From Promethearchaeota archaeon (GTDB taxonomy: Archaea; Asgardarchaeota; Thorarchaeia; Thorarchaeales; Thorarchaeaceae), in assembly GCA_014728035.1 (NCBI GenBank), contig WJMJ01000123.1:32001-96000 (forward strand): a stretch of 64,000 nucleotides of DNA, given 5' to 3'. Below the pieces are notes generated by a model, which was not told where the DNA came from, searched no databases, and saw only the letters and a list, made by a program, of their open reading frames with translations. This document shows, piece by piece, positions 1 through 64,000 of this stretch. A program made the translations under genes and the position numbers. Numbering within the stretch: the stretch's first letter is position 1; every line of letters begins with the position of its first letter.

Positions 1-1433
1 TCATGTACGAATGCACCCGCAGCCATGGGATGGCCTCCTGCTTCTGCAACCTTTTCTTCTGCACTCTCATTTACCAATGTAGATGCTGTCGAAAACACTT
101 CTTTGAGATTGAGACCACGTTTAACAAGACTCTTTTTCGCTCGGCCTGATATTTTCACTCGTGGGCCGTCATCAGAAGTGTTTGTACTAACTCCGATTAC
201 TGGTTTATCTACTGGTATAATTCGAGAACCTTGTGCCATACCAATGATGATACCAATAATTGTATCAGGAGTTTCTGGATCGTTCACTATATACATACTC
301 TCAGTTTCATCATATCCATCAGTTTCAAGTCTACGTAAAGCACTAGCCAGGTTTGCTCTATGTTGTTGGAGTAGAGTTATTCCTTCTCTAAGTGCGTCAA
401 CATCCCCGAGACAGATTTTCACTCCAACGTCTGCTCTTCTATTTCTCCCACATGCATTCAGAAGTGTGGAAAATTCCTTAGCGCTTCTCATTTCTGTTCT
501 TTCGGGTCTTCTTGGAAGTGTGATAATATTTCCCACAATACCCGAGGCGATTCTTGGATTTTCATAGAATTGTAAAATATGACTGACTAAAGCTTGGATA
601 ATTTGTTGTTTCTCTTCTTGACATAAATCCATCCAAATTCTCCATCTATCCAAGTCATCTTTCAATGGTATAGAAAGGTCATTATAGAATTTATAACACG
701 CATCTCGGTCACCTGTGATTCCTGGTAAATATGGGTCAGTTGCATACTCCAGTAGCTGAGGTAGAGGGCGTGTGTTAATCCCAAAAAAGGTAAGATCTTT
801 ATCTACTCTGATGAATCCACTATATTCCCCAATTTTGATGATTTCCTCATTTACTCCGACGAATCCTTTTCCATAGTATGCTTGAAGGTCTCCAGATGCA
901 CCTACAATGGCTAATTCTGAAAGATCCGCATTTTCCGTGGATAAACTATATGCTAAAAGGAAAGAAACTCCTGCTCCAGATACATCATAGCTACCACTCA
1001 AATCATGATTGGATGGGTTGATTTCAAGAATTTTGTTAGACTTAAAAGGGCCTTTCGTCAAGCTTGGATTTTTGGGGGGTAAATGATGGTCTAGAATTAT
1101 TATGTGTCTGATATATGGTTCATTTTCCAAGTATTCTTTGATCAGCTGAATCTGCCCAGTTCCTAAGTCACTGAAAATCATAAGGTCTGGTTTATGTTCT
1201 CTTGCCAAGTCTCTGACTTCAAAAATCGTATCAGAATTAAGCTGATGGATGTTTTGCCATGTGGGTGAATGACCCGCTCTCTCAAGCAGAAAAACCACAA
1301 TTGCCATAGCTGTTATTCCATCAGCATCAATATGTGAAATTGCCATTGGCTTTTTGCTAGTTTTAATAATCTCTACAGCTTTGTTCAGGGCTTCTTTCAT
1401 ACTATCTGGAATAGAGTCCAAGCTAATTTCCAT
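1..1433 (-). CDS. RecJ/GAN (archaeal Cdc45-like) DHH-family phosphoesterase/exonuclease, 3' end runs off the window
   Basis: Not in the ORF track. Manual translation from ATG at 1433 gives MEISLDSIPDSMKEALNKAVEIIKTSKKPMAISHIDADGITA... with FSDLG, ILDHH (DHH), the archaeal RecJ-type insertion NTRPLPQLLEYATDPYLPGITG and a C-terminal DHHA1 GGHPMAAG motif. Confidence 0.9.
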   Translation of the reverse strand, partial: MEISLDSIPDSMKEALNKAVEIIKTSKKPMAISHIDADGITAMAIVVFLLERAGHSPTWQNIHQLNSDTIFEVRDLAREHKPDLMIFSDLGTGQIQLIKEYLENEPYIRHIIILDHHLPPKNPSLTKGPFKSNKILEINPSNHDLSGSYDVSGAGVSFLLAYSLSTENADLSELAIVGASGDLQAYYGKGFVGVNEEIIKIGEYSGFIRVDKDLTFFGINTRPLPQLLEYATDPYLPGITGDRDACYKFYNDLSIPLKDDLDRWRIWMDLCQEEKQQIIQALVSHILQFYENPRIASGIVGNIITLPRRPERTEMRSAKEFSTLLNACGRNRRADVGVKICLGDVDALREGITLLQQHRANLASALRRLETDGYDETESMYIVNDPETPDTIIGIIIGMAQGSRIIPVDKPVIGVSTNTSDDGPRVKISGRAKKSLVKRGLNLKEVFSTASTLVNESAEEKVAEAGGHPMAAGAFVH

Positions 1434-1592
1434 ATTCAAGCACAAGTAGTTACCTGATTGTATGGAATATAAAATGAGTCCTCGTTCTTAATGAGTATTG
1501 TTTTGATCTCCAGCTAGTGCAAATCTAGATATTGCCAGAAAGTGAACAATACACCATTTCATTGTTCTTCTGTTATAATCACTCAAAGATGT

Positions 1593-1633
1593 GGAATGAA
1601 ATCTTGTAGTTCAGACCACAAGAAATCATTTCC
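1593..1633 (-). terminator. Imperfect hairpin directly downstream of the 1640-2164 gene
   Basis: On the minus strand: GGAAATGA-TT-TCTTGTGG/loop/CTACAAGA-TT-TCATTCC, starting 6 nt after the stop codon. No clear U-tract. Confidence 0.35.
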
Positions 1634-1639
1634 GATAAA

Positions 1640-2164
1640 CTAGCGTAGTTTGCCTACTTCTTTGTGCCACTCTTTGAGGTCATCTCTTAGCTTTCTCAAG
1701 TCAGTTGGACTAATCGTATCAACTCGACCATATGTCTTGAGAATTCTACCCCATCTGTTCATTTTTAGAACTAGTTGACCAGTACCACCTCTTTGTTCGA
1801 TGGTATCTGCTGCTTCACTAATCTTAACAGCGAGATCACTAGCAATTACTCCCTCTCGAATTTGTGATTCTAGATTTTCAAGTACTGCTTGTAGTGAAGA
1901 TACAGCTCTTTTGTCAGCGAGACCTCCACCAGGTGTAGTTGATCCCGTGGGAGCTGCGACTGAGAGATTAGAAATCTTCTTCATTACCTCATCGATCTTT
2001 TCACCGTTTGCAGCAACTGCTAATGCTAAATCAGAAGTAGCGGTTTCGACTTCTGTAATTTTTGCAATTATCTCGATCATTCGATTGAGTAGGTCGGTCA
2101 TTCTATCGATTGAACCTTTTATTTCTGTAAGCTTTGCCCGCAGATAGGTGTCTTCTTCTGTCAT
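1640..2164 (-). CDS. Hypothetical protein: N-terminal coiled coil with SNARE-motif-like heptads, P/G/T linker and helical C-terminal domain
   Basis: 174-aa ORF with an AAGGGGA purine-rich RBS upstream. Heptad periodicity at aa 8-71; linker APTGSTTPGGG. Confidence 0.75.
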   Translation of the reverse strand: MTEEDTYLRAKLTEIKGSIDRMTDLLNRMIEIIAKITEVETATSDLALAVAANGEKIDEVMKKISNLSVAAPTGSTTPGGGLADKRAVSSLQAVLENLESQIREGVIASDLAVKISEAADTIEQRGGTGQLVLKMNRWGRILKTYGRVDTISPTDLRKLRDDLKEWHKEVGKLR

Positions 2165-2357
2165 TATTATCCCCTTAGTTCACGCAGGCTTGTTTGCCTT
2201 GTGGATATAATATGAGCTGTTATTGCTTCTGCAAAATTAACCTTTCTGTGTCATGCTTATTGTACTCATTTTTGATTAAGGTCACATCCTAAAGCTATTA
2301 TATTCTGTATCTCAACAATTAATCGGGAGAGAAGCCATAGAGAGAGGAAAAAATCAC

Positions 2358-2705
2358 ATGTATTGCATTAACTTTCAAGAACGGGATGAGCAGGAGGTCA
2401 ATTTTCCGGGTGCAAAAAATGTAACCGTGAGATGGCTTGTCGGACGTCGGTCTGGTGCAAAAACCTATGCCATGCGGATGTTCACTATATCCCCTGGTGG
2501 CATTATCCCAATTCATACCCATCCTGAAGAGCATGAAATTTTCGTCTTGGAAGGCAGTGCAAAATTACTTGGTGATTTTGAAGGACCTGCCAAAAAAGAT
2601 GATGTCATATTCGTACCTTCAGAGGCATCACATGGGTATGATAATACAGAAGGAACAGAATCTTTTCGGTTTATTTGTGTTATTCCACTACTTAATAACG
2701 ACTAG
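2358..2705 (+). CDS. Cupin-domain protein
   Basis: Cupin motif 1 PGGIIPIHTHPEEHEIFVLEG and motif 2 DVIFVPSEASHGYDN. Confidence 0.9.
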   Translation: MYCINFQERDEQEVNFPGAKNVTVRWLVGRRSGAKTYAMRMFTISPGGIIPIHTHPEEHEIFVLEGSAKLLGDFEGPAKKDDVIFVPSEASHGYDNTEGTESFRFICVIPLLNND

Positions 2706-2740
2706 TCAATTTCATATATCATGAGCTGATTAGACCTACT

Positions 2741-3556
2741 ATGGCAGACTATTCTCTAGAAGATAAGACTCTCTGGCTGTTTGATGTCGACAATACTCTA
2801 ATTCTTGATGTTGACCATCCTACAGTGTTTTCTGATGCTCTAAATCTTTGGAACCGATTGCTAGAACTTGAAAAAACAAACGCAATACTGACCAATGTAG
2901 GAAGACTCTCTTCGAGACAGATCTATAATGCGGTTAGTGGTGCAGGCTATTCAGTAGATTTGGACAAAACATTCAGTGCAGGAGCAGCTGCAGCTGCCTA
3001 TATTGCGAATCAGCAAACTGGAGCTCGTTGTTTTGTTATTGGTGAAGGAGGAGCACAGGAAGACTTTATCGTCAAGGGATTAGATGTGACGAATAATCCT
3101 CCAGTAGATTTTGTAGCTATTGGTGCTGATCGAGGAATGACCTTTGCAGAATTGAACTTTGCAACCAAGATGGTCAAAGATGGTGCGGGTCTGATATGTA
3201 TCAGTGGAAGTCGCGACTATCCGGGAATCTATCTAGGATCTGAGGATGTCTATATTGGAGAGCGTTCTATTGTTGCAGCGATTGAGGATGCCACTGGGGT
3301 TGAGGCTGTTATTGTCGGGAAACCCCTCCCCGAAATATTTCATGCAACAGTGGAACTACTAGGTTTCTCAATAACAGATTCTGTGATGGTTGGAGATAAT
3401 CCCCAATCAGACATTGCTGGAGGTCGTGCTGCAGGAATGATGACTATTCTCGTTGACCGAGGAAAAGAAAACATTGTTCCCTTCGATTCGGGAGACCTAG
3501 ATAAAACACCTCATATGCATGTGAAGTCTCTAGATGAGATTGTCAAGCTTTTTTAG
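2741..3556 (+). CDS. HAD-IIA (NagD-like) hydrolase
   Basis: Motif I FDVDNTL, LTN, VGKP and motif IV MVGDNPQSDIAGG. Confidence 0.9.
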   Translation: MADYSLEDKTLWLFDVDNTLILDVDHPTVFSDALNLWNRLLELEKTNAILTNVGRLSSRQIYNAVSGAGYSVDLDKTFSAGAAAAAYIANQQTGARCFVIGEGGAQEDFIVKGLDVTNNPPVDFVAIGADRGMTFAELNFATKMVKDGAGLICISGSRDYPGIYLGSEDVYIGERSIVAAIEDATGVEAVIVGKPLPEIFHATVELLGFSITDSVMVGDNPQSDIAGGRAAGMMTILVDRGKENIVPFDSGDLDKTPHMHVKSLDEIVKLF

Positions 3557-3600
3557 ACTATCCTCTCTAATGAAGTAATTATCGCGTTGGTGGAGTAACT

Positions 3601-4506
3601 ATGCCGCAAGTCACCATTGAATACACCGTTTCGGGAAACCATGAAACACGTGAGGTTGATTGTAGTTCAAAGGAAATACGGTTGCATCTTATGCAGGCTG
3701 AAAGTGTGAATCTCTCAGATATATCACGATGTACAGAATTAACCAAGTTTCTTCTCAATAACACACATGCCGAAGAGATTGATTTCTCACCTCTATCGCA
3801 GTGTCATGAGTTAGAATCGATTCATCTTGATAATAATCAGTTTCGTAGTATTGATCTCTCCTTTCTGGAGAGTTGTCCTAAATTACGTTCTCTCTATCTT
3901 CAGAATGCTTTGCTTAAAACCATCGACTTGACTCCACTATCCACTTGTGATAGATTGGAGGTTCTTACTCTCCATTGTGATGCTCTCCAATCTCTCGATC
4001 TAAGTCCTCTTCAAAATTGTAGATCCCTGAAACACTTGTATATCTTTAGTGATGTTATGACCAAGGTCAACCTGAATCCTCTCTCTGTTAGTATTGAATT
4101 AGAATCCCTAACACTGATGGGTTCCGAGCTTCAGGATTTTACTCTTGAATTCCTTAGTCTGTGCCCCAAGATGAAGGAGTTGGCAATCATCAATGCCCCT
4201 ATCACCTTTCTTGATCTAGCTGATTTGAAGACCTGCAGGGAACTGGAACGAATCTGGATACAGGGTACAGAGATTTACGAGATAGACCTCACACTCCTTT
4301 CTCAATCAAGTCAAACGATGAGGGGTATTTGGTTGAACGGTAACGAGCTAAAGCGTGTGGATATTTCCTCACTCTTTTCATGTCCAAATCTTGAGATCAT
4401 CGAATTGGATGAGGACACTATTCCTATTGCTCCACATCATCTTGGTGGAACTAGTATTTTATCAAAGGGAATTCAAGAGATACTTGACAGAATCGAGTGG
4501 TACTGA
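3601..4506 (+). CDS. Leucine-rich repeat protein
   Basis: About 11 repeats of roughly 22 aa, LxxLxLxxNxxxxIDLxPLxxC. Confidence 0.9.
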   Translation: MPQVTIEYTVSGNHETREVDCSSKEIRLHLMQAESVNLSDISRCTELTKFLLNNTHAEEIDFSPLSQCHELESIHLDNNQFRSIDLSFLESCPKLRSLYLQNALLKTIDLTPLSTCDRLEVLTLHCDALQSLDLSPLQNCRSLKHLYIFSDVMTKVNLNPLSVSIELESLTLMGSELQDFTLEFLSLCPKMKELAIINAPITFLDLADLKTCRELERIWIQGTEIYEIDLTLLSQSSQTMRGIWLNGNELKRVDISSLFSCPNLEIIELDEDTIPIAPHHLGGTSILSKGIQEILDRIEWY

Positions 4507-4539
4507 TTTGACGGATTTTCACATCGGAGTGACGAAACA

Positions 4540-5220
4540 ATGGACAATCCTTCTATCATCTTTGATGTCGAATATGCGCCTTTGAGCATCGGGGTTCTTG
4601 CTCTGGATGCTGTTTCCGTGTCTAAATCAACATCTGAGTTCGAAGTCTATGAACAACAGGTATTCCAAGAGATACGAAATCGAACCACTCTAGATGAACT
4701 CCGTGATGATGAAATATTTCGGTCTTACAGAGACCTCTATTGGACTCATGGTATGGATCCTACGAAACTTCGAGTTTCCAGCGAGGCTTTGGTCCGTCGT
4801 ATTGTAAATGGTCACAATCTCTGGCGAGTATCCAATCTTGTAGATACTGCTAATCTTGCATCAGCATACCATTCTCTTCCCGTTGGGCTCATTGATACTA
4901 GCTCTCTTTCTGGAGACCTACAGGTACGAATAGCTAGAAAAGATGAAGTATTCGAACGTATTGGTGGGAAGAAGATTACGTGTCGAGGACGGGAGATTGT
5001 TCTTGCTGATGATGAGAAGATAGTATGTTTTGGTTTTGCCACTCATGACTCTCATCCAACAAGAGTCACTATGGATAGTACTAATGTTCTGTTGTTGATC
5101 TATGGCGCGCCTCTTGTATCAAGGGAGCAGATGAACTCAGCTATGAAAATCACTCAAGATATGATCAATAAATGGATAGACTGTACTATTTCTTCATCCG
5201 ACGTATTCACGACAGAATAA
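4540..5220 (+). CDS. B3/B4 tRNA-binding/editing domain protein (PheRS beta-related)
   Basis: YRDLYWTHGMDPTKLRVSSEALVRR, NLVDTANLAS and EIVLADD motifs typical of stand-alone B3/4 proteins. Confidence 0.88.
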   Translation: MDNPSIIFDVEYAPLSIGVLALDAVSVSKSTSEFEVYEQQVFQEIRNRTTLDELRDDEIFRSYRDLYWTHGMDPTKLRVSSEALVRRIVNGHNLWRVSNLVDTANLASAYHSLPVGLIDTSSLSGDLQVRIARKDEVFERIGGKKITCRGREIVLADDEKIVCFGFATHDSHPTRVTMDSTNVLLLIYGAPLVSREQMNSAMKITQDMINKWIDCTISSSDVFTTE

Positions 5221-5260
5221 AAGGGAGAGTAGTGCCCGTTTAGTACGAGCACATGCTTTC

Positions 5261-7219
5261 TTAGAATTCCAGGAATGGTTCGCCCAGCGCTATCCTTTCA
5301 AGGAAGGAGTTCTTCTTTGCTGTCTTGACCAGCTGTTCGAAACGTTTCTTGAGGCGTTTCTCGTCCACATATTCAGGTTCTTTGATTCCCATGCTTTTGA
5401 TAACCTCTACAAGAACATGCTCGAAATCGTAGACGATATACATTCTCTTTTTGCCCTTTTTATCCTCTTGCTTCTCCTTTCTAGCTAGCCCTTGTTTGAG
5501 AGCTTCTCTGGTTTCTTTTAGGTAGAAGGACATTGCTTTTTCATAGATGAACTTTCCACGTTTCACCAGTTCTTTGAGGAAGGGTAATCCAAAGGTTGTG
5601 TTTGCAATCTTCTCGATTCTCGCAATAAACGCATTGATGAGATCGTCATATGAGAGTTCACCTGCTCTTCCTTTAGTTTCGAAGACCTTTTCCTCATCCT
5701 TTGCCTTGGCAAACTTAGCCTTTTTAGCTGCAAGTTCCTTCTCTCTGGCCTTTCGTTCAGCTTCTTCCTTCTTTCGTTTCTCTTCCTCTTTTTTGCGACG
5801 TTCTTCCTCCTTCTTCTTTGCCTCCGCCGCTTTTCGTCTTTCTTCAGCTCGTTTCTTCTTAGCCTCTTCTTCTTTCTTCTCCCGTTTGAGTCGTTCTTTC
5901 TCCATCTCTTTAAGCAGTTTTTCCTGCTCCTTTCTCAGGTTCTTCATGTGTTTCTGAACGTCTTTCTCAGTAAGAGTGATATGATTCGTGAGAAGCCATC
6001 GTACACCAATATGGTTCACTTTTGGCTTGAGATCCGCTGATGAGAAGATGAAACTCGCCGTCTGTTGTCCTGGTAACATATCAATGATCTCTTCAGATTC
6101 CTTCTCACCGGCAATTGGTTCTAGGATTCGTTCTAAAACCTTCAATGATTGGTCTGAGCTGATTCTACCCGATGCAATAGTGTTGAATTGTTCAAAGGCC
6201 TTGTAGTCAATGTCTTTCGGACTCTGAGTTGCAATAAGACATTCAACTCCATATTTTCGAGCTTGTCTAAAGAGAAGTAGGAATGTTTCTTTAGGGCCTG
6301 GAGCTTTCATACCTGCTGGGATAAATGGTGCAGCTTCATCTTGGAAGAGTATCATCCTTGGATCTTCTTGGTATCCCTGTTTCAGCATCCATGAATAGAG
6401 TTGGTTCAAGACAATCGAAATGAAGAAATGCTTCTCTTCTTCGCTTCGAAGGGTCTTTAGAAAGATGACATTGATAGGAGTCTTTCCGTGAACCGGTTGT
6501 GTTAACTCATCAAAATCAATCTGCCCTTCTTCTTTGAAAAGTAGTTGTGATGAACCAACAGTGAGGGTTCGAATCCTGGTTGCTAAAGTTTGACGTTCAG
6601 ATTCCTTCATGAATGGCTCTAAATCTACACCTATCTCTTCTACGGGTGCAACGAGCATATTTGCAAGGTCTCCAAGACCACCAAGATCTTGTTCATTTTC
6701 CCATATGTTTCTGAGAAGCTCATAGATTACCGCAAACGATTTTGCTTCCCATGAACGAGAGAGACCACCTACTTTCATGAGTACTTTTGTCAGTGTACGT
6801 GCAGAATTATCCATCAATCTTACAATATCATCTGCGTCTGCATTCTTATCTGGCAATTTTAGTGGATTGATTGAGATTGCTAATCCTTTGCTACTTGCTG
6901 GGGTATATACTCGTACCACAACTTTATCCATATATTCCTTGAGTCTTTCTGGAGGAACTCCTTTCTCTTTCAGTTCTTTGGGGTCTCCAGGTAGCATTAA
7001 TGAAGCAATATCTCCTTGAGGGTCAAATGCAATAATTGGAATTCCCTTTAGTGCTGCTTCTTCTAGAATCACCTTACTTAGTACCGTCTTACCCGACCCC
7101 GTCGATCCAAATACGCCTCCATGACGTCTGAGTAGGTCTTGACTAATCTCGAATTTTTTGTCAGTTCGCTTACCTTTATCATCTAAATGGAAACCGAGCC
7201 AGAGCTTTTCATCAGCCAT
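5261..7219 (-). CDS. HerA/FtsK-superfamily ATPase (DUF853/DUF87-like) with long E/K/R-rich helix and C-terminal domain
   Basis: Walker A GSTGSGKT, DPQGD, Walker B LFQDEA, and RQARKYG...ATQSPKD. Residues about 425-510 are almost only E/K/R/A. Confidence 0.88.
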   Translation of the reverse strand: MADEKLWLGFHLDDKGKRTDKKFEISQDLLRRHGGVFGSTGSGKTVLSKVILEEAALKGIPIIAFDPQGDIASLMLPGDPKELKEKGVPPERLKEYMDKVVVRVYTPASSKGLAISINPLKLPDKNADADDIVRLMDNSARTLTKVLMKVGGLSRSWEAKSFAVIYELLRNIWENEQDLGGLGDLANMLVAPVEEIGVDLEPFMKESERQTLATRIRTLTVGSSQLLFKEEGQIDFDELTQPVHGKTPINVIFLKTLRSEEEKHFFISIVLNQLYSWMLKQGYQEDPRMILFQDEAAPFIPAGMKAPGPKETFLLLFRQARKYGVECLIATQSPKDIDYKAFEQFNTIASGRISSDQSLKVLERILEPIAGEKESEEIIDMLPGQQTASFIFSSADLKPKVNHIGVRWLLTNHITLTEKDVQKHMKNLRKEQEKLLKEMEKERLKREKKEEEAKKKRAEERRKAAEAKKKEEERRKKEEEKRKKEEAERKAREKELAAKKAKFAKAKDEEKVFETKGRAGELSYDDLINAFIARIEKIANTTFGLPFLKELVKRGKFIYEKAMSFYLKETREALKQGLARKEKQEDKKGKKRMYIVYDFEHVLVEVIKSMGIKEPEYVDEKRLKKRFEQLVKTAKKNSFLERIALGEPFLEF

Positions 7220-7309
7220 TTAATTATCCATCCTTTTTCTACGCGATAAATTATCAGTTGTCTGAAGATATCAAATACAGAGGTGTTTATGTTATTTGCC
7301 CTGATATTC

Positions 7310-7341
7310 AAAAAAGAAAGAAAAATCCCCCGAGGGGGATT
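7310..7341 (-). terminator. GC-rich hairpin plus U-tract terminator of the 7372-7986 gene
   Basis: AATCCCCC-GA-GGGGGATT inverted repeat followed on the minus strand by a long T-rich tract. Confidence 0.7.
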
Positions 7342-7371
7342 GATGGAACTGTTCCAACAATTAATCTAGTT

Positions 7372-7986
7372 TTACTCGCCTACTGGCTCGTATCTTCGAC
7401 CTAGGAATATGACAATCATCATTGTGATGACGACTGAAACAATTCCCATAATTCCTGCTGCAAGCTCGTATGAATAGCTCTCATAAATAATATCGAGTCC
7501 TAACTTCAGACCTGCAAGGACTGCTCCTAAGAGCAGAGAAACAAGCATGAATCGTGCTGTCATCTCCTTTACTTGACCTGTGTCGCCACCTTCCGTGATT
7601 GCTGCAGAGAAGAATACGAAGATGAACAGAAATACAAATGCAATCATCATCATTGATGCAATATTGTACATCCATTCTTGATAGAGTAATCCTTCGTCAA
7701 GGATACCAAACATTAGGAATGTACCTATTGTTGTCAGAAAGACAAACATGTTGGCGACTAGCTTATCTTCCGGATGTACAAAGCCAGTCATTTCAGTAAA
7801 CGTTGTAATTATGCTCATTATAATTACAATCGTTAAAATTCCAGCTGCACCAATCCATGTGTAAAATGGATAGGGTGTACCCGTTTCACCCAGGGCCTGA
7901 AGAAGGTACTTGAGTACCGCTGAAAACCCTAGAATTGCTAATCCTATTCCTGCGAGAATGTTGCTAATGGTAGTAAGTCTGACCAT
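7372..7986 (-). CDS. Hypothetical integral membrane protein (about 6 TM)
   Basis: Six hydrophobic segments; GGGGAGA RBS upstream. Confidence 0.8.
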   Translation of the reverse strand: MVRLTTISNILAGIGLAILGFSAVLKYLLQALGETGTPYPFYTWIGAAGILTIVIIMSIITTFTEMTGFVHPEDKLVANMFVFLTTIGTFLMFGILDEGLLYQEWMYNIASMMMIAFVFLFIFVFFSAAITEGGDTGQVKEMTARFMLVSLLLGAVLAGLKLGLDIIYESYSYELAAGIMGIVSVVITMMIVIFLGRRYEPVGE

Positions 7987-8147
7987 GGTTGTATCTCCCC
8001 GTGTAATGGGATACTACTAATGGAGAGTTTATTGTTTCTATTAACTGTTATTACTGAATAGTTTCGATTTCAAGGTTATCCACTATTTTTCCGAAACAGT
8101 CATTTACATCTACAAATAACAAAAAACAACTTAGTTAGAATGGAAGG

Positions 8148-9284
8148 ATGGATATGAATCGCACGCCATATTTCATAATAGTACTTACAGTAGCATTATT
8201 GTTATCTGTAAGCTTATCTAATGCAGTGAAACCAAACTTGCAATCTGATAGCTCCCAGCTATCTGAATGGCCTGGAGGCCTCATTATTGATCATAATTGT
8301 ATAGACTTGGACAGCATTCCGTTGGAATGGATACAGGCAGCAAAGGACTCTGTGATTATTCATTATGCTCATACAAGTCACGGTAGCCAAATCAATACGG
8401 GTCTGAGCCGAATAGAGTCTATTAACTCGACATATGATACTAGTGTTGGAGTCTGTTCTCTTCCAGCAACGCTAGATTCACTCTGTATATTTGATGGACA
8501 GGATAATAATTCTGGAGACAACTACATCACTCCTGACGAGTACTGGGAATCCAATGCTGGGATTGATCTGACTCAAGGCACTTTGGATGAGAATCCCACA
8601 ATTAATGTATCATTGTGGTCCTGGTGTACACAATTGAATTATTACTCAGAAGGGCAAGTCGAAAATTATCTCGAAGTCATGAGTCACTTCGAAGATGCGA
8701 ATCCAGATGTGACCTTTGTGTATATGACTTGTAATGCTCAGGCTGGTGGTTCGGAGGGCTATAACCGATGGATAAACAATAACCTCATTCGTAATTATTG
8801 CATCCAAAATGATAAAATTCTCTTTGACTTTGCAGATCTTGATTCTTGGAGTGATGGAGAACAGAATACTTACCAATATGATGATGGAGAAAGTATTCAC
8901 ACCATTCCTATTGAGCATACTGATTTCAATGGCAATGAAGCTGGTCATACAACTTACTCTAGTTGTGAACAGAAAGGCAAAGCATTCTGGTGGTTAGTCG
9001 CAAGTATCGCTGGGTGGAACGCTCCTGATGTTACAACTACAACCACCACTGATACGAGTACAACTGAAACAACTACAACCACCACTGATACGAGTACAAC
9101 TATGCCACCATCAAGTGGAACCACATCGACAACAACAACTGCTACGACAACTTCTACCGCAGAAACTACAACAACGGTAAACTGGGATGATATACCTCTT
9201 AGAAATGAAGTATTCCTTGGAGCTGGATTGTTTTTGGCTGGGCTTGTTATATTGTCTGTTCTCTACGCACGACGAAATGGATAG
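8148..9284 (+). CDS. Secreted/cell-surface protein with Thr/Ser-rich linker and C-terminal membrane anchor
   Basis: N-terminal signal peptide, globular domain (YAHTSHGSQI, WSWC, LFDFADL), poly-Thr stalk, TM helix followed by RRNG. Confidence 0.85.
   Translation: MDMNRTPYFIIVLTVALLLSVSLSNAVKPNLQSDSSQLSEWPGGLIIDHNCIDLDSIPLEWIQAAKDSVIIHYAHTSHGSQINTGLSRIESINSTYDTSVGVCSLPATLDSLCIFDGQDNNSGDNYITPDEYWESNAGIDLTQGTLDENPTINVSLWSWCTQLNYYSEGQVENYLEVMSHFEDANPDVTFVYMTCNAQAGGSEGYNRWINNNLIRNYCIQNDKILFDFADLDSWSDGEQNTYQYDDGESIHTIPIEHTDFNGNEAGHTTYSSCEQKGKAFWWLVASIAGWNAPDVTTTTTTDTSTTETTTTTTDTSTTMPPSSGTTSTTTTATTTSTAETTTTVNWDDIPLRNEVFLGAGLFLAGLVILSVLYARRNG
9033..9101 (+). repeat. Exact 33-bp direct repeat (36-bp period) inside the Thr-rich linker
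   Basis: ACAACTACAACCACCACTGATACGAGTACAACT at 9033-9065 and 9069-9101, encoding TTTTTDTSTT twice. Confidence 0.9.
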
Positions 9285-9285
9285 C

Positions 9286-9333
9286 AAAGAAAAGAAAAAG
9301 ACGGCGGGAGCTCAAACCCCGCCTTATCTTTTT
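9286..9333. terminator. Bidirectional hairpin terminator between convergent genes
   Basis: A-tract, GGCGGG...CCCGCC stem, then T-tract, between the 8148-9284 (+) and 9342-10586 (-) genes. Confidence 0.65.
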
Positions 9334-9341
9334 GTTAGAAT

Positions 9342-10586
9342 TTAGGCTTCATCATCTACTTCGATAGGTGATATGGAGTCAGTATGTCCATGTGCTTCTG
9401 GTAGGAAATAGGTGCCAATGCATGCTATGGAAATGAAGATTACCACTAGGATTCCTAGTCCCACAATCAATCCCCATGTATCATAGAAGAACTGTCCTGC
9501 TAATGGACCTATTATCATTCCTGAACCAAAGAAGATGCTGTAGACTCCCATTGTACTTCCTCGTGCATCAGCCTCGGAAATATCAGTTAGATACGCCATT
9601 GCAGCTGGAGGAAAGCCTCCCGCAACAAATCCAAGTACAGGTAGAAGTGGCCAGACACTCCACAACTGTTCAAAATGTTCTGCATTTGCAACTAGAAGGA
9701 AAGCCAATACCCCTAATGCAATCAGTCCAGAAACAATGAATGGACGCCGTTTTCTCAAGTGGTCTGAGAGGTGTCCCATGATGATAATACCAAGAACCAG
9801 TGAACCTCCAAGCATTGCGAAGAGTATCAGTATATCGGTTGCCTCAAGACTGAAATGGGTTTCAAGAATGTGTTCAGCTTTAGAAATCACGAGCCCATAA
9901 AGTGAGATGATTGGGACATAAACAGGAATCATTTTTTGAATTCTTTTGTCTTTTGCAACTTTGCTAAGTAATTCAATTATACTGGCTTCCTGTGTTGTTT
10001 CACATCTAGTCTCCTTGATGACAAGATATGCTATAACTCCAGCAATGGCACAAGCAATAGAAGCAGCGATGAGAATAAGATTCACATTGAATCCAAACTG
10101 AATGAGAATCATTCCAAGTCCATATCCACCAGCAAGCCCCATCAAAGTTGATAGGTCATAATACCCCATCAATCTAGCTCTGTCGTCCTCTCCAGAACAG
10201 TCTGCTATTATTGAGAGTGTAGTTGTTACCTTCGATGCTGCACCAATTCCAAAAAGTGCTGCAAATACAAATGCTAGAATAGCAAGTGGAGATATTGCAA
10301 ATAGAAAAGCTGCAATTGCCGTGATGAATAGGCTTGCAACTAAGATTGGTTTTCTTCCTATTTTATCACTGTACGATCCGAAGAACGAAACTGTACTCAG
10401 TTCAGCCAATGGATAGATTGCTAATACCATTGAAGCTCCCCAACCTACAAGTTCGCCACCCATGTAGAAATTACTCTGAATGACTGCAATTGTAGCATAG
10501 AAAGCAGCTCGCATGACCAAAGTCACAAAATATAATGTAATCAAAGTCCATTTGTTTTCGGAAGCTCTCAAGCCCATTATTTTCAC
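9342..10586 (-). CDS. MFS transporter
   Basis: 12 TM; motif A GSYSDKIGRKP and GHLSDHLRKRRP. Confidence 0.92.
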   Translation of the reverse strand: MKIMGLRASENKWTLITLYFVTLVMRAAFYATIAVIQSNFYMGGELVGWGASMVLAIYPLAELSTVSFFGSYSDKIGRKPILVASLFITAIAAFLFAISPLAILAFVFAALFGIGAASKVTTTLSIIADCSGEDDRARLMGYYDLSTLMGLAGGYGLGMILIQFGFNVNLILIAASIACAIAGVIAYLVIKETRCETTQEASIIELLSKVAKDKRIQKMIPVYVPIISLYGLVISKAEHILETHFSLEATDILILFAMLGGSLVLGIIIMGHLSDHLRKRRPFIVSGLIALGVLAFLLVANAEHFEQLWSVWPLLPVLGFVAGGFPPAAMAYLTDISEADARGSTMGVYSIFFGSGMIIGPLAGQFFYDTWGLIVGLGILVVIFISIACIGTYFLPEAHGHTDSISPIEVDDEA

Positions 10587-10646
10587 CTTGATGTTAGCAC
10601 TGACCTTACATTACGCTTTATAAGGCTCTCCCCATACCTGTTAGGT

Positions 10647-10988
10647 ATGTCAGACGGAACAACTGAATTTGTCTATCTTCAGCTCTATAGATTACGAACT
10701 ATGACGGACGAAGAGAAACACCAGTGGTTCAAAGATTGGGCTGAGATAAGAAAGAACCTCCCTAAAGGAGTGAAGATAGTGACTGAGGCTGGCAATGCAT
10801 TCGGAACTCCCTTTACTGGATTCACGGTTTATGAAGGCCCACTAGAAAAATTTGAAGAGTTAACAGAAATACTTCAGAAAAAATCAGGTCACATCGTTGA
10901 ACGATCGATGACGATAATGGGAACGAAGGGATTCACTCTGCCAAGTGCTAGTATCGAGAAGATTCTTTCAACTCGGCCGATAGATTAG
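10647..10988 (+). CDS. Small dimeric alpha+beta barrel protein (darcynin/GYD/chlorite-dismutase-like); paralogue of 56485-56790
   Basis: Ferredoxin-like beta-alpha-beta-beta-alpha-beta pattern; AFGTPFTGFTVYE matches AWGTEWSGFLVVE in the paralogue. Confidence 0.55.
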   Translation: MSDGTTEFVYLQLYRLRTMTDEEKHQWFKDWAEIRKNLPKGVKIVTEAGNAFGTPFTGFTVYEGPLEKFEELTEILQKKSGHIVERSMTIMGTKGFTLPSASIEKILSTRPID

Positions 10989-11050
10989 ATTCTCGTTGCC
11001 GCAGTACCTCAGTTTTTTAACTATCTCTTTAAGGACCAGATACAGCAGAA

Positions 11051-12829
11051 TTGAGAGTGCCATTCATGACTGACGAGATTCCTAAAAAGACCGTTATTGT
11101 GCTGATAATCTCAGTTGTTGCTGGGTTGGTTTTGTATACCTATGCCCCTCCGTCAATTGAACCTGGTGCATATTCAGCAACACTTCACATCGAGTCAGAA
11201 GGGATTTCACTTCAGGATACATATTCTGTAGAATTTGCTGAAGGAATATCTTCAGAAGAACTCATGTTTTCATATAGTGGCACTTCTTCCAACATTACTA
11301 TAACGATAACTGAAAAGGTGAATATTGCTCCATCAAGTGAATTAGTAATTGTTGTTCATGTAATTGGTGATCCTCTTGACGCTGAGGACATTCATGTTAT
11401 CTTGGAAAATAATGATGGATTCTATCAAACTTTGCGACCCACAAAGCAAGATGGACAGACATTTACAATAGCATATCAGCCGCTTGTTAAATCGAATTAT
11501 GCAGTAATGATTCTTGGTGTAGTTGCCATTCTTTGGTTTTCAGAAGGAATAAGTTTGGTTGCAACATCAATACTGATACCAGTTATGATTGTGTTAGCAG
11601 ATATCAGAACACCGAAAGAAGCTCTTTTGCCCTTTTTTGATCCTGCTGTAGCACTGATTTTTGGTGGCTTTCTGATTGGTCGAGCTCTTACGAAATATGA
11701 ATTAGATAAGCGACTTGCTTTGCTAATTCTGTCAAGAAGTGCTGGGTCTGGATCATCCCTGCTTCTGACTGTAATGGGTGTTACTGCTTTTCTCTCAATG
11801 TGGATTAGTAATACAGCGTCGGCTGCAATAATGATCCCTATTGCGTTAGCAGTAATATCGAAGATTCGAAGTGATAATGTAAGAGACAAATATGGGAAGG
11901 CATTGGTACTTGGAGTTGCTTATTCTGCAACCTTGGGGGGTGTTGCCAGCTTGGTGGGATCGCCGCCGAACCCTCTAGCTGCCACTTACATCAAGTCATT
12001 TCTTGGTATTGAATTCTCATTCGTTAGCTGGATACCCTTTGGCTTACCAGTAGTTCTCATCATGCTACCAATTATCTGGAGATATATCATATTCCGTTTC
12101 AAACTACCAAAAGACATCGAGGAGATGCGTGAGCTCAAACATATTTCTCTAAACGAGTATCTGCGTCTTGGTCCAATGACTAACCAGCAAAAAATTGTTG
12201 TTCTGGTATTTTCAAGTGTAATTGTACTATGGCTTACAGAACAATTACCCGATGTCGTGTCCAACTTGATAGGATGGTCTGGGCATGGAATTTCAAGTTC
12301 CATTGTTGCATTACTGGGTGGATTATCTCTATTGGTTCTTAAGTTGCTTGATGAGAAAGACGTATCATCAGAAATCAGCTGGTCATCACTATTGATTCTA
12401 GGTTCAGGGATTGCTTTGGGTGGTGCAATGATTGATACAGGACTTTCAACATTTTTAGCTTTTCAGATGGGAGGCCTTGGAGTATTGCCATCTTTGGCGG
12501 TTGTTGTCATTATTGGGATAATTGCGGTACTGGTTACCATGGTAGCATCCAATACTGGAGCTGCTGTCATCTTGATTCCAATCGCAATACCTCTTGCCAC
12601 TGGACTTGGTATCGATCCATTGCTCATCACGATGGTTATAGCTATAGCTGTATCGATGGACTTCGCACTACCAACAGGAACTCCTCCCTCAACAATTGCC
12701 TATAGCACAGGAAAACTAGAAATTCGTGAAATGATATCTACTGGATTGGTAGTAGATTTGATTTCAGTACTAGTAGTTACAATAATTGCTGTGTGGTTGT
12801 GGTCACTCTTTGGACTTGTAGTCTTATAG
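11051..12829 (+). CDS. DASS/SLC13 sodium:dicarboxylate/sulfate symporter with an extra extracytoplasmic domain
   Basis: SMWISNTAS and VASNTG (SNT motifs), GSPPN, PTGTPPS. Real start may be ATG at 11066. Confidence 0.9.
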   Translation: MRVPFMTDEIPKKTVIVLIISVVAGLVLYTYAPPSIEPGAYSATLHIESEGISLQDTYSVEFAEGISSEELMFSYSGTSSNITITITEKVNIAPSSELVIVVHVIGDPLDAEDIHVILENNDGFYQTLRPTKQDGQTFTIAYQPLVKSNYAVMILGVVAILWFSEGISLVATSILIPVMIVLADIRTPKEALLPFFDPAVALIFGGFLIGRALTKYELDKRLALLILSRSAGSGSSLLLTVMGVTAFLSMWISNTASAAIMIPIALAVISKIRSDNVRDKYGKALVLGVAYSATLGGVASLVGSPPNPLAATYIKSFLGIEFSFVSWIPFGLPVVLIMLPIIWRYIIFRFKLPKDIEEMRELKHISLNEYLRLGPMTNQQKIVVLVFSSVIVLWLTEQLPDVVSNLIGWSGHGISSSIVALLGGLSLLVLKLLDEKDVSSEISWSSLLILGSGIALGGAMIDTGLSTFLAFQMGGLGVLPSLAVVVIIGIIAVLVTMVASNTGAAVILIPIAIPLATGLGIDPLLITMVIAIAVSMDFALPTGTPPSTIAYSTGKLEIREMISTGLVVDLISVLVVTIIAVWLWSLFGLVVL

Positions 12830-12860
12830 TGTTGATTCACGACAGCTTTAAATCAAATAG

Positions 12861-12880
12861 TAAACCGAGTTAGACCGAGT
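12861..12880 (+). promoter_or_regulatory. 10-bp tandem direct repeat downstream of a TATA-like TTTAAAT box
   Basis: TAAACCGAGT-TAGACCGAGT lies between TTTAAAT (12847-12853) and the ATG at 12890. Confidence 0.35.
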
Positions 12881-12889
12881 TGAATAGGC

Positions 12890-13651
12890 ATGAATTGGAT
12901 AGCAAAGATAATTCACGGAAAAGCTGATGAATTTGCTCACGCTAGATTAGTGAAGTTCGGAATGGGTCAACACATTGGTCCACGTGCAGAATTGAGAATC
13001 ACATCTTCCAGAATTACTTTCAAAGTAGATATGGACCTTGAAAAAGCAATGCTCGAGACCTATCTAAGAACTGGACCTGAAGGGTCACATAAAGTAAAGG
13101 GTAGTATTATCACATATGAAGATAGAAGAGAGGAGTTTGCTGCTCTGAACATGCCTCTTGAATTCAAGAAGAAAAAGAAGAAGGGTGGTGCTTTCACATT
13201 TCAAGCAAAATTCAATGAACAAGCACCAAAAGAGGATATTCATGCATTGCTCAAAATTGCTGACTCTGAGACCTTCTATCTTATGAATTTGAGTCCGAAG
13301 CCTGCGAAGCAGCCATGGAAGCTCACGACGAAATCTCGTCCACAAAAACCAATTGCTGAATTAGAAGATGCCAAAGCTCCTAACTTTTGCACTGGTGCAT
13401 TCGATAATACTGATGAAGTGAAGGAAACTCTTTTTGAGGAATTATTTCCTGATGCGAAGGATAAAGTCACAGAAGATGCAAAATCCATCAAGATTCTGAA
13501 TATGCTACATATTGAGGAAATTGAGATTCCCAAAGATCCGAATATGTCATTTAAAGAGAAACGAAAGCAAGCTAAGAAACGTGGAAAGTTAGTTAGAACT
13601 GTTGATATCGATGGGGAAGAGCATACTTTCGAATACGAGTTCTTTGTCTAA
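12890..13651 (+). CDS. Conserved archaeal hypothetical protein, Lys-rich, possibly nucleic-acid binding
   Basis: 253-aa ORF with KKKKKK and KEKRKQAKKRGK basic patches. Confidence 0.75.
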   Translation: MNWIAKIIHGKADEFAHARLVKFGMGQHIGPRAELRITSSRITFKVDMDLEKAMLETYLRTGPEGSHKVKGSIITYEDRREEFAALNMPLEFKKKKKKGGAFTFQAKFNEQAPKEDIHALLKIADSETFYLMNLSPKPAKQPWKLTTKSRPQKPIAELEDAKAPNFCTGAFDNTDEVKETLFEELFPDAKDKVTEDAKSIKILNMLHIEEIEIPKDPNMSFKEKRKQAKKRGKLVRTVDIDGEEHTFEYEFFV

Positions 13652-13730
13652 TGCAAAAGCTGAACGACCGTGATGTTTAAATTGACTAGTCATTGGGAGA
13701 ATTAACTACCGGACAAAAGAGGAATCATAA

Positions 13731-13934
13731 ATGCTTCAGATTATTGTTGAAACTCTGTATATCTACTTTGCAGCAGCCTTCATCCTATTTGGGATGATGG
13801 CCTTCGGATGGCTTATTATTCATGTTGAACACGGTCGTCATCTCTCTCTCCCAAGAGTAATAATGTCCGGTATCTTCGCAGCCATCTTCCTTGGTTTCGG
13901 TCTTCATTTCCTCCTCCTTTCATTCATATTGTAA
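13731..13934 (+). CDS. Small 2-TM membrane protein
   Basis: AGAGGA RBS; two hydrophobic helices flanking HVEHGRH. Confidence 0.7.
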   Translation: MLQIIVETLYIYFAAAFILFGMMAFGWLIIHVEHGRHLSLPRVIMSGIFAAIFLGFGLHFLLLSFIL

Positions 13935-14065
13935 TTTAGGATTCTCTCATTCTATCTATTATATGGATGATTTTTAGAAAGAGTACACACAATAAACATA
14001 TTTTATCATAATAGGATACTCAAGCATGACTCATACGAGTCAAATTCAGGATAGAGGAGTATCCA

Positions 14066-15253
14066 TTGCAAACTGATACAGACCTTGAGAAAATTGCAGT
14101 TTCGAGTAGAAAGCGACTCACTAGAGAATTTGCTGAAAAATACACGAATTTGCAGGAGCGTTCACGAAGAATTCCAATTTCTGATGTGAAACAGATAGCA
14201 GAAGATTTCTCATGTCCACTACAGATTGCAATGATTTCTTATTTGGTTAATCTTGATGGTATTATTTCACTTAAAGAGGCTATACTCTATCTGATGACTG
14301 AATTGAATCGACGAGCCTCTGTTGGTGTAGAGGTGCCCAACATTCCTGGGAATATCATGGAGTTCGCTTTGCTGGAGGGGCGCTGGCTCGTTTATGTTTA
14401 CGGAACTTTCATTCGTGATTTTGAGTTTAAGATGCGCGAATTAGCTAACCTTGAAGGGGCTATTGATGAGACCAATATATCCTTAGAAAAGGCAATACAT
14501 GTCAATGCATCTAGAACAAAACTAGCTGAAGGATATCTTGCTCCAGTTGTTGAGGCATGGATTAAAGACCATCCTAATTCCAATAGTGAAAATGCATTGA
14601 TGTTCTTGGGTCCTGCAATCACAAAATGGAAAATTGCCACACTAAAAGGACGCGTTCTTCACCTCCGTAGGCGTTGTCAAGCATTATTCAGGGTTCTAAG
14701 AAAAGCAATGGATGGACCATCAGAATCTGCAACTATTGATGTTTCATTGAAAAGAATCGACCAACTTATACAAGACTTGGATTCTGAATTGAATAGCATG
14801 CCCATTCGCGCTCTCTCTCATCTTCTTTTACATATTGCACCGAAGCCTACTGGACGAGGTGACAAGTCCTCATTTGTTGAAGTAGGTGCTGGATCGACAA
14901 GAGGTGGAAAAAGTGAGCCTGATATGGTATCGCCTTTTGACTTTCTAGAACGAGATGTGTATTTAGCAAAAAGGAGAACAAAGGAAGAACGGATGAATTA
15001 TCTCACAGAGAGAATTGACCGGGTTGTACGCGTTTTGCTATATCAGGGAACACCACTCATTAATTGTGTGATGATGTGTGTCAAAGAAATGAACGAACGA
15101 TTGAAAATAGCTAATCCGCCTCTTGAGGAATTGGAGGATAAGTTCGAACAAAAATTGAATGATTTACCATCCGATCAACGGAACGCATTAGCTGTAGAAC
15201 TAATTTATGATTATATCAATGAATATGTATACGAGGAAACGAAAGTTGATTGA
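14066..15253 (+). CDS. Hypothetical all-alpha protein
   Basis: 395-aa ORF, TTG start with GAGGAG RBS. Gly-rich segment TGRGDKS...STRGGKSEPD...SPFDFLERD. Confidence 0.8.
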   Translation: MQTDTDLEKIAVSSRKRLTREFAEKYTNLQERSRRIPISDVKQIAEDFSCPLQIAMISYLVNLDGIISLKEAILYLMTELNRRASVGVEVPNIPGNIMEFALLEGRWLVYVYGTFIRDFEFKMRELANLEGAIDETNISLEKAIHVNASRTKLAEGYLAPVVEAWIKDHPNSNSENALMFLGPAITKWKIATLKGRVLHLRRRCQALFRVLRKAMDGPSESATIDVSLKRIDQLIQDLDSELNSMPIRALSHLLLHIAPKPTGRGDKSSFVEVGAGSTRGGKSEPDMVSPFDFLERDVYLAKRRTKEERMNYLTERIDRVVRVLLYQGTPLINCVMMCVKEMNERLKIANPPLEELEDKFEQKLNDLPSDQRNALAVELIYDYINEYVYEETKVD

Positions 15254-16019
15254 TAGTGCTCCACTCTACTGGTTACTTGATGTTGAATCCTTTGATTATG
15301 ATGTTGGGATTTTTCGTGATGCTGATCTGTCTGGAAAAGCATTGATTATTTCCCGGCAGTTGTGGTCTCTTCTCAGAGGATCTACTGTGATTTCTGGTCT
15401 AATAGGTCCTGGAATCTTTAAGGGTGTGGCAGAAAGTGGTAATCGTCGAATGGACATCATGAAACCTATTTGTGCACTGCTGTTTGATCCTACCGAACTT
15501 AGAATGGACGAACCCGTACCAGCGGTCGATATCATCAATCCCGAGGTAATAGACCCTCTTGGATCTGTTGAAGAAGAAGAGATTGTTACAGTTTTACGAG
15601 AATTAGTTCTAGAGAAAGGTAACGTATTAGCCGAGAGCCCAGTTGCAAAGATCAAGGGTGACACATCAGTTCCTCGAACTATTCACTATAGAGAAATGGT
15701 AAAAAAGATCAGAGTATCTCATGTTTCTGGAGTTATGCGGGCTAAATTCATTCTTGGTGGTGCAAATGGACCAATGTACAAGAAACTAGTCACTACTTTT
15801 GAATCACGTGGATATATGAATCCAGAACGTCTTGAGGTAATGGCAACAAATGAACGTGTATTCAATAGATTCACAGATGAAGAAGCTATGGGTGAATGGA
15901 TGATTGTTGAACGGTCCGGTTTTGATACATCTGTCGGAATTGATGCTTTCCGTGCAGAATATGACGAAACTTTGAAAGTAATCAAGAAAAATGTTGATGA
16001 GTTCATCTATGAGATATGA
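15246..16019 (+). CDS. Hypothetical protein, possibly degenerate PIN-like fold
   Basis: TTG at 15246 overlaps the upstream stop; begins with beta-strand + Asp YWLLDVES. Confidence 0.7.
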   Translation: MIDSAPLYWLLDVESFDYDVGIFRDADLSGKALIISRQLWSLLRGSTVISGLIGPGIFKGVAESGNRRMDIMKPICALLFDPTELRMDEPVPAVDIINPEVIDPLGSVEEEEIVTVLRELVLEKGNVLAESPVAKIKGDTSVPRTIHYREMVKKIRVSHVSGVMRAKFILGGANGPMYKKLVTTFESRGYMNPERLEVMATNERVFNRFTDEEAMGEWMIVERSGFDTSVGIDAFRAEYDETLKVIKKNVDEFIYEI

Positions 16020-16035
16020 ATAGACCAAAAGAGTT

Positions 16036-18723
16036 TTGCAGAGTAATTTTCTCGCTTGCAAGAGGCCCATTACAGTGGAGGTTGCAGATGCTGATATTCA
16101 GAGGCGGCTTGCCAAACCATATTCTCTTGTACTACGTGATGCTAGGCAAGAAATGAGTGCAACTATCGAGCTCTTTTCTGATGTATTAAGAGACCGTCAG
16201 CGTCGCTATCTTGGTGGAATGATTGAATTTGGTAGAAAAGGAAATGGATTACTAGAAGTACGTCGAATGTGGTTTGTGAAATATAACAAACCAGTATATT
16301 TTCAGCCAAAGGAAGTCCATCAAATTCTTAGAAAAGCTAAACACATATTGGTGCCAAAGAAGCATAAACCTCCTTTCATGCGAGACCTACAGGATTTTCT
16401 AAAAAGAATGCAAGCACGAAAAGCTCGTGTAATCCCAGTTTGCGAAAGCTGTATTCGAAATGATCGTCTTACTATTCTCTCAAAAAGAAATGTTGTCAAA
16501 GTTTCTACAAATGAGGTTGCATGTCTTTCGTGTGCACGTTCGGATATGCATATAGACCTAAAATCAATAGGTGCTAAACTCTCAAAACCTATGCTAAGAT
16601 ATATGGACCATCAACTCTCTCGTGTCAAATCTGTTACAGAAGTTGTTGAATTACTAAAACCTGGCTTTGACCCAGTCTATAATTCTGAAATAACGATGTA
16701 TGATGAGTTACAAGCTGGCAAGCTTGTTGAAGGTCGTAGTATAGATGACCTTGATATTCCTGATAAGCTCAAAGACATTCTAAAAGAAGATGGATTGAAG
16801 CAACTCCTTCCTGTTCAGGAACTAGTAGTGGAAGCTGGATTATTGAAGGGAGAAGACCTGCTTATTGTATCATCCACTTCATCAGGAAAAACACTTCTTG
16901 GAGAGCTTGCAGGGATACCACAAGCACTTGAAGGTAAGAAGTTAATTTATCTTTCACCACTAGTTGCTCTTACCAATGAGAAATACAATGCATTTCGAAA
17001 ACGTTACAAAAAATTGGGGCTTCGCGTTGGTATCCGAGTAGGTATGTCTCGAATTGATATTGGAAAAGATGGAAAGGTAATAGTTGATACTGATGTTAGA
17101 AAAGCACAGGTTATTTGTGCAACTTATGAAGCTCTGGATCTTCTATTCCGATCTGGTGAAAATAAGCAGATTGGAGATATTGGTACCATCATTGTTGATG
17201 AAATCCAGAATCTAGCTGAAGAAGAACGAGGACCCGAATTAGATGGGTTGTTAGCTAGAATGCGGTTCCATTACCCGAAAGCACAAGTTCTTGCTCTTTC
17301 AGCTACAGTCGGGTCTCCAGAGCAATTAGCCAAGGAACTTAAACTCAAACTTGTTGAATATCATGGGAGACCTGTTCCCCTAGAACGACATCTAGTTTTC
17401 GCTCGAAATGATGAGGATAAGAGAAGAATCATTCGTCGTCTTGTGGATGCAGAGTTCAGAACTAAGAGTAGCTCAGGCAACAAAGGGCAATCAATTATTT
17501 TCACATTTTCTCGACGACGAGCTCATTCTATAAGCGATTGGTTACGTGAACATGGAATTCGTAGCGCTGTGTATCACGGTGGGCTGTCTTATAACAAGCG
17601 AAGAAGTGTAGAGTATTCATATGCAAAACAGAGGTATCCGTGTGTCGTCACAACTGCTGCATTGGGTGCAGGGGTTGACCTTCCTGCATCTCAGGTTATA
17701 TTCGAATCTCTGGCTATGGGTGCAGATTGGATTTCTACTGCTGAGTTTGAACAAATGCTTGGTAGAGCTGGTAGACTCGGTAAACACGATAGAGGACGTG
17801 TATACTTGATAGTACAGCCTGAACGGAAGTATCATGGAGGGCAAGATAAATACGAGGACGAGATAGCAACTGAACTCCTAGCTGGCGATATTGAGAATGT
17901 TGAACCATTTGCTGATACAGAACGATGTGCAGAACAGATACTTGCAACGATTTGTTCAACAGGATTGACTGAACTAAAATCAGTTGCCAGATTTTACAAG
18001 CAAATGCTATCAGCTACAGTTCCTCCTTCCGATGCACTCAAACATTTAGTTCGAACTCATATGATTCGAGTCAGAGAGGGTGGAGCTCATCCTACCGACC
18101 TTGGAAAAGCCACCTCTATTTCCTTCTTAACGCCATCAGAAGGATTTGATGTTGCAAAGCACGTCAAAACTATGGATACACTTGAAATCGCAATCAAGTT
18201 ATCTCCTTTTGAAAATGCATATCTTAGCAATAAATTACAGCAGGAGGTTAATGCAGCTTTTAAGACATATATGCCAACACGTCTTTTCTCTGGTGTTTTT
18301 TCTGATATTAGCAATGTAGGAACTCCTGGTACTGGTGCATCTCGATTGCCTCCTTGGGTCTTCAGTATATTTGGAAAATGGGCTCAGACATTCTTCAAAT
18401 GTGAATGCAAAATGTATCCCGATTGTGACCATGGGAAAATAGAATTTGGAAAGTGGGTAGTTGAAAGACGCAAGGAAGGTCTCAACCCAACTGGAATTGC
18501 AAGAGAATTACGAAAGGAATTTGAAATATGGGTTTATCCTGGAGATATATTCTCTTGGCTCGATTCCTTAATCCATCACCTGAAAGCGGTGCAACGTGTA
18601 GCAAAGGTTGCTGGTGAAACGGATATCAACGAAGAAATAGAAGAACAGATTGCTAGGATTGAGAAACCCAAACAAGAATCTGACAAAAAGCAAGAAACTG
18701 AACAGAAAGAAGAAACAGAGTGA
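16036..18723 (+). CDS. Archaea-specific superfamily II DEAD/DEAH helicase with DUF5814 C-terminus (COG1202-like)
   Basis: Q motif LLPVQ, TSSGKT, PLVAL, DEIQ, SAT, YHGG, QMLGRAGR; N-terminal CxxC...CxxC and C-terminal CECKMYPDCDH Cys cluster. Confidence 0.92.
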   Translation: MQSNFLACKRPITVEVADADIQRRLAKPYSLVLRDARQEMSATIELFSDVLRDRQRRYLGGMIEFGRKGNGLLEVRRMWFVKYNKPVYFQPKEVHQILRKAKHILVPKKHKPPFMRDLQDFLKRMQARKARVIPVCESCIRNDRLTILSKRNVVKVSTNEVACLSCARSDMHIDLKSIGAKLSKPMLRYMDHQLSRVKSVTEVVELLKPGFDPVYNSEITMYDELQAGKLVEGRSIDDLDIPDKLKDILKEDGLKQLLPVQELVVEAGLLKGEDLLIVSSTSSGKTLLGELAGIPQALEGKKLIYLSPLVALTNEKYNAFRKRYKKLGLRVGIRVGMSRIDIGKDGKVIVDTDVRKAQVICATYEALDLLFRSGENKQIGDIGTIIVDEIQNLAEEERGPELDGLLARMRFHYPKAQVLALSATVGSPEQLAKELKLKLVEYHGRPVPLERHLVFARNDEDKRRIIRRLVDAEFRTKSSSGNKGQSIIFTFSRRRAHSISDWLREHGIRSAVYHGGLSYNKRRSVEYSYAKQRYPCVVTTAALGAGVDLPASQVIFESLAMGADWISTAEFEQMLGRAGRLGKHDRGRVYLIVQPERKYHGGQDKYEDEIATELLAGDIENVEPFADTERCAEQILATICSTGLTELKSVARFYKQMLSATVPPSDALKHLVRTHMIRVREGGAHPTDLGKATSISFLTPSEGFDVAKHVKTMDTLEIAIKLSPFENAYLSNKLQQEVNAAFKTYMPTRLFSGVFSDISNVGTPGTGASRLPPWVFSIFGKWAQTFFKCECKMYPDCDHGKIEFGKWVVERRKEGLNPTGIARELRKEFEIWVYPGDIFSWLDSLIHHLKAVQRVAKVAGETDINEEIEEQIARIEKPKQESDKKQETEQKEETE

Positions 18724-18734
18724 TTTTTTTAAAA

Positions 18735-18995
18735 TCACTCCTCTGTTTCAAAACGAACACGAATATTATAGACCTGATCTGGAGTTAGTGCATCAAGATT
18801 CACATCTATCCAATTGTGAAGGTCTTGTCGAATCATCTCTTTTGTGGGTAAACCACTTGTCATTCCAATAGGTTCCTGTTCAACTAACTGAAAGCTTGTA
18901 CATCCACATGGACAAGCTCCATCAAGGACCATATCGATATCGGCAGAGGTATTACCACAATTTCTGCATTTGAATATCATTGTCAATCTCTCCAT
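18735..18995 (-). CDS. Zn-ribbon protein (DUF2072/COG3364-like)
   Basis: FKCRNCG...VLDGACPCGCTSFQL. Confidence 0.7.
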   Translation of the reverse strand: MERLTMIFKCRNCGNTSADIDMVLDGACPCGCTSFQLVEQEPIGMTSGLPTKEMIRQDLHNWIDVNLDALTPDQVYNIRVRFETEE

Positions 18996-19108
18996 TTTAG
19001 ATTGATACCAATCTAACTATGAGAGTTGGTACAGCTGAGGTAATACTCACTTCCACAGGGGACAGACTTATCTATCATATTACATGGCGATAAATTGGGG
19101 CAAGTTCT

Positions 19109-19366
19109 ATGGCTAAATCATGTCCTCTCTGTCGGGCCAAAACAAAAATCAGGTGTGATAAATGCAGGAACGAATTCTGTCACGATCATGCCATCAAATG
19201 TCCAAATTGTGGAACAATTACATGTATCAGAGACTTGGGGAAATCCATCAAATGTCCTCAATGTGAGGAGAAGTTGGATGTTTGTCCGGAATGTATGCTA
19301 GCTGGAAAACTTGTTCGTACCATAAAAGATGCTGATATATGTCCTGAATGTGGATGGAATGGCTAA
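19109..19366 (+). CDS. Small multi-zinc-finger protein
   Basis: 85 aa with six CxxC motifs plus CxxH. Confidence 0.75.
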   Translation: MAKSCPLCRAKTKIRCDKCRNEFCHDHAIKCPNCGTITCIRDLGKSIKCPQCEEKLDVCPECMLAGKLVRTIKDADICPECGWNG

Positions 19367-19608
19367 TAGAGAACCAGAATAATATAGGAAATAAATGCGA
19401 CAAATAGGATAGCCATTATTATTTTTCCTTTATCTCCAAAGCCCCATACAATAGGGATGGGACCTATTAGTATAATGCCTTTGTGATCAGTTCTCCCAGA
19501 ATCATGTTGTCCATTCTTATTGGATTGAATAATACCTAAAATAATCAAAATAATTCCAACGATAATTATCGCCATTGATAGTATTTGTAATGAAAAAATA
19601 CTCTGCAC
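19363..19608 (-). CDS. DUF131 (TIGR00304) membrane protein
   Basis: Signature GIILIGPIPIVWG between TM helices. Confidence 0.85.
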   Translation of the reverse strand: MQSIFSLQILSMAIIIVGIILIILGIIQSNKNGQHDSGRTDHKGIILIGPIPIVWGFGDKGKIIMAILFVAFISYIILVLY

Positions 19609-20180
19609 TACAATCTCCTCTTTGTTCTTGTATCGAGTACTTTCTCAGGCAGTGCAAATTCCATACGTTCGTATCCCCCTACCTCTTCTCCCTCCAGTGC
19701 CCAAAGAACGACAAGATCATTATAGATTTCAAACTCAAGCATGGTATCGATATCTGTAATCTTAGTACCCGCAGGAAAACGCCATATTATTTCAAAATCA
19801 TAGGGAGCAATCTCCTCTTCTAACCATGTTACAATTTTGTTTTCTCCCTCCTTGAATCTTCCTGCGAAATCAATCATGTAAGTCACAGCTACAACATCAC
19901 TAACACCTTTGGGAAAGATATCAACATATACAACATTGGAACGAACTCTTTCTGTATTTATCTCAACTCGTTCTTTATCAAGATAATATTGCATGTTGTC
20001 AGCTAGTTTTTCGATTTCTTTTCCAAATAGTTCCTCGTCACGAAGCACTCGTTTGTAATAACCATCTGGGTCCAAGTATTCAAAGGATAATTTCTCATGT
20101 ATCTCTCCAGATATTGCCACAGAGAAAAATGAATCCGCATGGATAGGTTCAACCATCTCAGAGAGTTCAATCTCGAACAT
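19608..20180 (-). CDS. Conserved archaeal hypothetical protein
   Basis: 190-aa acidic ORF closely packed with its neighbours (1-nt overlap downstream, 4-nt gap upstream). Confidence 0.75.
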   Translation of the reverse strand: MFEIELSEMVEPIHADSFFSVAISGEIHEKLSFEYLDPDGYYKRVLRDEELFGKEIEKLADNMQYYLDKERVEINTERVRSNVVYVDIFPKGVSDVVAVTYMIDFAGRFKEGENKIVTWLEEEIAPYDFEIIWRFPAGTKITDIDTMLEFEIYNDLVVLWALEGEEVGGYERMEFALPEKVLDTRTKRRL

Positions 20181-20184
20181 ATTA

Positions 20185-21189
20185 TCACTCCAGTGGAACA
20201 GCTGTTATACCTTCTTCATGAAGATGAGATGCAAGAATACCCGCATTTCCTGTAAAAACGTATGCTATTCTTGGATCGACATCCTTTGCAAATTGAATCA
20301 AATTTGGAAAGTCAGTATGAGCACTTAGTGGAAAGCCTTTGCCCTTCATTCCTCCGAGTGTCCAGCCGGACAATGAATATGTTAATGCTTTATGTTTAAC
20401 TTCTCGAAATAGGTCAACACCTAAAATTTTCCTGATGTTTGTGAACGTATGTGCAGGTGATGAGCTTACAATAGCACAACCCTCATCAAGGTGGTCAATT
20501 ACATCTCCAGACCGTAATGATACTGCGGTCAATTCAGCACCATGTTTATTGTAAGCCTCATTTACCGAGTCGATTGTTCCATTTCCACTCACCACGGGTA
20601 TTCCTCTATATTGTAATAATGCAATTGCTTCTTGCGCTTTTCCAAGAGAGTATGCTTGGAAAATGGGAATTTTTCCACGATTGATTTCTTCAGTTGCAGT
20701 TTTCAGGATATCAAAGTAAGTCTTCTCCCGTTTAGGAAAAATCCATTCGGGAGACCCATATGTTGCTTCTGTAATGAGTACATCTGCATCTATTGGTACC
20801 GCTGCGTTGTGCACCAAACTATCCTCCACATTGAAGTCTCCCGTATAAAGAACTGATAGGTCATCATCAAACTCAAGCAAGAACATGGTGGAACCCAGAA
20901 CATGTCCTGCATCATAGGCAGTTATTTTGACACCTAGTTGTCCTGTTGATTCACCATAATCAATGATTCTTCTTTCACAGTCAACTTTTCCCTTTCTTGC
21001 TTCAAGTGTATCAAAAGTGCCTTCTGTTGCAATAACACAATGTGCAAGGTCAAGTCGTCCAATATGATCTGCATGTGAATGTGATATGAGTGAGGTTTCG
21101 TTTTGTACTCCCGTATCAAGACCTAATCTTACATGCCCATATTTCAAAAGAAAACCGGTACTTTGTTTCACAAGTTCTAATGTGGGCAT
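20185..21189 (-). CDS. MBL-fold beta-CASP exonuclease (COG1236-like)
   Basis: SHSHADH, AGHVLGS, YTGD, EATYG, YSLGKAQE and SAH motifs. Confidence 0.88.
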   Translation of the reverse strand: MPTLELVKQSTGFLLKYGHVRLGLDTGVQNETSLISHSHADHIGRLDLAHCVIATEGTFDTLEARKGKVDCERRIIDYGESTGQLGVKITAYDAGHVLGSTMFLLEFDDDLSVLYTGDFNVEDSLVHNAAVPIDADVLITEATYGSPEWIFPKREKTYFDILKTATEEINRGKIPIFQAYSLGKAQEAIALLQYRGIPVVSGNGTIDSVNEAYNKHGAELTAVSLRSGDVIDHLDEGCAIVSSSPAHTFTNIRKILGVDLFREVKHKALTYSLSGWTLGGMKGKGFPLSAHTDFPNLIQFAKDVDPRIAYVFTGNAGILASHLHEEGITAVPLE

Positions 21190-21261
21190 AGATTAAATTC
21201 GTCCTATCTGTGCTTTGTCATCCAAATATAAAACCAATATGACTCTCTCGTTATGACAGCG

Positions 21262-22146
21262 TCAGAGATTTTTTCTATATAGGTCCAATTCTTGAATTTC
21301 TGCCTTAGTTTGTAACATTTCCTCCATCATGTCTATCATTTGCATCTGCTCTTTTCCAACGATGGGAAGTTCAATGGAATTCACGTTTCCTAGTTTGTTT
21401 ACTATAATACGAAGTGAATCATCTATGGAAACATCTTTACTAATGAATAATGGTGAAATAATGCCGGTCTCTGCTATTCTCAACAAACCTGCAGAAGCAA
21501 CAACTACATCTTCAATAGTCCGAGTATGAAACGAGTTGCTTTTGAGCATAATATCTCTCAATAACCAGACTTGTGAGAAGTTCAGTCCTGTTTCTTTTCT
21601 AAGATCCCACATAAGTTTTCGACTACCGTCTATGTTCGGTTTTTTGTCCCAAGGGCTGTACTCATTATTTTCAGGAATGATGATATCTTCTAATGTAGCT
21701 TTGTAGAGGATGTCGGTTTTTTCGAAATTTAGAGTTTCAAGTGATTTTGCTGTCCAACATGCTAGCTCGGTTGATATGGGGAATGGAAGATTTGTGGTAT
21801 CATCTGAAGGATTTACGATTGCATCCACATTCCTTATTGCCATACTTTTGAAAAATGGAAGTGATGATTTAATCAGGTGTGCTACGACTCCTTTCCTGAA
21901 TGTTTTCTCCAAAGACAAAAATACTAGAGCCATTGCTAATCGGACTCTATCTCTGTAGACTGCGGTACCTCCGATGTTTTTACCCTCAACTGATGAAATG
22001 AAATACATACTGTCTTCAAGCTGCATAAACTCAACTGCATATTCAGTAAATAGACTTCTCTTCTGACTATCTGGACAACATACTTCAATCCAGGTTTCAA
22101 TCTCATCAGACCGCAATCGTCTATTATACATCACAGGATCTGTCAT
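21262..22146 (-). CDS. Hypothetical protein, possible tandem GNAT-like fold
   Basis: EGKNIGGTAV...LEKTFRKGVVAHLI...LNFE pattern; ATGA overlap with mer. Confidence 0.55.
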   Translation of the reverse strand: MTDPVMYNRRLRSDEIETWIEVCCPDSQKRSLFTEYAVEFMQLEDSMYFISSVEGKNIGGTAVYRDRVRLAMALVFLSLEKTFRKGVVAHLIKSSLPFFKSMAIRNVDAIVNPSDDTTNLPFPISTELACWTAKSLETLNFEKTDILYKATLEDIIIPENNEYSPWDKKPNIDGSRKLMWDLRKETGLNFSQVWLLRDIMLKSNSFHTRTIEDVVVASAGLLRIAETGIISPLFISKDVSIDDSLRIIVNKLGNVNSIELPIVGKEQMQMIDMMEEMLQTKAEIQELDLYRKNL

Positions 22147-23219
22147 GAGTAATCCCTCTCACGAAAAATAGGGATTATTTCTTTTCCTATTTTCTCTATA
22201 GCTTTTCTTTTATCAGGCCCAATAGGTGATCCTACAATGAAATGGGTTACCCCTACATCTTCCATTTCATGAATCCGATTTATGCAGAACTCCTTATCTC
22301 CTACAATTGCAAAGGCATCAATCATTTCATCCGTGATTAAACTATCAAGGTCTCCATACCTTTTTTCTGATAGTGCGTTTTTAACGGCATCACATTGCTC
22401 GAAATTGAGACTATGGCGTTCAAGAACCGAACTTGGAGAACCTGCAACAATGAAAGCAACAACCATTTTTGTATCACCCTTTAGTGCATCTTGATAGCTG
22501 TCTGCAATACTGAAAGCTGTATATGCTCCGATATCCAAATCCTTGATATCTCGCCCAGATTGATTTACTCCCTCTTTTATGAGTTTCATTGCAATCTCGA
22601 TGTCTTTTGGATGACTCGCATTGGTGAGGATGCCATCTGCTAGAGTAGCAGTTTTTTTCAGCATCATCGGTCCTTGTGCACCAGCATAAATTGGAATTCT
22701 TCTTCCACTAATAACCTCCTTTCCGTCCTTCAGGATTCTCTTGCCATCCTTGTCAACTTGATGTTCCTTCTTTACATGGGATAGTTTTGCTCCACGAATA
22801 TCAAACACACGTCCATGAAATCTTACCCTTTCACCATTGATGAGCTTTCTCAAAATTTGAATTCCCTCAATGACTGTCGTGACAGGTAGATTCCATTGTA
22901 TTCCCAATGTTTCCAGAGTCATTCTGTCTCCAGCGCCCAATCCAACTGCTGTTCTCCCTTCAGTCAGCTCATCAATAGTAACTATTGCTGCAGCTGAAAG
23001 AGCTGGACTTGTATGAAATGGATTAGTAACACCCGGACCAATGGTTACTTTACTAGTATTCAATGCAATTGCTGTCAGAGTTACCCATAGGTTACGATTA
23101 TTGAAGTGGTCAGTAATCCAGATGTTATCAAATCCCACAGATTCCGCTATTTTTGACCAATTTACTATTTGATTCACTGGCTCATCTGGTACAAATTCAA
23201 TTCCAAATCGCAAAGACAA
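22143..23219 (-). CDS. mer: F420-dependent 5,10-methylene-H4MPT reductase (LLM family)
   Basis: FGIEFVP, WITDHFNNRN, IGPGVTNP, GAGD, GAQGPMML and NASHPKD are hallmark Mer motifs. Confidence 0.9.
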   Translation of the reverse strand: MSLRFGIEFVPDEPVNQIVNWSKIAESVGFDNIWITDHFNNRNLWVTLTAIALNTSKVTIGPGVTNPFHTSPALSAAAIVTIDELTEGRTAVGLGAGDRMTLETLGIQWNLPVTTVIEGIQILRKLINGERVRFHGRVFDIRGAKLSHVKKEHQVDKDGKRILKDGKEVISGRRIPIYAGAQGPMMLKKTATLADGILTNASHPKDIEIAMKLIKEGVNQSGRDIKDLDIGAYTAFSIADSYQDALKGDTKMVVAFIVAGSPSSVLERHSLNFEQCDAVKNALSEKRYGDLDSLITDEMIDAFAIVGDKEFCINRIHEMEDVGVTHFIVGSPIGPDKRKAIEKIGKEIIPIFRERDYS

Positions 23220-23348
23220 TCAGCTCCTGAGAAGGTGCAATGCAATCTTTGAAACATATTTATTCTTGATAAGATTATGGCACTTTTGATGCTCTATATC
23301 GCAATCCTTATCCTTTTGGATGCTTAGTCTTTCGTATATTTACTTGAG

Positions 23349-24347
23349 GTGGAAATAATACAAAGTTTGATTCTTACAGATGATGGGCTCCATCTTGCAG
23401 ACGTTCCAATTCCGAGTCTACTTCCAGGAGAGATTAAAATTGAAGTTCGGTATGTTGGCTTATGTGGGACTGATGTTTCAATATGGAAAGGCGACCATAA
23501 TGTAAATCTCCCTCTGGTATTAGGACACGAATTTACAGGCGTAATTCACCAAAGTACTATTCCACAATTCAAGGTAGGCAGTTTAGTCACCGCTGAAACA
23601 GCCATCTCATGTGGCTCCTGTTGGTATTGTACTAACAATATGACTAGACATTGCAAAAAACGTGAGACCCTCGGAATCACTACTGATGGTGCTCTCTCGG
23701 AATTTCTGACAGTACCCTCTGAGATTGTTCATGTATTACCTCCCGATATTGATTCTGTTTCAGGAACCTTTGTAGAGCCTATTGCTTCTGCTATTCAAAC
23801 TCGTATTAAGACTCCAGTTGATGATGGTGAACCAATGGTGATAATTGGGTGTGGAAAACTAGGACTCATCATTGCTCAGGTGTATGATGCTGTAGGAGCT
23901 GAAGTATATCTTCTTGATAAGAATCCATGGAAACTAGGTCTTGCAAAACAACTTGGATTTCGTCGTACTATAGATGTCACAACAGCTGATTGGTCATCTG
24001 CAATTCTAGATGAAACATACGGTGTAGGTCCACGGGTTGTAGTCGAAGCAACTGGAACCGCAAAAGGACTTGATATGGCATTGGATATCGTTCGGAACAA
24101 TGGTGTTATCGCACTAAAGAGTAAACATAGTGATAGATCGAGCATTGATCCCAGTCAACTTGCTGCTCGTGAGGTGCAATTGCAGGGTTCTGCAGACGGA
24201 CCATTTGACATTGCTATTGATATGCTTAACAAGGGTAGAATTGAGGTTAAACGCTTAGTTACAAAGCATTTTCCACTTGAGGACTCCCAGAAAGCTTTTG
24301 AGTATGCTGCAAAACCAGATGTCAATAAGGTCATCATAGGTATTTGA
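23349..24347 (+). CDS. Zn-dependent (MDR) alcohol/sugar dehydrogenase
   Basis: GLCGTD, LGHEFTG, structural Zn site CGSCWYC...C, GCGKLG. Confidence 0.9.
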   Translation: MEIIQSLILTDDGLHLADVPIPSLLPGEIKIEVRYVGLCGTDVSIWKGDHNVNLPLVLGHEFTGVIHQSTIPQFKVGSLVTAETAISCGSCWYCTNNMTRHCKKRETLGITTDGALSEFLTVPSEIVHVLPPDIDSVSGTFVEPIASAIQTRIKTPVDDGEPMVIIGCGKLGLIIAQVYDAVGAEVYLLDKNPWKLGLAKQLGFRRTIDVTTADWSSAILDETYGVGPRVVVEATGTAKGLDMALDIVRNNGVIALKSKHSDRSSIDPSQLAAREVQLQGSADGPFDIAIDMLNKGRIEVKRLVTKHFPLEDSQKAFEYAAKPDVNKVIIGI

Positions 24348-24350
24348 AGT

Positions 24351-25634
24351 GTGGTAGTTTTGGAAGAATATACTGTCGATTTACACATTCATAGTCTCCA
24401 TTCAATTGGAGTAAGCAATAAAATGACAATACCAAATTTAGCAAAGGGTGCTGAACAAAAAGGAATTCGCATTTTGGGCACCGGTGACGCGACCCAGCCA
24501 GATTGGTTAGATCATATTAAGAAAACACTTCATCAAAACGATGGATATTTGGAATATGATTCCACTATCTTTCTTCCAACTGTTGAGTTTGAAGATGAAG
24601 AATCAATACATCATGTTATCCTTCTTCCGAATTTAGAATCTGTTGACAGACTAAGAAACCTTGTGAAATCTGATTCACCCAATTTGGATGACGAATGGGG
24701 TGGTCGACCAAGGGTGAATCTTGGTGGTGAAGAAATTGCTGGACATGTTCGTGATGTAGGAGGAATGATAGGCCCAGCTCATGCTTTTACTCCCTTTAAA
24801 GCAATATTTCGTGAAAACAAACATGATAGTCTCGAAAGTTGTTATGCGTCTGAAACAGAGAATATCCATTTTATCGAACTTGGACTATCAGCAGACAGTG
24901 AAACTGCAGATTATATCCCCGAACTGAGAAAACTAACATATATAACATCAAGCGATGCTCACTCTCCGACTCCTAACAAGCTTGGTAGGGAATTCGTGCA
25001 ATTTGTTATGAAAGATCCCAGCTTTGAAGAACTAAAGAAAGCAATTATTCGAAACGGGGGGAGAAAACCAACTTTGAATCTTGGATTCAATCCCCGCTTA
25101 GGAAAATACTTCCTTTCATTCTGTTCCTCTTGTCGAAAGACCCTAGTTATCAAAGATGGAGATGCTCCTCCATCGTTCGACGAATTAAATGTATATTTCA
25201 GCTGCAAAAACGAAGAGGACGCACGGAATCTTATTGATGGTATTCATAGGAGAAAAATATTCTGTCCAGACTGTGGAAAAAAAATGCGGCTTGGAGTTAG
25301 AGACCGGGCAAGGATGATTGGCGAATTGGAGAGCAAGAAACCCACTCATAGACCTCCTTATCTCTATATTCCTCCTCTTCTAGACCTTATCTCCACAGCA
25401 ATTGGTGTGAAGTCAACAAGTTCCAAATCCGTCAGAAATCTATATGGGAAAATTATCGAATCAATGGGGCCGGAATCTTCAGTTCTTACAAAAGGCTCAA
25501 TTGAGTTACTTAAGGAACATGATGAGCGGTTGGCAAAAATAGTTCATGCCTATCGTAATGGTGATGTTAGCTATATATCTGGTGGCGGAGGTAGATACGG
25601 TAAAATAATAGCACCTTGGGAGTCTCAAAAATGA
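24351..25634 (+). CDS. endoQ: Endonuclease Q family (TIGR00375, PHP domain + Zn finger)
   Basis: DLHIHS, GTGD, GRP, PAHAFTP, ELGLSAD, SDAHSP, LGRE, GKY, CxxC...CPxCG, GVRDR, GGGGRYG. Confidence 0.9.
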   Translation: MVVLEEYTVDLHIHSLHSIGVSNKMTIPNLAKGAEQKGIRILGTGDATQPDWLDHIKKTLHQNDGYLEYDSTIFLPTVEFEDEESIHHVILLPNLESVDRLRNLVKSDSPNLDDEWGGRPRVNLGGEEIAGHVRDVGGMIGPAHAFTPFKAIFRENKHDSLESCYASETENIHFIELGLSADSETADYIPELRKLTYITSSDAHSPTPNKLGREFVQFVMKDPSFEELKKAIIRNGGRKPTLNLGFNPRLGKYFLSFCSSCRKTLVIKDGDAPPSFDELNVYFSCKNEEDARNLIDGIHRRKIFCPDCGKKMRLGVRDRARMIGELESKKPTHRPPYLYIPPLLDLISTAIGVKSTSSKSVRNLYGKIIESMGPESSVLTKGSIELLKEHDERLAKIVHAYRNGDVSYISGGGGRYGKIIAPWESQK

Positions 25635-25939
25635 CAGTGGTTAAAGGCGTTATCCGCGAGGTTGGAAAGAGTAGCGCAATGCGGATTTCTGCTAGAAGAT
25701 GGCATGCTTCAACACAAATAGTTGTTCAAGATCCAGAAACAAAGAAGACGTACAGTGTTAGAGTTTCATCAAAGACAATGGATCGTTGCCGTTTCCTTCC
25801 AAGAGTAGGTATCCCTGTTGTGATTCATGGTTATGTTGAAGAAGCAGAATTTGGACTCTCAGACTTTGTGGTTTCGAGGGTCACTCACATCAAACGTCAG
25901 GGTGCAGGCATTACAGATGTTCACTCGTTCGATGATTGA
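25631..25939 (+). CDS. Small OB-fold-like protein
   Basis: ATGA overlap with EndoQ; VKGVI...IVVQD...VRV...VGIPVVIHGYV OB-fold strand pattern. Confidence 0.6.
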   Translation: MTVVKGVIREVGKSSAMRISARRWHASTQIVVQDPETKKTYSVRVSSKTMDRCRFLPRVGIPVVIHGYVEEAEFGLSDFVVSRVTHIKRQGAGITDVHSFDD

Positions 25940-25947
25940 CATATTGT

Positions 25948-26262
25948 TTACTGCTCAACGATAATAAAAGATGGTGGTAAAATCCACTCTGATTTGCATT
26001 TGGGGCAACGAGATGGTTTCTTGACACTTCTTCTTCCTTTAAACTCGAACTGGCATTTCCCACATGTAGGAGTTCGAGCTACGAGTTGCTTACCATCATT
26101 TTGAACCGATTTTGCAATATGCTTCAAATCTTCAGTAACTAGCGACCTCTGTGGAATTTCAAGAATTTGACAAATCTCAGTGACTGTTAGTGGATGTTCG
26201 ATTTCTTCCAGAAGTTCGGTAATTCTCTGCCTACGAGTCTGCATCTTGTGAAAATCTCTCAT
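25948..26262 (-). CDS. HTH + Zn-ribbon transcriptional regulator (COG3357-like)
   Basis: TRRQRI, EDLKHIAKS, CGKCQFEF...KKPSRCPKCKSEWI. Confidence 0.88.
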   Translation of the reverse strand: MRDFHKMQTRRQRITELLEEIEHPLTVTEICQILEIPQRSLVTEDLKHIAKSVQNDGKQLVARTPTCGKCQFEFKGRRSVKKPSRCPKCKSEWILPPSFIIVEQ

Positions 26263-26352
26263 TGGATTGTTGCACTATTCTTTGTAGCTGTACAATCATT
26301 TGAACAGTGTGTTCAAAACGTAGTGTGATATACTATTAAATCTACTATTGTC

Positions 26353-27096
26353 TTGATTATTATGAAGGAGTATAGTGATGGATTCAGTAGGACTGCAATA
26401 ACTCTTGTTGTAATTGCTGTCGTTATTTCATCTGGAATTCTTGTTGTTTCCCTGATGCAACCAAACGGGAATACGACTACTACAACGACTACTACTACCA
26501 CAGCAACCAACAATGGTGCTGGATATGGTTCAGCTGCAGTTGACTATATTGAGAGTAGACGAGATGATGTTGTCTTCTATTGGTCAAGTAACAACACACT
26601 GGTTAATGAAGACCTTAGCTCATATTATCAAGCTACAGAGCCTTCTGCTTTTGTTGATGGTGTATTTATCAATCAGACTGAAAGCGGAGCTGACATCAGT
26701 GTGTTATTTTCCCCGTATCATGAAAATATTGTTGGTGAGGGATCAATTGATTCTGATACCTATGAAACCATGAATGGAGCTCTTCTAGATGAGGGAATTG
26801 GCCTTATGGAGGATGCTTCAACTCATCCTAGCAGTTTTCCGTCAACATGGCCAATCGAACTGTACATCTACATATTTTTTGATGACAATACCTTTTTCTA
26901 TCTAGGACACACCAGCAGTGATGGATATGTCTTCATTCGAAATGGTACGTGGGATGGATTTACATCAGGTGGTGATCCATCTATTACTGGATTTGTTGGT
27001 GATGGACATTGGCTGATTGAAGGAGGTCATCTACAAACTGGAATTTCCTCTCTCTATTCAGTAATTACTAACAATGTTGATTATCCCGAAGCATGA
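26353..27096 (+). CDS. Membrane-anchored extracellular protein with poly-Thr linker
   Basis: N-terminal TM (DGFSRTAITLVVIAVVISSGILVV), a run of 11 Thr, then an acidic globular domain. Confidence 0.8.
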   Translation: MIIMKEYSDGFSRTAITLVVIAVVISSGILVVSLMQPNGNTTTTTTTTTTATNNGAGYGSAAVDYIESRRDDVVFYWSSNNTLVNEDLSSYYQATEPSAFVDGVFINQTESGADISVLFSPYHENIVGEGSIDSDTYETMNGALLDEGIGLMEDASTHPSSFPSTWPIELYIYIFFDDNTFFYLGHTSSDGYVFIRNGTWDGFTSGGDPSITGFVGDGHWLIEGGHLQTGISSLYSVITNNVDYPEA

Positions 27097-27120
27097 ATAT
27101 GCGACTGAAATCAATTCAGA

Positions 27121-27579
27121 TTGTTGAATCATGGGGATGAGGTAGTGAAACGGGAAACCATCTACAAGCTTGTGAAGGGCAGGACAATGAGTGTCTATGC
27201 CCTTCTACTCACCAATGAAAAGATGGGAGTACGGGAGATACAACGCGAATTGGGATTTTCAAGTCCCAGTTTAGCTCTCCACCACTTGACTAAGCTTATT
27301 GATTTAGAACTTATTGATAAAGATGAACACGGAGAATATTTTGTTACAAAGACTGTTCGGGTTGGCTCGCTATCTCTTTTCGTTCGTATAGGGCAGAAAT
27401 TGTTACCTAGATTTCTCTTTCTTATCGTTTTTGTTGCAAGTATGTTATTCCTGTATACGGCATTTTTCGTATCTACCCCTGTCGAAGGAAAAGATATCAT
27501 GTTCTATTCGTTATGCTTCATCTTCTTCATCGTGGTGGCTTATGAAACAAAACGTATCTGGAATTTGAAACCCGTCTAA
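27121..27579 (+). CDS. Winged-helix DNA-binding protein with two C-terminal TM helices
   Basis: GVREIQRELGFSSPSLALHHLTKL wHTH followed by 2 TM segments. Confidence 0.85.
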   Translation: MLNHGDEVVKRETIYKLVKGRTMSVYALLLTNEKMGVREIQRELGFSSPSLALHHLTKLIDLELIDKDEHGEYFVTKTVRVGSLSLFVRIGQKLLPRFLFLIVFVASMLFLYTAFFVSTPVEGKDIMFYSLCFIFFIVVAYETKRIWNLKPV

Positions 27580-27658
27580 ACTCATTGGAATTGAGTGATA
27601 TGTCTAAATATTTAGATGATTCAATCTTATATTATATCATTAATAGAGCGAGGAATCT

Positions 27659-28918
27659 ATGTCCCAGAGTAAATTAGAACACACTCACCAGAGTAGTCTA
27701 TCATTCAATGATAGGGTGTGTGCTAAATGTATGGGACATCGTTCACTATGTGGTGTCAAGCCTTGTCCATTACTTATGCGAGCTAAGTCTCTGGTAAATC
27801 TAGACACCTCACTACGAGGTCTTGACTTGATTGGATCCTCACCACCTTCGGTATTCGTTGGATCTTATGGATATCCTAAAGTATTGATGGGGCCCTTAGT
27901 TCCACCTGTACGCGGTAGGGAAACTGAACTAATGGAACGACCTGATCTTTGGCTAACCAAATCTCTTGACCAAATTCTCTCGATCCGATTCAAGCTAGTT
28001 AGAACAAAATCTAGAATTCCTGTCCGTGAGCCAGTAGACCCTTCCAGGCTCCTTCATGATACACAGACTTTAGCCTTATCCGAGAAACCTACTGATTCGG
28101 ATGCCACACTTCTGAAACGACCCAAGTTTACTAGTGTTTTCTCTGACAGAACCCTTCCAATTGGTCCTTCTGCACCTCTTGAAAAATTTCGACTGGAAGA
28201 CAATCCTAGTGTTCCACGAAAAGTTGACAAGGTCACTTCTGATACTGATTTCAAAGCAGCTCCAGGTATAGTAGAATTATTTGACGAAGGGATTAAACAG
28301 GAACACATTACTAGGTTATTATCGGTTGGTCTACTAGGTCAGAGAAAAGCACGAAAATTGGTTCCAACTGAGTGGAGTATAACTGCTATTGATGACATTG
28401 TTGGAAAGGAATTACACAAACGAGTACTACGACTGCCATGGATTAATGATTACTATGTCTTAGGAGACTATGCACTAGGAAATACAGTAGTTCTTCTATT
28501 CATGCCACGTGCATGGCAATTTGAAGCACTTGAGTGTTGGCTTTATGGAAAGAATTCCAACGTCATTAGCGATCACGAATTTTCAAAGGGTCGAACAACT
28601 TATGCAAAGAATGTAGTTGGTGCTTACTATGCGACGCGACTCCCCTCTTTAGAGTATCTTACGAGCATCCGTCGTCAGGCTGGGGTAATTGTCTTTATGG
28701 AGATCAATCCTCAAAAATGGGTGCCATTGGGAGTATGGCGTTTTCGCGAGATTGCTAGAAGAGCACTAACAAGAAAACCTCGAAGATACTCCACCTTAGA
28801 AGAAGCTATCTCTGAGGTGAGTAACTATCTTCGAAATCCAATAGAGAATTATCTCAATTCTTCAGTCTTATACAAAGAAGTCAAATCACAAACTATTCTT
28901 CCTGACTTCTTTACCTAG
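27659..28918 (+). CDS. nreA: Nre-family DNA repair protein (DUF650/DUF651) with C-terminal PIP box
   Basis: CAKC...LCG...CP, GSSPPSVFVGSYGYPKV, LVPTEWSITA, GAYYATRL, PLGVW; terminal QTILPDFF PCNA-interacting motif. Confidence 0.92.
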   Translation: MSQSKLEHTHQSSLSFNDRVCAKCMGHRSLCGVKPCPLLMRAKSLVNLDTSLRGLDLIGSSPPSVFVGSYGYPKVLMGPLVPPVRGRETELMERPDLWLTKSLDQILSIRFKLVRTKSRIPVREPVDPSRLLHDTQTLALSEKPTDSDATLLKRPKFTSVFSDRTLPIGPSAPLEKFRLEDNPSVPRKVDKVTSDTDFKAAPGIVELFDEGIKQEHITRLLSVGLLGQRKARKLVPTEWSITAIDDIVGKELHKRVLRLPWINDYYVLGDYALGNTVVLLFMPRAWQFEALECWLYGKNSNVISDHEFSKGRTTYAKNVVGAYYATRLPSLEYLTSIRRQAGVIVFMEINPQKWVPLGVWRFREIARRALTRKPRRYSTLEEAISEVSNYLRNPIENYLNSSVLYKEVKSQTILPDFFT

Positions 28919-28978
28919 AGCATTCTTCTATATGAATCGTACATCTCTTTTATCTATGCATTCCATCTCACTATTATT

Positions 28979-30334
28979 GTGATGAAATTGCACGCCTCAA
29001 GAAATCTTACTCTCGTTTGGATTATTTCGTTATTGCTGTTACCTGCTGTTCTGGCACCAACAGTAGCTGCTTACACACCTGGTGATGAAGCAGAAATTTT
29101 CGGTCACAGCTTTTCGGAAGAATATTGGACGAATGACTCGATAATTGTATCAAATGAGGATACAGGAAATGAAGCTAGTCTGACTGCATCTTATGTCGGT
29201 GTCGGAGATTTTCAAGCTTTCCTGATTGCTTTCAATAACATTAGCACCGGTGATGATGTGTTACAATTGCCGTATCAGCTTTTTGGAATGCATTATCTTA
29301 CACCTGAAAATCAGGAAGTCTTCATTGGTGCCATTTTTGCCTTCTTATTGGTTCATAACGAGTCTTATGGGAACAATAATCTTCCTGATGTTGGGAATGA
29401 GAACGCATGGTACATTGTTCCATTTACACGGAATCTTCCATGGGCTGATGTAAATCCTACAGTTGAAGCTATTCCTACAACAAAACTTGGAGATAACCAT
29501 TATCGTTTTGGAATGCGATACAACAATATGACTGCAAAGATTGTGAATAGTAATGGTACCTTTCTAGACTATTTGCTAGCACCTTTCATGACTGTACTCT
29601 TCTCTGAATTTGTTGTTGAATATGATATTGTGATAAATGAAGATGGCACAGTTAATGCAGAAACGCTATACACGATTGGCCAAGTACAACGTGTTAGAAT
29701 TGGTCTTATTGATGAGACCCCTACTGATGTGATATCTGATTCGATGTGCATTTCTGCAGTGCATTACCTCTCGATTTTCACTTCTGAGTATAACGTAACT
29801 CGAACATCAAGTGGAAATACTATCGAACCTCCAACAAGCACTAATCCAATTGATGATAACATCACCATTACAATTGGAAACAACACACAACGTGCATTTG
29901 ATATTGGGATGGGGCGAGAGTACGCACTCTTGAATGAGTCCACAACTCCTTGGGATATTATCTTAGAGTCTGAAAATGCTCTAAATTCTCTGCTTGGAGC
30001 GAGAAGGAGTGATTTCTTCCTAATCTCTTGGCAGGCACCCATGTCAGCTTGGCTATTCTCCCACATGGCTTATGGTCTCTCGCGACAGGTTCGCAGAACA
30101 TACAACAGTGTAAATAATCTTGTGAGAAATTCAGCTGCTGCATTTCACGATAGCCAATGGTGGTATGCTGTGACATTTCCTGAATGGAATGGATATCGTA
30201 TTCAACAAGATCCTGTTTATACTGCATATACCAATCTTTCTGAAGATGTGTCTGGTGGCAGAACCGGATTCCTTCTTATTGCTGTTGGCATAATAGCTTT
30301 ACTAGCAATTGCTGTTGTTGTAAAACGAAGATAA
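28979..30334 (+). CDS. Secreted cell-surface (glyco)protein with C-terminal TM anchor
   Basis: Signal peptide, many N-x-S/T sequons, QDP near the C-terminus, TM followed by KRR. Confidence 0.82.
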   Translation: MMKLHASRNLTLVWIISLLLLPAVLAPTVAAYTPGDEAEIFGHSFSEEYWTNDSIIVSNEDTGNEASLTASYVGVGDFQAFLIAFNNISTGDDVLQLPYQLFGMHYLTPENQEVFIGAIFAFLLVHNESYGNNNLPDVGNENAWYIVPFTRNLPWADVNPTVEAIPTTKLGDNHYRFGMRYNNMTAKIVNSNGTFLDYLLAPFMTVLFSEFVVEYDIVINEDGTVNAETLYTIGQVQRVRIGLIDETPTDVISDSMCISAVHYLSIFTSEYNVTRTSSGNTIEPPTSTNPIDDNITITIGNNTQRAFDIGMGREYALLNESTTPWDIILESENALNSLLGARRSDFFLISWQAPMSAWLFSHMAYGLSRQVRRTYNSVNNLVRNSAAAFHDSQWWYAVTFPEWNGYRIQQDPVYTAYTNLSEDVSGGRTGFLLIAVGIIALLAIAVVVKRR

Positions 30335-30340
30335 GTTATC

Positions 30341-30381
30341 ATTTCCCGGCCAGTTTCTGGTTGGGAAATTATTCTTTTTTT
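30341..30381 (+). terminator. 13-bp hairpin plus T7 tract
   Basis: ATTTCCCGGCCAG-TTT-CTGGTTGGGAAAT (two G-U pairs) followed by TTTTTTT. Confidence 0.7.
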
Positions 30382-30439
30382 GAAATGCGGGTAATTTATG
30401 AGAGCTGATAGTACATGAAATTTTGAGGAAAATTCAGAT

Positions 30440-31969
30440 ATGTACGAACGGGTCTGTCAGTTCTCAAGTAGACTTCCAATTATTGGCAAATTTGGACCGC
30501 GTTATGAGGATAGGGATCTAACTAAAGCAGTAACATTTGTCCAACCAATGATGAAAATATCTGTAGCTGGTGTAGTATCTGCAGCGTATTTCTCGGGTTT
30601 GTTATCTTTTATTCTACTGTTTCTGCTGTTATTTTTACTAGGAACGGACCTGCTCGTCATATTCCCTCTTGCTTTCATTACAGCTATCATTACCTATTAT
30701 GTCATTATCAGTTATCCTGTTTCAGTGATGAATCGCTATAGATTAACTCTATCTGAGGAAGCAGATTTACTCTTTGAACAGTTTATTCTAGTATTTGAGG
30801 CCGGTGGTACAATCTTTGATGCAATTGAGATTGTAGCACAATCAAATCATGAGTATATATCTAATGCATTTCAAGAGATTCTTGGGAAAATTGACCAAGG
30901 AATCCCTCCTGAGGAATGTTTGAGTGAATTCGCTAAGAATCAACCTTCGGATGATCTGAGACGATACATTATGGCTATTCTCTCAGCATTAGAAAAGAAA
31001 ACCGATTTGTTACAAATGCTTTCAGGAGAGTCTTTTGAGGCAGACCTAAGTCTTCGACAAAAAAATCTTGAACTTGAGAGTCGATTATTGATAGTTGCAG
31101 CATTAATCACATATGTTCCGATTATGTTCACATTAGCAGCGTCCCTTGCTGGATGGGCAACTAATCCAGCGATACTTGTGGTAGTTCCATTATTTATCTT
31201 GTTGAATATCATCCTGCGATCTCGTTTTTCGAATCAATTCTCAGCATATTTTGATAGACCTAGAAATCCGGAATTAGTTGGTCCTACTCAAAAAGAGATT
31301 CTAGAAGAATACGAGGAGTTTCTGAATTTTATGATGTTGTTGGGTGAACGCATGAGTAATGGTGATACTTTGGAAGTAGCACTTTCTGAAGTCAGAGATG
31401 ATGTTGATGTTGAGGTTCAGCGACTGATTGATCCTGCAATTCATTCTATCTATGGAGAAGAACAAGATATCCATACCGCAATGAAGAAGGCGTCTGAGCA
31501 AGCTTTAGGGGAGCGAGTTTCAAATATGATTCTCATGGTTTCACGAATGACCGAAGTATCTTCTATTGAGGCAGGTGAGAGAATCACCAGAATTGCAGCT
31601 CGTCTTGTTGAAAGATCTGCAGTTGCGAAAGAACGTGATAGTATAATAGCTGCTCAAAAAATGAAAGTATACCTACTAACATTGACTAGTTCTATAGTCT
31701 TGGGGCTATTAGTTTCTTTAGCACCATTTCTTTCGATTGGATCACTTCTATCATCTGGACCCATGTGGTCTCCATCACTCGTTTCATATGTGGATATTCT
31801 TCCTTTGTATCTTTCACTGGGGATAATCTCTCTCTCTTCGGGTTATCAAAACACATTGATGGTTTCTGGTAACCGTCCTAAAGTATTTGGAATCGTTTGC
31901 ATGTTGTTGTTTTGGATAACCGCTGCATTGACATCTAGTTTTCTAGGGCTTGATTACAGTTGGCAATAG
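30440..31969 (+). CDS. Type II secretion system F / ArlJ-PilC-like platform membrane protein
   Basis: Two repeats of TM cluster plus cytoplasmic domain (EAGGTIFDAI...GIPPEECL; SNGDTLEVAL). Confidence 0.7.
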   Translation: MYERVCQFSSRLPIIGKFGPRYEDRDLTKAVTFVQPMMKISVAGVVSAAYFSGLLSFILLFLLLFLLGTDLLVIFPLAFITAIITYYVIISYPVSVMNRYRLTLSEEADLLFEQFILVFEAGGTIFDAIEIVAQSNHEYISNAFQEILGKIDQGIPPEECLSEFAKNQPSDDLRRYIMAILSALEKKTDLLQMLSGESFEADLSLRQKNLELESRLLIVAALITYVPIMFTLAASLAGWATNPAILVVVPLFILLNIILRSRFSNQFSAYFDRPRNPELVGPTQKEILEEYEEFLNFMMLLGERMSNGDTLEVALSEVRDDVDVEVQRLIDPAIHSIYGEEQDIHTAMKKASEQALGERVSNMILMVSRMTEVSSIEAGERITRIAARLVERSAVAKERDSIIAAQKMKVYLLTLTSSIVLGLLVSLAPFLSIGSLLSSGPMWSPSLVSYVDILPLYLSLGIISLSSGYQNTLMVSGNRPKVFGIVCMLLFWITAALTSSFLGLDYSWQ

Positions 31970-32019
31970 TTTTTATTACACCAAGTAATTGAAAGCTGTA
32001 GTTAGATGAGGTGTAAACC

Positions 32020-32673
32020 TTGCAAGGCTTAGGAATCTTCGATTTAACACTAGATGAAATCATGTTATTCTTCCAAAACGAATGGGTTGTTGGTTGGGTA
32101 TTGATTCTATCAGGAGTTATTGCTGCAGCATGGCTCCTTGAAAATATCACTGACCCAATTCCTCTTCTCGGAACAATATTTGATATTCTCATCAAAGTAG
32201 GTACTTATGTCGGCTTTTTTGTCGGTATATTAGACATGCTAGTTGGGTATGTTGTCTGGGCTACAAACCCTGACGGCATTATTGTTGCTGCAGTTCTAGT
32301 AATTACTGGCTTCTCATTAGTAATGCGGTTGCTAGATAAGTTCCCATTAGCTTTGGTATTTGCTATTGCGGTTGCTGCCTTCGCCACATTTACCATATAC
32401 GGTGCACTAGCACCTTATACAAGTGATCCTCTCCTTGGTGAAATTGCTACACAAGCTACATCTTTGAAGTGGATGGCAGTCATTGGTATCATTATCTTTT
32501 GTGTGGTTTATGTAATTGGTGGATTAGTAATCAAACTGATTCAACTGATTGGTAAGGTATTTTCATCGACACCTGTTAGTGTCTTAATTGGTCTTGCTGC
32601 AATAGCTATAGGAGTAATTGTTATTGTTGCTCCAGCAATTGTTGGTCTTGTAATACCTTGGCCAGGTACCTAG
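32020..32673 (+). CDS. Hypothetical integral membrane protein
   Basis: TTG start with GAGGTG RBS; about 6 TM. Confidence 0.8.
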   Translation: MQGLGIFDLTLDEIMLFFQNEWVVGWVLILSGVIAAAWLLENITDPIPLLGTIFDILIKVGTYVGFFVGILDMLVGYVVWATNPDGIIVAAVLVITGFSLVMRLLDKFPLALVFAIAVAAFATFTIYGALAPYTSDPLLGEIATQATSLKWMAVIGIIIFCVVYVIGGLVIKLIQLIGKVFSSTPVSVLIGLAAIAIGVIVIVAPAIVGLVIPWPGT

Positions 32674-32678
32674 ATTCA

Positions 32679-32710
32679 GAGGGGAATACCCCTCCTTTCT
32701 TTTTATTTTT
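32679..32710 (+). terminator. Hairpin plus U-tract terminator
   Basis: GAGGGG-AATA-CCCCTC followed by CTTTCTTTTTATTTTT. Confidence 0.7.
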
Positions 32711-33041
32711 CTAAAGGTTTTCGAATCTCTCTAAAAGACAAAAATTTCACTCCTAGGCCATTATAGAAGTGCTCTAGTGTATTCATGAACTTTTTTGCTG
32801 GAACTATCCCTGCAAACCATTTTGATACATACAACTGTCGTTGTTCTTCGGGAATTTCGATTGATATATGGTCTATACCTTCAGGGATATCGAGTCCATC
32901 GGGTATAAAAAGAGCTACTCTGAACTCATTTTTTCCGCGTAACTCCATCCACATCTCGCAATACTCGCTCAATAGAATACCTCGTGTAGTTGATTCTCTG
33001 TTGTAGATAACAGTTATACTCTCATTTTGATTCAAATACAC
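32703..33041 (-). CDS. Hypothetical protein
   Basis: 112-aa ORF filling the gap; start uncertain (GTG). Confidence 0.6.
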   Translation of the reverse strand: MYLNQNESITVIYNRESTTRGILLSEYCEMWMELRGKNEFRVALFIPDGLDIPEGIDHISIEIPEEQRQLYVSKWFAGIVPAKKFMNTLEHFYNGLGVKFLSFREIRKPLEK

Positions 33042-33201
33042 TTAATCTTGTTCCTGTTGAATTGTATTTCTTACATCTCGCTCTCCCAAAGAGTTCTTAT
33101 ACTAGCTTCGTATGGATACTATCAGCCATCAGTAGAATTGAATAACCAATAATCAAATCGGTTACACATTATTCTGCAGCGTGGAATTGATGGAGGTAAA
33201 T

Positions 33202-33765
33202 ATGGTGGTTAGTAAATCAGATGACGAAAAGAAATCTGGTGATAGAAAGAAAATTATCAGCGTTACCGTATCTCAGTCATTAGTAGACCGGATAGACGAA
33301 TTGGTTCAAGAAAGAGTAGCTCGTTCCCGAGCCCAGCTAATCGAAGATGCAGTCAGATGGTATCTTGAACGAACTGTATACAAATGGACTGAACGCGGAA
33401 TCTATATCGACTCCTTTAGAATCATATTGGAATCAGAAACCCTCTCATCTCTCTTTTTCTCGAAGCTTACTCCAACTGACCAGTATGAGTTAGGAAGAAC
33501 TGCAGGAAGTCAAGCTCCTTTTGCTGATGTGGTTCGTCTATTTCATGGACAGGATCCTACTAATCCGAATACAAGAGAACTAGTTTACAATCTACTCCAG
33601 GAAAATGGCTGGGGGTCGTTTAGCCAACGTGATGATATAATTGTCATTGCTAGTCCGTTTTATCCAGGTCCATTCATTCAAGGATATCTGGAAACGCTCT
33701 TAGATGTAGAACTAGAACTAATGGGTACCAATGTAAAAGATAATGTTGCATTAAAAATCAAATAA
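33202..33765 (+). CDS. Ribbon-helix-helix (CopG/NikR-like) regulator fused to a V4R-like domain
   Basis: IISVTVSQSLVDRIDELV...SRAQLIEDAVRWYL (RHH); YELGRTAG...GWGSF...FIQGYLE (V4R-like). GGAGGT RBS before ATG at 33202. Confidence 0.78.
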   Translation: MVVSKSDDEKKSGDRKKIISVTVSQSLVDRIDELVQERVARSRAQLIEDAVRWYLERTVYKWTERGIYIDSFRIILESETLSSLFFSKLTPTDQYELGRTAGSQAPFADVVRLFHGQDPTNPNTRELVYNLLQENGWGSFSQRDDIIVIASPFYPGPFIQGYLETLLDVELELMGTNVKDNVALKIK

Positions 33766-33806
33766 ACTGCAAAAGAGTTTGGTGGGTTGTAGGTTTTCGC
33801 TTTGAT

Positions 33807-34250
33807 CTACCACTCCTCACCCATCATTAGAATCTCAAATTCGCTTTCAAAAAGACCAGGAATGCTCTCCAGAGTGTTTCTGATTGAATTTTCCTTTGAT
33901 TTGATATCATCTGAGGAAAAGTATACTTCGTAGATACATCTATTCTGTTCAAAACAAAAGCCCGTAGAAAATAAGACCTTTAGATTCATTTCTTTAAACA
34001 GCTTTGTCATGGTTTCCATCAGTTCTCTGTGAACCTTCTCAACTTCTAATCTGATTCTAGCTCCACTTTTTCTCATCATCGGAAAAAGTTTGATTTCACC
34101 AGAACGTTCAAAATAGATGACCATTGCAGCTTGCATATCTTTCAGCATTGGGTTCGCAAAGAATTCTTCTGGAAGTGAAATGTTTCTTTTTTTTCGGATA
34201 TCAGCAATCATTCCTTTAGTAAGTCCGGCAGCCACGTTTGATACCTCCAA
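33807..34250 (-). CDS. Putative regulator: AbrB-like N-terminus plus ACT domain
   Basis: ADIRKKRNISLPEEF (AbrB-like loop); C-terminal beta-alpha-beta-beta-alpha-beta ACT pattern ending LESIPGL. Confidence 0.55.
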   Translation of the reverse strand: MEVSNVAAGLTKGMIADIRKKRNISLPEEFFANPMLKDMQAAMVIYFERSGEIKLFPMMRKSGARIRLEVEKVHRELMETMTKLFKEMNLKVLFSTGFCFEQNRCIYEVYFSSDDIKSKENSIRNTLESIPGLFESEFEILMMGEEW

Positions 34251-34337
34251 ACTCTCATTTATGAATTGGTGTTCATGTCCTTTTATCTATTTGGACCGTT
34301 GTCCAAGTTTTCACCATCTACTCACAACCCTGCAATA

Positions 34338-35222
34338 TCAGTCCTTTGTAATGACCAAAGACATCATAATAAACATAGCACCTACTAAGAGCATTGTAGA
34401 TATTGGTTCTGAGAGCAGTATGATTCCTAAAACCAATGCAACTACTGTTTGCAATAACAAATATACTACTGATACAGTTCCTCCTAGAGTTTTGAGACCG
34501 GCATAGTAGAGTATGTATGCTATCGCTATTGAAAATATTCCAAGATAAAGAGCGGCAGACCAAACTTCTATAGATGGACTTGCTAAACCAGTCATGGATT
34601 CGAATAGCACTACACTAATGAGAAGTAGGAGCGAAGTGATTACTGCATTTGGAGCTGCAATCCGGATTGCATGTTCTGTTTTCTTCAACTCTTGATCTGC
34701 TATAACTATCCACAACGCCCACATTAATCCTGCACCAAGTGCTAGATAATCTCCAATTAGTGCACCTGAGAGTATCAAAGATATATCTCCTTCAGTCGTA
34801 ATTAGAAAAGCTCCAATCAGACCAAGAATCAGAGCAAAAATTTCATTTCGCCGAATTGATTCCTTGAATATTGTCATGCTGAATAATGGAACAAAAGCAA
34901 TCCCTAAATTCACCAGTAAACTTGTTTTTCCTGCAGTTGTTAAAGTTAGGGCGATATATTGCATCGCATAAGCGAGACCGTTGCAGACTCCAATCAAAAT
35001 TACAGTAGGTTTAGCAAATCCTTCAAGCTTTGATTTAAACTTCTCATCCCTCTCATACCACAATAGAGCAATCAATAGAACCACCGAACCGATGATATTT
35101 TGCAGGAAACTGAATGTAAGTGGTTCGATGAACGTGACAGCAACTCTTCCAACGATGAATGATGACCCCCAAATGGCTGCTGAAATGAGCAAAAGCCCTT
35201 TCGCTCGGTTTCTTTCATTCAT
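34338..35222 (-). CDS. DMT/EamA family transporter
   Basis: IWGSSF, 10 TM, two EamA repeats. Confidence 0.92.
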   Translation of the reverse strand: MNERNRAKGLLLISAAIWGSSFIVGRVAVTFIEPLTFSFLQNIIGSVVLLIALLWYERDEKFKSKLEGFAKPTVILIGVCNGLAYAMQYIALTLTTAGKTSLLVNLGIAFVPLFSMTIFKESIRRNEIFALILGLIGAFLITTEGDISLILSGALIGDYLALGAGLMWALWIVIADQELKKTEHAIRIAAPNAVITSLLLLISVVLFESMTGLASPSIEVWSAALYLGIFSIAIAYILYYAGLKTLGGTVSVVYLLLQTVVALVLGIILLSEPISTMLLVGAMFIMMSLVITKD

Positions 35223-35347
35223 CTATAGAATCACCTTTTAATGATTGCAGTGAAATTGAAAAGGTCTACTTGAACTCTTGGTCATGAAGAAAATCATAAA
35301 TCTAATGATTCTTAGATAGTATTGTATCTACTCTGGAGTATTTAGAA

Positions 35348-35473
35348 ATGGCAAAAGAAGGAGCAACTTATGTATGTGATATATGCCAACAAATTGTTGT
35401 TGTGCAAAAATCAGGTCCTGGAACTTTAGTATGCTGTGGACAACCCATGAGACTATATGCAGAAGAGGATTAA
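35348..35473 (+). CDS. Stand-alone desulforedoxin (FeS4 domain of desulfoferrodoxin), 41 aa
   Basis: Below the ORF-track cutoff. Manual translation MAKEGATYVCDICQQIVVVQKSGPGTLVCCGQPMRLYAEED has YxCxxC...G.G.LxCCGxPM; GGAG RBS upstream. Confidence 0.9.
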   Translation: MAKEGATYVCDICQQIVVVQKSGPGTLVCCGQPMRLYAEED

Positions 35474-35479
35474 TCTGGT

Positions 35480-35527
35480 TGATGGCATTGAGTCATTCTA
35501 ATCAGTGCCATTAGTCATTCTTTTTTT
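35480..35527 (+). terminator. Hairpin plus T7 tract after desulforedoxin
   Basis: TGATGGCATTGA...TCAGTGCCATTA stem (G-U pairs) followed by TTTTTTT. Confidence 0.6.
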
Positions 35528-35592
35528 AAATCGATAATATTTATTAGCGATTAGCTATCTCTGACGCTGAATTTCTTTATCGAGGTGGCATA

Positions 35593-36153
35593 ATGGCTGA
35601 CCTACCTTCAATTATCATAAAAACTAGAAATCTTCTCAGCATGCGGGGTTATACTGTTTCCGAGCTATTTGAGTATGAAAACAGATATGTTCTTTATCCC
35701 ATCCGTGAAAAGGACGGTAGTACTTACAAACAAGTCGTCTGGATTTTCAAAGAACCACTAGTTGTTGGAATTGCCTTCGTAAAAGATTTGTATTATGAAA
35801 TGCAAGAAAAAGATGCGATTAACGGGATGTTAGTTGGAGGTCTGAGATTTACACCCGCTGCGAAGAAGGGAGCTCGTGGACGTCGAGTGGAACTGATTCA
35901 AGGGAATTATTCCTCTTTCGATTTATTTGACCATCATCTTGTTCCCCGTCATCGTATTGCAGAAGATGATGAAATCAATCTTCTTCTTAACTTCTATGGA
36001 ATTACAAGGTCTGAACTACCAAGGATTATCCGTGATGATCCAGCAGTCAAAGTTCTTGGAGCACGCCCTGGTCAGGTTATCCGAATAGAAAGAGATAGTC
36101 TGGTTGCGGGAATTACATATTATTATCGACTAGTAATTGACGGTAAAAGATAA
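35593..36153 (+). CDS. rpo5: RNA polymerase subunit Rpo5/RPB5, full-length (jaw + assembly domain), copy 1
   Basis: C-terminal HHLVPRH...LPRI..DDPA...GQVIRIERDS..AG..YYYRLV; N-terminal RGY, KEPLVVG, FTPAAKK. GAGGTG RBS. Confidence 0.9.
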   Translation: MADLPSIIIKTRNLLSMRGYTVSELFEYENRYVLYPIREKDGSTYKQVVWIFKEPLVVGIAFVKDLYYEMQEKDAINGMLVGGLRFTPAAKKGARGRRVELIQGNYSSFDLFDHHLVPRHRIAEDDEINLLLNFYGITRSELPRIIRDDPAVKVLGARPGQVIRIERDSLVAGITYYYRLVIDGKR

Positions 36154-36170
36154 CCAATCGTAACCATTCA

Positions 36171-36203
36171 AGAAACCTTATAACCCCAATTCAGAATTGG
36201 GGT
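36171..36203 (+). promoter_or_regulatory. BRE/TATA promoter of rpo5 copy 2 abutting a perfect 21-bp palindrome
   Basis: AGAAACC-TTATAA (36171-36183) followed by ACCCCAATTC-A-GAATTGGGGT (36183-36203). Confidence 0.6.
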
Positions 36204-36224
36204 CTTGGCCCTGGTGTTGATAAT

Positions 36225-36788
36225 TTGGTTGAATTTCCGACTGTTGTAATGAAAACAAGATCTCTCCTCACTTTAAGAGGATATGAGGTTGATGAGTTAT
36301 TCGAATATGAAAATCGTTACGTGATGCATCCAACTCGAACCAACTCTGAAGGGATTACCATCAAGATGATTGTTTGGGTTCTAAAAGAACCAAAAGTAGT
36401 CGGAGTCGCAGTTGCAAGAGATATTCAACGTGATATGATTGAAGAGGATGCTACTCGTGGTATGATTGTGGGTGGTGCACGTTTTACTCCTGCTGCAAAG
36501 AAACACTCTAGGAAAAATGGTATAGAACTGGTAGAAGGAAACTATGCATCTTTTGATCTATTTGGGCATGAATTAGTTCCTGAACACACAATTGCTGATT
36601 CTGATGAAGTTGATCTAGTACTAGACCATTATGGAATTGACAAACCACACTTACCAAGAATCAGGCGAGATGATCCTGCTGTTCGTGTGTTAGGAGCAAG
36701 AACTGGTCAAGTCATTCGAGTCGAACGTGATAGTGCTACGGCAGGTCGAACATACTATTATAGACTTGTAATCGATTCTAAACGATAG
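36225..36788 (+). CDS. rpo5: RNA polymerase subunit Rpo5/RPB5, full-length, copy 2
   Basis: HELVPEH, LPRI..DDPA, GQVIRVERDSATAGRTYYYRLV; N-terminal RGY, KEPKVVG, FTPAAKK. TTG start. Confidence 0.92.
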   Translation: MVEFPTVVMKTRSLLTLRGYEVDELFEYENRYVMHPTRTNSEGITIKMIVWVLKEPKVVGVAVARDIQRDMIEEDATRGMIVGGARFTPAAKKHSRKNGIELVEGNYASFDLFGHELVPEHTIADSDEVDLVLDHYGIDKPHLPRIRRDDPAVRVLGARTGQVIRVERDSATAGRTYYYRLVIDSKR

Positions 36789-36789
36789 T

Positions 36790-37560
36790 CTATATTACAA
36801 TAACTCCAAGAATTGTTGCTACATAGAACATCACAATCGTACAAATCATTGGTACTGTTACATTATCTGTACCTTTTGGACTGACTAATTCCACTAATGT
36901 TGCTGTTACTGCACCCGTTAGCGCTAGAAGAATCATCTCAACAAACAGAATTTCTCCGCTGCTGACAAATACTTGATAATTTACAATTCCAAAGAACCAG
37001 AAAGCAATCAATGAACCTATGAATCCAAAGATGAAAAGGGCAGAGCATCCGTGAAGACTTCTTTTTGAGCCTTTTATCTCAATACAATGATTGACACCCC
37101 ATTTCATTCCAATTGGTGCTGATAGACCATCACCTAACATCATGATATGAATTGCAGCTGCAGCAACGAAATACCAAGCATCATTTCCAGTGAAAGTAAA
37201 AATTGCAGTGAGAACTGTAATAGAAACTGCGTACCAGAAGGGGCCTCTAACAGAATCACTCTCTTCATCTTCTGATCTCGCCATTGCATGGAAAAACCTT
37301 TCAAACCTCTTTGAGCTTGCCATTCCCAACATAATTACAAAAGTTAGAGCAACAAGAGTTGCCACCCATGGATGGGGATAGTATGGAACGGTCCATATTG
37401 CAGCACCTGCAAACAGATGCACGATCTTTCTGGTAAAGTCCGACCCCATATCTAATTTCCTTCGTGCAACATCAGCAACTGTCAAGACAATAACAGCGTA
37501 TAATACTGCGATAAAATATACAACGATGTCTTCGAAAGTGATTAGTAATTCGACCTGCAT
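36790..37560 (-). CDS. Polyprenol/dolichol (SEC59/phytol-kinase-like) CTP-dependent kinase
   Basis: TRKIVH, GDGLSAPIG, KRSLHG and ELVSPKGTDNVTVP motifs; multi-TM. Confidence 0.88.
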   Translation of the reverse strand: MQVELLITFEDIVVYFIAVLYAVIVLTVADVARRKLDMGSDFTRKIVHLFAGAAIWTVPYYPHPWVATLVALTFVIMLGMASSKRFERFFHAMARSEDEESDSVRGPFWYAVSITVLTAIFTFTGNDAWYFVAAAAIHIMMLGDGLSAPIGMKWGVNHCIEIKGSKRSLHGCSALFIFGFIGSLIAFWFFGIVNYQVFVSSGEILFVEMILLALTGAVTATLVELVSPKGTDNVTVPMICTIVMFYVATILGVIVI

Positions 37561-37625
37561 TGATTAGCTCTCCAAGTAGATTTCCCGTAAAAACCTAACA
37601 ATATACTTATCGGAAATGTTGTTTT

Positions 37626-38444
37626 TTACGACTCGACTCTTCTTGCAGGTTTTCCTGATAGCTTTTCAAGCCCTTTTATCGCATCATCAATTCGTTCATC
37701 TAAGGTTTCCTTCTTTTCTCCTCTTGCGGAAATCCATACTCTTAGCACAGCAGAATCTCCATATCTTTTCGGCATCGATTTCAGATATATTCCTTTTACC
37801 GTTTTCATAATCTTGTCCAGAAATGGAGAAAAGACTGATTCATCTCGAAATGGAAACTCTACAATGCATTCGGAATATGTATTGTTTGCTCGCTGTTCTA
37901 ACCAAGACTTAACAGAGTGATCAAAGATATACTTCAGCTCCGGAGGTACTCCCGGAAGACAAAATATTGTGAATGCCTCTTCATTGACCATTACACCTGG
38001 TGCTCCTCCAACCTGATTATCCAAAGGAACACTTCCTTGGGGAATATATGCCATTTTTCGCCTGCTATCAATCATATCTGGACTATCCACGATTCCTCTT
38101 TCAAAGAACATTCGATACTGACGTTTCACTATGTCAAGGGCTTTCTGGTTTTCTTCGAGTGGTTTTCCTAACCACCTTGCGACCGCTTTCAATGTCATAT
38201 CATCGTGTGTAGGACCCAAACCTCCAGAGGTTATTATGATATTACAGGACTCAACTAGGAAATCCAAAGCTTTTCCGATTTCATCTATCTGATCTCTTAC
38301 TGAAATCAACCTTCTTACTTCTACAGAAAGCAACGCTAATCTAAGTTCAAGCCAATTTGAATTGGTATCTAGAACTAATCCATCTAATACCTCATCACCA
38401 ATTGAAAGAATTCCTGCAATCAGTTTCTTTTTCTCTTGCTTCAT
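37626..38444 (-). CDS. CinA-like molybdopterin-binding-domain protein
   Basis: IGDEVLDGLVLDTN, GGLGPTHDDMT, GGAPG, LPGVPPE. Confidence 0.9.
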   Translation of the reverse strand: MKQEKKKLIAGILSIGDEVLDGLVLDTNSNWLELRLALLSVEVRRLISVRDQIDEIGKALDFLVESCNIIITSGGLGPTHDDMTLKAVARWLGKPLEENQKALDIVKRQYRMFFERGIVDSPDMIDSRRKMAYIPQGSVPLDNQVGGAPGVMVNEEAFTIFCLPGVPPELKYIFDHSVKSWLEQRANNTYSECIVEFPFRDESVFSPFLDKIMKTVKGIYLKSMPKRYGDSAVLRVWISARGEKKETLDERIDDAIKGLEKLSGKPARRVES

Positions 38445-39088
38445 GATTTACTTCCTAACTCCTTCTTGAGTGATACTACAAAAGACTCGATGGTCTGTAA
38501 TCTGAATTCTGCAATCTTCTTCGCTGTTTCTGTTTGCATACTGGAAGCTATTCTTCTGGCAGTCTTAAGATACGTTTCAAGTCCATTCTTGATGTCGAAT
38601 AGTGTTCTTCCTGGCCAAAGTCTGATCGAGTTGATGAAATAGTGGACAAGTCCAGTAGAACCTAGTTTCACCAATTTATCTGCTTCCCATAATATTTGTG
38701 CTTCCAATGAATCCAAAGGCGCATCAAGAAATAATCCTACATGTTTAGTGATGACTTCAGTTATCTTTTCAATGAGTGTTTTTTCAAAACCGATATCTTT
38801 CAGAATTCTACGTGCTTTTAATGCACTTTTTAATCCATGTTCTTCCACTCCCCCTAACCCTGGCTTTGCAATGTCATGTAGCCAAGCAGCAGGAACAACT
38901 ATCTCTAAATTTGCATTTTCCTTTCCAGCAAGGATTTTGGCTACTCGTACTACTTCCCTGACATGATCTAATCTATAATCAAATAGTGGTTGGTCGAAGT
39001 CGTTTTGAGTAGTTTTCCACTCCTTTATAGACTTCTCAGTTGTTAGGTCTGATACGATTTTTTCCAACTCCATTTCGATGGATCTCAT
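38441..39088 (-). CDS. HD-domain phosphohydrolase
   Basis: DHVREV, WLHDIAK, H...H, EADKL. Confidence 0.9.
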   Translation of the reverse strand: MRSIEMELEKIVSDLTTEKSIKEWKTTQNDFDQPLFDYRLDHVREVVRVAKILAGKENANLEIVVPAAWLHDIAKPGLGGVEEHGLKSALKARRILKDIGFEKTLIEKITEVITKHVGLFLDAPLDSLEAQILWEADKLVKLGSTGLVHYFINSIRLWPGRTLFDIKNGLETYLKTARRIASSMQTETAKKIAEFRLQTIESFVVSLKKELGSKS

Positions 39089-39097
39089 GTCTTAACC

Positions 39098-39871
39098 TCA
39101 TTTTATTCTTTGATATAACCTCAAAGTATTAGCTAGAATAATTTCTCTCAATTCTTCTTTTTCTCTTTGCAGTATTTTCGAAACTTCATCTAACGCAATT
39201 GTGATATTGCTTGGAACATTTCTCTCCCCTTTTTCAGGTCCTAAAACAGGACTATCAGTTTCTAGCAATAATCGTTCGATTTCAATGGCTTTCACCATCT
39301 TTTGCTTTTGACGAGACCTTACAATCGAAGTAGGTATTGAGAAATAATATCCTAGGTCTCTGGATGCTTTTTGAGCATAGCTTGACCTACCATCAAAAGC
39401 ATGCATGTGAATGTTGACTGCTTCCATATCTTCTAAGATATCTAATGCTTTTTTCCCAGCTGATCGTGAATGAACTTGAATCGGAACTGATAATTCCCTA
39501 GCAATCTCAATCAAATTCTTGAATGCGTTTGCTTGGGCCTCTCTTTGACGATGATCTCGAATTCGGTAATGATCTAGTCCGATTTCTCCTACTGCAACTA
39601 TTTCATCCTTGTTCTTGGATATGAATTCTGATGCTTCTGAAACATATTGATATTGTATTGGGTCCAGTCCAATAGATAAAAACACAGTATCGTATTGCTT
39701 TGATATCTGATGTCCCTTTTCCCAGGTATCTGGTCTTATTGCTGAAGATATCATTCCAATTTTTTGGGTGGATGCTTTTTGGATAACCATATCAATTCTG
39801 CTGTTAAACTCATCATCTTCTAGGTGACAATGAGTGTCAATGAAATGAAACTCTTTTTTGACCATATACAA
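39098..39871 (-). CDS. tatD: TatD-family hydrolase/nuclease
   Basis: DTHCH, GEIGLD, VHSR, HAF, LETDSP. Confidence 0.93.
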   Translation of the reverse strand: MYMVKKEFHFIDTHCHLEDDEFNSRIDMVIQKASTQKIGMISSAIRPDTWEKGHQISKQYDTVFLSIGLDPIQYQYVSEASEFISKNKDEIVAVGEIGLDHYRIRDHRQREAQANAFKNLIEIARELSVPIQVHSRSAGKKALDILEDMEAVNIHMHAFDGRSSYAQKASRDLGYYFSIPTSIVRSRQKQKMVKAIEIERLLLETDSPVLGPEKGERNVPSNITIALDEVSKILQREKEELREIILANTLRLYQRIK

Positions 39872-39933
39872 ACATCACGTCCATAACTAATAGATGTGCT
39901 GACTTTAATGACTTATTTCTCAAATTCGCATCT

Positions 39934-40965
39934 TCATGGTGTATATCCAAGAAACTTCATTAGGTCAATAATTTGAGCTTCTTCAAGATGCTCTCTCCAT
40001 AATGAACGATCGTATTTCTTCCATTTATGAATCATATCTTTAGTGATTTTTTTATCATAATGATGAGTGGTACCAATATTTTCCAATTTTGAGGAGTCGT
40101 GGTATACTTCGTTAATAATCTCACTTGGAACCTCTAAAAAATTCGCTTTGCGATATATCTCTTCTATTGTTTTCTTTGGCTTTTCCACAAAGTCTTCAAA
40201 TCGGATAGTTATCTGCATGTTCCCAGGAATTGTCTGCATATCTTTTAGCATCTGAATCGTATTGATTTTCCAGAGAATAAGGATGCGAATAGGAGGGAAT
40301 TTTGTTCTGGAATATTCCACTGCATCAGCCCAATCAGAATCATCTTTTAGTAAGTCCAAATATTCTTGGTAACAATAGATTGAGTGACATTTTCTTTTTT
40401 TCGTTGCGAATCTTCCTCTCTGTTTCAAAAAATCGATGCCAAAGGATATTGGAAGAAATCGTTTATCATATTTGATTAAATACTGAATCCGTCTAATGAT
40501 ATCTTTGTAATCCGATATACCCTCGAGAAAATATTCTTTACTAGCTCTCCGTAGGTAGCTATGACAAACTGCTCTTGGATCTCTGATTAGATTGATGAAG
40601 AACACTTCTGGGAATCTATCTCTAATCCATGAACATCGTAACCCAATTCTTGTAAATTTAGTGATGCTGTTATTGACAAGTATTTTTTCCAAGTATTGCT
40701 TCAGCAATGGAAATTTTTCTTCTCTTCCCATCTTAATTTTTTCATAATTGAATTTGTGTGACCAGTATTCCATGATTTCTGGTATCTCTCTTATACTCTT
40801 CATTGCTGCATGTTGTTCAGATAATACTGGCAGTTCTTCATGTAAGGGTTCATAAAATCTATATTTATACACTGGATCACTACTAAGAATTCTCCAGAAA
40901 ATACTTGTTCCACTTCTATACATTCCATTGATGACTACTGGATTCCTTGTCTGTTTGATAGCCAT
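39934..40965 (-). CDS. PAPS-dependent sulfotransferase
   Basis: 5'-PSB loop GMYRSGTS, EP, 3'-PB RDPRAVCHS, RFEDFVEKP. Confidence 0.88.
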   Translation of the reverse strand: MAIKQTRNPVVINGMYRSGTSIFWRILSSDPVYKYRFYEPLHEELPVLSEQHAAMKSIREIPEIMEYWSHKFNYEKIKMGREEKFPLLKQYLEKILVNNSITKFTRIGLRCSWIRDRFPEVFFINLIRDPRAVCHSYLRRASKEYFLEGISDYKDIIRRIQYLIKYDKRFLPISFGIDFLKQRGRFATKKRKCHSIYCYQEYLDLLKDDSDWADAVEYSRTKFPPIRILILWKINTIQMLKDMQTIPGNMQITIRFEDFVEKPKKTIEEIYRKANFLEVPSEIINEVYHDSSKLENIGTTHHYDKKITKDMIHKWKKYDRSLWREHLEEAQIIDLMKFLGYTP

Positions 40966-41004
40966 ATAATCATCCTCGCTAACAACTTTTCAGTTCCAAT
41001 TCAT

Positions 41005-41835
41005 TCAGAAATACCCAAACTGTTTCATGAATGGCTCAATATCCATTCTTACCTTCTGTATTTGAGCGTTAGTAAGTTCGTCACGCCAACTATCAATCTT
41101 ACCTTTATCGAATGTTCTCGTTCCACCATAAAGATTTGAAACTATCCGAGATAATTTTTCCTTAGAGATATCTATATTTAGATATTTAACCAAAGACTGA
41201 ATTACTTCCTGCTGTATCTGTTTGCTACCTCCTCCTTTTGGTCCTATTATACTTTCAAATTTTACAATATGTACTTCTTCTCTCAACCAAGGTTGAATTG
41301 CATTATAACAAGCTTGCAAAGATGGAAATGAGCATTCTTCTCCAGAATACCCTTCTATTAGAATATCAAAAGCTGTTTCTTCATCTACTTTTTTCAGTAT
41401 CTTATAAGCAGGATTTCTTTCTTTTTGTTTCATTATGTAATGAAATCTTGAACGCAATACTGCTAGAGGATTTCTAATGGTTAAGACTAACTTGTACTTC
41501 AAAGAGAGAGCTTTGTTCAGAATAACATCTGAATATCCTAAATGCCCTTGGATAAATTGGCCATCCTCAGTTATTTGAAATAACTTATCAATTGCTTCTC
41601 GCTGAAATTCGGATGGATTCATTATTCCGATAATATACCCTCTTCGGTCATCAAATTGTTTTCGTATTTTTCGTGATAATTTAGAATATCTGGAGCGAAT
41701 TCTCCCCATTTCACGACGTAACACAACTCCTCTATAATCTAGGCTTCCTGACATCTTCATTCCAAATCTATTCAAGAGCTTAACTATTAGATTTGTCCCA
41801 GATTTTGGCATGGTGTTAAGCAGTAGTCTAGTCAA
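41005..41835 (-). CDS. Sulfotransferase-domain protein
   Basis: MPKSGTN, RNPLAVLRS, KFE, TFDKGKIDSWR. Confidence 0.88.
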   Translation of the reverse strand: MTRLLLNTMPKSGTNLIVKLLNRFGMKMSGSLDYRGVVLRREMGRIRSRYSKLSRKIRKQFDDRRGYIIGIMNPSEFQREAIDKLFQITEDGQFIQGHLGYSDVILNKALSLKYKLVLTIRNPLAVLRSRFHYIMKQKERNPAYKILKKVDEETAFDILIEGYSGEECSFPSLQACYNAIQPWLREEVHIVKFESIIGPKGGGSKQIQQEVIQSLVKYLNIDISKEKLSRIVSNLYGGTRTFDKGKIDSWRDELTNAQIQKVRMDIEPFMKQFGYF

Positions 41836-42009
41836 GATATCATCAATACTCCAAGGTAGTTCTCACCTAATCGGTAATTATTCGGATTCCATATTGATGA
41901 TAAACATTTTCAAAGTGATATTTTATTTGAAGACTTTTTATTTCAGTTATACAATTATCATTCAGCAAAATGTACTTTAAGGCATCCTTAATGCTCATCC
42001 TGAGGATGA

Positions 42010-43059
42010 ATGAATTTGAGAGTTCTTCATGTAGTTCAATCTAACAAACCTCCGCAGTTTGTTGTTAAGGATACAATCTATCTTAAGAAATTAGCAAACA
42101 TAGATTCGGAAATCCTACTTGCTCCGCGGTATGGTTCTTTAAAGAGACTTTTTCTCACAATTTTCCAATCCCTCAAAGCAGCTATGAAGATTATCCGTCA
42201 TAGACCTGATGTCATTCATTTTCACTTTCTAAGCTCTACTTTACCTGATATTCTCCATTTCACTCCTAGTATCATTTCGATCCAGGAATCATTCAGCTGG
42301 TATCCGAAATGGTGGTTAGCCATATTCAAAATTCTTGCATCTCGTTCTAAAACAGTCTATATTTCGGAGCATAATAGAGATATGTGGACTCCGACTCTTA
42401 AAAAGAAAGGACGACTCATTTATCATGCAGTTGATGCATCAGTTTTCAATCCAGAACGATACAATCCTGAACTAAGAGATCAATTGAAACAAGAATTAGG
42501 TATTGATTATCTTATTATGCTCATGGGTCCATTTAACCCAACTCGCGGATATGAATTAGCTATTAAAGCGTGTCAGATTATTCGTAAAAAAGGAATCAAT
42601 GCTGGTATTGTTTTCAAAGGGTATGGTCACGGAGTTTCTTATAAAGAAAAAATGGTGAAACTTGCTGAAGAACTAGAAGTTCCTATGAAGCTCGTTACTC
42701 GATATCTTACAGAGGATGAATTAATTGAATACTATGCGAGTAGTGAAGTATTCATTCGTCCAGGTATTGCTGAAGGTTTCGGGATTGCCGTTCTTGAAGC
42801 TCAAGCATGCGGCACACCTGTTATTGTAACTGAATGTTGCAGCCTAAAAGAAATTTTCAAGGATTCTTCATTGAAATTCAGACCTTTTGATCAAATCACA
42901 CTTGCAGAACATCTAGAAGCGCTCTATCATAATGAAAGCCTTCGAGAAGATATGATTCAAGCTGGTTTGAAAAATGCCGAGTACTTCTCATGGGATCGAA
43001 AGATTGCTGGGTACATTAAAGCATACCGTGACGCAATTGAAGAATCACTCTTAAGATAG
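42010..43059 (+). CDS. Glycosyltransferase family 4
   Basis: EGFGIAVLEAQACGTPV (EX7E motif). Confidence 0.92.
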   Translation: MNLRVLHVVQSNKPPQFVVKDTIYLKKLANIDSEILLAPRYGSLKRLFLTIFQSLKAAMKIIRHRPDVIHFHFLSSTLPDILHFTPSIISIQESFSWYPKWWLAIFKILASRSKTVYISEHNRDMWTPTLKKKGRLIYHAVDASVFNPERYNPELRDQLKQELGIDYLIMLMGPFNPTRGYELAIKACQIIRKKGINAGIVFKGYGHGVSYKEKMVKLAEELEVPMKLVTRYLTEDELIEYYASSEVFIRPGIAEGFGIAVLEAQACGTPVIVTECCSLKEIFKDSSLKFRPFDQITLAEHLEALYHNESLREDMIQAGLKNAEYFSWDRKIAGYIKAYRDAIEESLLR

Positions 43060-43061
43060 AC

Positions 43062-43616
43062 TCAAGCATCATCTGTTGCATCTGAAGATTTTGCTTTTAT
43101 CTCCAAAAAATCTGACATGTTGTGATCAATCATGTATTTCTTTCTGAGCGCAATTGCTTTTTCGATATCATCTTTTCTTTCTGCAGTGAATTTGCTTAGT
43201 TTTGCATAGTACTCTTTTGTTTCCTGAATTTCCGTATCATCAATCTCTAACTTCTTTGCAATTCTCTGGCTAGCTGTTAGTAATGATGAAAAGAGTGGAA
43301 ACCAGAAAATTTCTTCTTTTGGGCTTGGGACATATTGGTATGGATTCCGCTCTGTAGTTACTTCTCCAGATGGAGCCCACATAACAAGAACCCTATCATA
43401 CACATAACCTAGGATTAGAAAGAACACTAAAGCTGTAGCTGCAAAAGCAAAAGGCCCCCACGTTCCCATATCCTCAAAGAGAGGAATATAGATGAAATAG
43501 GAGTATGCAAGTAACAATGTACTATAAAAGAGACCCCAGATTCCTCTAACTTGAACAATTCTCCATTGTTGTTTCATTAACCATTTCTTAATTCTCACTT
43601 TTTGTTCCTCCCTCAA
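43062..43616 (-). CDS. Unknown 2-TM membrane protein (one copy of the 'YD...W...RNPY' domain)
   Basis: TTGA overlap with the upstream paralogue; KWLMKQQWR...GYVYD...MW...ERNPYQYVP. Confidence 0.8.
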   Translation of the reverse strand: MREEQKVRIKKWLMKQQWRIVQVRGIWGLFYSTLLLAYSYFIYIPLFEDMGTWGPFAFAATALVFFLILGYVYDRVLVMWAPSGEVTTERNPYQYVPSPKEEIFWFPLFSSLLTASQRIAKKLEIDDTEIQETKEYYAKLSKFTAERKDDIEKAIALRKKYMIDHNMSDFLEIKAKSSDATDDA

Positions 43617-44650
43617 ACTGTTTCAAATAGTGTACCAAATTCACGACTATTCGATTTCGCTTTCTGCATGTTTTGATTTGTGCTAATATTCAATTCTGTG
43701 TATTCTCGTAAGTATTCTACTGTCTTCTCTAGATCTGACTTATCACAATCTAATTTATCGCATAATTCTATGTAAAACTGTAAGATTGCATAGAAGAATG
43801 GAATATACATAGTATACTCTTTTGGAGCTGGAAGATATGTATATGGATTACGTTCCACCTGTACTGCGATATCAGATCTCCACACTGACAATTTTTTGTC
43901 ATAGTACCAACCAGCTATTGCTACCACTGAAACAATTGGGATAGATATTAGTGCGACACCAGTTATCAACAAGAAGAAGGGTAATCTGTTATCTACTACC
44001 AGTGTGGGAAATATCAAAGTAAGATAGAATGCTCCTAAAACCATGATGTCCTGAAATAGACCTGTCAAAGCCTGAATCCATGTTAATCTCAACATATTGT
44101 CTTCAAAGGCACCTTTTGCTCTTCCAATCAAACCAATTTTCGGCATGTCTTCTATTTCTTCTTTGATAAAAGGGTGTTCTTTCATGTATTCTTTTGATGC
44201 TGAATGACTATCGAGTAAATCGCTCTTTTGGATTCCCCGATTGAAATAGGTTATGAAATAATTTGGCAGTTGCGTCAGACTGCTATTCTTTATACCAAGC
44301 TTTTTCTGAAATTGAATTAGTGTCTTTATCAATATGTAGAATATAGGATATTCAATAGCTTTACTCCTAAAGTTGGGTATATATGAATAAGGATTTCTTA
44401 AAATTTTAGCTCTGATACTATAACTCCACATTACTGCTTTTACATCATAATACCAACCTATGCCCATAAACAAAAGAATCAGTATTGATCCTAAGAAAAT
44501 AGCACCAAAAACTCCCCAGTCTTGGATGATTGGAATATATCCATAATACCAGCGGCCGAGAACCATCATTCCCAATGCAAGACTTAGTAATGTTCTAATT
44601 TGTCCCATTCGCCAATATTGCTTCATGAGCCATTTTGAAATGCTGACCAA
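43613..44650 (-). CDS. Unknown membrane protein with two tandem 'YD...W...RNPY' domains
   Basis: GGAGG RBS and TTG start; GWYYD...MW...RNPYSYIP and GWYYD...VW...ERNPYTYLP. Confidence 0.8.
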   Translation of the reverse strand: MVSISKWLMKQYWRMGQIRTLLSLALGMMVLGRWYYGYIPIIQDWGVFGAIFLGSILILLFMGIGWYYDVKAVMWSYSIRAKILRNPYSYIPNFRSKAIEYPIFYILIKTLIQFQKKLGIKNSSLTQLPNYFITYFNRGIQKSDLLDSHSASKEYMKEHPFIKEEIEDMPKIGLIGRAKGAFEDNMLRLTWIQALTGLFQDIMVLGAFYLTLIFPTLVVDNRLPFFLLITGVALISIPIVSVVAIAGWYYDKKLSVWRSDIAVQVERNPYTYLPAPKEYTMYIPFFYAILQFYIELCDKLDCDKSDLEKTVEYLREYTELNISTNQNMQKAKSNSREFGTLFETV

Positions 44651-44748
44651 TATGGTTCCTCCATTCTCTTACTGCGAATCCAATTTGCTGGGTTAATAAC
44701 TTAATCTCTTTTAACACGGATACTATATGAAATTAATGAGCATCTGAA

Positions 44749-46143
44749 TCATGTACTATCTTTCATGTACTCTGGTGCAATTTCAGATCTTACGAAAACT
44801 AGTTTTCCAGATCTAGTTTGAGGTAGTTCAGATTCTTCAACCTCTTCAAACTCTATTGTGACAGACTCTCCCAGAAATTCTTTCATCGCAGTTTCCAAAT
44901 CATCTAATTCTTTTTCTTTGAATTGTTCGTTTGGAACAATCTTGATTTGAAGCAGTTCAATACTTGGCTGATGGGCATAGAATCTATCAAATCCTTGGAC
45001 TTTTCTGAAAATATGCGGAATAAATACACCTGGTAATAATTTACCATCAGTACTAACCACGAAATCATATGTTCTACCCACTACACTTTCAAGGGTAGTT
45101 AGTTTTCTCCCACATTTACAACTCCGAGAAGTATTTCTTACAATATCTCCCAAATCATATCTGATAAACGGCATAGTATAATTATCAAGATTGGTTACGA
45201 TAGCTGGAGTGAGCTCTGGTCTATCGAAACCTAATGATTTAGTTTCAACTATTAGATGTTCATCATTGATATGATACAATTCCTTTTCTTCACATTGGTT
45301 AGCAATTGAATAAATCTCGCCAGAACCGTATTGGTCAAACACATCCACAGCAAGACCTTCTTCAATGTCACTTCTTTGAAAATCGTACAATCTCTCAGCT
45401 GTTGTAATTGCAATCTCGAATTGTTTCAATATCTTATGATTCTTCATTGCAAATCTTGAAAGAATCCACAGTGCTGATGGATATCCTCTAAGGATTCTAA
45501 TTGGATTTTTTTCGAGTATTGATTCAATCTTGCTTATCTGTTTATCATCCAATGAAAATGCTTGAATGAAAAATCTTCCCTCTATTCGGTCACGAAGTTC
45601 AGTAATCATTGTTCGCAAATTTCGTTTACGTAGTATTCCTCCTAGCGAACCTCCAGCAACCGTCATTACTGATTCTCCCAATTCCATTCCAATCCATGAG
45701 TAAAATCGTCTCATACAAGCAGTTGCCCATGCTTCGGTATTTCGGTCTCTATACAATTGAATTGGTAATCCAGTTGATCCTCCAGTATGTCCCTTAATTC
45801 TATCCCTTTGTTGGGCGTTTCGAGAAATAATTGATCTTGCATACTTGCGAACATCATCTTTAGTAAGAATTGGTATCTTTTCTAAATCTTGTAATTCTTT
45901 AATATCTGATGGGACTATGCCTGCATTTCTGAATGCTTTCTGATAATATGGCACATGGGTATATGCATGCTTTACCAGCTTTTTCAGTTTCTGGAGCTGG
46001 AACTCTCTTAGCTTATCCAGACTCCACCATTGACTCTTGAGAAGAAAATTTGTCTTCTCTTTCATTCCTGTTCCATGATAGAGGTCTGAAAATCTATATA
46101 TTGCCTTAGTCAAGAGTCGCATAGCATCACAGAAAGTAGACAA
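44749..46143 (-). CDS. Phenylacetate-CoA ligase family / CapK-like adenylate-forming enzyme
   Basis: HAYTHVPYY, PILTK, TGGSTG, GYPS, YGSGE, MPFIRYDLGD, GR, SGK. Confidence 0.88.
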   Translation of the reverse strand: MSTFCDAMRLLTKAIYRFSDLYHGTGMKEKTNFLLKSQWWSLDKLREFQLQKLKKLVKHAYTHVPYYQKAFRNAGIVPSDIKELQDLEKIPILTKDDVRKYARSIISRNAQQRDRIKGHTGGSTGLPIQLYRDRNTEAWATACMRRFYSWIGMELGESVMTVAGGSLGGILRKRNLRTMITELRDRIEGRFFIQAFSLDDKQISKIESILEKNPIRILRGYPSALWILSRFAMKNHKILKQFEIAITTAERLYDFQRSDIEEGLAVDVFDQYGSGEIYSIANQCEEKELYHINDEHLIVETKSLGFDRPELTPAIVTNLDNYTMPFIRYDLGDIVRNTSRSCKCGRKLTTLESVVGRTYDFVVSTDGKLLPGVFIPHIFRKVQGFDRFYAHQPSIELLQIKIVPNEQFKEKELDDLETAMKEFLGESVTIEFEEVEESELPQTRSGKLVFVRSEIAPEYMKDST

Positions 46144-46249
46144 TCCAGAATCGGATTTAAAGTATACCCAATTGATGAATATGCCTTCATGGAGATAGTA
46201 GATTGAATCGAGAATTGTACCTAATTATTCTGTATGGGAGTATCCTCTA

Positions 46250-47428
46250 ATGCCACGATTACTCATTGTTTCATATGCATATCCACCTTTAGGTGGCATT
46301 GCTATCATACGTGCTCTCACTCTTGCAAGGAAGGCAATGGATGAAGGTTGGGAAGTAGCTTTTCTTGCAGTTGCTAACGACCCGCTCTATTTAAGAGATG
46401 AATCCCTTTCAACCAAGGCCCCTGCAGTCTATGCTTATAGATATCCGATCTACTTGATTACGAATCGATTCTTACGGCGCTTACTTCCTGGAAAACGACT
46501 TCTTTGGTCTTTTCTGGATTCTTTCTACGATTGGGTTCCTGATGCAGTACATGTAGGAAAAAAACTCTACAAGAAGTGGCCTTATGACGTAATTTTTGCC
46601 TCAGCTCCACGGTTCTCCTCGCTAAGAGTTGCAAGGAAGCTCAAGGAATCACTTAACGTTCCCGCCGTTGCGGATTTACGTGATTCATTCATTTACAACT
46701 TTGCAATTGATTATATCCACCCATGGATTCGACGATTTTGGCATATCTACTATCACAATCTCCTCTCAAAATTCGATAAGATTACCGCAGTTGATTATAA
46801 TGCTATTCGGGGTATCAATCTTCCACATGAAATTATATACAATGGATTTGACGAGGAAGAGTTTTCTGGAGATATCCAGAAATTTGAAACATTCACTATT
46901 GGTCATATTGGAACAATTTATCCGCAATACCGGATTGAATCTTTAATCAAGGGGATTCTAAAAATACCCTTAGAGTTACGAAATAGAATGCGGGTTTTAT
47001 TTGTCGGTGATAACACTGATGTCATAAGGAAAATGAAGAACAAAATGAATCTTGATTTTATTGAAGTTAGATCTCGTGTACCTCGTGATGAAGCGATTGA
47101 GATTATGAGGAGATGTCACGTATTACTTGTACTCTCAGGAGCAGTGACTGATGCACTAGGTGCAAAAATTTTCGAATGCGCAAGAACTGGAGCAACAGTT
47201 TTGAACTTTGCAAAACCCGGAAGCATTCCATGGAAATTTGCAGAAGAAACAGGGCTTGCTCATAATGTAGCATTTGACAGACCCAGAGAGATTGCGAAGG
47301 CAATTGTTCACGCATCCAAACGAGAATCATTTGATCCCCCAAAAAACATACAGCAATATTCACGGGATGCAGCTTCCGAACAACTGCTGGATATTCTATC
47401 GGACTTGGTGAAATCAAGTAGACATTAA
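46250..47428 (+). CDS. Glycosyltransferase (GT4-like)
   Basis: YAYPPLGG, DLRD, IYNGFD, HIGTIY, KIFE. Confidence 0.85.
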   Translation: MPRLLIVSYAYPPLGGIAIIRALTLARKAMDEGWEVAFLAVANDPLYLRDESLSTKAPAVYAYRYPIYLITNRFLRRLLPGKRLLWSFLDSFYDWVPDAVHVGKKLYKKWPYDVIFASAPRFSSLRVARKLKESLNVPAVADLRDSFIYNFAIDYIHPWIRRFWHIYYHNLLSKFDKITAVDYNAIRGINLPHEIIYNGFDEEEFSGDIQKFETFTIGHIGTIYPQYRIESLIKGILKIPLELRNRMRVLFVGDNTDVIRKMKNKMNLDFIEVRSRVPRDEAIEIMRRCHVLLVLSGAVTDALGAKIFECARTGATVLNFAKPGSIPWKFAEETGLAHNVAFDRPREIAKAIVHASKRESFDPPKNIQQYSRDAASEQLLDILSDLVKSSRH

Positions 47429-47462
47429 CAATTTATGTCTGAACACGAGATGAGAATCGTTA

Positions 47463-48890
47463 TTAATCTCGTGTCCAGATACTAAAGGTTCCACCCTGTG
47501 AAGTATACAGTAATGAAAATCCATCTGCAGATGGATTCCACCAATCTTCTATACTCCTATTTCCCTTATGTTGGATTATCATTGAAACATTATTTACAAT
47601 CAGTTGATTGTATTCCGTTTTATTGCTTGGTATTTCCAATACTGTATCTCGCCCGTACGGGTAGATGAATGTGATCCAGTTTGTTAGAATGATCTCACCC
47701 TCACTTAAATTTCCATCAATTATTGTTCTTACTTCTGCAATCTCTTGGTAAAATGAAGAAGTTCTGTATTCAGTGAGAACAACTCCTGCGAGAACACAAT
47801 TTCCCAATAACATAATAAGAACTGCACCAATGAAAATCTGGTCTGATTTGAAGAGGTTGTTTAGTTCTATTGCAGCAAGCATTACTGTTCCTGCAATCCA
47901 TGGGAAAGCTAATCGCACAAAAAGACCACCAGATCCAAGGTCAAAATTGGACAGATGAAATGTATCCAATCTTAGAACTATTTGAATAAAAACTGGAACT
48001 ATCAACCATAAGGCTAGGACAATTAGATTGAGTCTTCGCCCAATCAACCCACGGGTTATCCCTGTTATGAATGGTAAAATCATAGAAACCAAAAGATATC
48101 CAAGTACTAGTCCTGAAACCATAATGAATTCAAAAGGGGTTGGTGCTGCGGCAAGATTAGACGAATTGACTTGGGAGTATAATTCTAAGAATCCTAAAGG
48201 GGTACCAGTTGTGTAAATACTAAGAACTGGTAACACAAGAACTACAATACTCATTCCTACAAACGAAACAATGTATAACTTCAAGTCTTCGATTATTGTT
48301 TGATAGAATATTGCAGCTAGAAATACTGGTATCACTAATAGAACTGCTGTAAATCGTGTGAGAATTGATAGTCCAAGAAAGATACCTGCTAGAAAATAGT
48401 CTTTAATATTCCTGTTTTCTTCAGAAAGTTTCATAGCTTTTGGAATCACAATTGCAAGGAAGAAGTTCCCAAATAGAATCATCAGCGACTCACTCATAAT
48501 TCGGCCACCAAGATTCAACCAAATTATAGGTAAAGAAAGAGTGAGTAAATATGCTAAATTTGCTTCTTTTTCATCAAGCACCTTGTTATACAGTTTCCAG
48601 AAAGAGAATAACATTCCAATTCCTATAAGCCATGATGTTATTTCAGCAACAATTGGGGAATATCCTGTGATCAGGAAAATAATACCCAACAGCATTGGCC
48701 AAAGAGGTGGTCGATATTGCTCAAATTGCATTATTAACCCCTGTTCAGCAAGCTCTCTTGCTTGGGTTATGTATACAACTTCATCCCAAGACAGAATATG
48801 GGGGTCAAGCATGGCTAGACGTTTTGCTAACGTGATAACCAGAACAGCAATCGTGAAAATTAGTAGCCAGTTCTTTTTGATTTCCTCCAT
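47463..48890 (-). CDS. GT-C superfamily (PMT/ArnT-like, GT39/83) membrane glycosyltransferase
   Basis: WDEVVY, RPPLWP, MSE, LTRF; about 12 TM. Start placed at MEEIKK (48890); the ORF extends to 49007. Confidence 0.85.
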   Translation of the reverse strand: MEEIKKNWLLIFTIAVLVITLAKRLAMLDPHILSWDEVVYITQARELAEQGLIMQFEQYRPPLWPMLLGIIFLITGYSPIVAEITSWLIGIGMLFSFWKLYNKVLDEKEANLAYLLTLSLPIIWLNLGGRIMSESLMILFGNFFLAIVIPKAMKLSEENRNIKDYFLAGIFLGLSILTRFTAVLLVIPVFLAAIFYQTIIEDLKLYIVSFVGMSIVVLVLPVLSIYTTGTPLGFLELYSQVNSSNLAAAPTPFEFIMVSGLVLGYLLVSMILPFITGITRGLIGRRLNLIVLALWLIVPVFIQIVLRLDTFHLSNFDLGSGGLFVRLAFPWIAGTVMLAAIELNNLFKSDQIFIGAVLIMLLGNCVLAGVVLTEYRTSSFYQEIAEVRTIIDGNLSEGEIILTNWITFIYPYGRDTVLEIPSNKTEYNQLIVNNVSMIIQHKGNRSIEDWWNPSADGFSLLYTSQGGTFSIWTRD

Positions 48891-49126
48891 TATACGCAAT
48901 AATAGCACCTCTCTTTTATGGTTGAATCCAAACCGAAATAATCCGTTTTCCAAGTGATTGATTGGGTCTTTTAGGTTTATTGTACTAAAAGGCCAATATA
49001 TTGCCAATGATTCAAAACTATGAGTGAATAGAAGGTTTATTTGGAACTAGAAACTCTCCAACATATTCTGTAGTTGCAGACTAGGCATTATCAACTATCT
49101 CAAAATGGCTCTGAAGGATTGATACC

Positions 49127-49939
49127 ATGGTACAATATGCTGCAGTGATTAACATCTGGAATGAAGAAAATAGAATTGATGCTCTTTTTGATGAGTTGGA
49201 AAAACAGACAAAAAAACCAGCTCTCTGGATATGGATTGATGATGGTAGTACAGATGATTCGGTTGTAAGAATTGAGGAAAGATCACAGGATTCCTCCATT
49301 CCTGTTTTAGTTCTTAGAGCCCCCACAAAACAAAAAGGTGATTTTGATAGTATTGGAAAAGCTTGGAATCATGTATTTGACAAAATCCAATCTTTGAAGG
49401 GATACGACTATCTACTAGTAGTTGATTCAGATTGTCATTTCCCAAGAAATTATGCTGAAAATATGATTGACTTCATGGAATCCCATGAAAATTATGGGGT
49501 TGCTGCAGGCCAAGTTCGTGGTGAAACTCGTTTACATATGCCAATGAATGCTGGAAAGATTGTCCGATGGGAGATTGTTGATTCGATCGAACGGTTTTGG
49601 GATATTGTCCCAGACACATTTTGGAACATTCGTGCACTATTCTTGGGGTATGACCTTGCTATTAGACCCGACATTATCATTGATGCATCACCATCCGCTG
49701 GTTTTACAAGAAAAGGAAGGTTCAGGTATGGCCGTCTTTCATATTATGTAGGCACTCACTTCTTGAGGGTTCTATTTGAAGCGATGAAGTTCTTACTTAC
49801 TGGCGGTATGGCAACTGCTTTCCTGCATGGGTATTTCTATGAGTGGTCAAAAGGAGATTGGAAATGTGACATTCCAATGATTCGAAAATTCTATTCCCTA
49901 TCCGGTCTGATTCGTTGGCGTTTGTCACATTTCCTATAG
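49127..49939 (+). CDS. Glycosyltransferase family 2
   Basis: WNEE, IDDGSTDDS, VDSD (DxD). Confidence 0.88.
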   Translation: MVQYAAVINIWNEENRIDALFDELEKQTKKPALWIWIDDGSTDDSVVRIEERSQDSSIPVLVLRAPTKQKGDFDSIGKAWNHVFDKIQSLKGYDYLLVVDSDCHFPRNYAENMIDFMESHENYGVAAGQVRGETRLHMPMNAGKIVRWEIVDSIERFWDIVPDTFWNIRALFLGYDLAIRPDIIIDASPSAGFTRKGRFRYGRLSYYVGTHFLRVLFEAMKFLLTGGMATAFLHGYFYEWSKGDWKCDIPMIRKFYSLSGLIRWRLSHFL

Positions 49940-49960
49940 TTTCTACTTCGATTCGAGAAT

Positions 49961-51532
49961 CTATATGAGACCGGCTTTTTGAGCGAATTTTCTATACCCT
50001 TTCATTAACAGTTTTACTATATTACGTCTGAGATTGAATTTGATCCATTCTTCATCAGTAGGTTCTTTGAAGAAGAGTCCAAATTGAGCTGCGTATTCAT
50101 CTTCACTCTTAAACGATGTAAGTGTTTCAACAGCTGCGGGTGAGAAAATCAATTCCACATCTGGGTTTTCAGCTCTTCGTGGAATGACTTCTATCTCTCC
50201 TTTGTCAACAACAAGGACATGAAATCGTTCTCCTTTAATCTCATAGTCAATGACAGCATCTTTCTTCAATCCATCAAAGATTAGAGGATGTTTTCTTAGG
50301 TACTTCATAAATTGGGTCTTAAGAGGATGTTCTGATGTTTTAGATTTCTTTTTACCTTCTTTGACATATGGTATCAAAAACTCCGGAAGGTCTAGAATCT
50401 TCATTGAACTTTCCGCATAATCCGCTCCATCTACCAGACCTTTATGACAGAATGGACAAGCAGTCACTAAGATCTGAGCATCAGTTTCTTCAGCTTCATG
50501 AATACGATCTGCAGCAACTTTGTTTGCCAACTCTCCAAATGAACTCTTGACACCTCCGCCACTTCCACAGCAATGGGCATACCGTTTGTTTGTTTCCATC
50601 TCAACTAGTTCAACATTTTCAACAGCTTGAATTACTCTTCGAGGAGCTTCATATACCTCAGCATGGCGTCCCAGGTGACATGGGTCGTGATAGGTCACTT
50701 TGATATGTTCAGGAGCTTCAAATGATAGCTTCTCTTCCTGAATCAATCTATCAAGATACTCTGTGATATGAAGGACTTCAAAATCATAGTCATTTCCTTG
50801 TTCAATAACATCAACCTTCCAAGTTCTAAAACAACCCGCACACGATGTAACAACAGTCTTAGCACCTGATTCCTTGATCTTCTCAATATTGTGAGCAGAT
50901 AGTGCTGCAAAACTATCAGTCCTTCCTACTCTTAGAAGTACTGAACCACAACATCGTTCATCTCTCAATACTGTATAATTTATGCCTGATCGGTCAAGAA
51001 GGTCAACAGTCATTCGAGCAATCTCCTTCTCTCGATACGCGCTAGTACAACCAACAAAATAGACGATATCAGCTTTTTCAGGCCATTCTCGCTCACCAAA
51101 TATTTCCAATCTTTTACTGTGTTGTTCTTTGTATGGGTTTCCAAGCTCATTGATTGATTTCTCAATCTTTTCATGTTTTTCTAGTTGATACCCAGCTTCA
51201 ACAAGGTCTCTTCGAAAAGCTTCCATAATTTCTGGTAATCTAATGCCGTCAGCTGTGGCAGTACAGGTTTCTTGGCAGTTACGGCAAGTTGTACAGGTGT
51301 ATGCCCAATTGATGATATCATCATCAACTTGGAGTTCGCCCACGAGGAGATCGTTTAAGACCATGATACGACCTCTGCAAGCAAATACCTCGAATCCAAG
51401 TACATTCTTAACGGAACAAGGATGAAAAACATCTCTATCCGAAGCTACTATTTTGTCAGCGAGAGAGCAATCTCCGCATCTTCCACAGAGAAAAAGATCT
51501 TGTTCGTATTCTGACAAGTGATTGTATTCCAT
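49961..51532 (-). CDS. HdrD/GlcF-like Fe-S oxidoreductase (two 4Fe-4S sites + two CCG domains) with C-terminal SCP2-like extension
   Basis: CGRCGDC, CTTCRNCQETC, CCG twice, SCAGC, YHDPCHLGR, TACPFC; extra C-terminal domain of about 125 aa. Confidence 0.88.
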   Translation of the reverse strand: MEYNHLSEYEQDLFLCGRCGDCSLADKIVASDRDVFHPCSVKNVLGFEVFACRGRIMVLNDLLVGELQVDDDIINWAYTCTTCRNCQETCTATADGIRLPEIMEAFRRDLVEAGYQLEKHEKIEKSINELGNPYKEQHSKRLEIFGEREWPEKADIVYFVGCTSAYREKEIARMTVDLLDRSGINYTVLRDERCCGSVLLRVGRTDSFAALSAHNIEKIKESGAKTVVTSCAGCFRTWKVDVIEQGNDYDFEVLHITEYLDRLIQEEKLSFEAPEHIKVTYHDPCHLGRHAEVYEAPRRVIQAVENVELVEMETNKRYAHCCGSGGGVKSSFGELANKVAADRIHEAEETDAQILVTACPFCHKGLVDGADYAESSMKILDLPEFLIPYVKEGKKKSKTSEHPLKTQFMKYLRKHPLIFDGLKKDAVIDYEIKGERFHVLVVDKGEIEVIPRRAENPDVELIFSPAAVETLTSFKSEDEYAAQFGLFFKEPTDEEWIKFNLRRNIVKLLMKGYRKFAQKAGLI

Positions 51533-52957
51533 TTAGAAACCTCCTTCAAAGACATGTGGGCTTAGTATATTCTCAGGGTCCAGTGCTTTTTTCACTGTCC
51601 AGTATGCATCCAAAAACTTCTGGTCTGTCTGTTGTAATGCTCGTTTCTCCCATAGTAAACCATTCCAGTATGGACAACCTTTTGTTTCAATGACACTATC
51701 TAACATCTCGTTCCAAGCTTTTAGAGCTAAATCCATCTTCTCCTTATTAGGAGCAAAAATAGTCACCCATCCAGTTGCGTAAGCCCTTTCAGCTCCAAGA
51801 CAGCTTGCAATCCATTTGATTCCATTATCAAGAAGTTTGTATTTATCAAATATTGCCCACATTCTTTCCATCAAGTCTGGTATTTTTGTAATTGGTCTCA
51901 GATGGCATGTGTTTAACCAGAATCCATTATTGTAAAGTGGTTGAACTAAGTTAAAGAGCTCCGACCAGTGCATTTGTGAGGCAAAATTACCGAGGTCTTT
52001 TCCACCATGTTTCAATGCAATCTCTCGGATAATCTCCATTTTTCTTTTGGCAAGTTGTGCATCAATCTCCTGGACTACAGACGCGAACATTGACTTGATC
52101 TCTGGATGTTTATCCAAGAATCCTGGGAAGAATGTATCGGTAGATTGTCTGTCTGCAAGAAGATTAAGCTCTTCTGTGAAGCCGAGCTTTTGAACCTCAA
52201 GAAAGGCCTTTGTGGCGTCTTCTAGACTTTTGAACCCAAAGTCTCCATAAGTAAAGTGGTCAGCTTTTGGATAGACCTTCAGAGTAACTTTGGTTTTCAC
52301 CCCCAAAGTACCATGGTCTCCAAGAAACAACCCAGTCATATCATTATATGTTGTATACCTTGCAAAGATTTGAGCATCTTTATTCCAGCCCGACCCTGTT
52401 TGGATAACATCACCATTTGCAAGTACAACTTCTAGAGAAACAACACCCTCTGTAGATGGTCCGAATTTTGATGCAGCGTATCCAATACTATTGATACTCA
52501 CCGATCCTCCTACAGTACCCGCATTACCACCATAAGGGCCACGAAAACCAAGTTTGTATCCTTTTTCATCTAGACGGTGGATTAATTCCGCCCATCTAAG
52601 CCCTGCCTCTACTGTAACCGTCATGACATCCTCATCCAATTTGACGATTTTATCCATCTTCACCATGTCAAGCATAACAGCACCCTCAGACCTTGGAAGA
52701 CATGCTCCACATATACCGTTTCGACCACCAGCTGGCACCAACGGTGTCTTTGTCTTCGCACAGAGCTTCACTATACTCTTAACTTCTTCAAGGGATTCTG
52801 GCATGACTACAATTTCAGGACGTTTCGCAGTAAGATGACAGGCATCTTTACTATATGCGGATATTACAACTCGACTATCACTAACTCGTTCTTCACTAAC
52901 TATTCTCTTTAGATCGTTATAGAGTGGGTGATTTTGAGAAGACTTGATGATACTCAT
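51533..52957 (-). CDS. FAD-linked oxidoreductase (GlcD/D-lactate dehydrogenase/alkyl-DHAP-synthase superfamily)
   Basis: PEIVVMP, VEAG, TVGGS, LEVVLANG, GTLGV, KKALDPENILSP. Confidence 0.88.
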   Translation of the reverse strand: MSIIKSSQNHPLYNDLKRIVSEERVSDSRVVISAYSKDACHLTAKRPEIVVMPESLEEVKSIVKLCAKTKTPLVPAGGRNGICGACLPRSEGAVMLDMVKMDKIVKLDEDVMTVTVEAGLRWAELIHRLDEKGYKLGFRGPYGGNAGTVGGSVSINSIGYAASKFGPSTEGVVSLEVVLANGDVIQTGSGWNKDAQIFARYTTYNDMTGLFLGDHGTLGVKTKVTLKVYPKADHFTYGDFGFKSLEDATKAFLEVQKLGFTEELNLLADRQSTDTFFPGFLDKHPEIKSMFASVVQEIDAQLAKRKMEIIREIALKHGGKDLGNFASQMHWSELFNLVQPLYNNGFWLNTCHLRPITKIPDLMERMWAIFDKYKLLDNGIKWIASCLGAERAYATGWVTIFAPNKEKMDLALKAWNEMLDSVIETKGCPYWNGLLWEKRALQQTDQKFLDAYWTVKKALDPENILSPHVFEGGF

Positions 52958-53065
52958 TCTCAGGCCTCGTACATTTTGAATCAATTTGCACTATAAGTAT
53001 TCAACGATACTGACCTTCATTAGAACGGTTTATCTAGCTCACAACTATATCTCTCATGAGAATTT

Positions 53066-53548
53066 ATGATGAAGATGGGTGTTGTACTCGGCCGAGGTGG
53101 ACATACTACAGAAACACTTGGTTTGGTGGATTTACTAGGAAGTAATTTTGATTACGTCTATTTTGTGGATGTACTTGATAGGATAGTGGAAAGAAAAATA
53201 CGCTTTCCTGGACTTGTCTTGCCACTTCTAATTCCTAGATATCTTCCATCTGATTCAAAAATACTTTCTGTAATTCGTACTCTTTCCTCATTTGTCTTGT
53301 CTTTGTTTTTCATTCTTCTATTTCGACCTAGGGCAATAGTTAGCTGTGGGTCCGGACTAACAATACCTGTTTTTCAGGCGGCACGAATTCTTGGAATAAA
53401 AACAATCTATGTCGAAAGTATTGCAAGAGTCACTACTCTCTCCGGAACGGGGAAACTATTACTAGGCAAGTGTGATCTTTTCTTTTCGCAATGGCCTCAG
53501 CTTGCCAATTTACATCCGGAAATCGAATATGGGGGTTTGATTCTTTGA
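53066..53548 (+). CDS. alg14: Alg14-like (PssD/Cps14F) UDP-GlcNAc transferase subunit
   Basis: LGRGGHT, RP..IVSCGSG...P, IYVESIARV..LS.TGK, QWP. Confidence 0.85.
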   Translation: MMKMGVVLGRGGHTTETLGLVDLLGSNFDYVYFVDVLDRIVERKIRFPGLVLPLLIPRYLPSDSKILSVIRTLSSFVLSLFFILLFRPRAIVSCGSGLTIPVFQAARILGIKTIYVESIARVTTLSGTGKLLLGKCDLFFSQWPQLANLHPEIEYGGLIL

Positions 53549-53994
53549 TATTTGTAACAGTTGGAACATCAAGCTTTGATCCTCTTATCGAAGCTATCGA
53601 CCATCAAGTAGAAACAGGCCTGATTGCTGATTCTGTTGTTGCACAGATTGGTAGAGGTCGTTATGAACCAAGTCATATTCGGTATTTTAGATTCATTCGT
53701 TCCTTGGATTCAGCTTACGAAAGGGCAGATGTGATAATCAGTACAGGTGGTGCTGGAACAACCCTTGAATGTGTAACCAGAGGACTTCGGTTGGTGTCTG
53801 TTGAAAATACAACTTTGATGGAGGGTCACCAATCAGAATTAATCTCAGAGCTTGAATCTAAAGGTCACCTCATATGGTGTCGAGACCTTGGAAATCTACA
53901 TACTATCATTGAAAAGGCAAAGAAAAAAACATTCATCCCTTTCAAACCTGAACCTCCAACTGTACATCTATCTATCCTTGAGTATCTATCATAG
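53545..53994 (+). CDS. alg13: Alg13-like (PssE/Cps14G) UDP-GlcNAc transferase catalytic subunit
   Basis: TTGA overlap with Alg14; IFVTVGT..FD.LI, QIG, ADVIISTGGAGT..E, N..LM.GHQ.EL. Confidence 0.85.
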   Translation: MIFVTVGTSSFDPLIEAIDHQVETGLIADSVVAQIGRGRYEPSHIRYFRFIRSLDSAYERADVIISTGGAGTTLECVTRGLRLVSVENTTLMEGHQSELISELESKGHLIWCRDLGNLHTIIEKAKKKTFIPFKPEPPTVHLSILEYLS

Positions 53995-54176
53995 AAGAAC
54001 CAAATCTTACTTCTGAACCTATCCTGGTGACAAGTCCTTGTGTTTTTTACTTAATTGGCGCGATTTGCATCTCTTGTTTATCCCCTCTTTGGAGGCTCTC
54101 CTTCAAGTTGATACCCCAACTAGTATGTGGATATTACTCTCATACATATCTGGCCTAGGCTTGGGTTGTATGTGAC

Positions 54177-54256
54177 TTTTATATACTGAAAAACACCTAT
54201 TCTCCATAGGAAACAGAGGTAAGTTACCTCGGTTAACTAAACTACGAGATGAGGAA
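54177..54256 (+). promoter_or_regulatory. TATA box and leader with two inverted repeats upstream of the 54259 gene
   Basis: TTTTATATA at about 54177; CCTAT-TCTCC-ATAGG (54196-54210); GAGGTAA-G-TTACCTC (54216-54230); GAGG RBS. Confidence 0.5.
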
Positions 54257-54258
54257 AT

Positions 54259-55044
54259 TTGTCCAAAAGGAAATCAACCACCAAGGGCGCATCCAAGAAG
54301 CGCAAGAGGAAATCTAAGAAATCTACCGTGATTAAAACACGCGGTATTGGTATGGCTATCAAGTTGTTCAAGTATAGCGGGATAAGTGAGTCTAGCACAA
54401 AGCTTGCTCGAGAACTTAGAGATATCACTTACGAACCAGCTGACGACAAAGACATTCAAAGCGGCTTTACAAAAGTCAAGAGGTCTGGTGATCTCATCAC
54501 TGCTGATTTTGTTGCTGGTTTTAGAGTTCCCGTACTTACTTATGACAAGAATGGTATGTTGACACCCCAGCATTATGTGAGTGTTGACAAAGGTACTGTC
54601 TTGATAAAAATGGACCGCGGATCTATTGAAGTTCGGGGCTCACAGCGAATCGCGAACAAATTCCGTCGGATTCTTGAAGACATAACCGGCGCTGAAATCC
54701 TTCCAATGAACCTTAATGGTGGAACAAAAAAGCTCTATGATGAAGCTGCAGAGATTGCATCTGTCCTAGTATCTGGCATCGACAAAGGTAACCTATCACA
54801 GGTTGAATTCAGAGGTGCTGGTATTCATACTGAGGAAGAAATTGGTATGTACACCCGAAGATACAAGGGTGAGATAACTCGTTTCCGCGGTGCATTCGCT
54901 TACCCAAGTGGTGCTTTCCTAACCACTTCCGTAAATGCTGAAAATGGTTCAATCATGCTCTACAAGAGCGGTGATGGTATCCAGGAGGCTGACCTGCAAT
55001 ACATAGTCGAGCTCATGGAAAATGCATCATTAGAACACAACTAA
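54259..55044 (+). CDS. Hypothetical protein with Lys/Arg/Ser-rich N-terminal tail; possible RdgC-like fold
   Basis: MSKRKSTTKGASKKRKRKSKKS tail; alpha/beta body; own promoter and terminator. Confidence 0.8.
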   Translation: MSKRKSTTKGASKKRKRKSKKSTVIKTRGIGMAIKLFKYSGISESSTKLARELRDITYEPADDKDIQSGFTKVKRSGDLITADFVAGFRVPVLTYDKNGMLTPQHYVSVDKGTVLIKMDRGSIEVRGSQRIANKFRRILEDITGAEILPMNLNGGTKKLYDEAAEIASVLVSGIDKGNLSQVEFRGAGIHTEEEIGMYTRRYKGEITRFRGAFAYPSGAFLTTSVNAENGSIMLYKSGDGIQEADLQYIVELMENASLEHN

Positions 55045-55092
55045 AGAACGGATATGGGCCTTGGTGGCCCTCTCCCCGTTCTTACTATTTTT
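55044..55092 (+). terminator. Two-part hairpin terminator between convergent genes
   Basis: AAGAACGG...GGGCC-TTGGT-GGCCC...CCGTTCTT followed by a T-tract. Confidence 0.6.
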
Positions 55093-56433
55093 CTAGCTAC
55101 TATCTTTCAAGCGTATTAATGATTTTAATGAAGATGCCATCTGATTTGATATATTAACCAGAAATCTAGCTTCAGAAGGATCTGTTGTAATCTTGATAGA
55201 GAGACCAATTTTACTCAAGGCATCTTCAATAACCCTGAATTCTTCCAATTCCATAGGTGTCTGCAGTCCATTGTGAAATTGGTTTAGTAATTGATGTCCA
55301 TATGCAGTGAAGTATAGTGGTCTCGTATTGATTTTTTCATCGTCCTGATATAGCACTAATTCCTCGACCTCTTCTTTTCGTCTTTGGATTATCTTCTCTG
55401 CGAGGAAAACACAGTCTCCACAGTCCTTAACCATCTTCTTAATATCGAATAGAACGGTTATTCCTTTGTTATCGATTTGTTTACTTACTTCTTCTAACAG
55501 ATATAGTTGTAATTTTCTTCTGATTTCTTCTGAAGTCAAATCTCTTGGTAGGTTGTTTACATACTCTACAATATTTCCTTCATATCCTATGAAATAATCT
55601 AGACCATAGGATAAGAGAATAAGAGCTGAAACATGAAGAATTCTGTCATCTTCATAATATTGACCAGGATTGAAAGATTCTGAAGGTTCTGAATAAAAAA
55701 TTGCGAATTTTCTTATAGCTGTTCTAAAATCTTGATGCAGAGATTGGTTTCGTAAATCTCCTCTATTCCAACGAACATCATATCGAATATTCCTTTCTTC
55801 AAATATTTTATCGTCAATCAATTCCAAAGCTCGTAACGCAACACCTGTGAATTGTGTATCTTGTTCATGAATGAGAAATCGAGATACATCAATAGAATCA
55901 AATCTGTTCTCACCCAGAGAAACATCCTTCAAAGAATAACATGTCAGCAAAGGATCTAATTGTATCTCGGCAAGGAGATTGTTACCAAGGTCTAGTAACC
56001 GCAACTCTCCATGGTCAATAAGTGGAGCTAAATCGATTTGCCTGATTTTATTGGACGAAAGAATTATCTCCCTTAGATTTTGACAATTCTGCAAAGGTTT
56101 GAGGTCTATTTTCCTCAGTTGATTTCGATTCAAGCGAAGAATACGGAGAGCGCTTACAGATTTTAGTGGAGCAAGGTTGATCGTTTTGAGTCGATTACCA
56201 CTCAGGTATAGTTTTTCCAGACTTGAGCAATATCTGAGAGAACCGAGATTGATTTCTTCTAGGTCATTTTCGGACAGGTCTATTTCTCTGATTCTCTGAT
56301 TAGAGGAAAGTCCAGAAAGATCAATCGATTCAATTTGCTGTCCTGAGAGATTCAAAACAATCTGATGAGAGTAGATGTGAAGCGTTTCAGGAGTACCATC
56401 GCTTTTTCGCAGAAATAATGAGACTCTTCCCAT
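55093..56433 (-). CDS. Leucine-rich repeat protein with helical C-terminal domain
   Basis: About 8 repeats of LxxLxLxxNxLxxIxLxPLxxC. Confidence 0.9.
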   Translation of the reverse strand: MGRVSLFLRKSDGTPETLHIYSHQIVLNLSGQQIESIDLSGLSSNQRIREIDLSENDLEEINLGSLRYCSSLEKLYLSGNRLKTINLAPLKSVSALRILRLNRNQLRKIDLKPLQNCQNLREIILSSNKIRQIDLAPLIDHGELRLLDLGNNLLAEIQLDPLLTCYSLKDVSLGENRFDSIDVSRFLIHEQDTQFTGVALRALELIDDKIFEERNIRYDVRWNRGDLRNQSLHQDFRTAIRKFAIFYSEPSESFNPGQYYEDDRILHVSALILLSYGLDYFIGYEGNIVEYVNNLPRDLTSEEIRRKLQLYLLEEVSKQIDNKGITVLFDIKKMVKDCGDCVFLAEKIIQRRKEEVEELVLYQDDEKINTRPLYFTAYGHQLLNQFHNGLQTPMELEEFRVIEDALSKIGLSIKITTDPSEARFLVNISNQMASSLKSLIRLKDSS

Positions 56434-56484
56434 ACTAATCTCAATCCTGACCCAATTACTGCGGTCACAAGATTCTATAGATGG

Positions 56485-56790
56485 TTATTGTGATTCCAAT
56501 AATTGATCACTATCTCGTTTGATTCCAATCACAGTACGAGTGTTTTCAATATACCATCTGGTCTTATCACGGAAATGAGGCCAGAATTTAAAGAACATCT
56601 GTGGGTCGTCCGTTTCTACAACGAGAAATCCACTCCACTCCGTTCCCCAGGCGTATCTATAATCACCTACAATCCTCAATTCCTTGGGCCAACTTTCTTC
56701 TGAAAACTTCATCCAGAATTCTTTTGCTTCTCTAGCTTCTTGTTCCGCCATTAATTTGTATCTATAGAATACCAAGAATCCATAGGTCAT
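56485..56790 (-). CDS. Small dimeric alpha+beta barrel protein; paralogue of 10647-10988
   Basis: Start re-assigned to MTYGFLVFYR (56790), which removes the overlap with the divergent nuclease gene. Confidence 0.7.
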   Translation of the reverse strand: MTYGFLVFYRYKLMAEQEAREAKEFWMKFSEESWPKELRIVGDYRYAWGTEWSGFLVVETDDPQMFFKFWPHFRDKTRWYIENTRTVIGIKRDSDQLLESQ

Positions 56791-56862
56791 CTCATCTACA
56801 CCTATGTCATATGCAGTCGGTGGACTAAAAAAGATTCGCGCTTGTGCTAATTTGGATATGCC

Positions 56863-57594
56863 ATGGATCCAAGTAGTGAAGATATTGTCAGAAGAGACTA
56901 CAAGCACGGCAAGATTGCATATGGATTTCAGTGGAATATGGCAAGACATCGTGACTTGGGAAACACAGAAGGTGACTTAGCTTCTCTTTGGGCTCACCTG
57001 TTGAAAATAAAGAACGGAGTGATTCCTGAAGACCCCTTTCGGGACCCGTTCTATGGCCGTTCTTCCAAACTAAGGTTACCAAAAATGAGTTCACCTGCAA
57101 AATTGGCTTTTCGTAGAAAACTTGTTAGAAATGGAACTGTAATCAAGGATGTATCAAACCCCCTTGTATCGTTCATTAGGGATTTTCATTTTCAACGTGA
57201 TGATCACAGCTTTAGAGCGGATCATAGTATTCTTCAGGATTTTCTGTATGAAGATTCCCGCGCTATTGCAATTGAAGTCCCAGTTTGGTCTGAGCGATAC
57301 AAGATTTCTGGACACATTGATTTGATTCGTTTTTCAGATGAAAAAATTCAGGTTTGTGACTATAAACCAGGTCCCTTGGATAGTGTAGCAAAGCGTTTTT
57401 TGGATTCAATTCCTCAGGTCGCATCTTATGGAGAAATGCTATCGCACCACCTCTCTCAGACCCTTAGAAGTGCATTGGATGCATCTTTTCTTCCCAAAGT
57501 TGAGTGTTGTATCTTTGACACACATTCATGTTGGAGATTCGATTCTAATCTTTTTGTCACATTGGAAATGACAGATAAAATAGTCGGTCTTTAA
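56863..57594 (+). CDS. PD-(D/E)xK nuclease superfamily protein (RecB/Cas4-like motifs, no Fe-S cysteines)
   Basis: IEVPV...SGHIDLI...CDYKP...QVASY (motifs II, III and QxxxY). Confidence 0.82.
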   Translation: MDPSSEDIVRRDYKHGKIAYGFQWNMARHRDLGNTEGDLASLWAHLLKIKNGVIPEDPFRDPFYGRSSKLRLPKMSSPAKLAFRRKLVRNGTVIKDVSNPLVSFIRDFHFQRDDHSFRADHSILQDFLYEDSRAIAIEVPVWSERYKISGHIDLIRFSDEKIQVCDYKPGPLDSVAKRFLDSIPQVASYGEMLSHHLSQTLRSALDASFLPKVECCIFDTHSCWRFDSNLFVTLEMTDKIVGL

Positions 57595-58427
57595 TTTTGA
57601 CCATTATTATAGAGTGACATTTTCACGCTCTCTTCAATTAATGGACGCTCTGGAGAACTCCTTGACCATTTCAGTTGAAGTGTGGGGCGTTCTGAAACTA
57701 GTCCTTCTCTAATTCTTGAAAAGTAGTTTTCATTGAGTGTTCCAAATCTACCAAGAGCCGGATCAATAGGAATCCACCCTACGTTTTCAAGGAACACTTC
57801 TGCCCATGCATGAGGTTCAGGTTCTTGAGCCCCCCGATAATAATGTCCAACAACTCTTCTAGAAGGAATCTTGACGGCTCTAGTCAAAGCTATGAATAAA
57901 TCTGCGTGCTCATCACAATCCCCCTCTTTTCTTCGTGCTGCAAGAGCTGCACCCAACCTCTCATCTAGATGAGTTTTCAGCTTCACTTGTTCTCGCACAA
58001 CTTGAAATGCAATTTTTGAGTATGTCAAGTCATTATTGCTTCGTTCTGCAATCAACTCAGACAACTCTTGAATTATGGGTTCTTCAGTTTCCCAATACTG
58101 TTTCATGGAGCAGAATTGTCCACAAGTTCTTTTTATCTCGTTTTTTGTGGTTCTTTGTGGTTCCATTAACCAATCCCGAGTTGTAGTGTCCATTCTCATA
58201 ATTGCCGTAGGTTGAAAATTCTCTCCTGGGCTGAGTTCTGGTACTTTAATGATGGCTACCATGTTATTCTCCGCTTTTTCAACTACTCTGGCTGGTGGAA
58301 ATACATCAAACATTCGCACAAATTGGTTATCCATGTCTGTAAAAAGATGCCAAATCATCTTTCCATCTCTAATCTTTGATGAACCTCTGTTTCGTATGTT
58401 TGCTTCCATTTCCACCATAAGTCTCAA
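57591..58427 (-). CDS. Transglutaminase-like cysteine protease/hydrolase
   Basis: GDCDEHA, IPSRRVVG, HAWAEV...GWIPIDP (Cys-His-Asp triad). Confidence 0.9.
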   Translation of the reverse strand: MRLMVEMEANIRNRGSSKIRDGKMIWHLFTDMDNQFVRMFDVFPPARVVEKAENNMVAIIKVPELSPGENFQPTAIMRMDTTTRDWLMEPQRTTKNEIKRTCGQFCSMKQYWETEEPIIQELSELIAERSNNDLTYSKIAFQVVREQVKLKTHLDERLGAALAARRKEGDCDEHADLFIALTRAVKIPSRRVVGHYYRGAQEPEPHAWAEVFLENVGWIPIDPALGRFGTLNENYFSRIREGLVSERPTLQLKWSRSSPERPLIEESVKMSLYNNGQN

Positions 58428-58529
58428 ACGGTATTACCTCTGTCCTGTTCTAATTCAAAAACACATCCGAATAGATTTATGTGTTATCAGGACTTCTCTT
58501 TCAATATCACTTACTTTAGGTGTCGCGTA

Positions 58530-59996
58530 ATGTCTGATAAGAAAAAAGAGGCTGATGCTGATCGTTTGGATGTCAAAGATGCTGAAGGTGTAGTTGGCAA
58601 ATTGTTAGCTGAACTCGGTGTTGATGATGATATGAAACAGGAATTAGTTGATTCTGGGAGATTAAGTGGTGATGTCTTTCGAGTTGAAAGTGCAGACCAA
58701 GTACGTCGAAGAATTGAGATAGAAAAAAGTGGGGATAGGTTACGCGAAACCCTGCATTTGGTTGAGAGGTCTCTTATCTCAACAGAAGAAACAGTTGATA
58801 GTATTGAACGAGATATAATCCCCGTTGTTCTATCGTTTTTGGTAGGTCTAAAGGGGAAATTGGTTAATCTTAGAAATTCAGTTATCCAGAAGGGAAAGAA
58901 ACAAGCTAAGACTGCTTTGCAAGCTAATTATGTAGATAACCAAATCCGTGAAATCATGGAAACTGAATTTGAGGTGATTGAAAGTTCTCTTACTTCTGGA
59001 ATGTCTACACCCGTTCTACAAAAAGTACGAGACGTTGCTGAAGAATTAAAGCAGTCAGTCCGTTCTACTTATGATGACTTATCTAATCTAAAATCCAATT
59101 TTGATGATTACCTGCAGAAATCCGTCACTGAGATGGAATTTCTTGCGAAAGCATTGAGTATGAAACCTCGTGTTGAAGTACCAAAAGAAATTGAAGAAGA
59201 TATGAAGGCGCTTCAAAGAACTAATGAAGAACTAAAGAGAGATCTAGAATTGTCAAGACAAAAACTTGAGAATCGTGAATCTGACATCCAAAGACTTCGA
59301 GTTGATTTGTCAACCTCTAAACTCAGAATAGATTCTCTAGAAGATCAACTTGCTGATGCCAAATCCACTCCTACTGATATGGCTGATATTTCAGAATTAA
59401 GAATGAAAATCAAGAGCATTGAGGCATCTAGAGATTTACTCTCTCAAAAAGTAAACGAAGCTGAAGATCGTGCTGAAAAAGCGAAGGCCGAAGCGAGATT
59501 AGCAAAAGCAGAACTTGACAAGCGTGATTTGACCATTGCAGAGGTAAATACTAGAATTCGTCAGTTAGAAGAAGAGATTGAGGAAAGCAAAAAATTACAA
59601 TCTCGCGTGGATGACTTAAAGTCGCAGATCAGAACATTGGAATCTGGTGATCAAGTACGTGAACTTGGTCGAACAAAAACAGAACTAGAGAGAGCCAAGG
59701 CTAATCTCGATAGAATGTCAAAAGAATATGTTGAGATGCGACACAAACTTGATCATACTCTGGCTCGAATTGATTCCTATATGGGTGTCATGCAAAACAC
59801 AGAGAAAACCAAGGCCTTTCTGATGGTTGAAGAAACTGGTGAACTATCTATCAGAGAAGTAGCAAGATCTGTTGGAGTCAGTCCTGCGGTTGTTAGAACA
59901 TGGGCTGAAGACTTCCAAAAACTAGGAATTGCTGATTTGGTTGACGATACAACATTGGTATTAACGCTTGGGAAGAAAAAAGAAGATAGTGACTAA
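58530..59996 (+). CDS. Long coiled-coil protein with C-terminal winged helix
   Basis: Start moved to MSDKKKE (AGGTG RBS). More than 200 aa of heptads; C-terminal GELSIREVARSVGVSPAVVRTW HTH. No Walker motifs. Confidence 0.82.
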   Translation: MSDKKKEADADRLDVKDAEGVVGKLLAELGVDDDMKQELVDSGRLSGDVFRVESADQVRRRIEIEKSGDRLRETLHLVERSLISTEETVDSIERDIIPVVLSFLVGLKGKLVNLRNSVIQKGKKQAKTALQANYVDNQIREIMETEFEVIESSLTSGMSTPVLQKVRDVAEELKQSVRSTYDDLSNLKSNFDDYLQKSVTEMEFLAKALSMKPRVEVPKEIEEDMKALQRTNEELKRDLELSRQKLENRESDIQRLRVDLSTSKLRIDSLEDQLADAKSTPTDMADISELRMKIKSIEASRDLLSQKVNEAEDRAEKAKAEARLAKAELDKRDLTIAEVNTRIRQLEEEIEESKKLQSRVDDLKSQIRTLESGDQVRELGRTKTELERAKANLDRMSKEYVEMRHKLDHTLARIDSYMGVMQNTEKTKAFLMVEETGELSIREVARSVGVSPAVVRTWAEDFQKLGIADLVDDTTLVLTLGKKKEDSD

Positions 59997-60013
59997 TCAA
60001 AAAAGGAATAGTT

Positions 60014-60463
60014 TCATCTAATCCGAGCTAAAAACTCAACTATCTCTATAAGGCCATCGATGTTTAATGCATATTCATAGAGACTTTCAATATCACTTGG
60101 TTCACCTGAATTTCGGGACAGGTACGTTCTAACCGCTGGTTGTAGAATACTCCTAACGTACTCTTGCTTGAGGCTTTTCAGTGCTGTAAGGAGGTTATCT
60201 CCAAAAGACTCCTGTTCTAAATATCCCTGTATCTCATCAATTGAAACGATTTTCATTCCTTGAATTTGTTGCTGGAACTGTTTGTTGAAAATTGCCTGAT
60301 TTGCTAGAGAGCGATATTCATGAATTGCAAGGTCAAAATCCGTCATTGCCAACACCTTAGTTTCAGCACATTTCTCTAGAAACGGATGCCGCCTGATTGA
60401 GAGCGTTTCAAGCAGATCTCTAACTTTTTCTAGTCCTTTGGATTTTGACATTGAACCAACCAT
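60014..60463 (-). CDS. Hypothetical helical protein
   Basis: 149-aa ORF filling the gap, normal composition. Confidence 0.7.
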   Translation of the reverse strand: MVGSMSKSKGLEKVRDLLETLSIRRHPFLEKCAETKVLAMTDFDLAIHEYRSLANQAIFNKQFQQQIQGMKIVSIDEIQGYLEQESFGDNLLTALKSLKQEYVRSILQPAVRTYLSRNSGEPSDIESLYEYALNIDGLIEIVEFLARIR

Positions 60464-60557
60464 CTGATACTAGTGTTGTTTCCTTTTAACGATTTCATAA
60501 TTGGACCTTTCAATATACCAAAACAAGAATAAGACATGACGCTTATCTTATCATGAA

Positions 60558-61601
60558 ATGAGAGAAGCATTGCTTTATACGAAAATTAAGGATGGAGTAC
60601 GCTGTGACCTCTGTGCTAGAAGATGTGTCATTGAAGAGGGCAAGAGTGGCTTTTGCAGAGTTAGAGTTCTAGAAGACGGAAAACTATACTCAAAAGTATA
60701 TTGTAAGATTGATGGAATGGCTGCAGATCCAATAGAAAAAAAGCCACTGTTCCATTTTGCTCCTGGCTCCAAAGCTTTCTCTATTAGCACATCATCGTGT
60801 AATTTTCGATGCAAATTCTGCTTAAATTACCACTCTTCTCAAAGAGAGGAACCTGTAGGACGTGAACTAACACCAAATAAGATAGTTGAGTTGGCTATCC
60901 AAAATAATTGTGATGGTATTAGTTATACCTATACGGAGCCAACGATATTCATGGAAGTAGCGTTTGACACAGCAAAAAAATCTCATGAAAGAGGTTTATA
61001 CAACACCTTTGTAACTAATGGATATCAGACTCCTGAAGCTATAGAACTCATTGCTCCTTATTTGGATGCTGTAACTGTTGACTTCAAAGGAAGTGGAAAC
61101 AAGGAGTTCTATGAAAACTACATGGATGTTCCTAAAGTCAAGCCTATCTTTAACGCTCTTAAGAAGTTCAAGGAAGAAGGCATATTTATTGAAATAACTA
61201 ATTTGATTCTTCCTGAAGTGGGAGACTTGGAAAATGATACTACTCATCTGTCAAATTGGATTGTAGAAAATCTTGGTTCTCGTACTCCCTTGCATATTAC
61301 TGCTTTTTCACCAATGTACAAAATGCAGCACTTACCAAGAACAGATTCAGAAACACTGCAGCGTCATATTGAAATTGCTAAAAATGCTGGGCTGACTTTT
61401 GTCTATTCCGGTAACATTCCTGGTCATGATCACGAAAATACCTATTGTTTCAATTGTGGTTTCAAAGCCATTGAAAGATACTCGGTGTATCTTAAGAAAA
61501 ACAACTTGAATGAGGCTGGTCACTGTCCAAAGTGTGATGCTGATTTGAACATCTCGGGAGTCAAGTGGATGGGGCATGGGACCGGTCGAAAGCTCTTCTA
61601 A
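60558..61601 (+). CDS. amrS: AmmeMemoRadiSam system radical SAM enzyme
   Basis: CDLCARRC...GFCRVR, DPIEKKPLFHF.PG, CNFRCKFCLN, YTYTEP, YSGN.PG...T.C..C. Confidence 0.9.
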   Translation: MREALLYTKIKDGVRCDLCARRCVIEEGKSGFCRVRVLEDGKLYSKVYCKIDGMAADPIEKKPLFHFAPGSKAFSISTSSCNFRCKFCLNYHSSQREEPVGRELTPNKIVELAIQNNCDGISYTYTEPTIFMEVAFDTAKKSHERGLYNTFVTNGYQTPEAIELIAPYLDAVTVDFKGSGNKEFYENYMDVPKVKPIFNALKKFKEEGIFIEITNLILPEVGDLENDTTHLSNWIVENLGSRTPLHITAFSPMYKMQHLPRTDSETLQRHIEIAKNAGLTFVYSGNIPGHDHENTYCFNCGFKAIERYSVYLKKNNLNEAGHCPKCDADLNISGVKWMGHGTGRKLF

Positions 61602-61705
61602 GCTGCAAATTGCACAAAAATAATCAGATTAGAATAATTTGTAACGCGAATGTTCATGTAGAAGCATCGAACTAAGTTTATTTAGGCTCTTGAAGTATCG
61701 TTAAA

Positions 61706-62563
61706 GTGATGATGCAAGCAGAATTGGACGATGAGAAGGTTAGATACATCTCTATAGTCCGCAAAGAGGGCGGCGAGCCTATCATTGGAATACCTTATCG
61801 AGAGATGAGTGTAGACCCTGATCTTGTTGCGTCTTTTGTTCTTGCAATTATCATTTTTGAAAATCGGCAGCTCAAAACCTTTACCAAAGAAGGATATGTT
61901 GTAATTATTGAAGAAGGTGAGCAAGTAGTCAGTCTTTTAATTATTGACCGGGTTGAAGATGACTCCGCGTATAGAACTACTTTAGCAAAAATGACAGAAC
62001 GATTTGAGTCTGAATACGAATCTCTACTTGATGCTTGGAAAGGGGATATTAGACCCTTTCGAGAGTTTGCTTTGGGGATTCTTGAATCCTTTCCATATCG
62101 TATTCTGGATGAGTCATTGGTTCCTAAACTCGTAAGCAAGTCTGATGCTGCTCCTGATCATCGTTCTGAAATTCCGTGGAGCGTTGGAAAAACCCATGAG
62201 AAAATCCATAAGATTCTGAATTTTATTAACGGGAAACGGTCCATTGAAGAAATTGTCAGTACTTCAGGAATGCCAAAAAGCGAAGTAATGGCTATTTTTT
62301 CTTTACTTGACCGATATAATTGGGTAACACTATCTCCAAAAATCACACCCTCAGTGTGTTTGCAAAAAGTCACAAAACCACCCGATTTCCTTATTGCTGT
62401 ATATGGAGAACAAATCTCCAATCTTGTTGAGTTATGTGATGGTACTCGTACACTTGGAGAAGTGAGTGATATGCTTCCCTACAGCATTGAGGTAGTAACA
62501 GTCGTATCAAAAACCCTCATTGATTATGGTGTTCTTCGATACACCCCCGAGGAGGAGCAATGA
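61706..62563 (+). CDS. Longin-like domain + tandem winged-helix protein (NPRL2-like architecture), paralogue A
   Basis: N-terminal RYISIVRKEGGEPI...DPDLVASFVLAI...F (longin-type); C-terminal ILNFINGKRSIEEI and LCDGTRTLGEV wHTH repeats. Confidence 0.75.
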   Translation: MMMQAELDDEKVRYISIVRKEGGEPIIGIPYREMSVDPDLVASFVLAIIIFENRQLKTFTKEGYVVIIEEGEQVVSLLIIDRVEDDSAYRTTLAKMTERFESEYESLLDAWKGDIRPFREFALGILESFPYRILDESLVPKLVSKSDAAPDHRSEIPWSVGKTHEKIHKILNFINGKRSIEEIVSTSGMPKSEVMAIFSLLDRYNWVTLSPKITPSVCLQKVTKPPDFLIAVYGEQISNLVELCDGTRTLGEVSDMLPYSIEVVTVVSKTLIDYGVLRYTPEEEQ

Positions 62564-62671
62564 TGAGTCTACTATCAGAGTCCAACAGAACTTGGATACT
62601 TTTTTATAGACCAACAATGCAGAACTTGGAGGAGCAGTTACGTACCATCGAATTTATGTTTAGGAGTATGT

Positions 62672-63511
62672 GTGCATTTGGCTGTTGATGTATCTAGGAT
62701 AAGGTATGTATCAATAATTAGACTTGAAGGTGGTGAATCTATCTTGAGTCTACCATATGCCACCATGACCGTGGATCCAGATTTGATTGCTGGATTTGTT
62801 ACTGCGGTCATCATTTTTGCTAAAACCCCTATTCGGACGATACGAAAAGCAGCTTATGATATCCTCATAGAGGTTGGTAAACAAGTTCTTATTCTACTTG
62901 TTGTCGACCCTGTTCCTGATGAAACCCCCTATCGAAACCAACTAAAAGAAATACTCAAGAAATTTGAAACTCGTTATGAGGAATCTCTATCAGACTTTGA
63001 TGGTGATATCCGGCTTTTTCGAGAGTTTTGTTTCTCTATCCTTGTCCACTTTCCTTACCACCAAATAGATCATGATTTGGTCCCACTAAAACGTAAAGGC
63101 GAACAGATTCCATATAGAGTCGGTGAAGTGGACGAAAAGATGGAGGAGTTTGAGGATTTCATAAATGGTAAGCGTTCTCTCGGTGAGATTGTTAATCGAA
63201 TTGCATTGACTGATGGAGAGGTCATGGCTGTCGCTTCAGCATTAGCCAAATTCAAATGGATTCACTTTAAGAAACCACTAACCAATAAAGATGTTCTAGT
63301 AAGACTAGAATGTGACCCCATGGTTATAGAGAGATTGAAAGCACAATATGGTAAACCCGTAGATGACCTGATTAGATGTTTCGATGGCTCTCAGGAAATT
63401 CAGGAAATAACACAAACTTTGCCTTATGATACCAGTGCAATTTGGTTTCTAATCAATCTGTTAGTTGATACTGGATGTTTAGGTTTGGCGGGATTGCAAC
63501 CACTAGGCTAG
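62672..63511 (+). CDS. Longin-like domain + tandem winged-helix protein (NPRL2-like architecture), paralogue B
   Basis: RYVSIIRLEGGESI...DPDLIAGFVTAV; FINGKRSLGEI and CFDGSQEIQEI; GDIRxFREF shared with paralogue A. Confidence 0.75.
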   Translation: MHLAVDVSRIRYVSIIRLEGGESILSLPYATMTVDPDLIAGFVTAVIIFAKTPIRTIRKAAYDILIEVGKQVLILLVVDPVPDETPYRNQLKEILKKFETRYEESLSDFDGDIRLFREFCFSILVHFPYHQIDHDLVPLKRKGEQIPYRVGEVDEKMEEFEDFINGKRSLGEIVNRIALTDGEVMAVASALAKFKWIHFKKPLTNKDVLVRLECDPMVIERLKAQYGKPVDDLIRCFDGSQEIQEITQTLPYDTSAIWFLINLLVDTGCLGLAGLQPLG

Positions 63512-64000
63512 AGTATTTCATCCTGTCCGGGAACTCCAACAACATCACTTCTACATTGTTTGCAATGGAGAAATTGGGGGATAAAACTACTTGTTTCGTT
63601 ACGTGTTTTGTCCAATTCTTCTTGTGTTGGACTTCGATACCTTGTAGCACTATCCCATGGAATTAATGGTACAATGTTTTGTAATTTCGCACCGTGTTTC
63701 CGAATCTGTCTAGACAAATCCAATATTTCATTACCGTTGATTTCAGGAATTAAAATTGTATTAACTTTGATTAGAATTCCTGCTTCACTCGCATCACTGA
63801 TACCTGAAAGTTGTGATTCTAGAATATGTGAGGCCATATCAGAACCAGTAATTCTTTTTCCTTTGATTACTATCCATTCATAGATTTTTTCTATAGACGA
63901 TTCTTTTACTGATGACATTGTGACAGATACTGTTTCTACATTCAATTCTACAAGTTTCGATACACATGATGAGAGTAGTGTTCCATTTGTACTCAAGCAG
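63508..64000 (-). CDS. NifB-like radical SAM protein, C-terminal part (5' end outside the window)
   Basis: CLSTNG, TVSVT, KVNTILIPEIN, NIVPLIP, HCKQCRSD match the NifB-type C-terminal signature. Confidence 0.8.
   Translation of the reverse strand, partial: CLSTNGTLLSSCVSKLVELNVETVSVTMSSVKESSIEKIYEWIVIKGKRITGSDMASHILESQLSGISDASEAGILIKVNTILIPEINGNEILDLSRQIRKHGAKLQNIVPLIPWDSATRYRSPTQEELDKTRNETSSFIPQFLHCKQCRSDVVGVPGQDEIL

Follow-up and report, generated by a model that had tools for sequence, protein, structure and literature searches.

Two adjacent genes in the 64,000-nucleotide window, the whole stretch of DNA from a Thor-group Asgard archaeon analysed here, encode full-length, two-domain forms of the RNA polymerase subunit Rpo5 (RpoH), in which a C-terminal assembly domain is joined to an N-terminal domain that profile searches and structural models relate to the jaw of eukaryotic RPB5. 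The reading that we favor, to which we would give about an even chance of being right, is that these are two functional Rpo5 paralogues derived from an old in-place tandem duplication and likely competing for one site on the polymerase, so that the cell would contain two populations of enzyme differing in the jaw. The direct observations from which this reading starts concern the gene structure, the homology and fold of the products, the conservation of the pair, purifying selection, the retention of contact residues and the presence of separate promoter-like elements. The features of the locus are as follows.

35348..35473, plus strand: desulforedoxin-like gene, 41 aa (Pfam Desulfoferrod_N, E 3.7e-13)
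35531..35546, plus strand: BRE/TATA-like element of copy 1 (TCGATAATATTTATTA), 46 nt before the ATG, putative promoter
35582..35588, plus strand: Shine-Dalgarno-like GAGGTGG of copy 1, 5 nt before the start codon
35593..36153, plus strand: rpo5 copy 1 (upstream copy), ATG start, 186 aa; jaw (Rpb5_N-like) residues 1-105, Rpb5_C assembly domain residues ~107-186
36171..36183, plus strand: BRE/TATA-like element of copy 2 (AGAAACC-TTATAA), within the 71-nt spacer, putative promoter
36184..36202, no strand assigned: perfect 19-nt palindrome CCCCAATTC-A-GAATTGGGG, directly after the copy 2 TATA box
36213..36216, plus strand: Shine-Dalgarno-like GGTG of copy 2, 8 nt before the TTG start
36225..36788, plus strand: rpo5 copy 2 (downstream copy), TTG start, 187 aa; jaw residues 1-106, Rpb5_C domain residues ~108-187
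36790..37560, minus strand: convergent membrane-protein gene, 256 aa, no Pfam match

An earlier note, made from the letters of the window and their translations, had described two adjacent paralogues of 186 and 187 residues, and both open reading frames were indeed present, 71 nt apart. The two proteins are identical at 115 of 187 positions (61%; BLASTP E 8e-89). Each consists, as had been proposed, of an N-terminal domain fused to the Rpo5 assembly domain, the full-length architecture typical of eukaryotic RPB5. The motifs quoted in the note were present: LRGY at residues 17-20 and RFTPAAKK in both copies, EPKVVG, HELVPEH and SATAGR in copy 2, and EPLVVG, HHLVPRH and SLVAGI in copy 1.

The identity of the C-terminal domain was established with two profiles. 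The search with the Pfam Rpb5_C model that the note had suggested (PF01191, cut-off 23.5 bits) gave matches well above the cut-off for copy 1 (E 4e-23, 81.5 bits) and copy 2 (E 1.5e-24, 86.0 bits), and both also exceeded the 83-bit cut-off of NF007129, the NCBIfam RpoH equivalog (85.5 and 90.9 bits, respectively). The Pfam and NCBIfam matches cover the last ~75 residues of each protein, and on these profile scores both copies are classified as bona fide Rpo5. In yeast Rpb5, His147, Pro151, Asp182, Arg200 and Arg212 contact helices alpha45/46 of Rpb1 and their mutation is lethal or conditional (PMC1802627). With an offset of 32 between yeast and copy 2 numbering, taken from the 1dzf alignment ranges, the equivalent residues are H115, P119, D150, R168 and R180 in copy 2 and H114, P118, D149, R167 and R179 in copy 1, and all five are invariant in alignments A1 and A4.

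The note had regarded a failure of both proteins to dock on Rpo1 as evidence against its proposal; in the model, copy 1 docked on RpoA'' with a score of 0.78 and clean controls (best control 0.00), a result that indicates likeness to the already solved Rpb5-Rpb1 complexes and is not proof of binding. The runs agreed in at least 92% of the contacts, the pLDDT of the partner was at least 83, and the mark used for calibration is reached by 58 of 80 solved complexes and by 2 of 110 mismatched pairs. The modelled interface is formed by the HxLVP, DP, R167, SxxAG and R179 segments. Within this predicted interface copy 1 differs at three positions, 115 (E to H), 171 (T to V) and 174 (R/K to I). The substitutions to which the note had drawn attention are real and fall in this predicted region. 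The replaced threonine, in particular, is present in all 34 other family sequences that were compared. Judging from the model, the effect of these changes could be weaker binding instead of tuning.

The N-terminal domain, in contrast to the C-terminal domain, is not recognized by Pfam. The Rpb5_N model (PF03871), also suggested in the note, matched neither protein with hmmscan at E values up to 1, nor did a six-frame search of the whole genome return a match at E values up to 10. The two domains thus lie outside the family as it is now delimited in Pfam, as homologues beyond the reach of the model. Because PF03871 gave no match, the relationship to RPB5 was demonstrated with a purpose-built profile of 34 N-terminal domains, which was searched against 177,635 PDB sequences. 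The top 11 matches were all eukaryotic RPB5 (E 3e-7 to 3e-3; human 3e-7, Drosophila 2e-6, Arabidopsis 1e-5, yeast 1e-3), the next match had an E value of 0.35, and no Mrr or other nuclease chain was among the PDB matches of the profile. Single N-terminal domains compared with the PDB gave nothing significant (copy 2, E 0.24; copy 1, no match). The best PDB match of copy 2 in a phmmer search was human RPB5 (E 2e-19), with residues 43-182 aligned to 67-209.

Structural models led to the same family. In Foldseek, the 35 best matches of the AF2 model of copy 2 (pLDDT 90.8) were RPB5 chains from eukaryotes or viruses (E 3.5e-15), and the model could be superimposed on full-length RPB5 with a TMq of 0.73-0.78 over ~200 columns. 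The top Foldseek matches of the copy 1 model (pLDDT 87.6, pTM 0.55) were likewise eukaryotic RPB5 (E 1.8e-14), with a TMq of 0.44-0.49; a structural difference was rejected as the explanation of this lower value, since the linker and domain arrangement in the model of the free subunit is uncertain, as the pTM indicates. Taken from profile and models together, the N-terminal domain of both copies is assigned as a homologue of the eukaryotic RPB5 jaw.

Two functional landmarks of the eukaryotic jaw were looked for. Charge inversion of R26 in the RGY motif of yeast, at the end of helix alpha1, is lethal, and (D)RGY is invariant (PMC1802627). In both archaeal models LRGY, the candidate counterpart, follows a helix formed by residues 6-17, and R18 is the sole invariant residue among the first 50 positions across the Asgard long forms. 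The Arabidopsis alignment (profile positions 9-92 to chain residues 15-111) spans this RGY helix, and a profile of the N-terminal 50 residues by itself had no RPB5 match. The second landmark is the TP(S/A)AK loop, in which P118 of the yeast protein is exposed to the DNA cleft (PMC1802627); FTPAAKK is paired with human MTPSAKQ in the printed alignment and T88 is invariant among the N-terminal domains.

As to the possibility raised in the note that the N-terminal domain is an unrelated Mrr nuclease, copy 2 scores above (24.5 bits) and copy 1 below (19.8 bits) the 21-bit cut-off of the Mrr model, PF04471. Rpb5_N is itself listed as a PD-(D/E)XK fold (PMC3424549), and the Mrr scores are consistent with a common fold superfamily. 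Only R18 and T88 are invariant across the 34 N-terminal domains, while G60, R86, E101 and L102 are near-invariant, and the K-E of the central strand (LKEPK) is not retained outside the family. Since no conserved acidic/lysine triad of the catalytic D...(D/E)xK type was seen across these 34 domains, the domain is described as an inactive nuclease fold. The unrelated nuclease gives way to a nuclease-derived fold, specifically in its RPB5-jaw version.

The closest known counterpart is eukaryotic Rpb5 (RPABC1; POLR2E; ABC27 in yeast), which is common to RNA polymerases I, II and III and combines PF03871 with PF01191 (PDB 1dzf, 8uhd_E, 6exv_E). The archaeal proteins share with it 1) the two-domain architecture, with a length of 186-187 residues as compared with 205-215, 2) a C-terminal globe carrying the five Rpb1-contact residues, 3) an N-terminal domain with a PD-(D/E)XK-derived fold and 4) the EPKVG, (T/R)xxIV and TP(S/A)AK motifs, which align residue by residue. 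They differ in that the N-terminal domain is ~25-30 residues shorter and has no PF03871 match, and in that two tandem copies of the gene serve the one polymerase of an archaeon. The canonical archaeal RpoH/Rpo5 is a short protein of ~75-85 residues (PDB 4qiw_H, 8cro_H, 2waq_H, 1hmj), whose gene usually opens the rpoH-rpoB-rpoA cluster (PMC10833476); for archaeal subunit H, a role in open-complex formation and downstream DNA handling has been described (PMC2847245). The C-terminal 75 residues of the proteins match these short forms both in sequence (E 4e-18 to 1e-9) and in structure (Foldseek TM 0.83-0.92 by target, rmsd 1.1-1.6 Å). Unlike the short forms, they have an additional jaw of 105 residues, occur as two copies and are encoded outside the rpo cluster, in a conserved locus between a desulforedoxin-like and a membrane-protein gene. 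The long, two-domain Rpo5 is common in many Asgard families, and the eukaryote-like form as such does not set this organism apart.

The genome is a metagenome bin, 97.9% complete with an estimated contamination of 8.5%. The PF01191 search for a third, short rpoH elsewhere returned only the tandem pair. A candidate on contig C161 (PF01191, 12 bits) was rejected, as the match lies in a 1187-aa frame among unrelated genes and is not an rpoH. Since the pair are the sole Rpo5 genes of the genome, at least one of them must serve the polymerase. The statement in the note that the pair is not next to rpoB or rpoA was correct; rpoB is on contig C82 (1114-4509, minus strand) with no rpoH upstream, and rpoA'/A'' is on contig C25. 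There is one rpoB, one rpoA'' and one rpo6, so any variants would be isoforms of one enzyme and not separate polymerases.

Plants also have paralogous Rpb5-type subunits in one organism, the NRPB5 family and the Pol V-specific NRPE5 (PDB 7eu0_E, subunit 5A of Pol II and IV; 8hyj_E/8hil_E, subunit 5A of Pol V), which serve different polymerase forms (Pol IV/V), and plant chains are among the PDB matches of the N-terminal profile. The analogy with Pol V drawn in the note holds for the paralogous subunit 5 but not for its partners, because the plant paralogues pair with different catalytic subunits, whereas the single rpoB, rpoA'' and rpo6 found here allow isoforms of one enzyme only. By analogy, the pair may work like subunit-5 switching, but it does not constitute a multi-polymerase system. 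A second parallel is found within the archaea, where multiple TFB and TBP paralogues act as alternative basal transcription factors in haloarchaea. There, too, one polymerase is diversified through paralogous accessory parts; TFB and TBP are dissociable initiation factors, however, while the duplicated part in the present case is a core polymerase subunit. Paralogues also occur in other parts of the basal transcription machinery of this genome, which has six TFB genes, two of them in tandem pairs. No description of a duplicated Rpo5 in archaea was found in the literature searched.

Each copy appears to have its own expression signals. In all five genera that carry the pair, both copies are preceded by a separate BRE/TATA-like element 40-50 nt upstream and by a GGTG ribosome-binding motif, the latter conserved before every copy compared. 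The copy 1-type element, with the consensus TTGAyAATsTTTATAT, was found at the same distance before the upstream copy in 9/9 two-copy genomes compared, and a TATA element (CTTTATA/CTTATAA) was present 40-50 nt before the downstream copy, again in nine of nine. GGGTG stands at the same distance before the TTG or GTG start of the downstream copy in 5/5 genera, and this conserved spacing supports the non-ATG start.

The sequence of events in the reading that we favor would begin with a tandem duplication in place, in which gene and promoter were copied as a unit. The C-terminal globe of each protein would clamp onto the largest subunit, Rpo1 (A'/A''), and the N-terminal inactive-nuclease-fold domain is the homologue of the RPB5 jaw, which lines the downstream-DNA channel. 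Competition for one site is the most likely relation between the two proteins because each polymerase has a single Rpo5 site and the genome a single set of large subunits; the result would be two populations of a single RNA polymerase with a different lower jaw, in a ratio presumably governed by the promoter of each gene and by the difference in start codon (ATG or TTG). Synthesis of both proteins, their entry into the polymerase and a difference in behavior between the two enzymes are inferred. Alternative polymerase isoforms built from the two copies are plausible on these grounds.

A bolder version can be put forward tentatively, as a possibility that we hold with considerable doubt. It would have an Asgard family swapping the eukaryote-type Rpb5 jaw in its single polymerase to give two forms under separate promoters, one of which is overlaid in this genus by a unique palindrome. 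If so, an archaeal polymerase would for the first time be seen to switch between paralogues of a core subunit, and the arrangement would foreshadow, in a prokaryote, the subunit diversification that later led to the several nuclear polymerases of eukaryotes.

In published descriptions, archaea possess a single RNA polymerase whose subunit composition is fixed, and the N-terminal half of Rpb5 was added in eukaryotes (PMC1802627, PMC3424549, PMC13257274). The locus bears on both descriptions, as the two-domain subunit is present in an archaeon closely related to eukaryotes and two diverged, selected copies with separate promoter-like elements are maintained at the level of a family. If both copies enter the enzyme, the pair would offer a simple natural system for studying the role of the Rpb5 jaw at downstream DNA and the way in which a small shared subunit can be the starting point of polymerase diversification. 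The question is tractable, involving two small proteins, a single binding partner and a conserved locus. Even if the copies are redundant, this is a well-documented, family-level duplication of a core transcription gene.

The tandem pair was found in 5/16 genera of one family (g1, g3, g4, g6 and g15) and in ~37 of the 71 family genomes with a match, always between the same neighbours; it was absent from all 153 Asgard genomes sampled outside the family. A strain-specific duplication, which the note had considered, is incompatible with this distribution. The upstream and the downstream copies each cluster with the same-position copy of the congener (100/100 support), and the Rpo5 tree within the family is otherwise without resolution. 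Forcing all upstream copies into one clade cost 11.5 log-likelihood units and was not rejected (AU p = 0.23), while the RpoB tree placed all two-copy genera in one clade with 96% support, along with five one-copy genera. One gain followed by losses and several gains are both possible histories, and the trees and the distribution point to a pair that is old and retained.

The main competing explanation, which we consider somewhat unlikely, is that the duplicates are redundant or merely partitioned, doing the same job and being kept for split expression or dosage, with no distinct polymerase forms. A single copy suffices in eleven sister genera and in several species of g6, which implies that the second copy is dispensable in close relatives. 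Moreover, the promoters of both copies resemble one consensus, all known critical residues are present in both proteins, and a comparison of diagnostic residues, net charge and pI by domain revealed no consistent signature separating upstream from downstream copies across the five genera. Specialisation, if there is any, would be genus-specific or invisible in sequence. On the other hand, the copies have long been kept apart, being 58-71% identical across the two-copy genera with a dN between paralogues of 0.26-0.33 in every genus and saturated dS, and the pair is present in nearly every matching genome of g1, g3 and g4 and in 20/27 of g6. The N-terminal domain has also diverged more than the C-terminal domain (~53% as against ~73% identity between copy 1 and copy 2, the latter figure by subtraction). 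Finally, the two copies in g1 have evolved at very different rates, which is unexpected for interchangeable genes: between genome G000 and its congener G001, copy 1 is 78% identical (dN 0.12-0.145) and copy 2 95% identical (dN 0.03-0.055).

The same difference in rate, ~3-4 times in protein sequence with copy 1 as the faster copy and copy 2 as the slower one within g1, is among the reasons for another explanation, which we judge improbable: that one copy, copy 1 in this genus, has left the polymerase to act elsewhere, for example as a free DNA- or factor-binding protein, as a partner of Rpo1 resembling an assembly chaperone or as a regulator that competes with Rpo5 for incorporation, leaving copy 2 as the real subunit. 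Copy 1 lies on a long stem in the gene tree (0.53), its N-terminal domain is more basic (net charge +4/+5 versus +1/0), and it has replaced the threonine invariant in 34 relatives as well as two other positions of the predicted interface. Against a departure from the polymerase, copy 1 keeps all five critical Rpb1-contact residues and the TPAAKK loop, and its docking model is confident with clean controls. Among the 96 columns with a conservation of 80% or more in the family, copy 1 departs from the consensus at a frequency no higher than that of copy 2 (9 and 8 deviations, respectively, nearly all of them common to the congener), and the peculiarities of the g1 upstream copy are not found in the upstream copies of g3, g6 and g15. 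Selection was examined in pairs with unsaturated dS, which gave dN/dS ratios of 0.07-0.27 for upstream and 0.08-0.13 for downstream copies; both copies are thus under purifying selection, and the relaxation on one copy that the note had envisaged was not observed.

A decaying duplicate on its way to a pseudogene, or an assembly or binning artefact, is very improbable despite the contamination estimated for this metagenome bin (8.5%) and the single copy in some relatives, because two uninterrupted frames stand next to each other on a single 104-kb contig with 39% of their residues differing, the same pair with the same synteny recurs across five genera in ~37 genomes, neither copy has a dN/dS anywhere near 1 and the conserved columns are kept equally in both.

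Two tendencies, which are no more than that, were noted in the alignments: downstream copies mostly read DLFGH and VELVEG, and upstream copies often have no basic residue after TAG. The palindrome in the spacer was considered as a regulon operator and rejected, as a genome search allowing up to 2 mismatches found no second copy. The predicted RNA fold of the spacer has an energy of -19.9 kcal/mol (z -2.3). In congener G001 the position of the palindrome is taken by another inverted repeat, of 6+3+6, and none was seen in the other genera. As to the neighbours, the desulforedoxin-like gene lies 100-250 nt upstream of rpo5 in 20/24 family loci (tblastn) and is a conserved upstream neighbour, which we take as context only. 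The gene for the 256-aa membrane protein directly follows rpo5 in each of the 24 family loci examined (tblastn) and forms the conserved downstream boundary of the locus.

The ORF listing of the window confirmed in every point the two adjacent, full-length Rpo5 genes (RpoH, subunit H; RPB5 in eukaryotes) that the earlier note had described, and all the jaw and C-globe motifs it had quoted were found. The locus comprises:

35348-35473, + strand: desulforedoxin-like gene, 41 aa (Pfam Desulfoferrod_N, E 3.7e-13), just upstream of rpo5
35531-35546: BRE/TATA-like element of the upstream copy, TCGATAATATTTATTA (consensus over genomes TTGAyAATsTTTATAT)
35593-36153, + strand: rpo5 copy 1, ATG start, 186 aa
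36178-36183: TATA-like element of the downstream copy, TTATAA (CTTTATA or CTTATAA across genomes)
36184-36202: perfect 19-nt palindrome, directly after the copy-2 TATA box
36225-36788, + strand: rpo5 copy 2, TTG start, 187 aa

The copies, separated by a spacer of 71 nt, were 61% identical over their full length (E 8e-89), with ~53% identity in the N-terminal 105 residues and ~73% in the C-terminal 80, and the last ~75 residues of both scored above the cut-offs for Pfam RNA_pol_Rpb5_C and the NCBIfam RpoH equivalog. A third, short rpoH had been raised as a point to check; searching the entire genome for Rpb5_C in all six frames (173 contigs, completeness 97.9%, contamination 8.5%) turned up no further gene besides the pair. 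A 12-bit match on contig C161 was unrelated to rpoH. The pair does lie away from rpoB and rpoA: rpoB was an unsplit frame of 1132 codons on contig C82, with the beginning of rpoA' after it and no rpoH found ahead of it, while rpoA' and rpoA'' were on contig C25. At the end of C82 (1-1204) the rpoA' start was present twice, the same N-terminal peptide occurring in frames 1-678 and 863-1204, which looks like an assembly problem.

The N-terminal domain is homologous to the jaw of eukaryotic RPB5, as its motifs had suggested, with the Pfam Rpb5_N model itself matching neither protein and the Pfam matches in the domain, Mrr_cat and NA-iREase1, being of weak similarity only. A plain phmmer search of all PDB sequences with copy 2 placed eukaryotic RPB5 first (E 2e-19) and archaeal subunit H behind; the alignment, residues 43-182 against human RPB5 67-209, reached well into the N-domain and paired EPKVVG with EPKVG, TRGMIV with TRALIV and FTPAAKK with MTPSAKQ. 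When 40 archaeal long forms were combined in a profile, the E-value improved to 3e-36 and the match extended to residue 28 against Arabidopsis NRPB5A. The decisive control was a profile of the N-domain only, the RpoH domain being left out, against 177,635 PDB sequences: the best 11 matches were all eukaryotic RPB5 (human, 3e-7; Arabidopsis, 1e-5, profile positions 9-92; yeast, 1e-3), the 12th had an E-value of 0.35, and there was no nuclease chain among the matches. The AlphaFold model of copy 2 (pLDDT 90.8) superposed on full-length RPB5 of Pol I, II and III with TM 0.73-0.78 over ~200 columns, the short archaeal subunit H spanning just its C-terminal third. The copy-1 model (pLDDT 87.6) had the same best structural matches (E 2e-14), its global TM of 0.44-0.49 being lower because the modelled domain arrangement was uncertain (pTM 0.55).

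The Rpb5_N domain is listed among the PD-(D/E)XK folds as one confined to eukaryotes (PMC3424549); the similarity to Mrr and the homology to the jaw are therefore two sides of one fact, which speaks against an unrelated Mrr nuclease. No catalytic triad was conserved in the archaeal N-domain, R18 and T88 being the only invariant residues, so that it is an inactive nuclease fold. An RGY motif with an invariant arginine lies at the end of helix alpha1, and charge inversion of the arginine in the yeast DRGY motif, R26, is lethal (Zaros et al., PMC1802627). The first 50 residues alone did not retrieve RPB5, so that the residue-level equivalence of RGY and DRGY is one that we infer.

This genome is far from alone in having the long form. 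The relatives of 178-208 aa numbered 223, those with names being labelled Thor-, Loki- or Promethearchaeota RpoH, and among 201 sampled Asgard genomes Rpb5_C-bearing frames of 180-315 codons occurred in many families and short frames of 81-125 codons in families f3, f8, f9, f13 and f16. No paper describing a two-domain Rpo5 in archaea was found, which, the literature having been searched incompletely, amounts to absence of evidence only. A survey of the subunits of archaeal polymerases from 2026 covers forms of Rpo8 and Rpo6 and still assigns the N-terminal domain to the subunit of eukaryotes (PMC13257274). In another Asgard family, Rpb5_C ended a 465-codon frame on the minus strand (L042, G039:C63) in which extra nuclease-like sequence precedes the jaw domain; by its sequence this may be a multi-jaw form. 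The long forms at loci L004 (G030) and L005 (G040) carried a Glu-rich, acidic C-terminal tail of 30-40 residues, absent from the Thor proteins.

Conservation of the tandem was scored within the class, in 87 genomes, 85 of them from one family.

Tandem pairs by genus (two Rpb5_C matches ~640 nt apart; counts per genomes with a match)
g1, the genus of the window: 2/2 genomes
g3: 10/11 genomes, the exception sitting at a contig end
g4: 4/4 genomes
g6: 20/27 genomes
g15: 1/1 genome

The duplication is thus not strain-specific, although its conservation is confined to five genera of one family: a single copy was present in the 11 remaining genera and in the sister family, and a second copy was found in 0/153 Asgard genomes sampled across 25 other families. 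Two g6 genomes, G068 and G077, had a third Rpb5_C match, partial or separate, on another contig, which could stem from an additional copy, from mixed strains or from contamination. The locus had the same order everywhere (the desulforedoxin-like gene, one or two rpo5 genes and a convergent gene for a 256-aa membrane protein), and the duplication therefore occurred in place. The desulforedoxin-like gene preceded rpo5 in 20/24 family loci and so forms a conserved gene pair with it.

In the Rpo5 tree, upstream copies paired with the upstream copies of congeners and downstream with downstream (support 97-100), so every pair is older than the species splits inside its genus. Paralogue identity was 58-71% in every genus (dN 0.26-0.33, dS saturated). 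All two-copy genera fell in one 96%-supported clade of the RpoB tree, which also holds five one-copy genera; the Rpo5 tree was unresolved at between-genus depth, and the AU test did not reject a tree that unites all upstream copies in one clade (p = 0.23). The pair may go back to one early duplication followed by several losses, or to a few duplications in parallel, and under either history it is old and conserved.

In 9/9 two-copy genomes compared, each copy had a BRE/TATA-like element 40-50 nt upstream and a GGTG ribosome-binding motif ~8-12 nt before it, which suggests that the promoter was duplicated too and that the genes can be transcribed separately. The upstream copy started with ATG in 8/9 two-copy genomes inspected for start codons, with GTG in the congener, and with ATG in 2/2 added genomes; the downstream copy started with TTG or GTG in all (9 + 2 added). 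The non-ATG start is supported by the conservation of the N-terminal residues and by the GGTG motif, and TTG is no mark of a lesser gene, since several single-copy genera use it too. The palindrome was unique in the genome, and the spacer as RNA folded somewhat better than shuffled sequences (z -2.3). The congener had a different inverted repeat (6+3+6) at this position and other genera had none; the palindrome may be an operator or a structural element specific to the genus. Near the locus lie two genes whose products are possible regulators:

33181-33765, + strand: 194-aa protein, N-terminal ribbon-helix-helix (CopG) domain
33807-34250, - strand: neighbouring gene, 147-aa protein without a Pfam match

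Copy 1 docked on RpoA'' in the model (both input as alignments) with a score of 0.78 against 0.00 for the best control, contrary to the case that neither protein docks on Rpo1; at least 92% of contacts agreed between runs, partner pLDDT was at least 83, and in calibration the mark was reached by 58/80 solved complexes against 2/110 mismatched pairs. Because Rpb5-Rpb1 complexes are already solved, this shows likeness, not binding. The modelled interface comprised residues 113-118, 149-151, 167, 169-174 and 179. The copy-1 substitutions singled out earlier were real, H115 in HHLVP and V171 for a Thr invariant in 34 relatives, as was I174 for R/K; all three are genus-specific and would fall inside the interface. 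Copy 1 also evolved faster in g1 (78% identity between the two species versus 95% for copy 2).

Subunit H sits at the lower jaw of the polymerase. The Rpb5 C-globe links two Rpb1 elements beside the bridge helix and switch 1 (PMC1802627), and in archaea subunit H is required if open-complex formation and early transcription are to be efficient (PMC2847245). The genome has a single rpoB, a single rpoA'' and a single rpo6, so two Rpo5 proteins can only compete for one site. If both are subunits, there would be two isoforms of a single polymerase, differing mainly in the jaw domain, with a ratio set by the two separate putative promoters; we hold this reading with about even confidence, and the earlier note's central claim that two variants may be built stays a hypothesis. 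A less probable alternative is that the duplicates are functionally equivalent with partitioned expression: no signature marking all upstream or all downstream copies was found across genera and many relatives have one copy, both of which argue against a deep, shared specialisation. Simple redundancy has against it the long retention of the pair, the difference in rates and the substitutions in the interface.

Recruitment of one copy to a role outside the polymerase is unlikelier still; both copies kept the TPAAKK loop and the five residues shown to be critical for Rpb5-Rpb1 binding (Zaros et al., PMC1802627). Decay or artefact is very improbable, and relaxed selection on one copy was contradicted by low dN/dS in pairs with unsaturated dS (upstream 0.07-0.27; downstream 0.08-0.13; elsewhere dS was saturated with dN still 0.03-0.2) and by about equal retention of 96 strongly conserved family columns, from which copy 1 deviated at 9 and copy 2 at 8, deviations that are fixed rather than random decay because nearly all are common to the congener. 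With regard to the two-isoform reading, six TFB (TFIIB-type) genes with 12 cyclin repeats were found in the genome, unusually many paralogues for a basal initiation factor, of which two form tandem pairs (C45:104353-105960; C151:58398-58949 and 75049-76834; C44:165660-166208), and transcription tuning by paralogues would therefore fit the habits of this genome.
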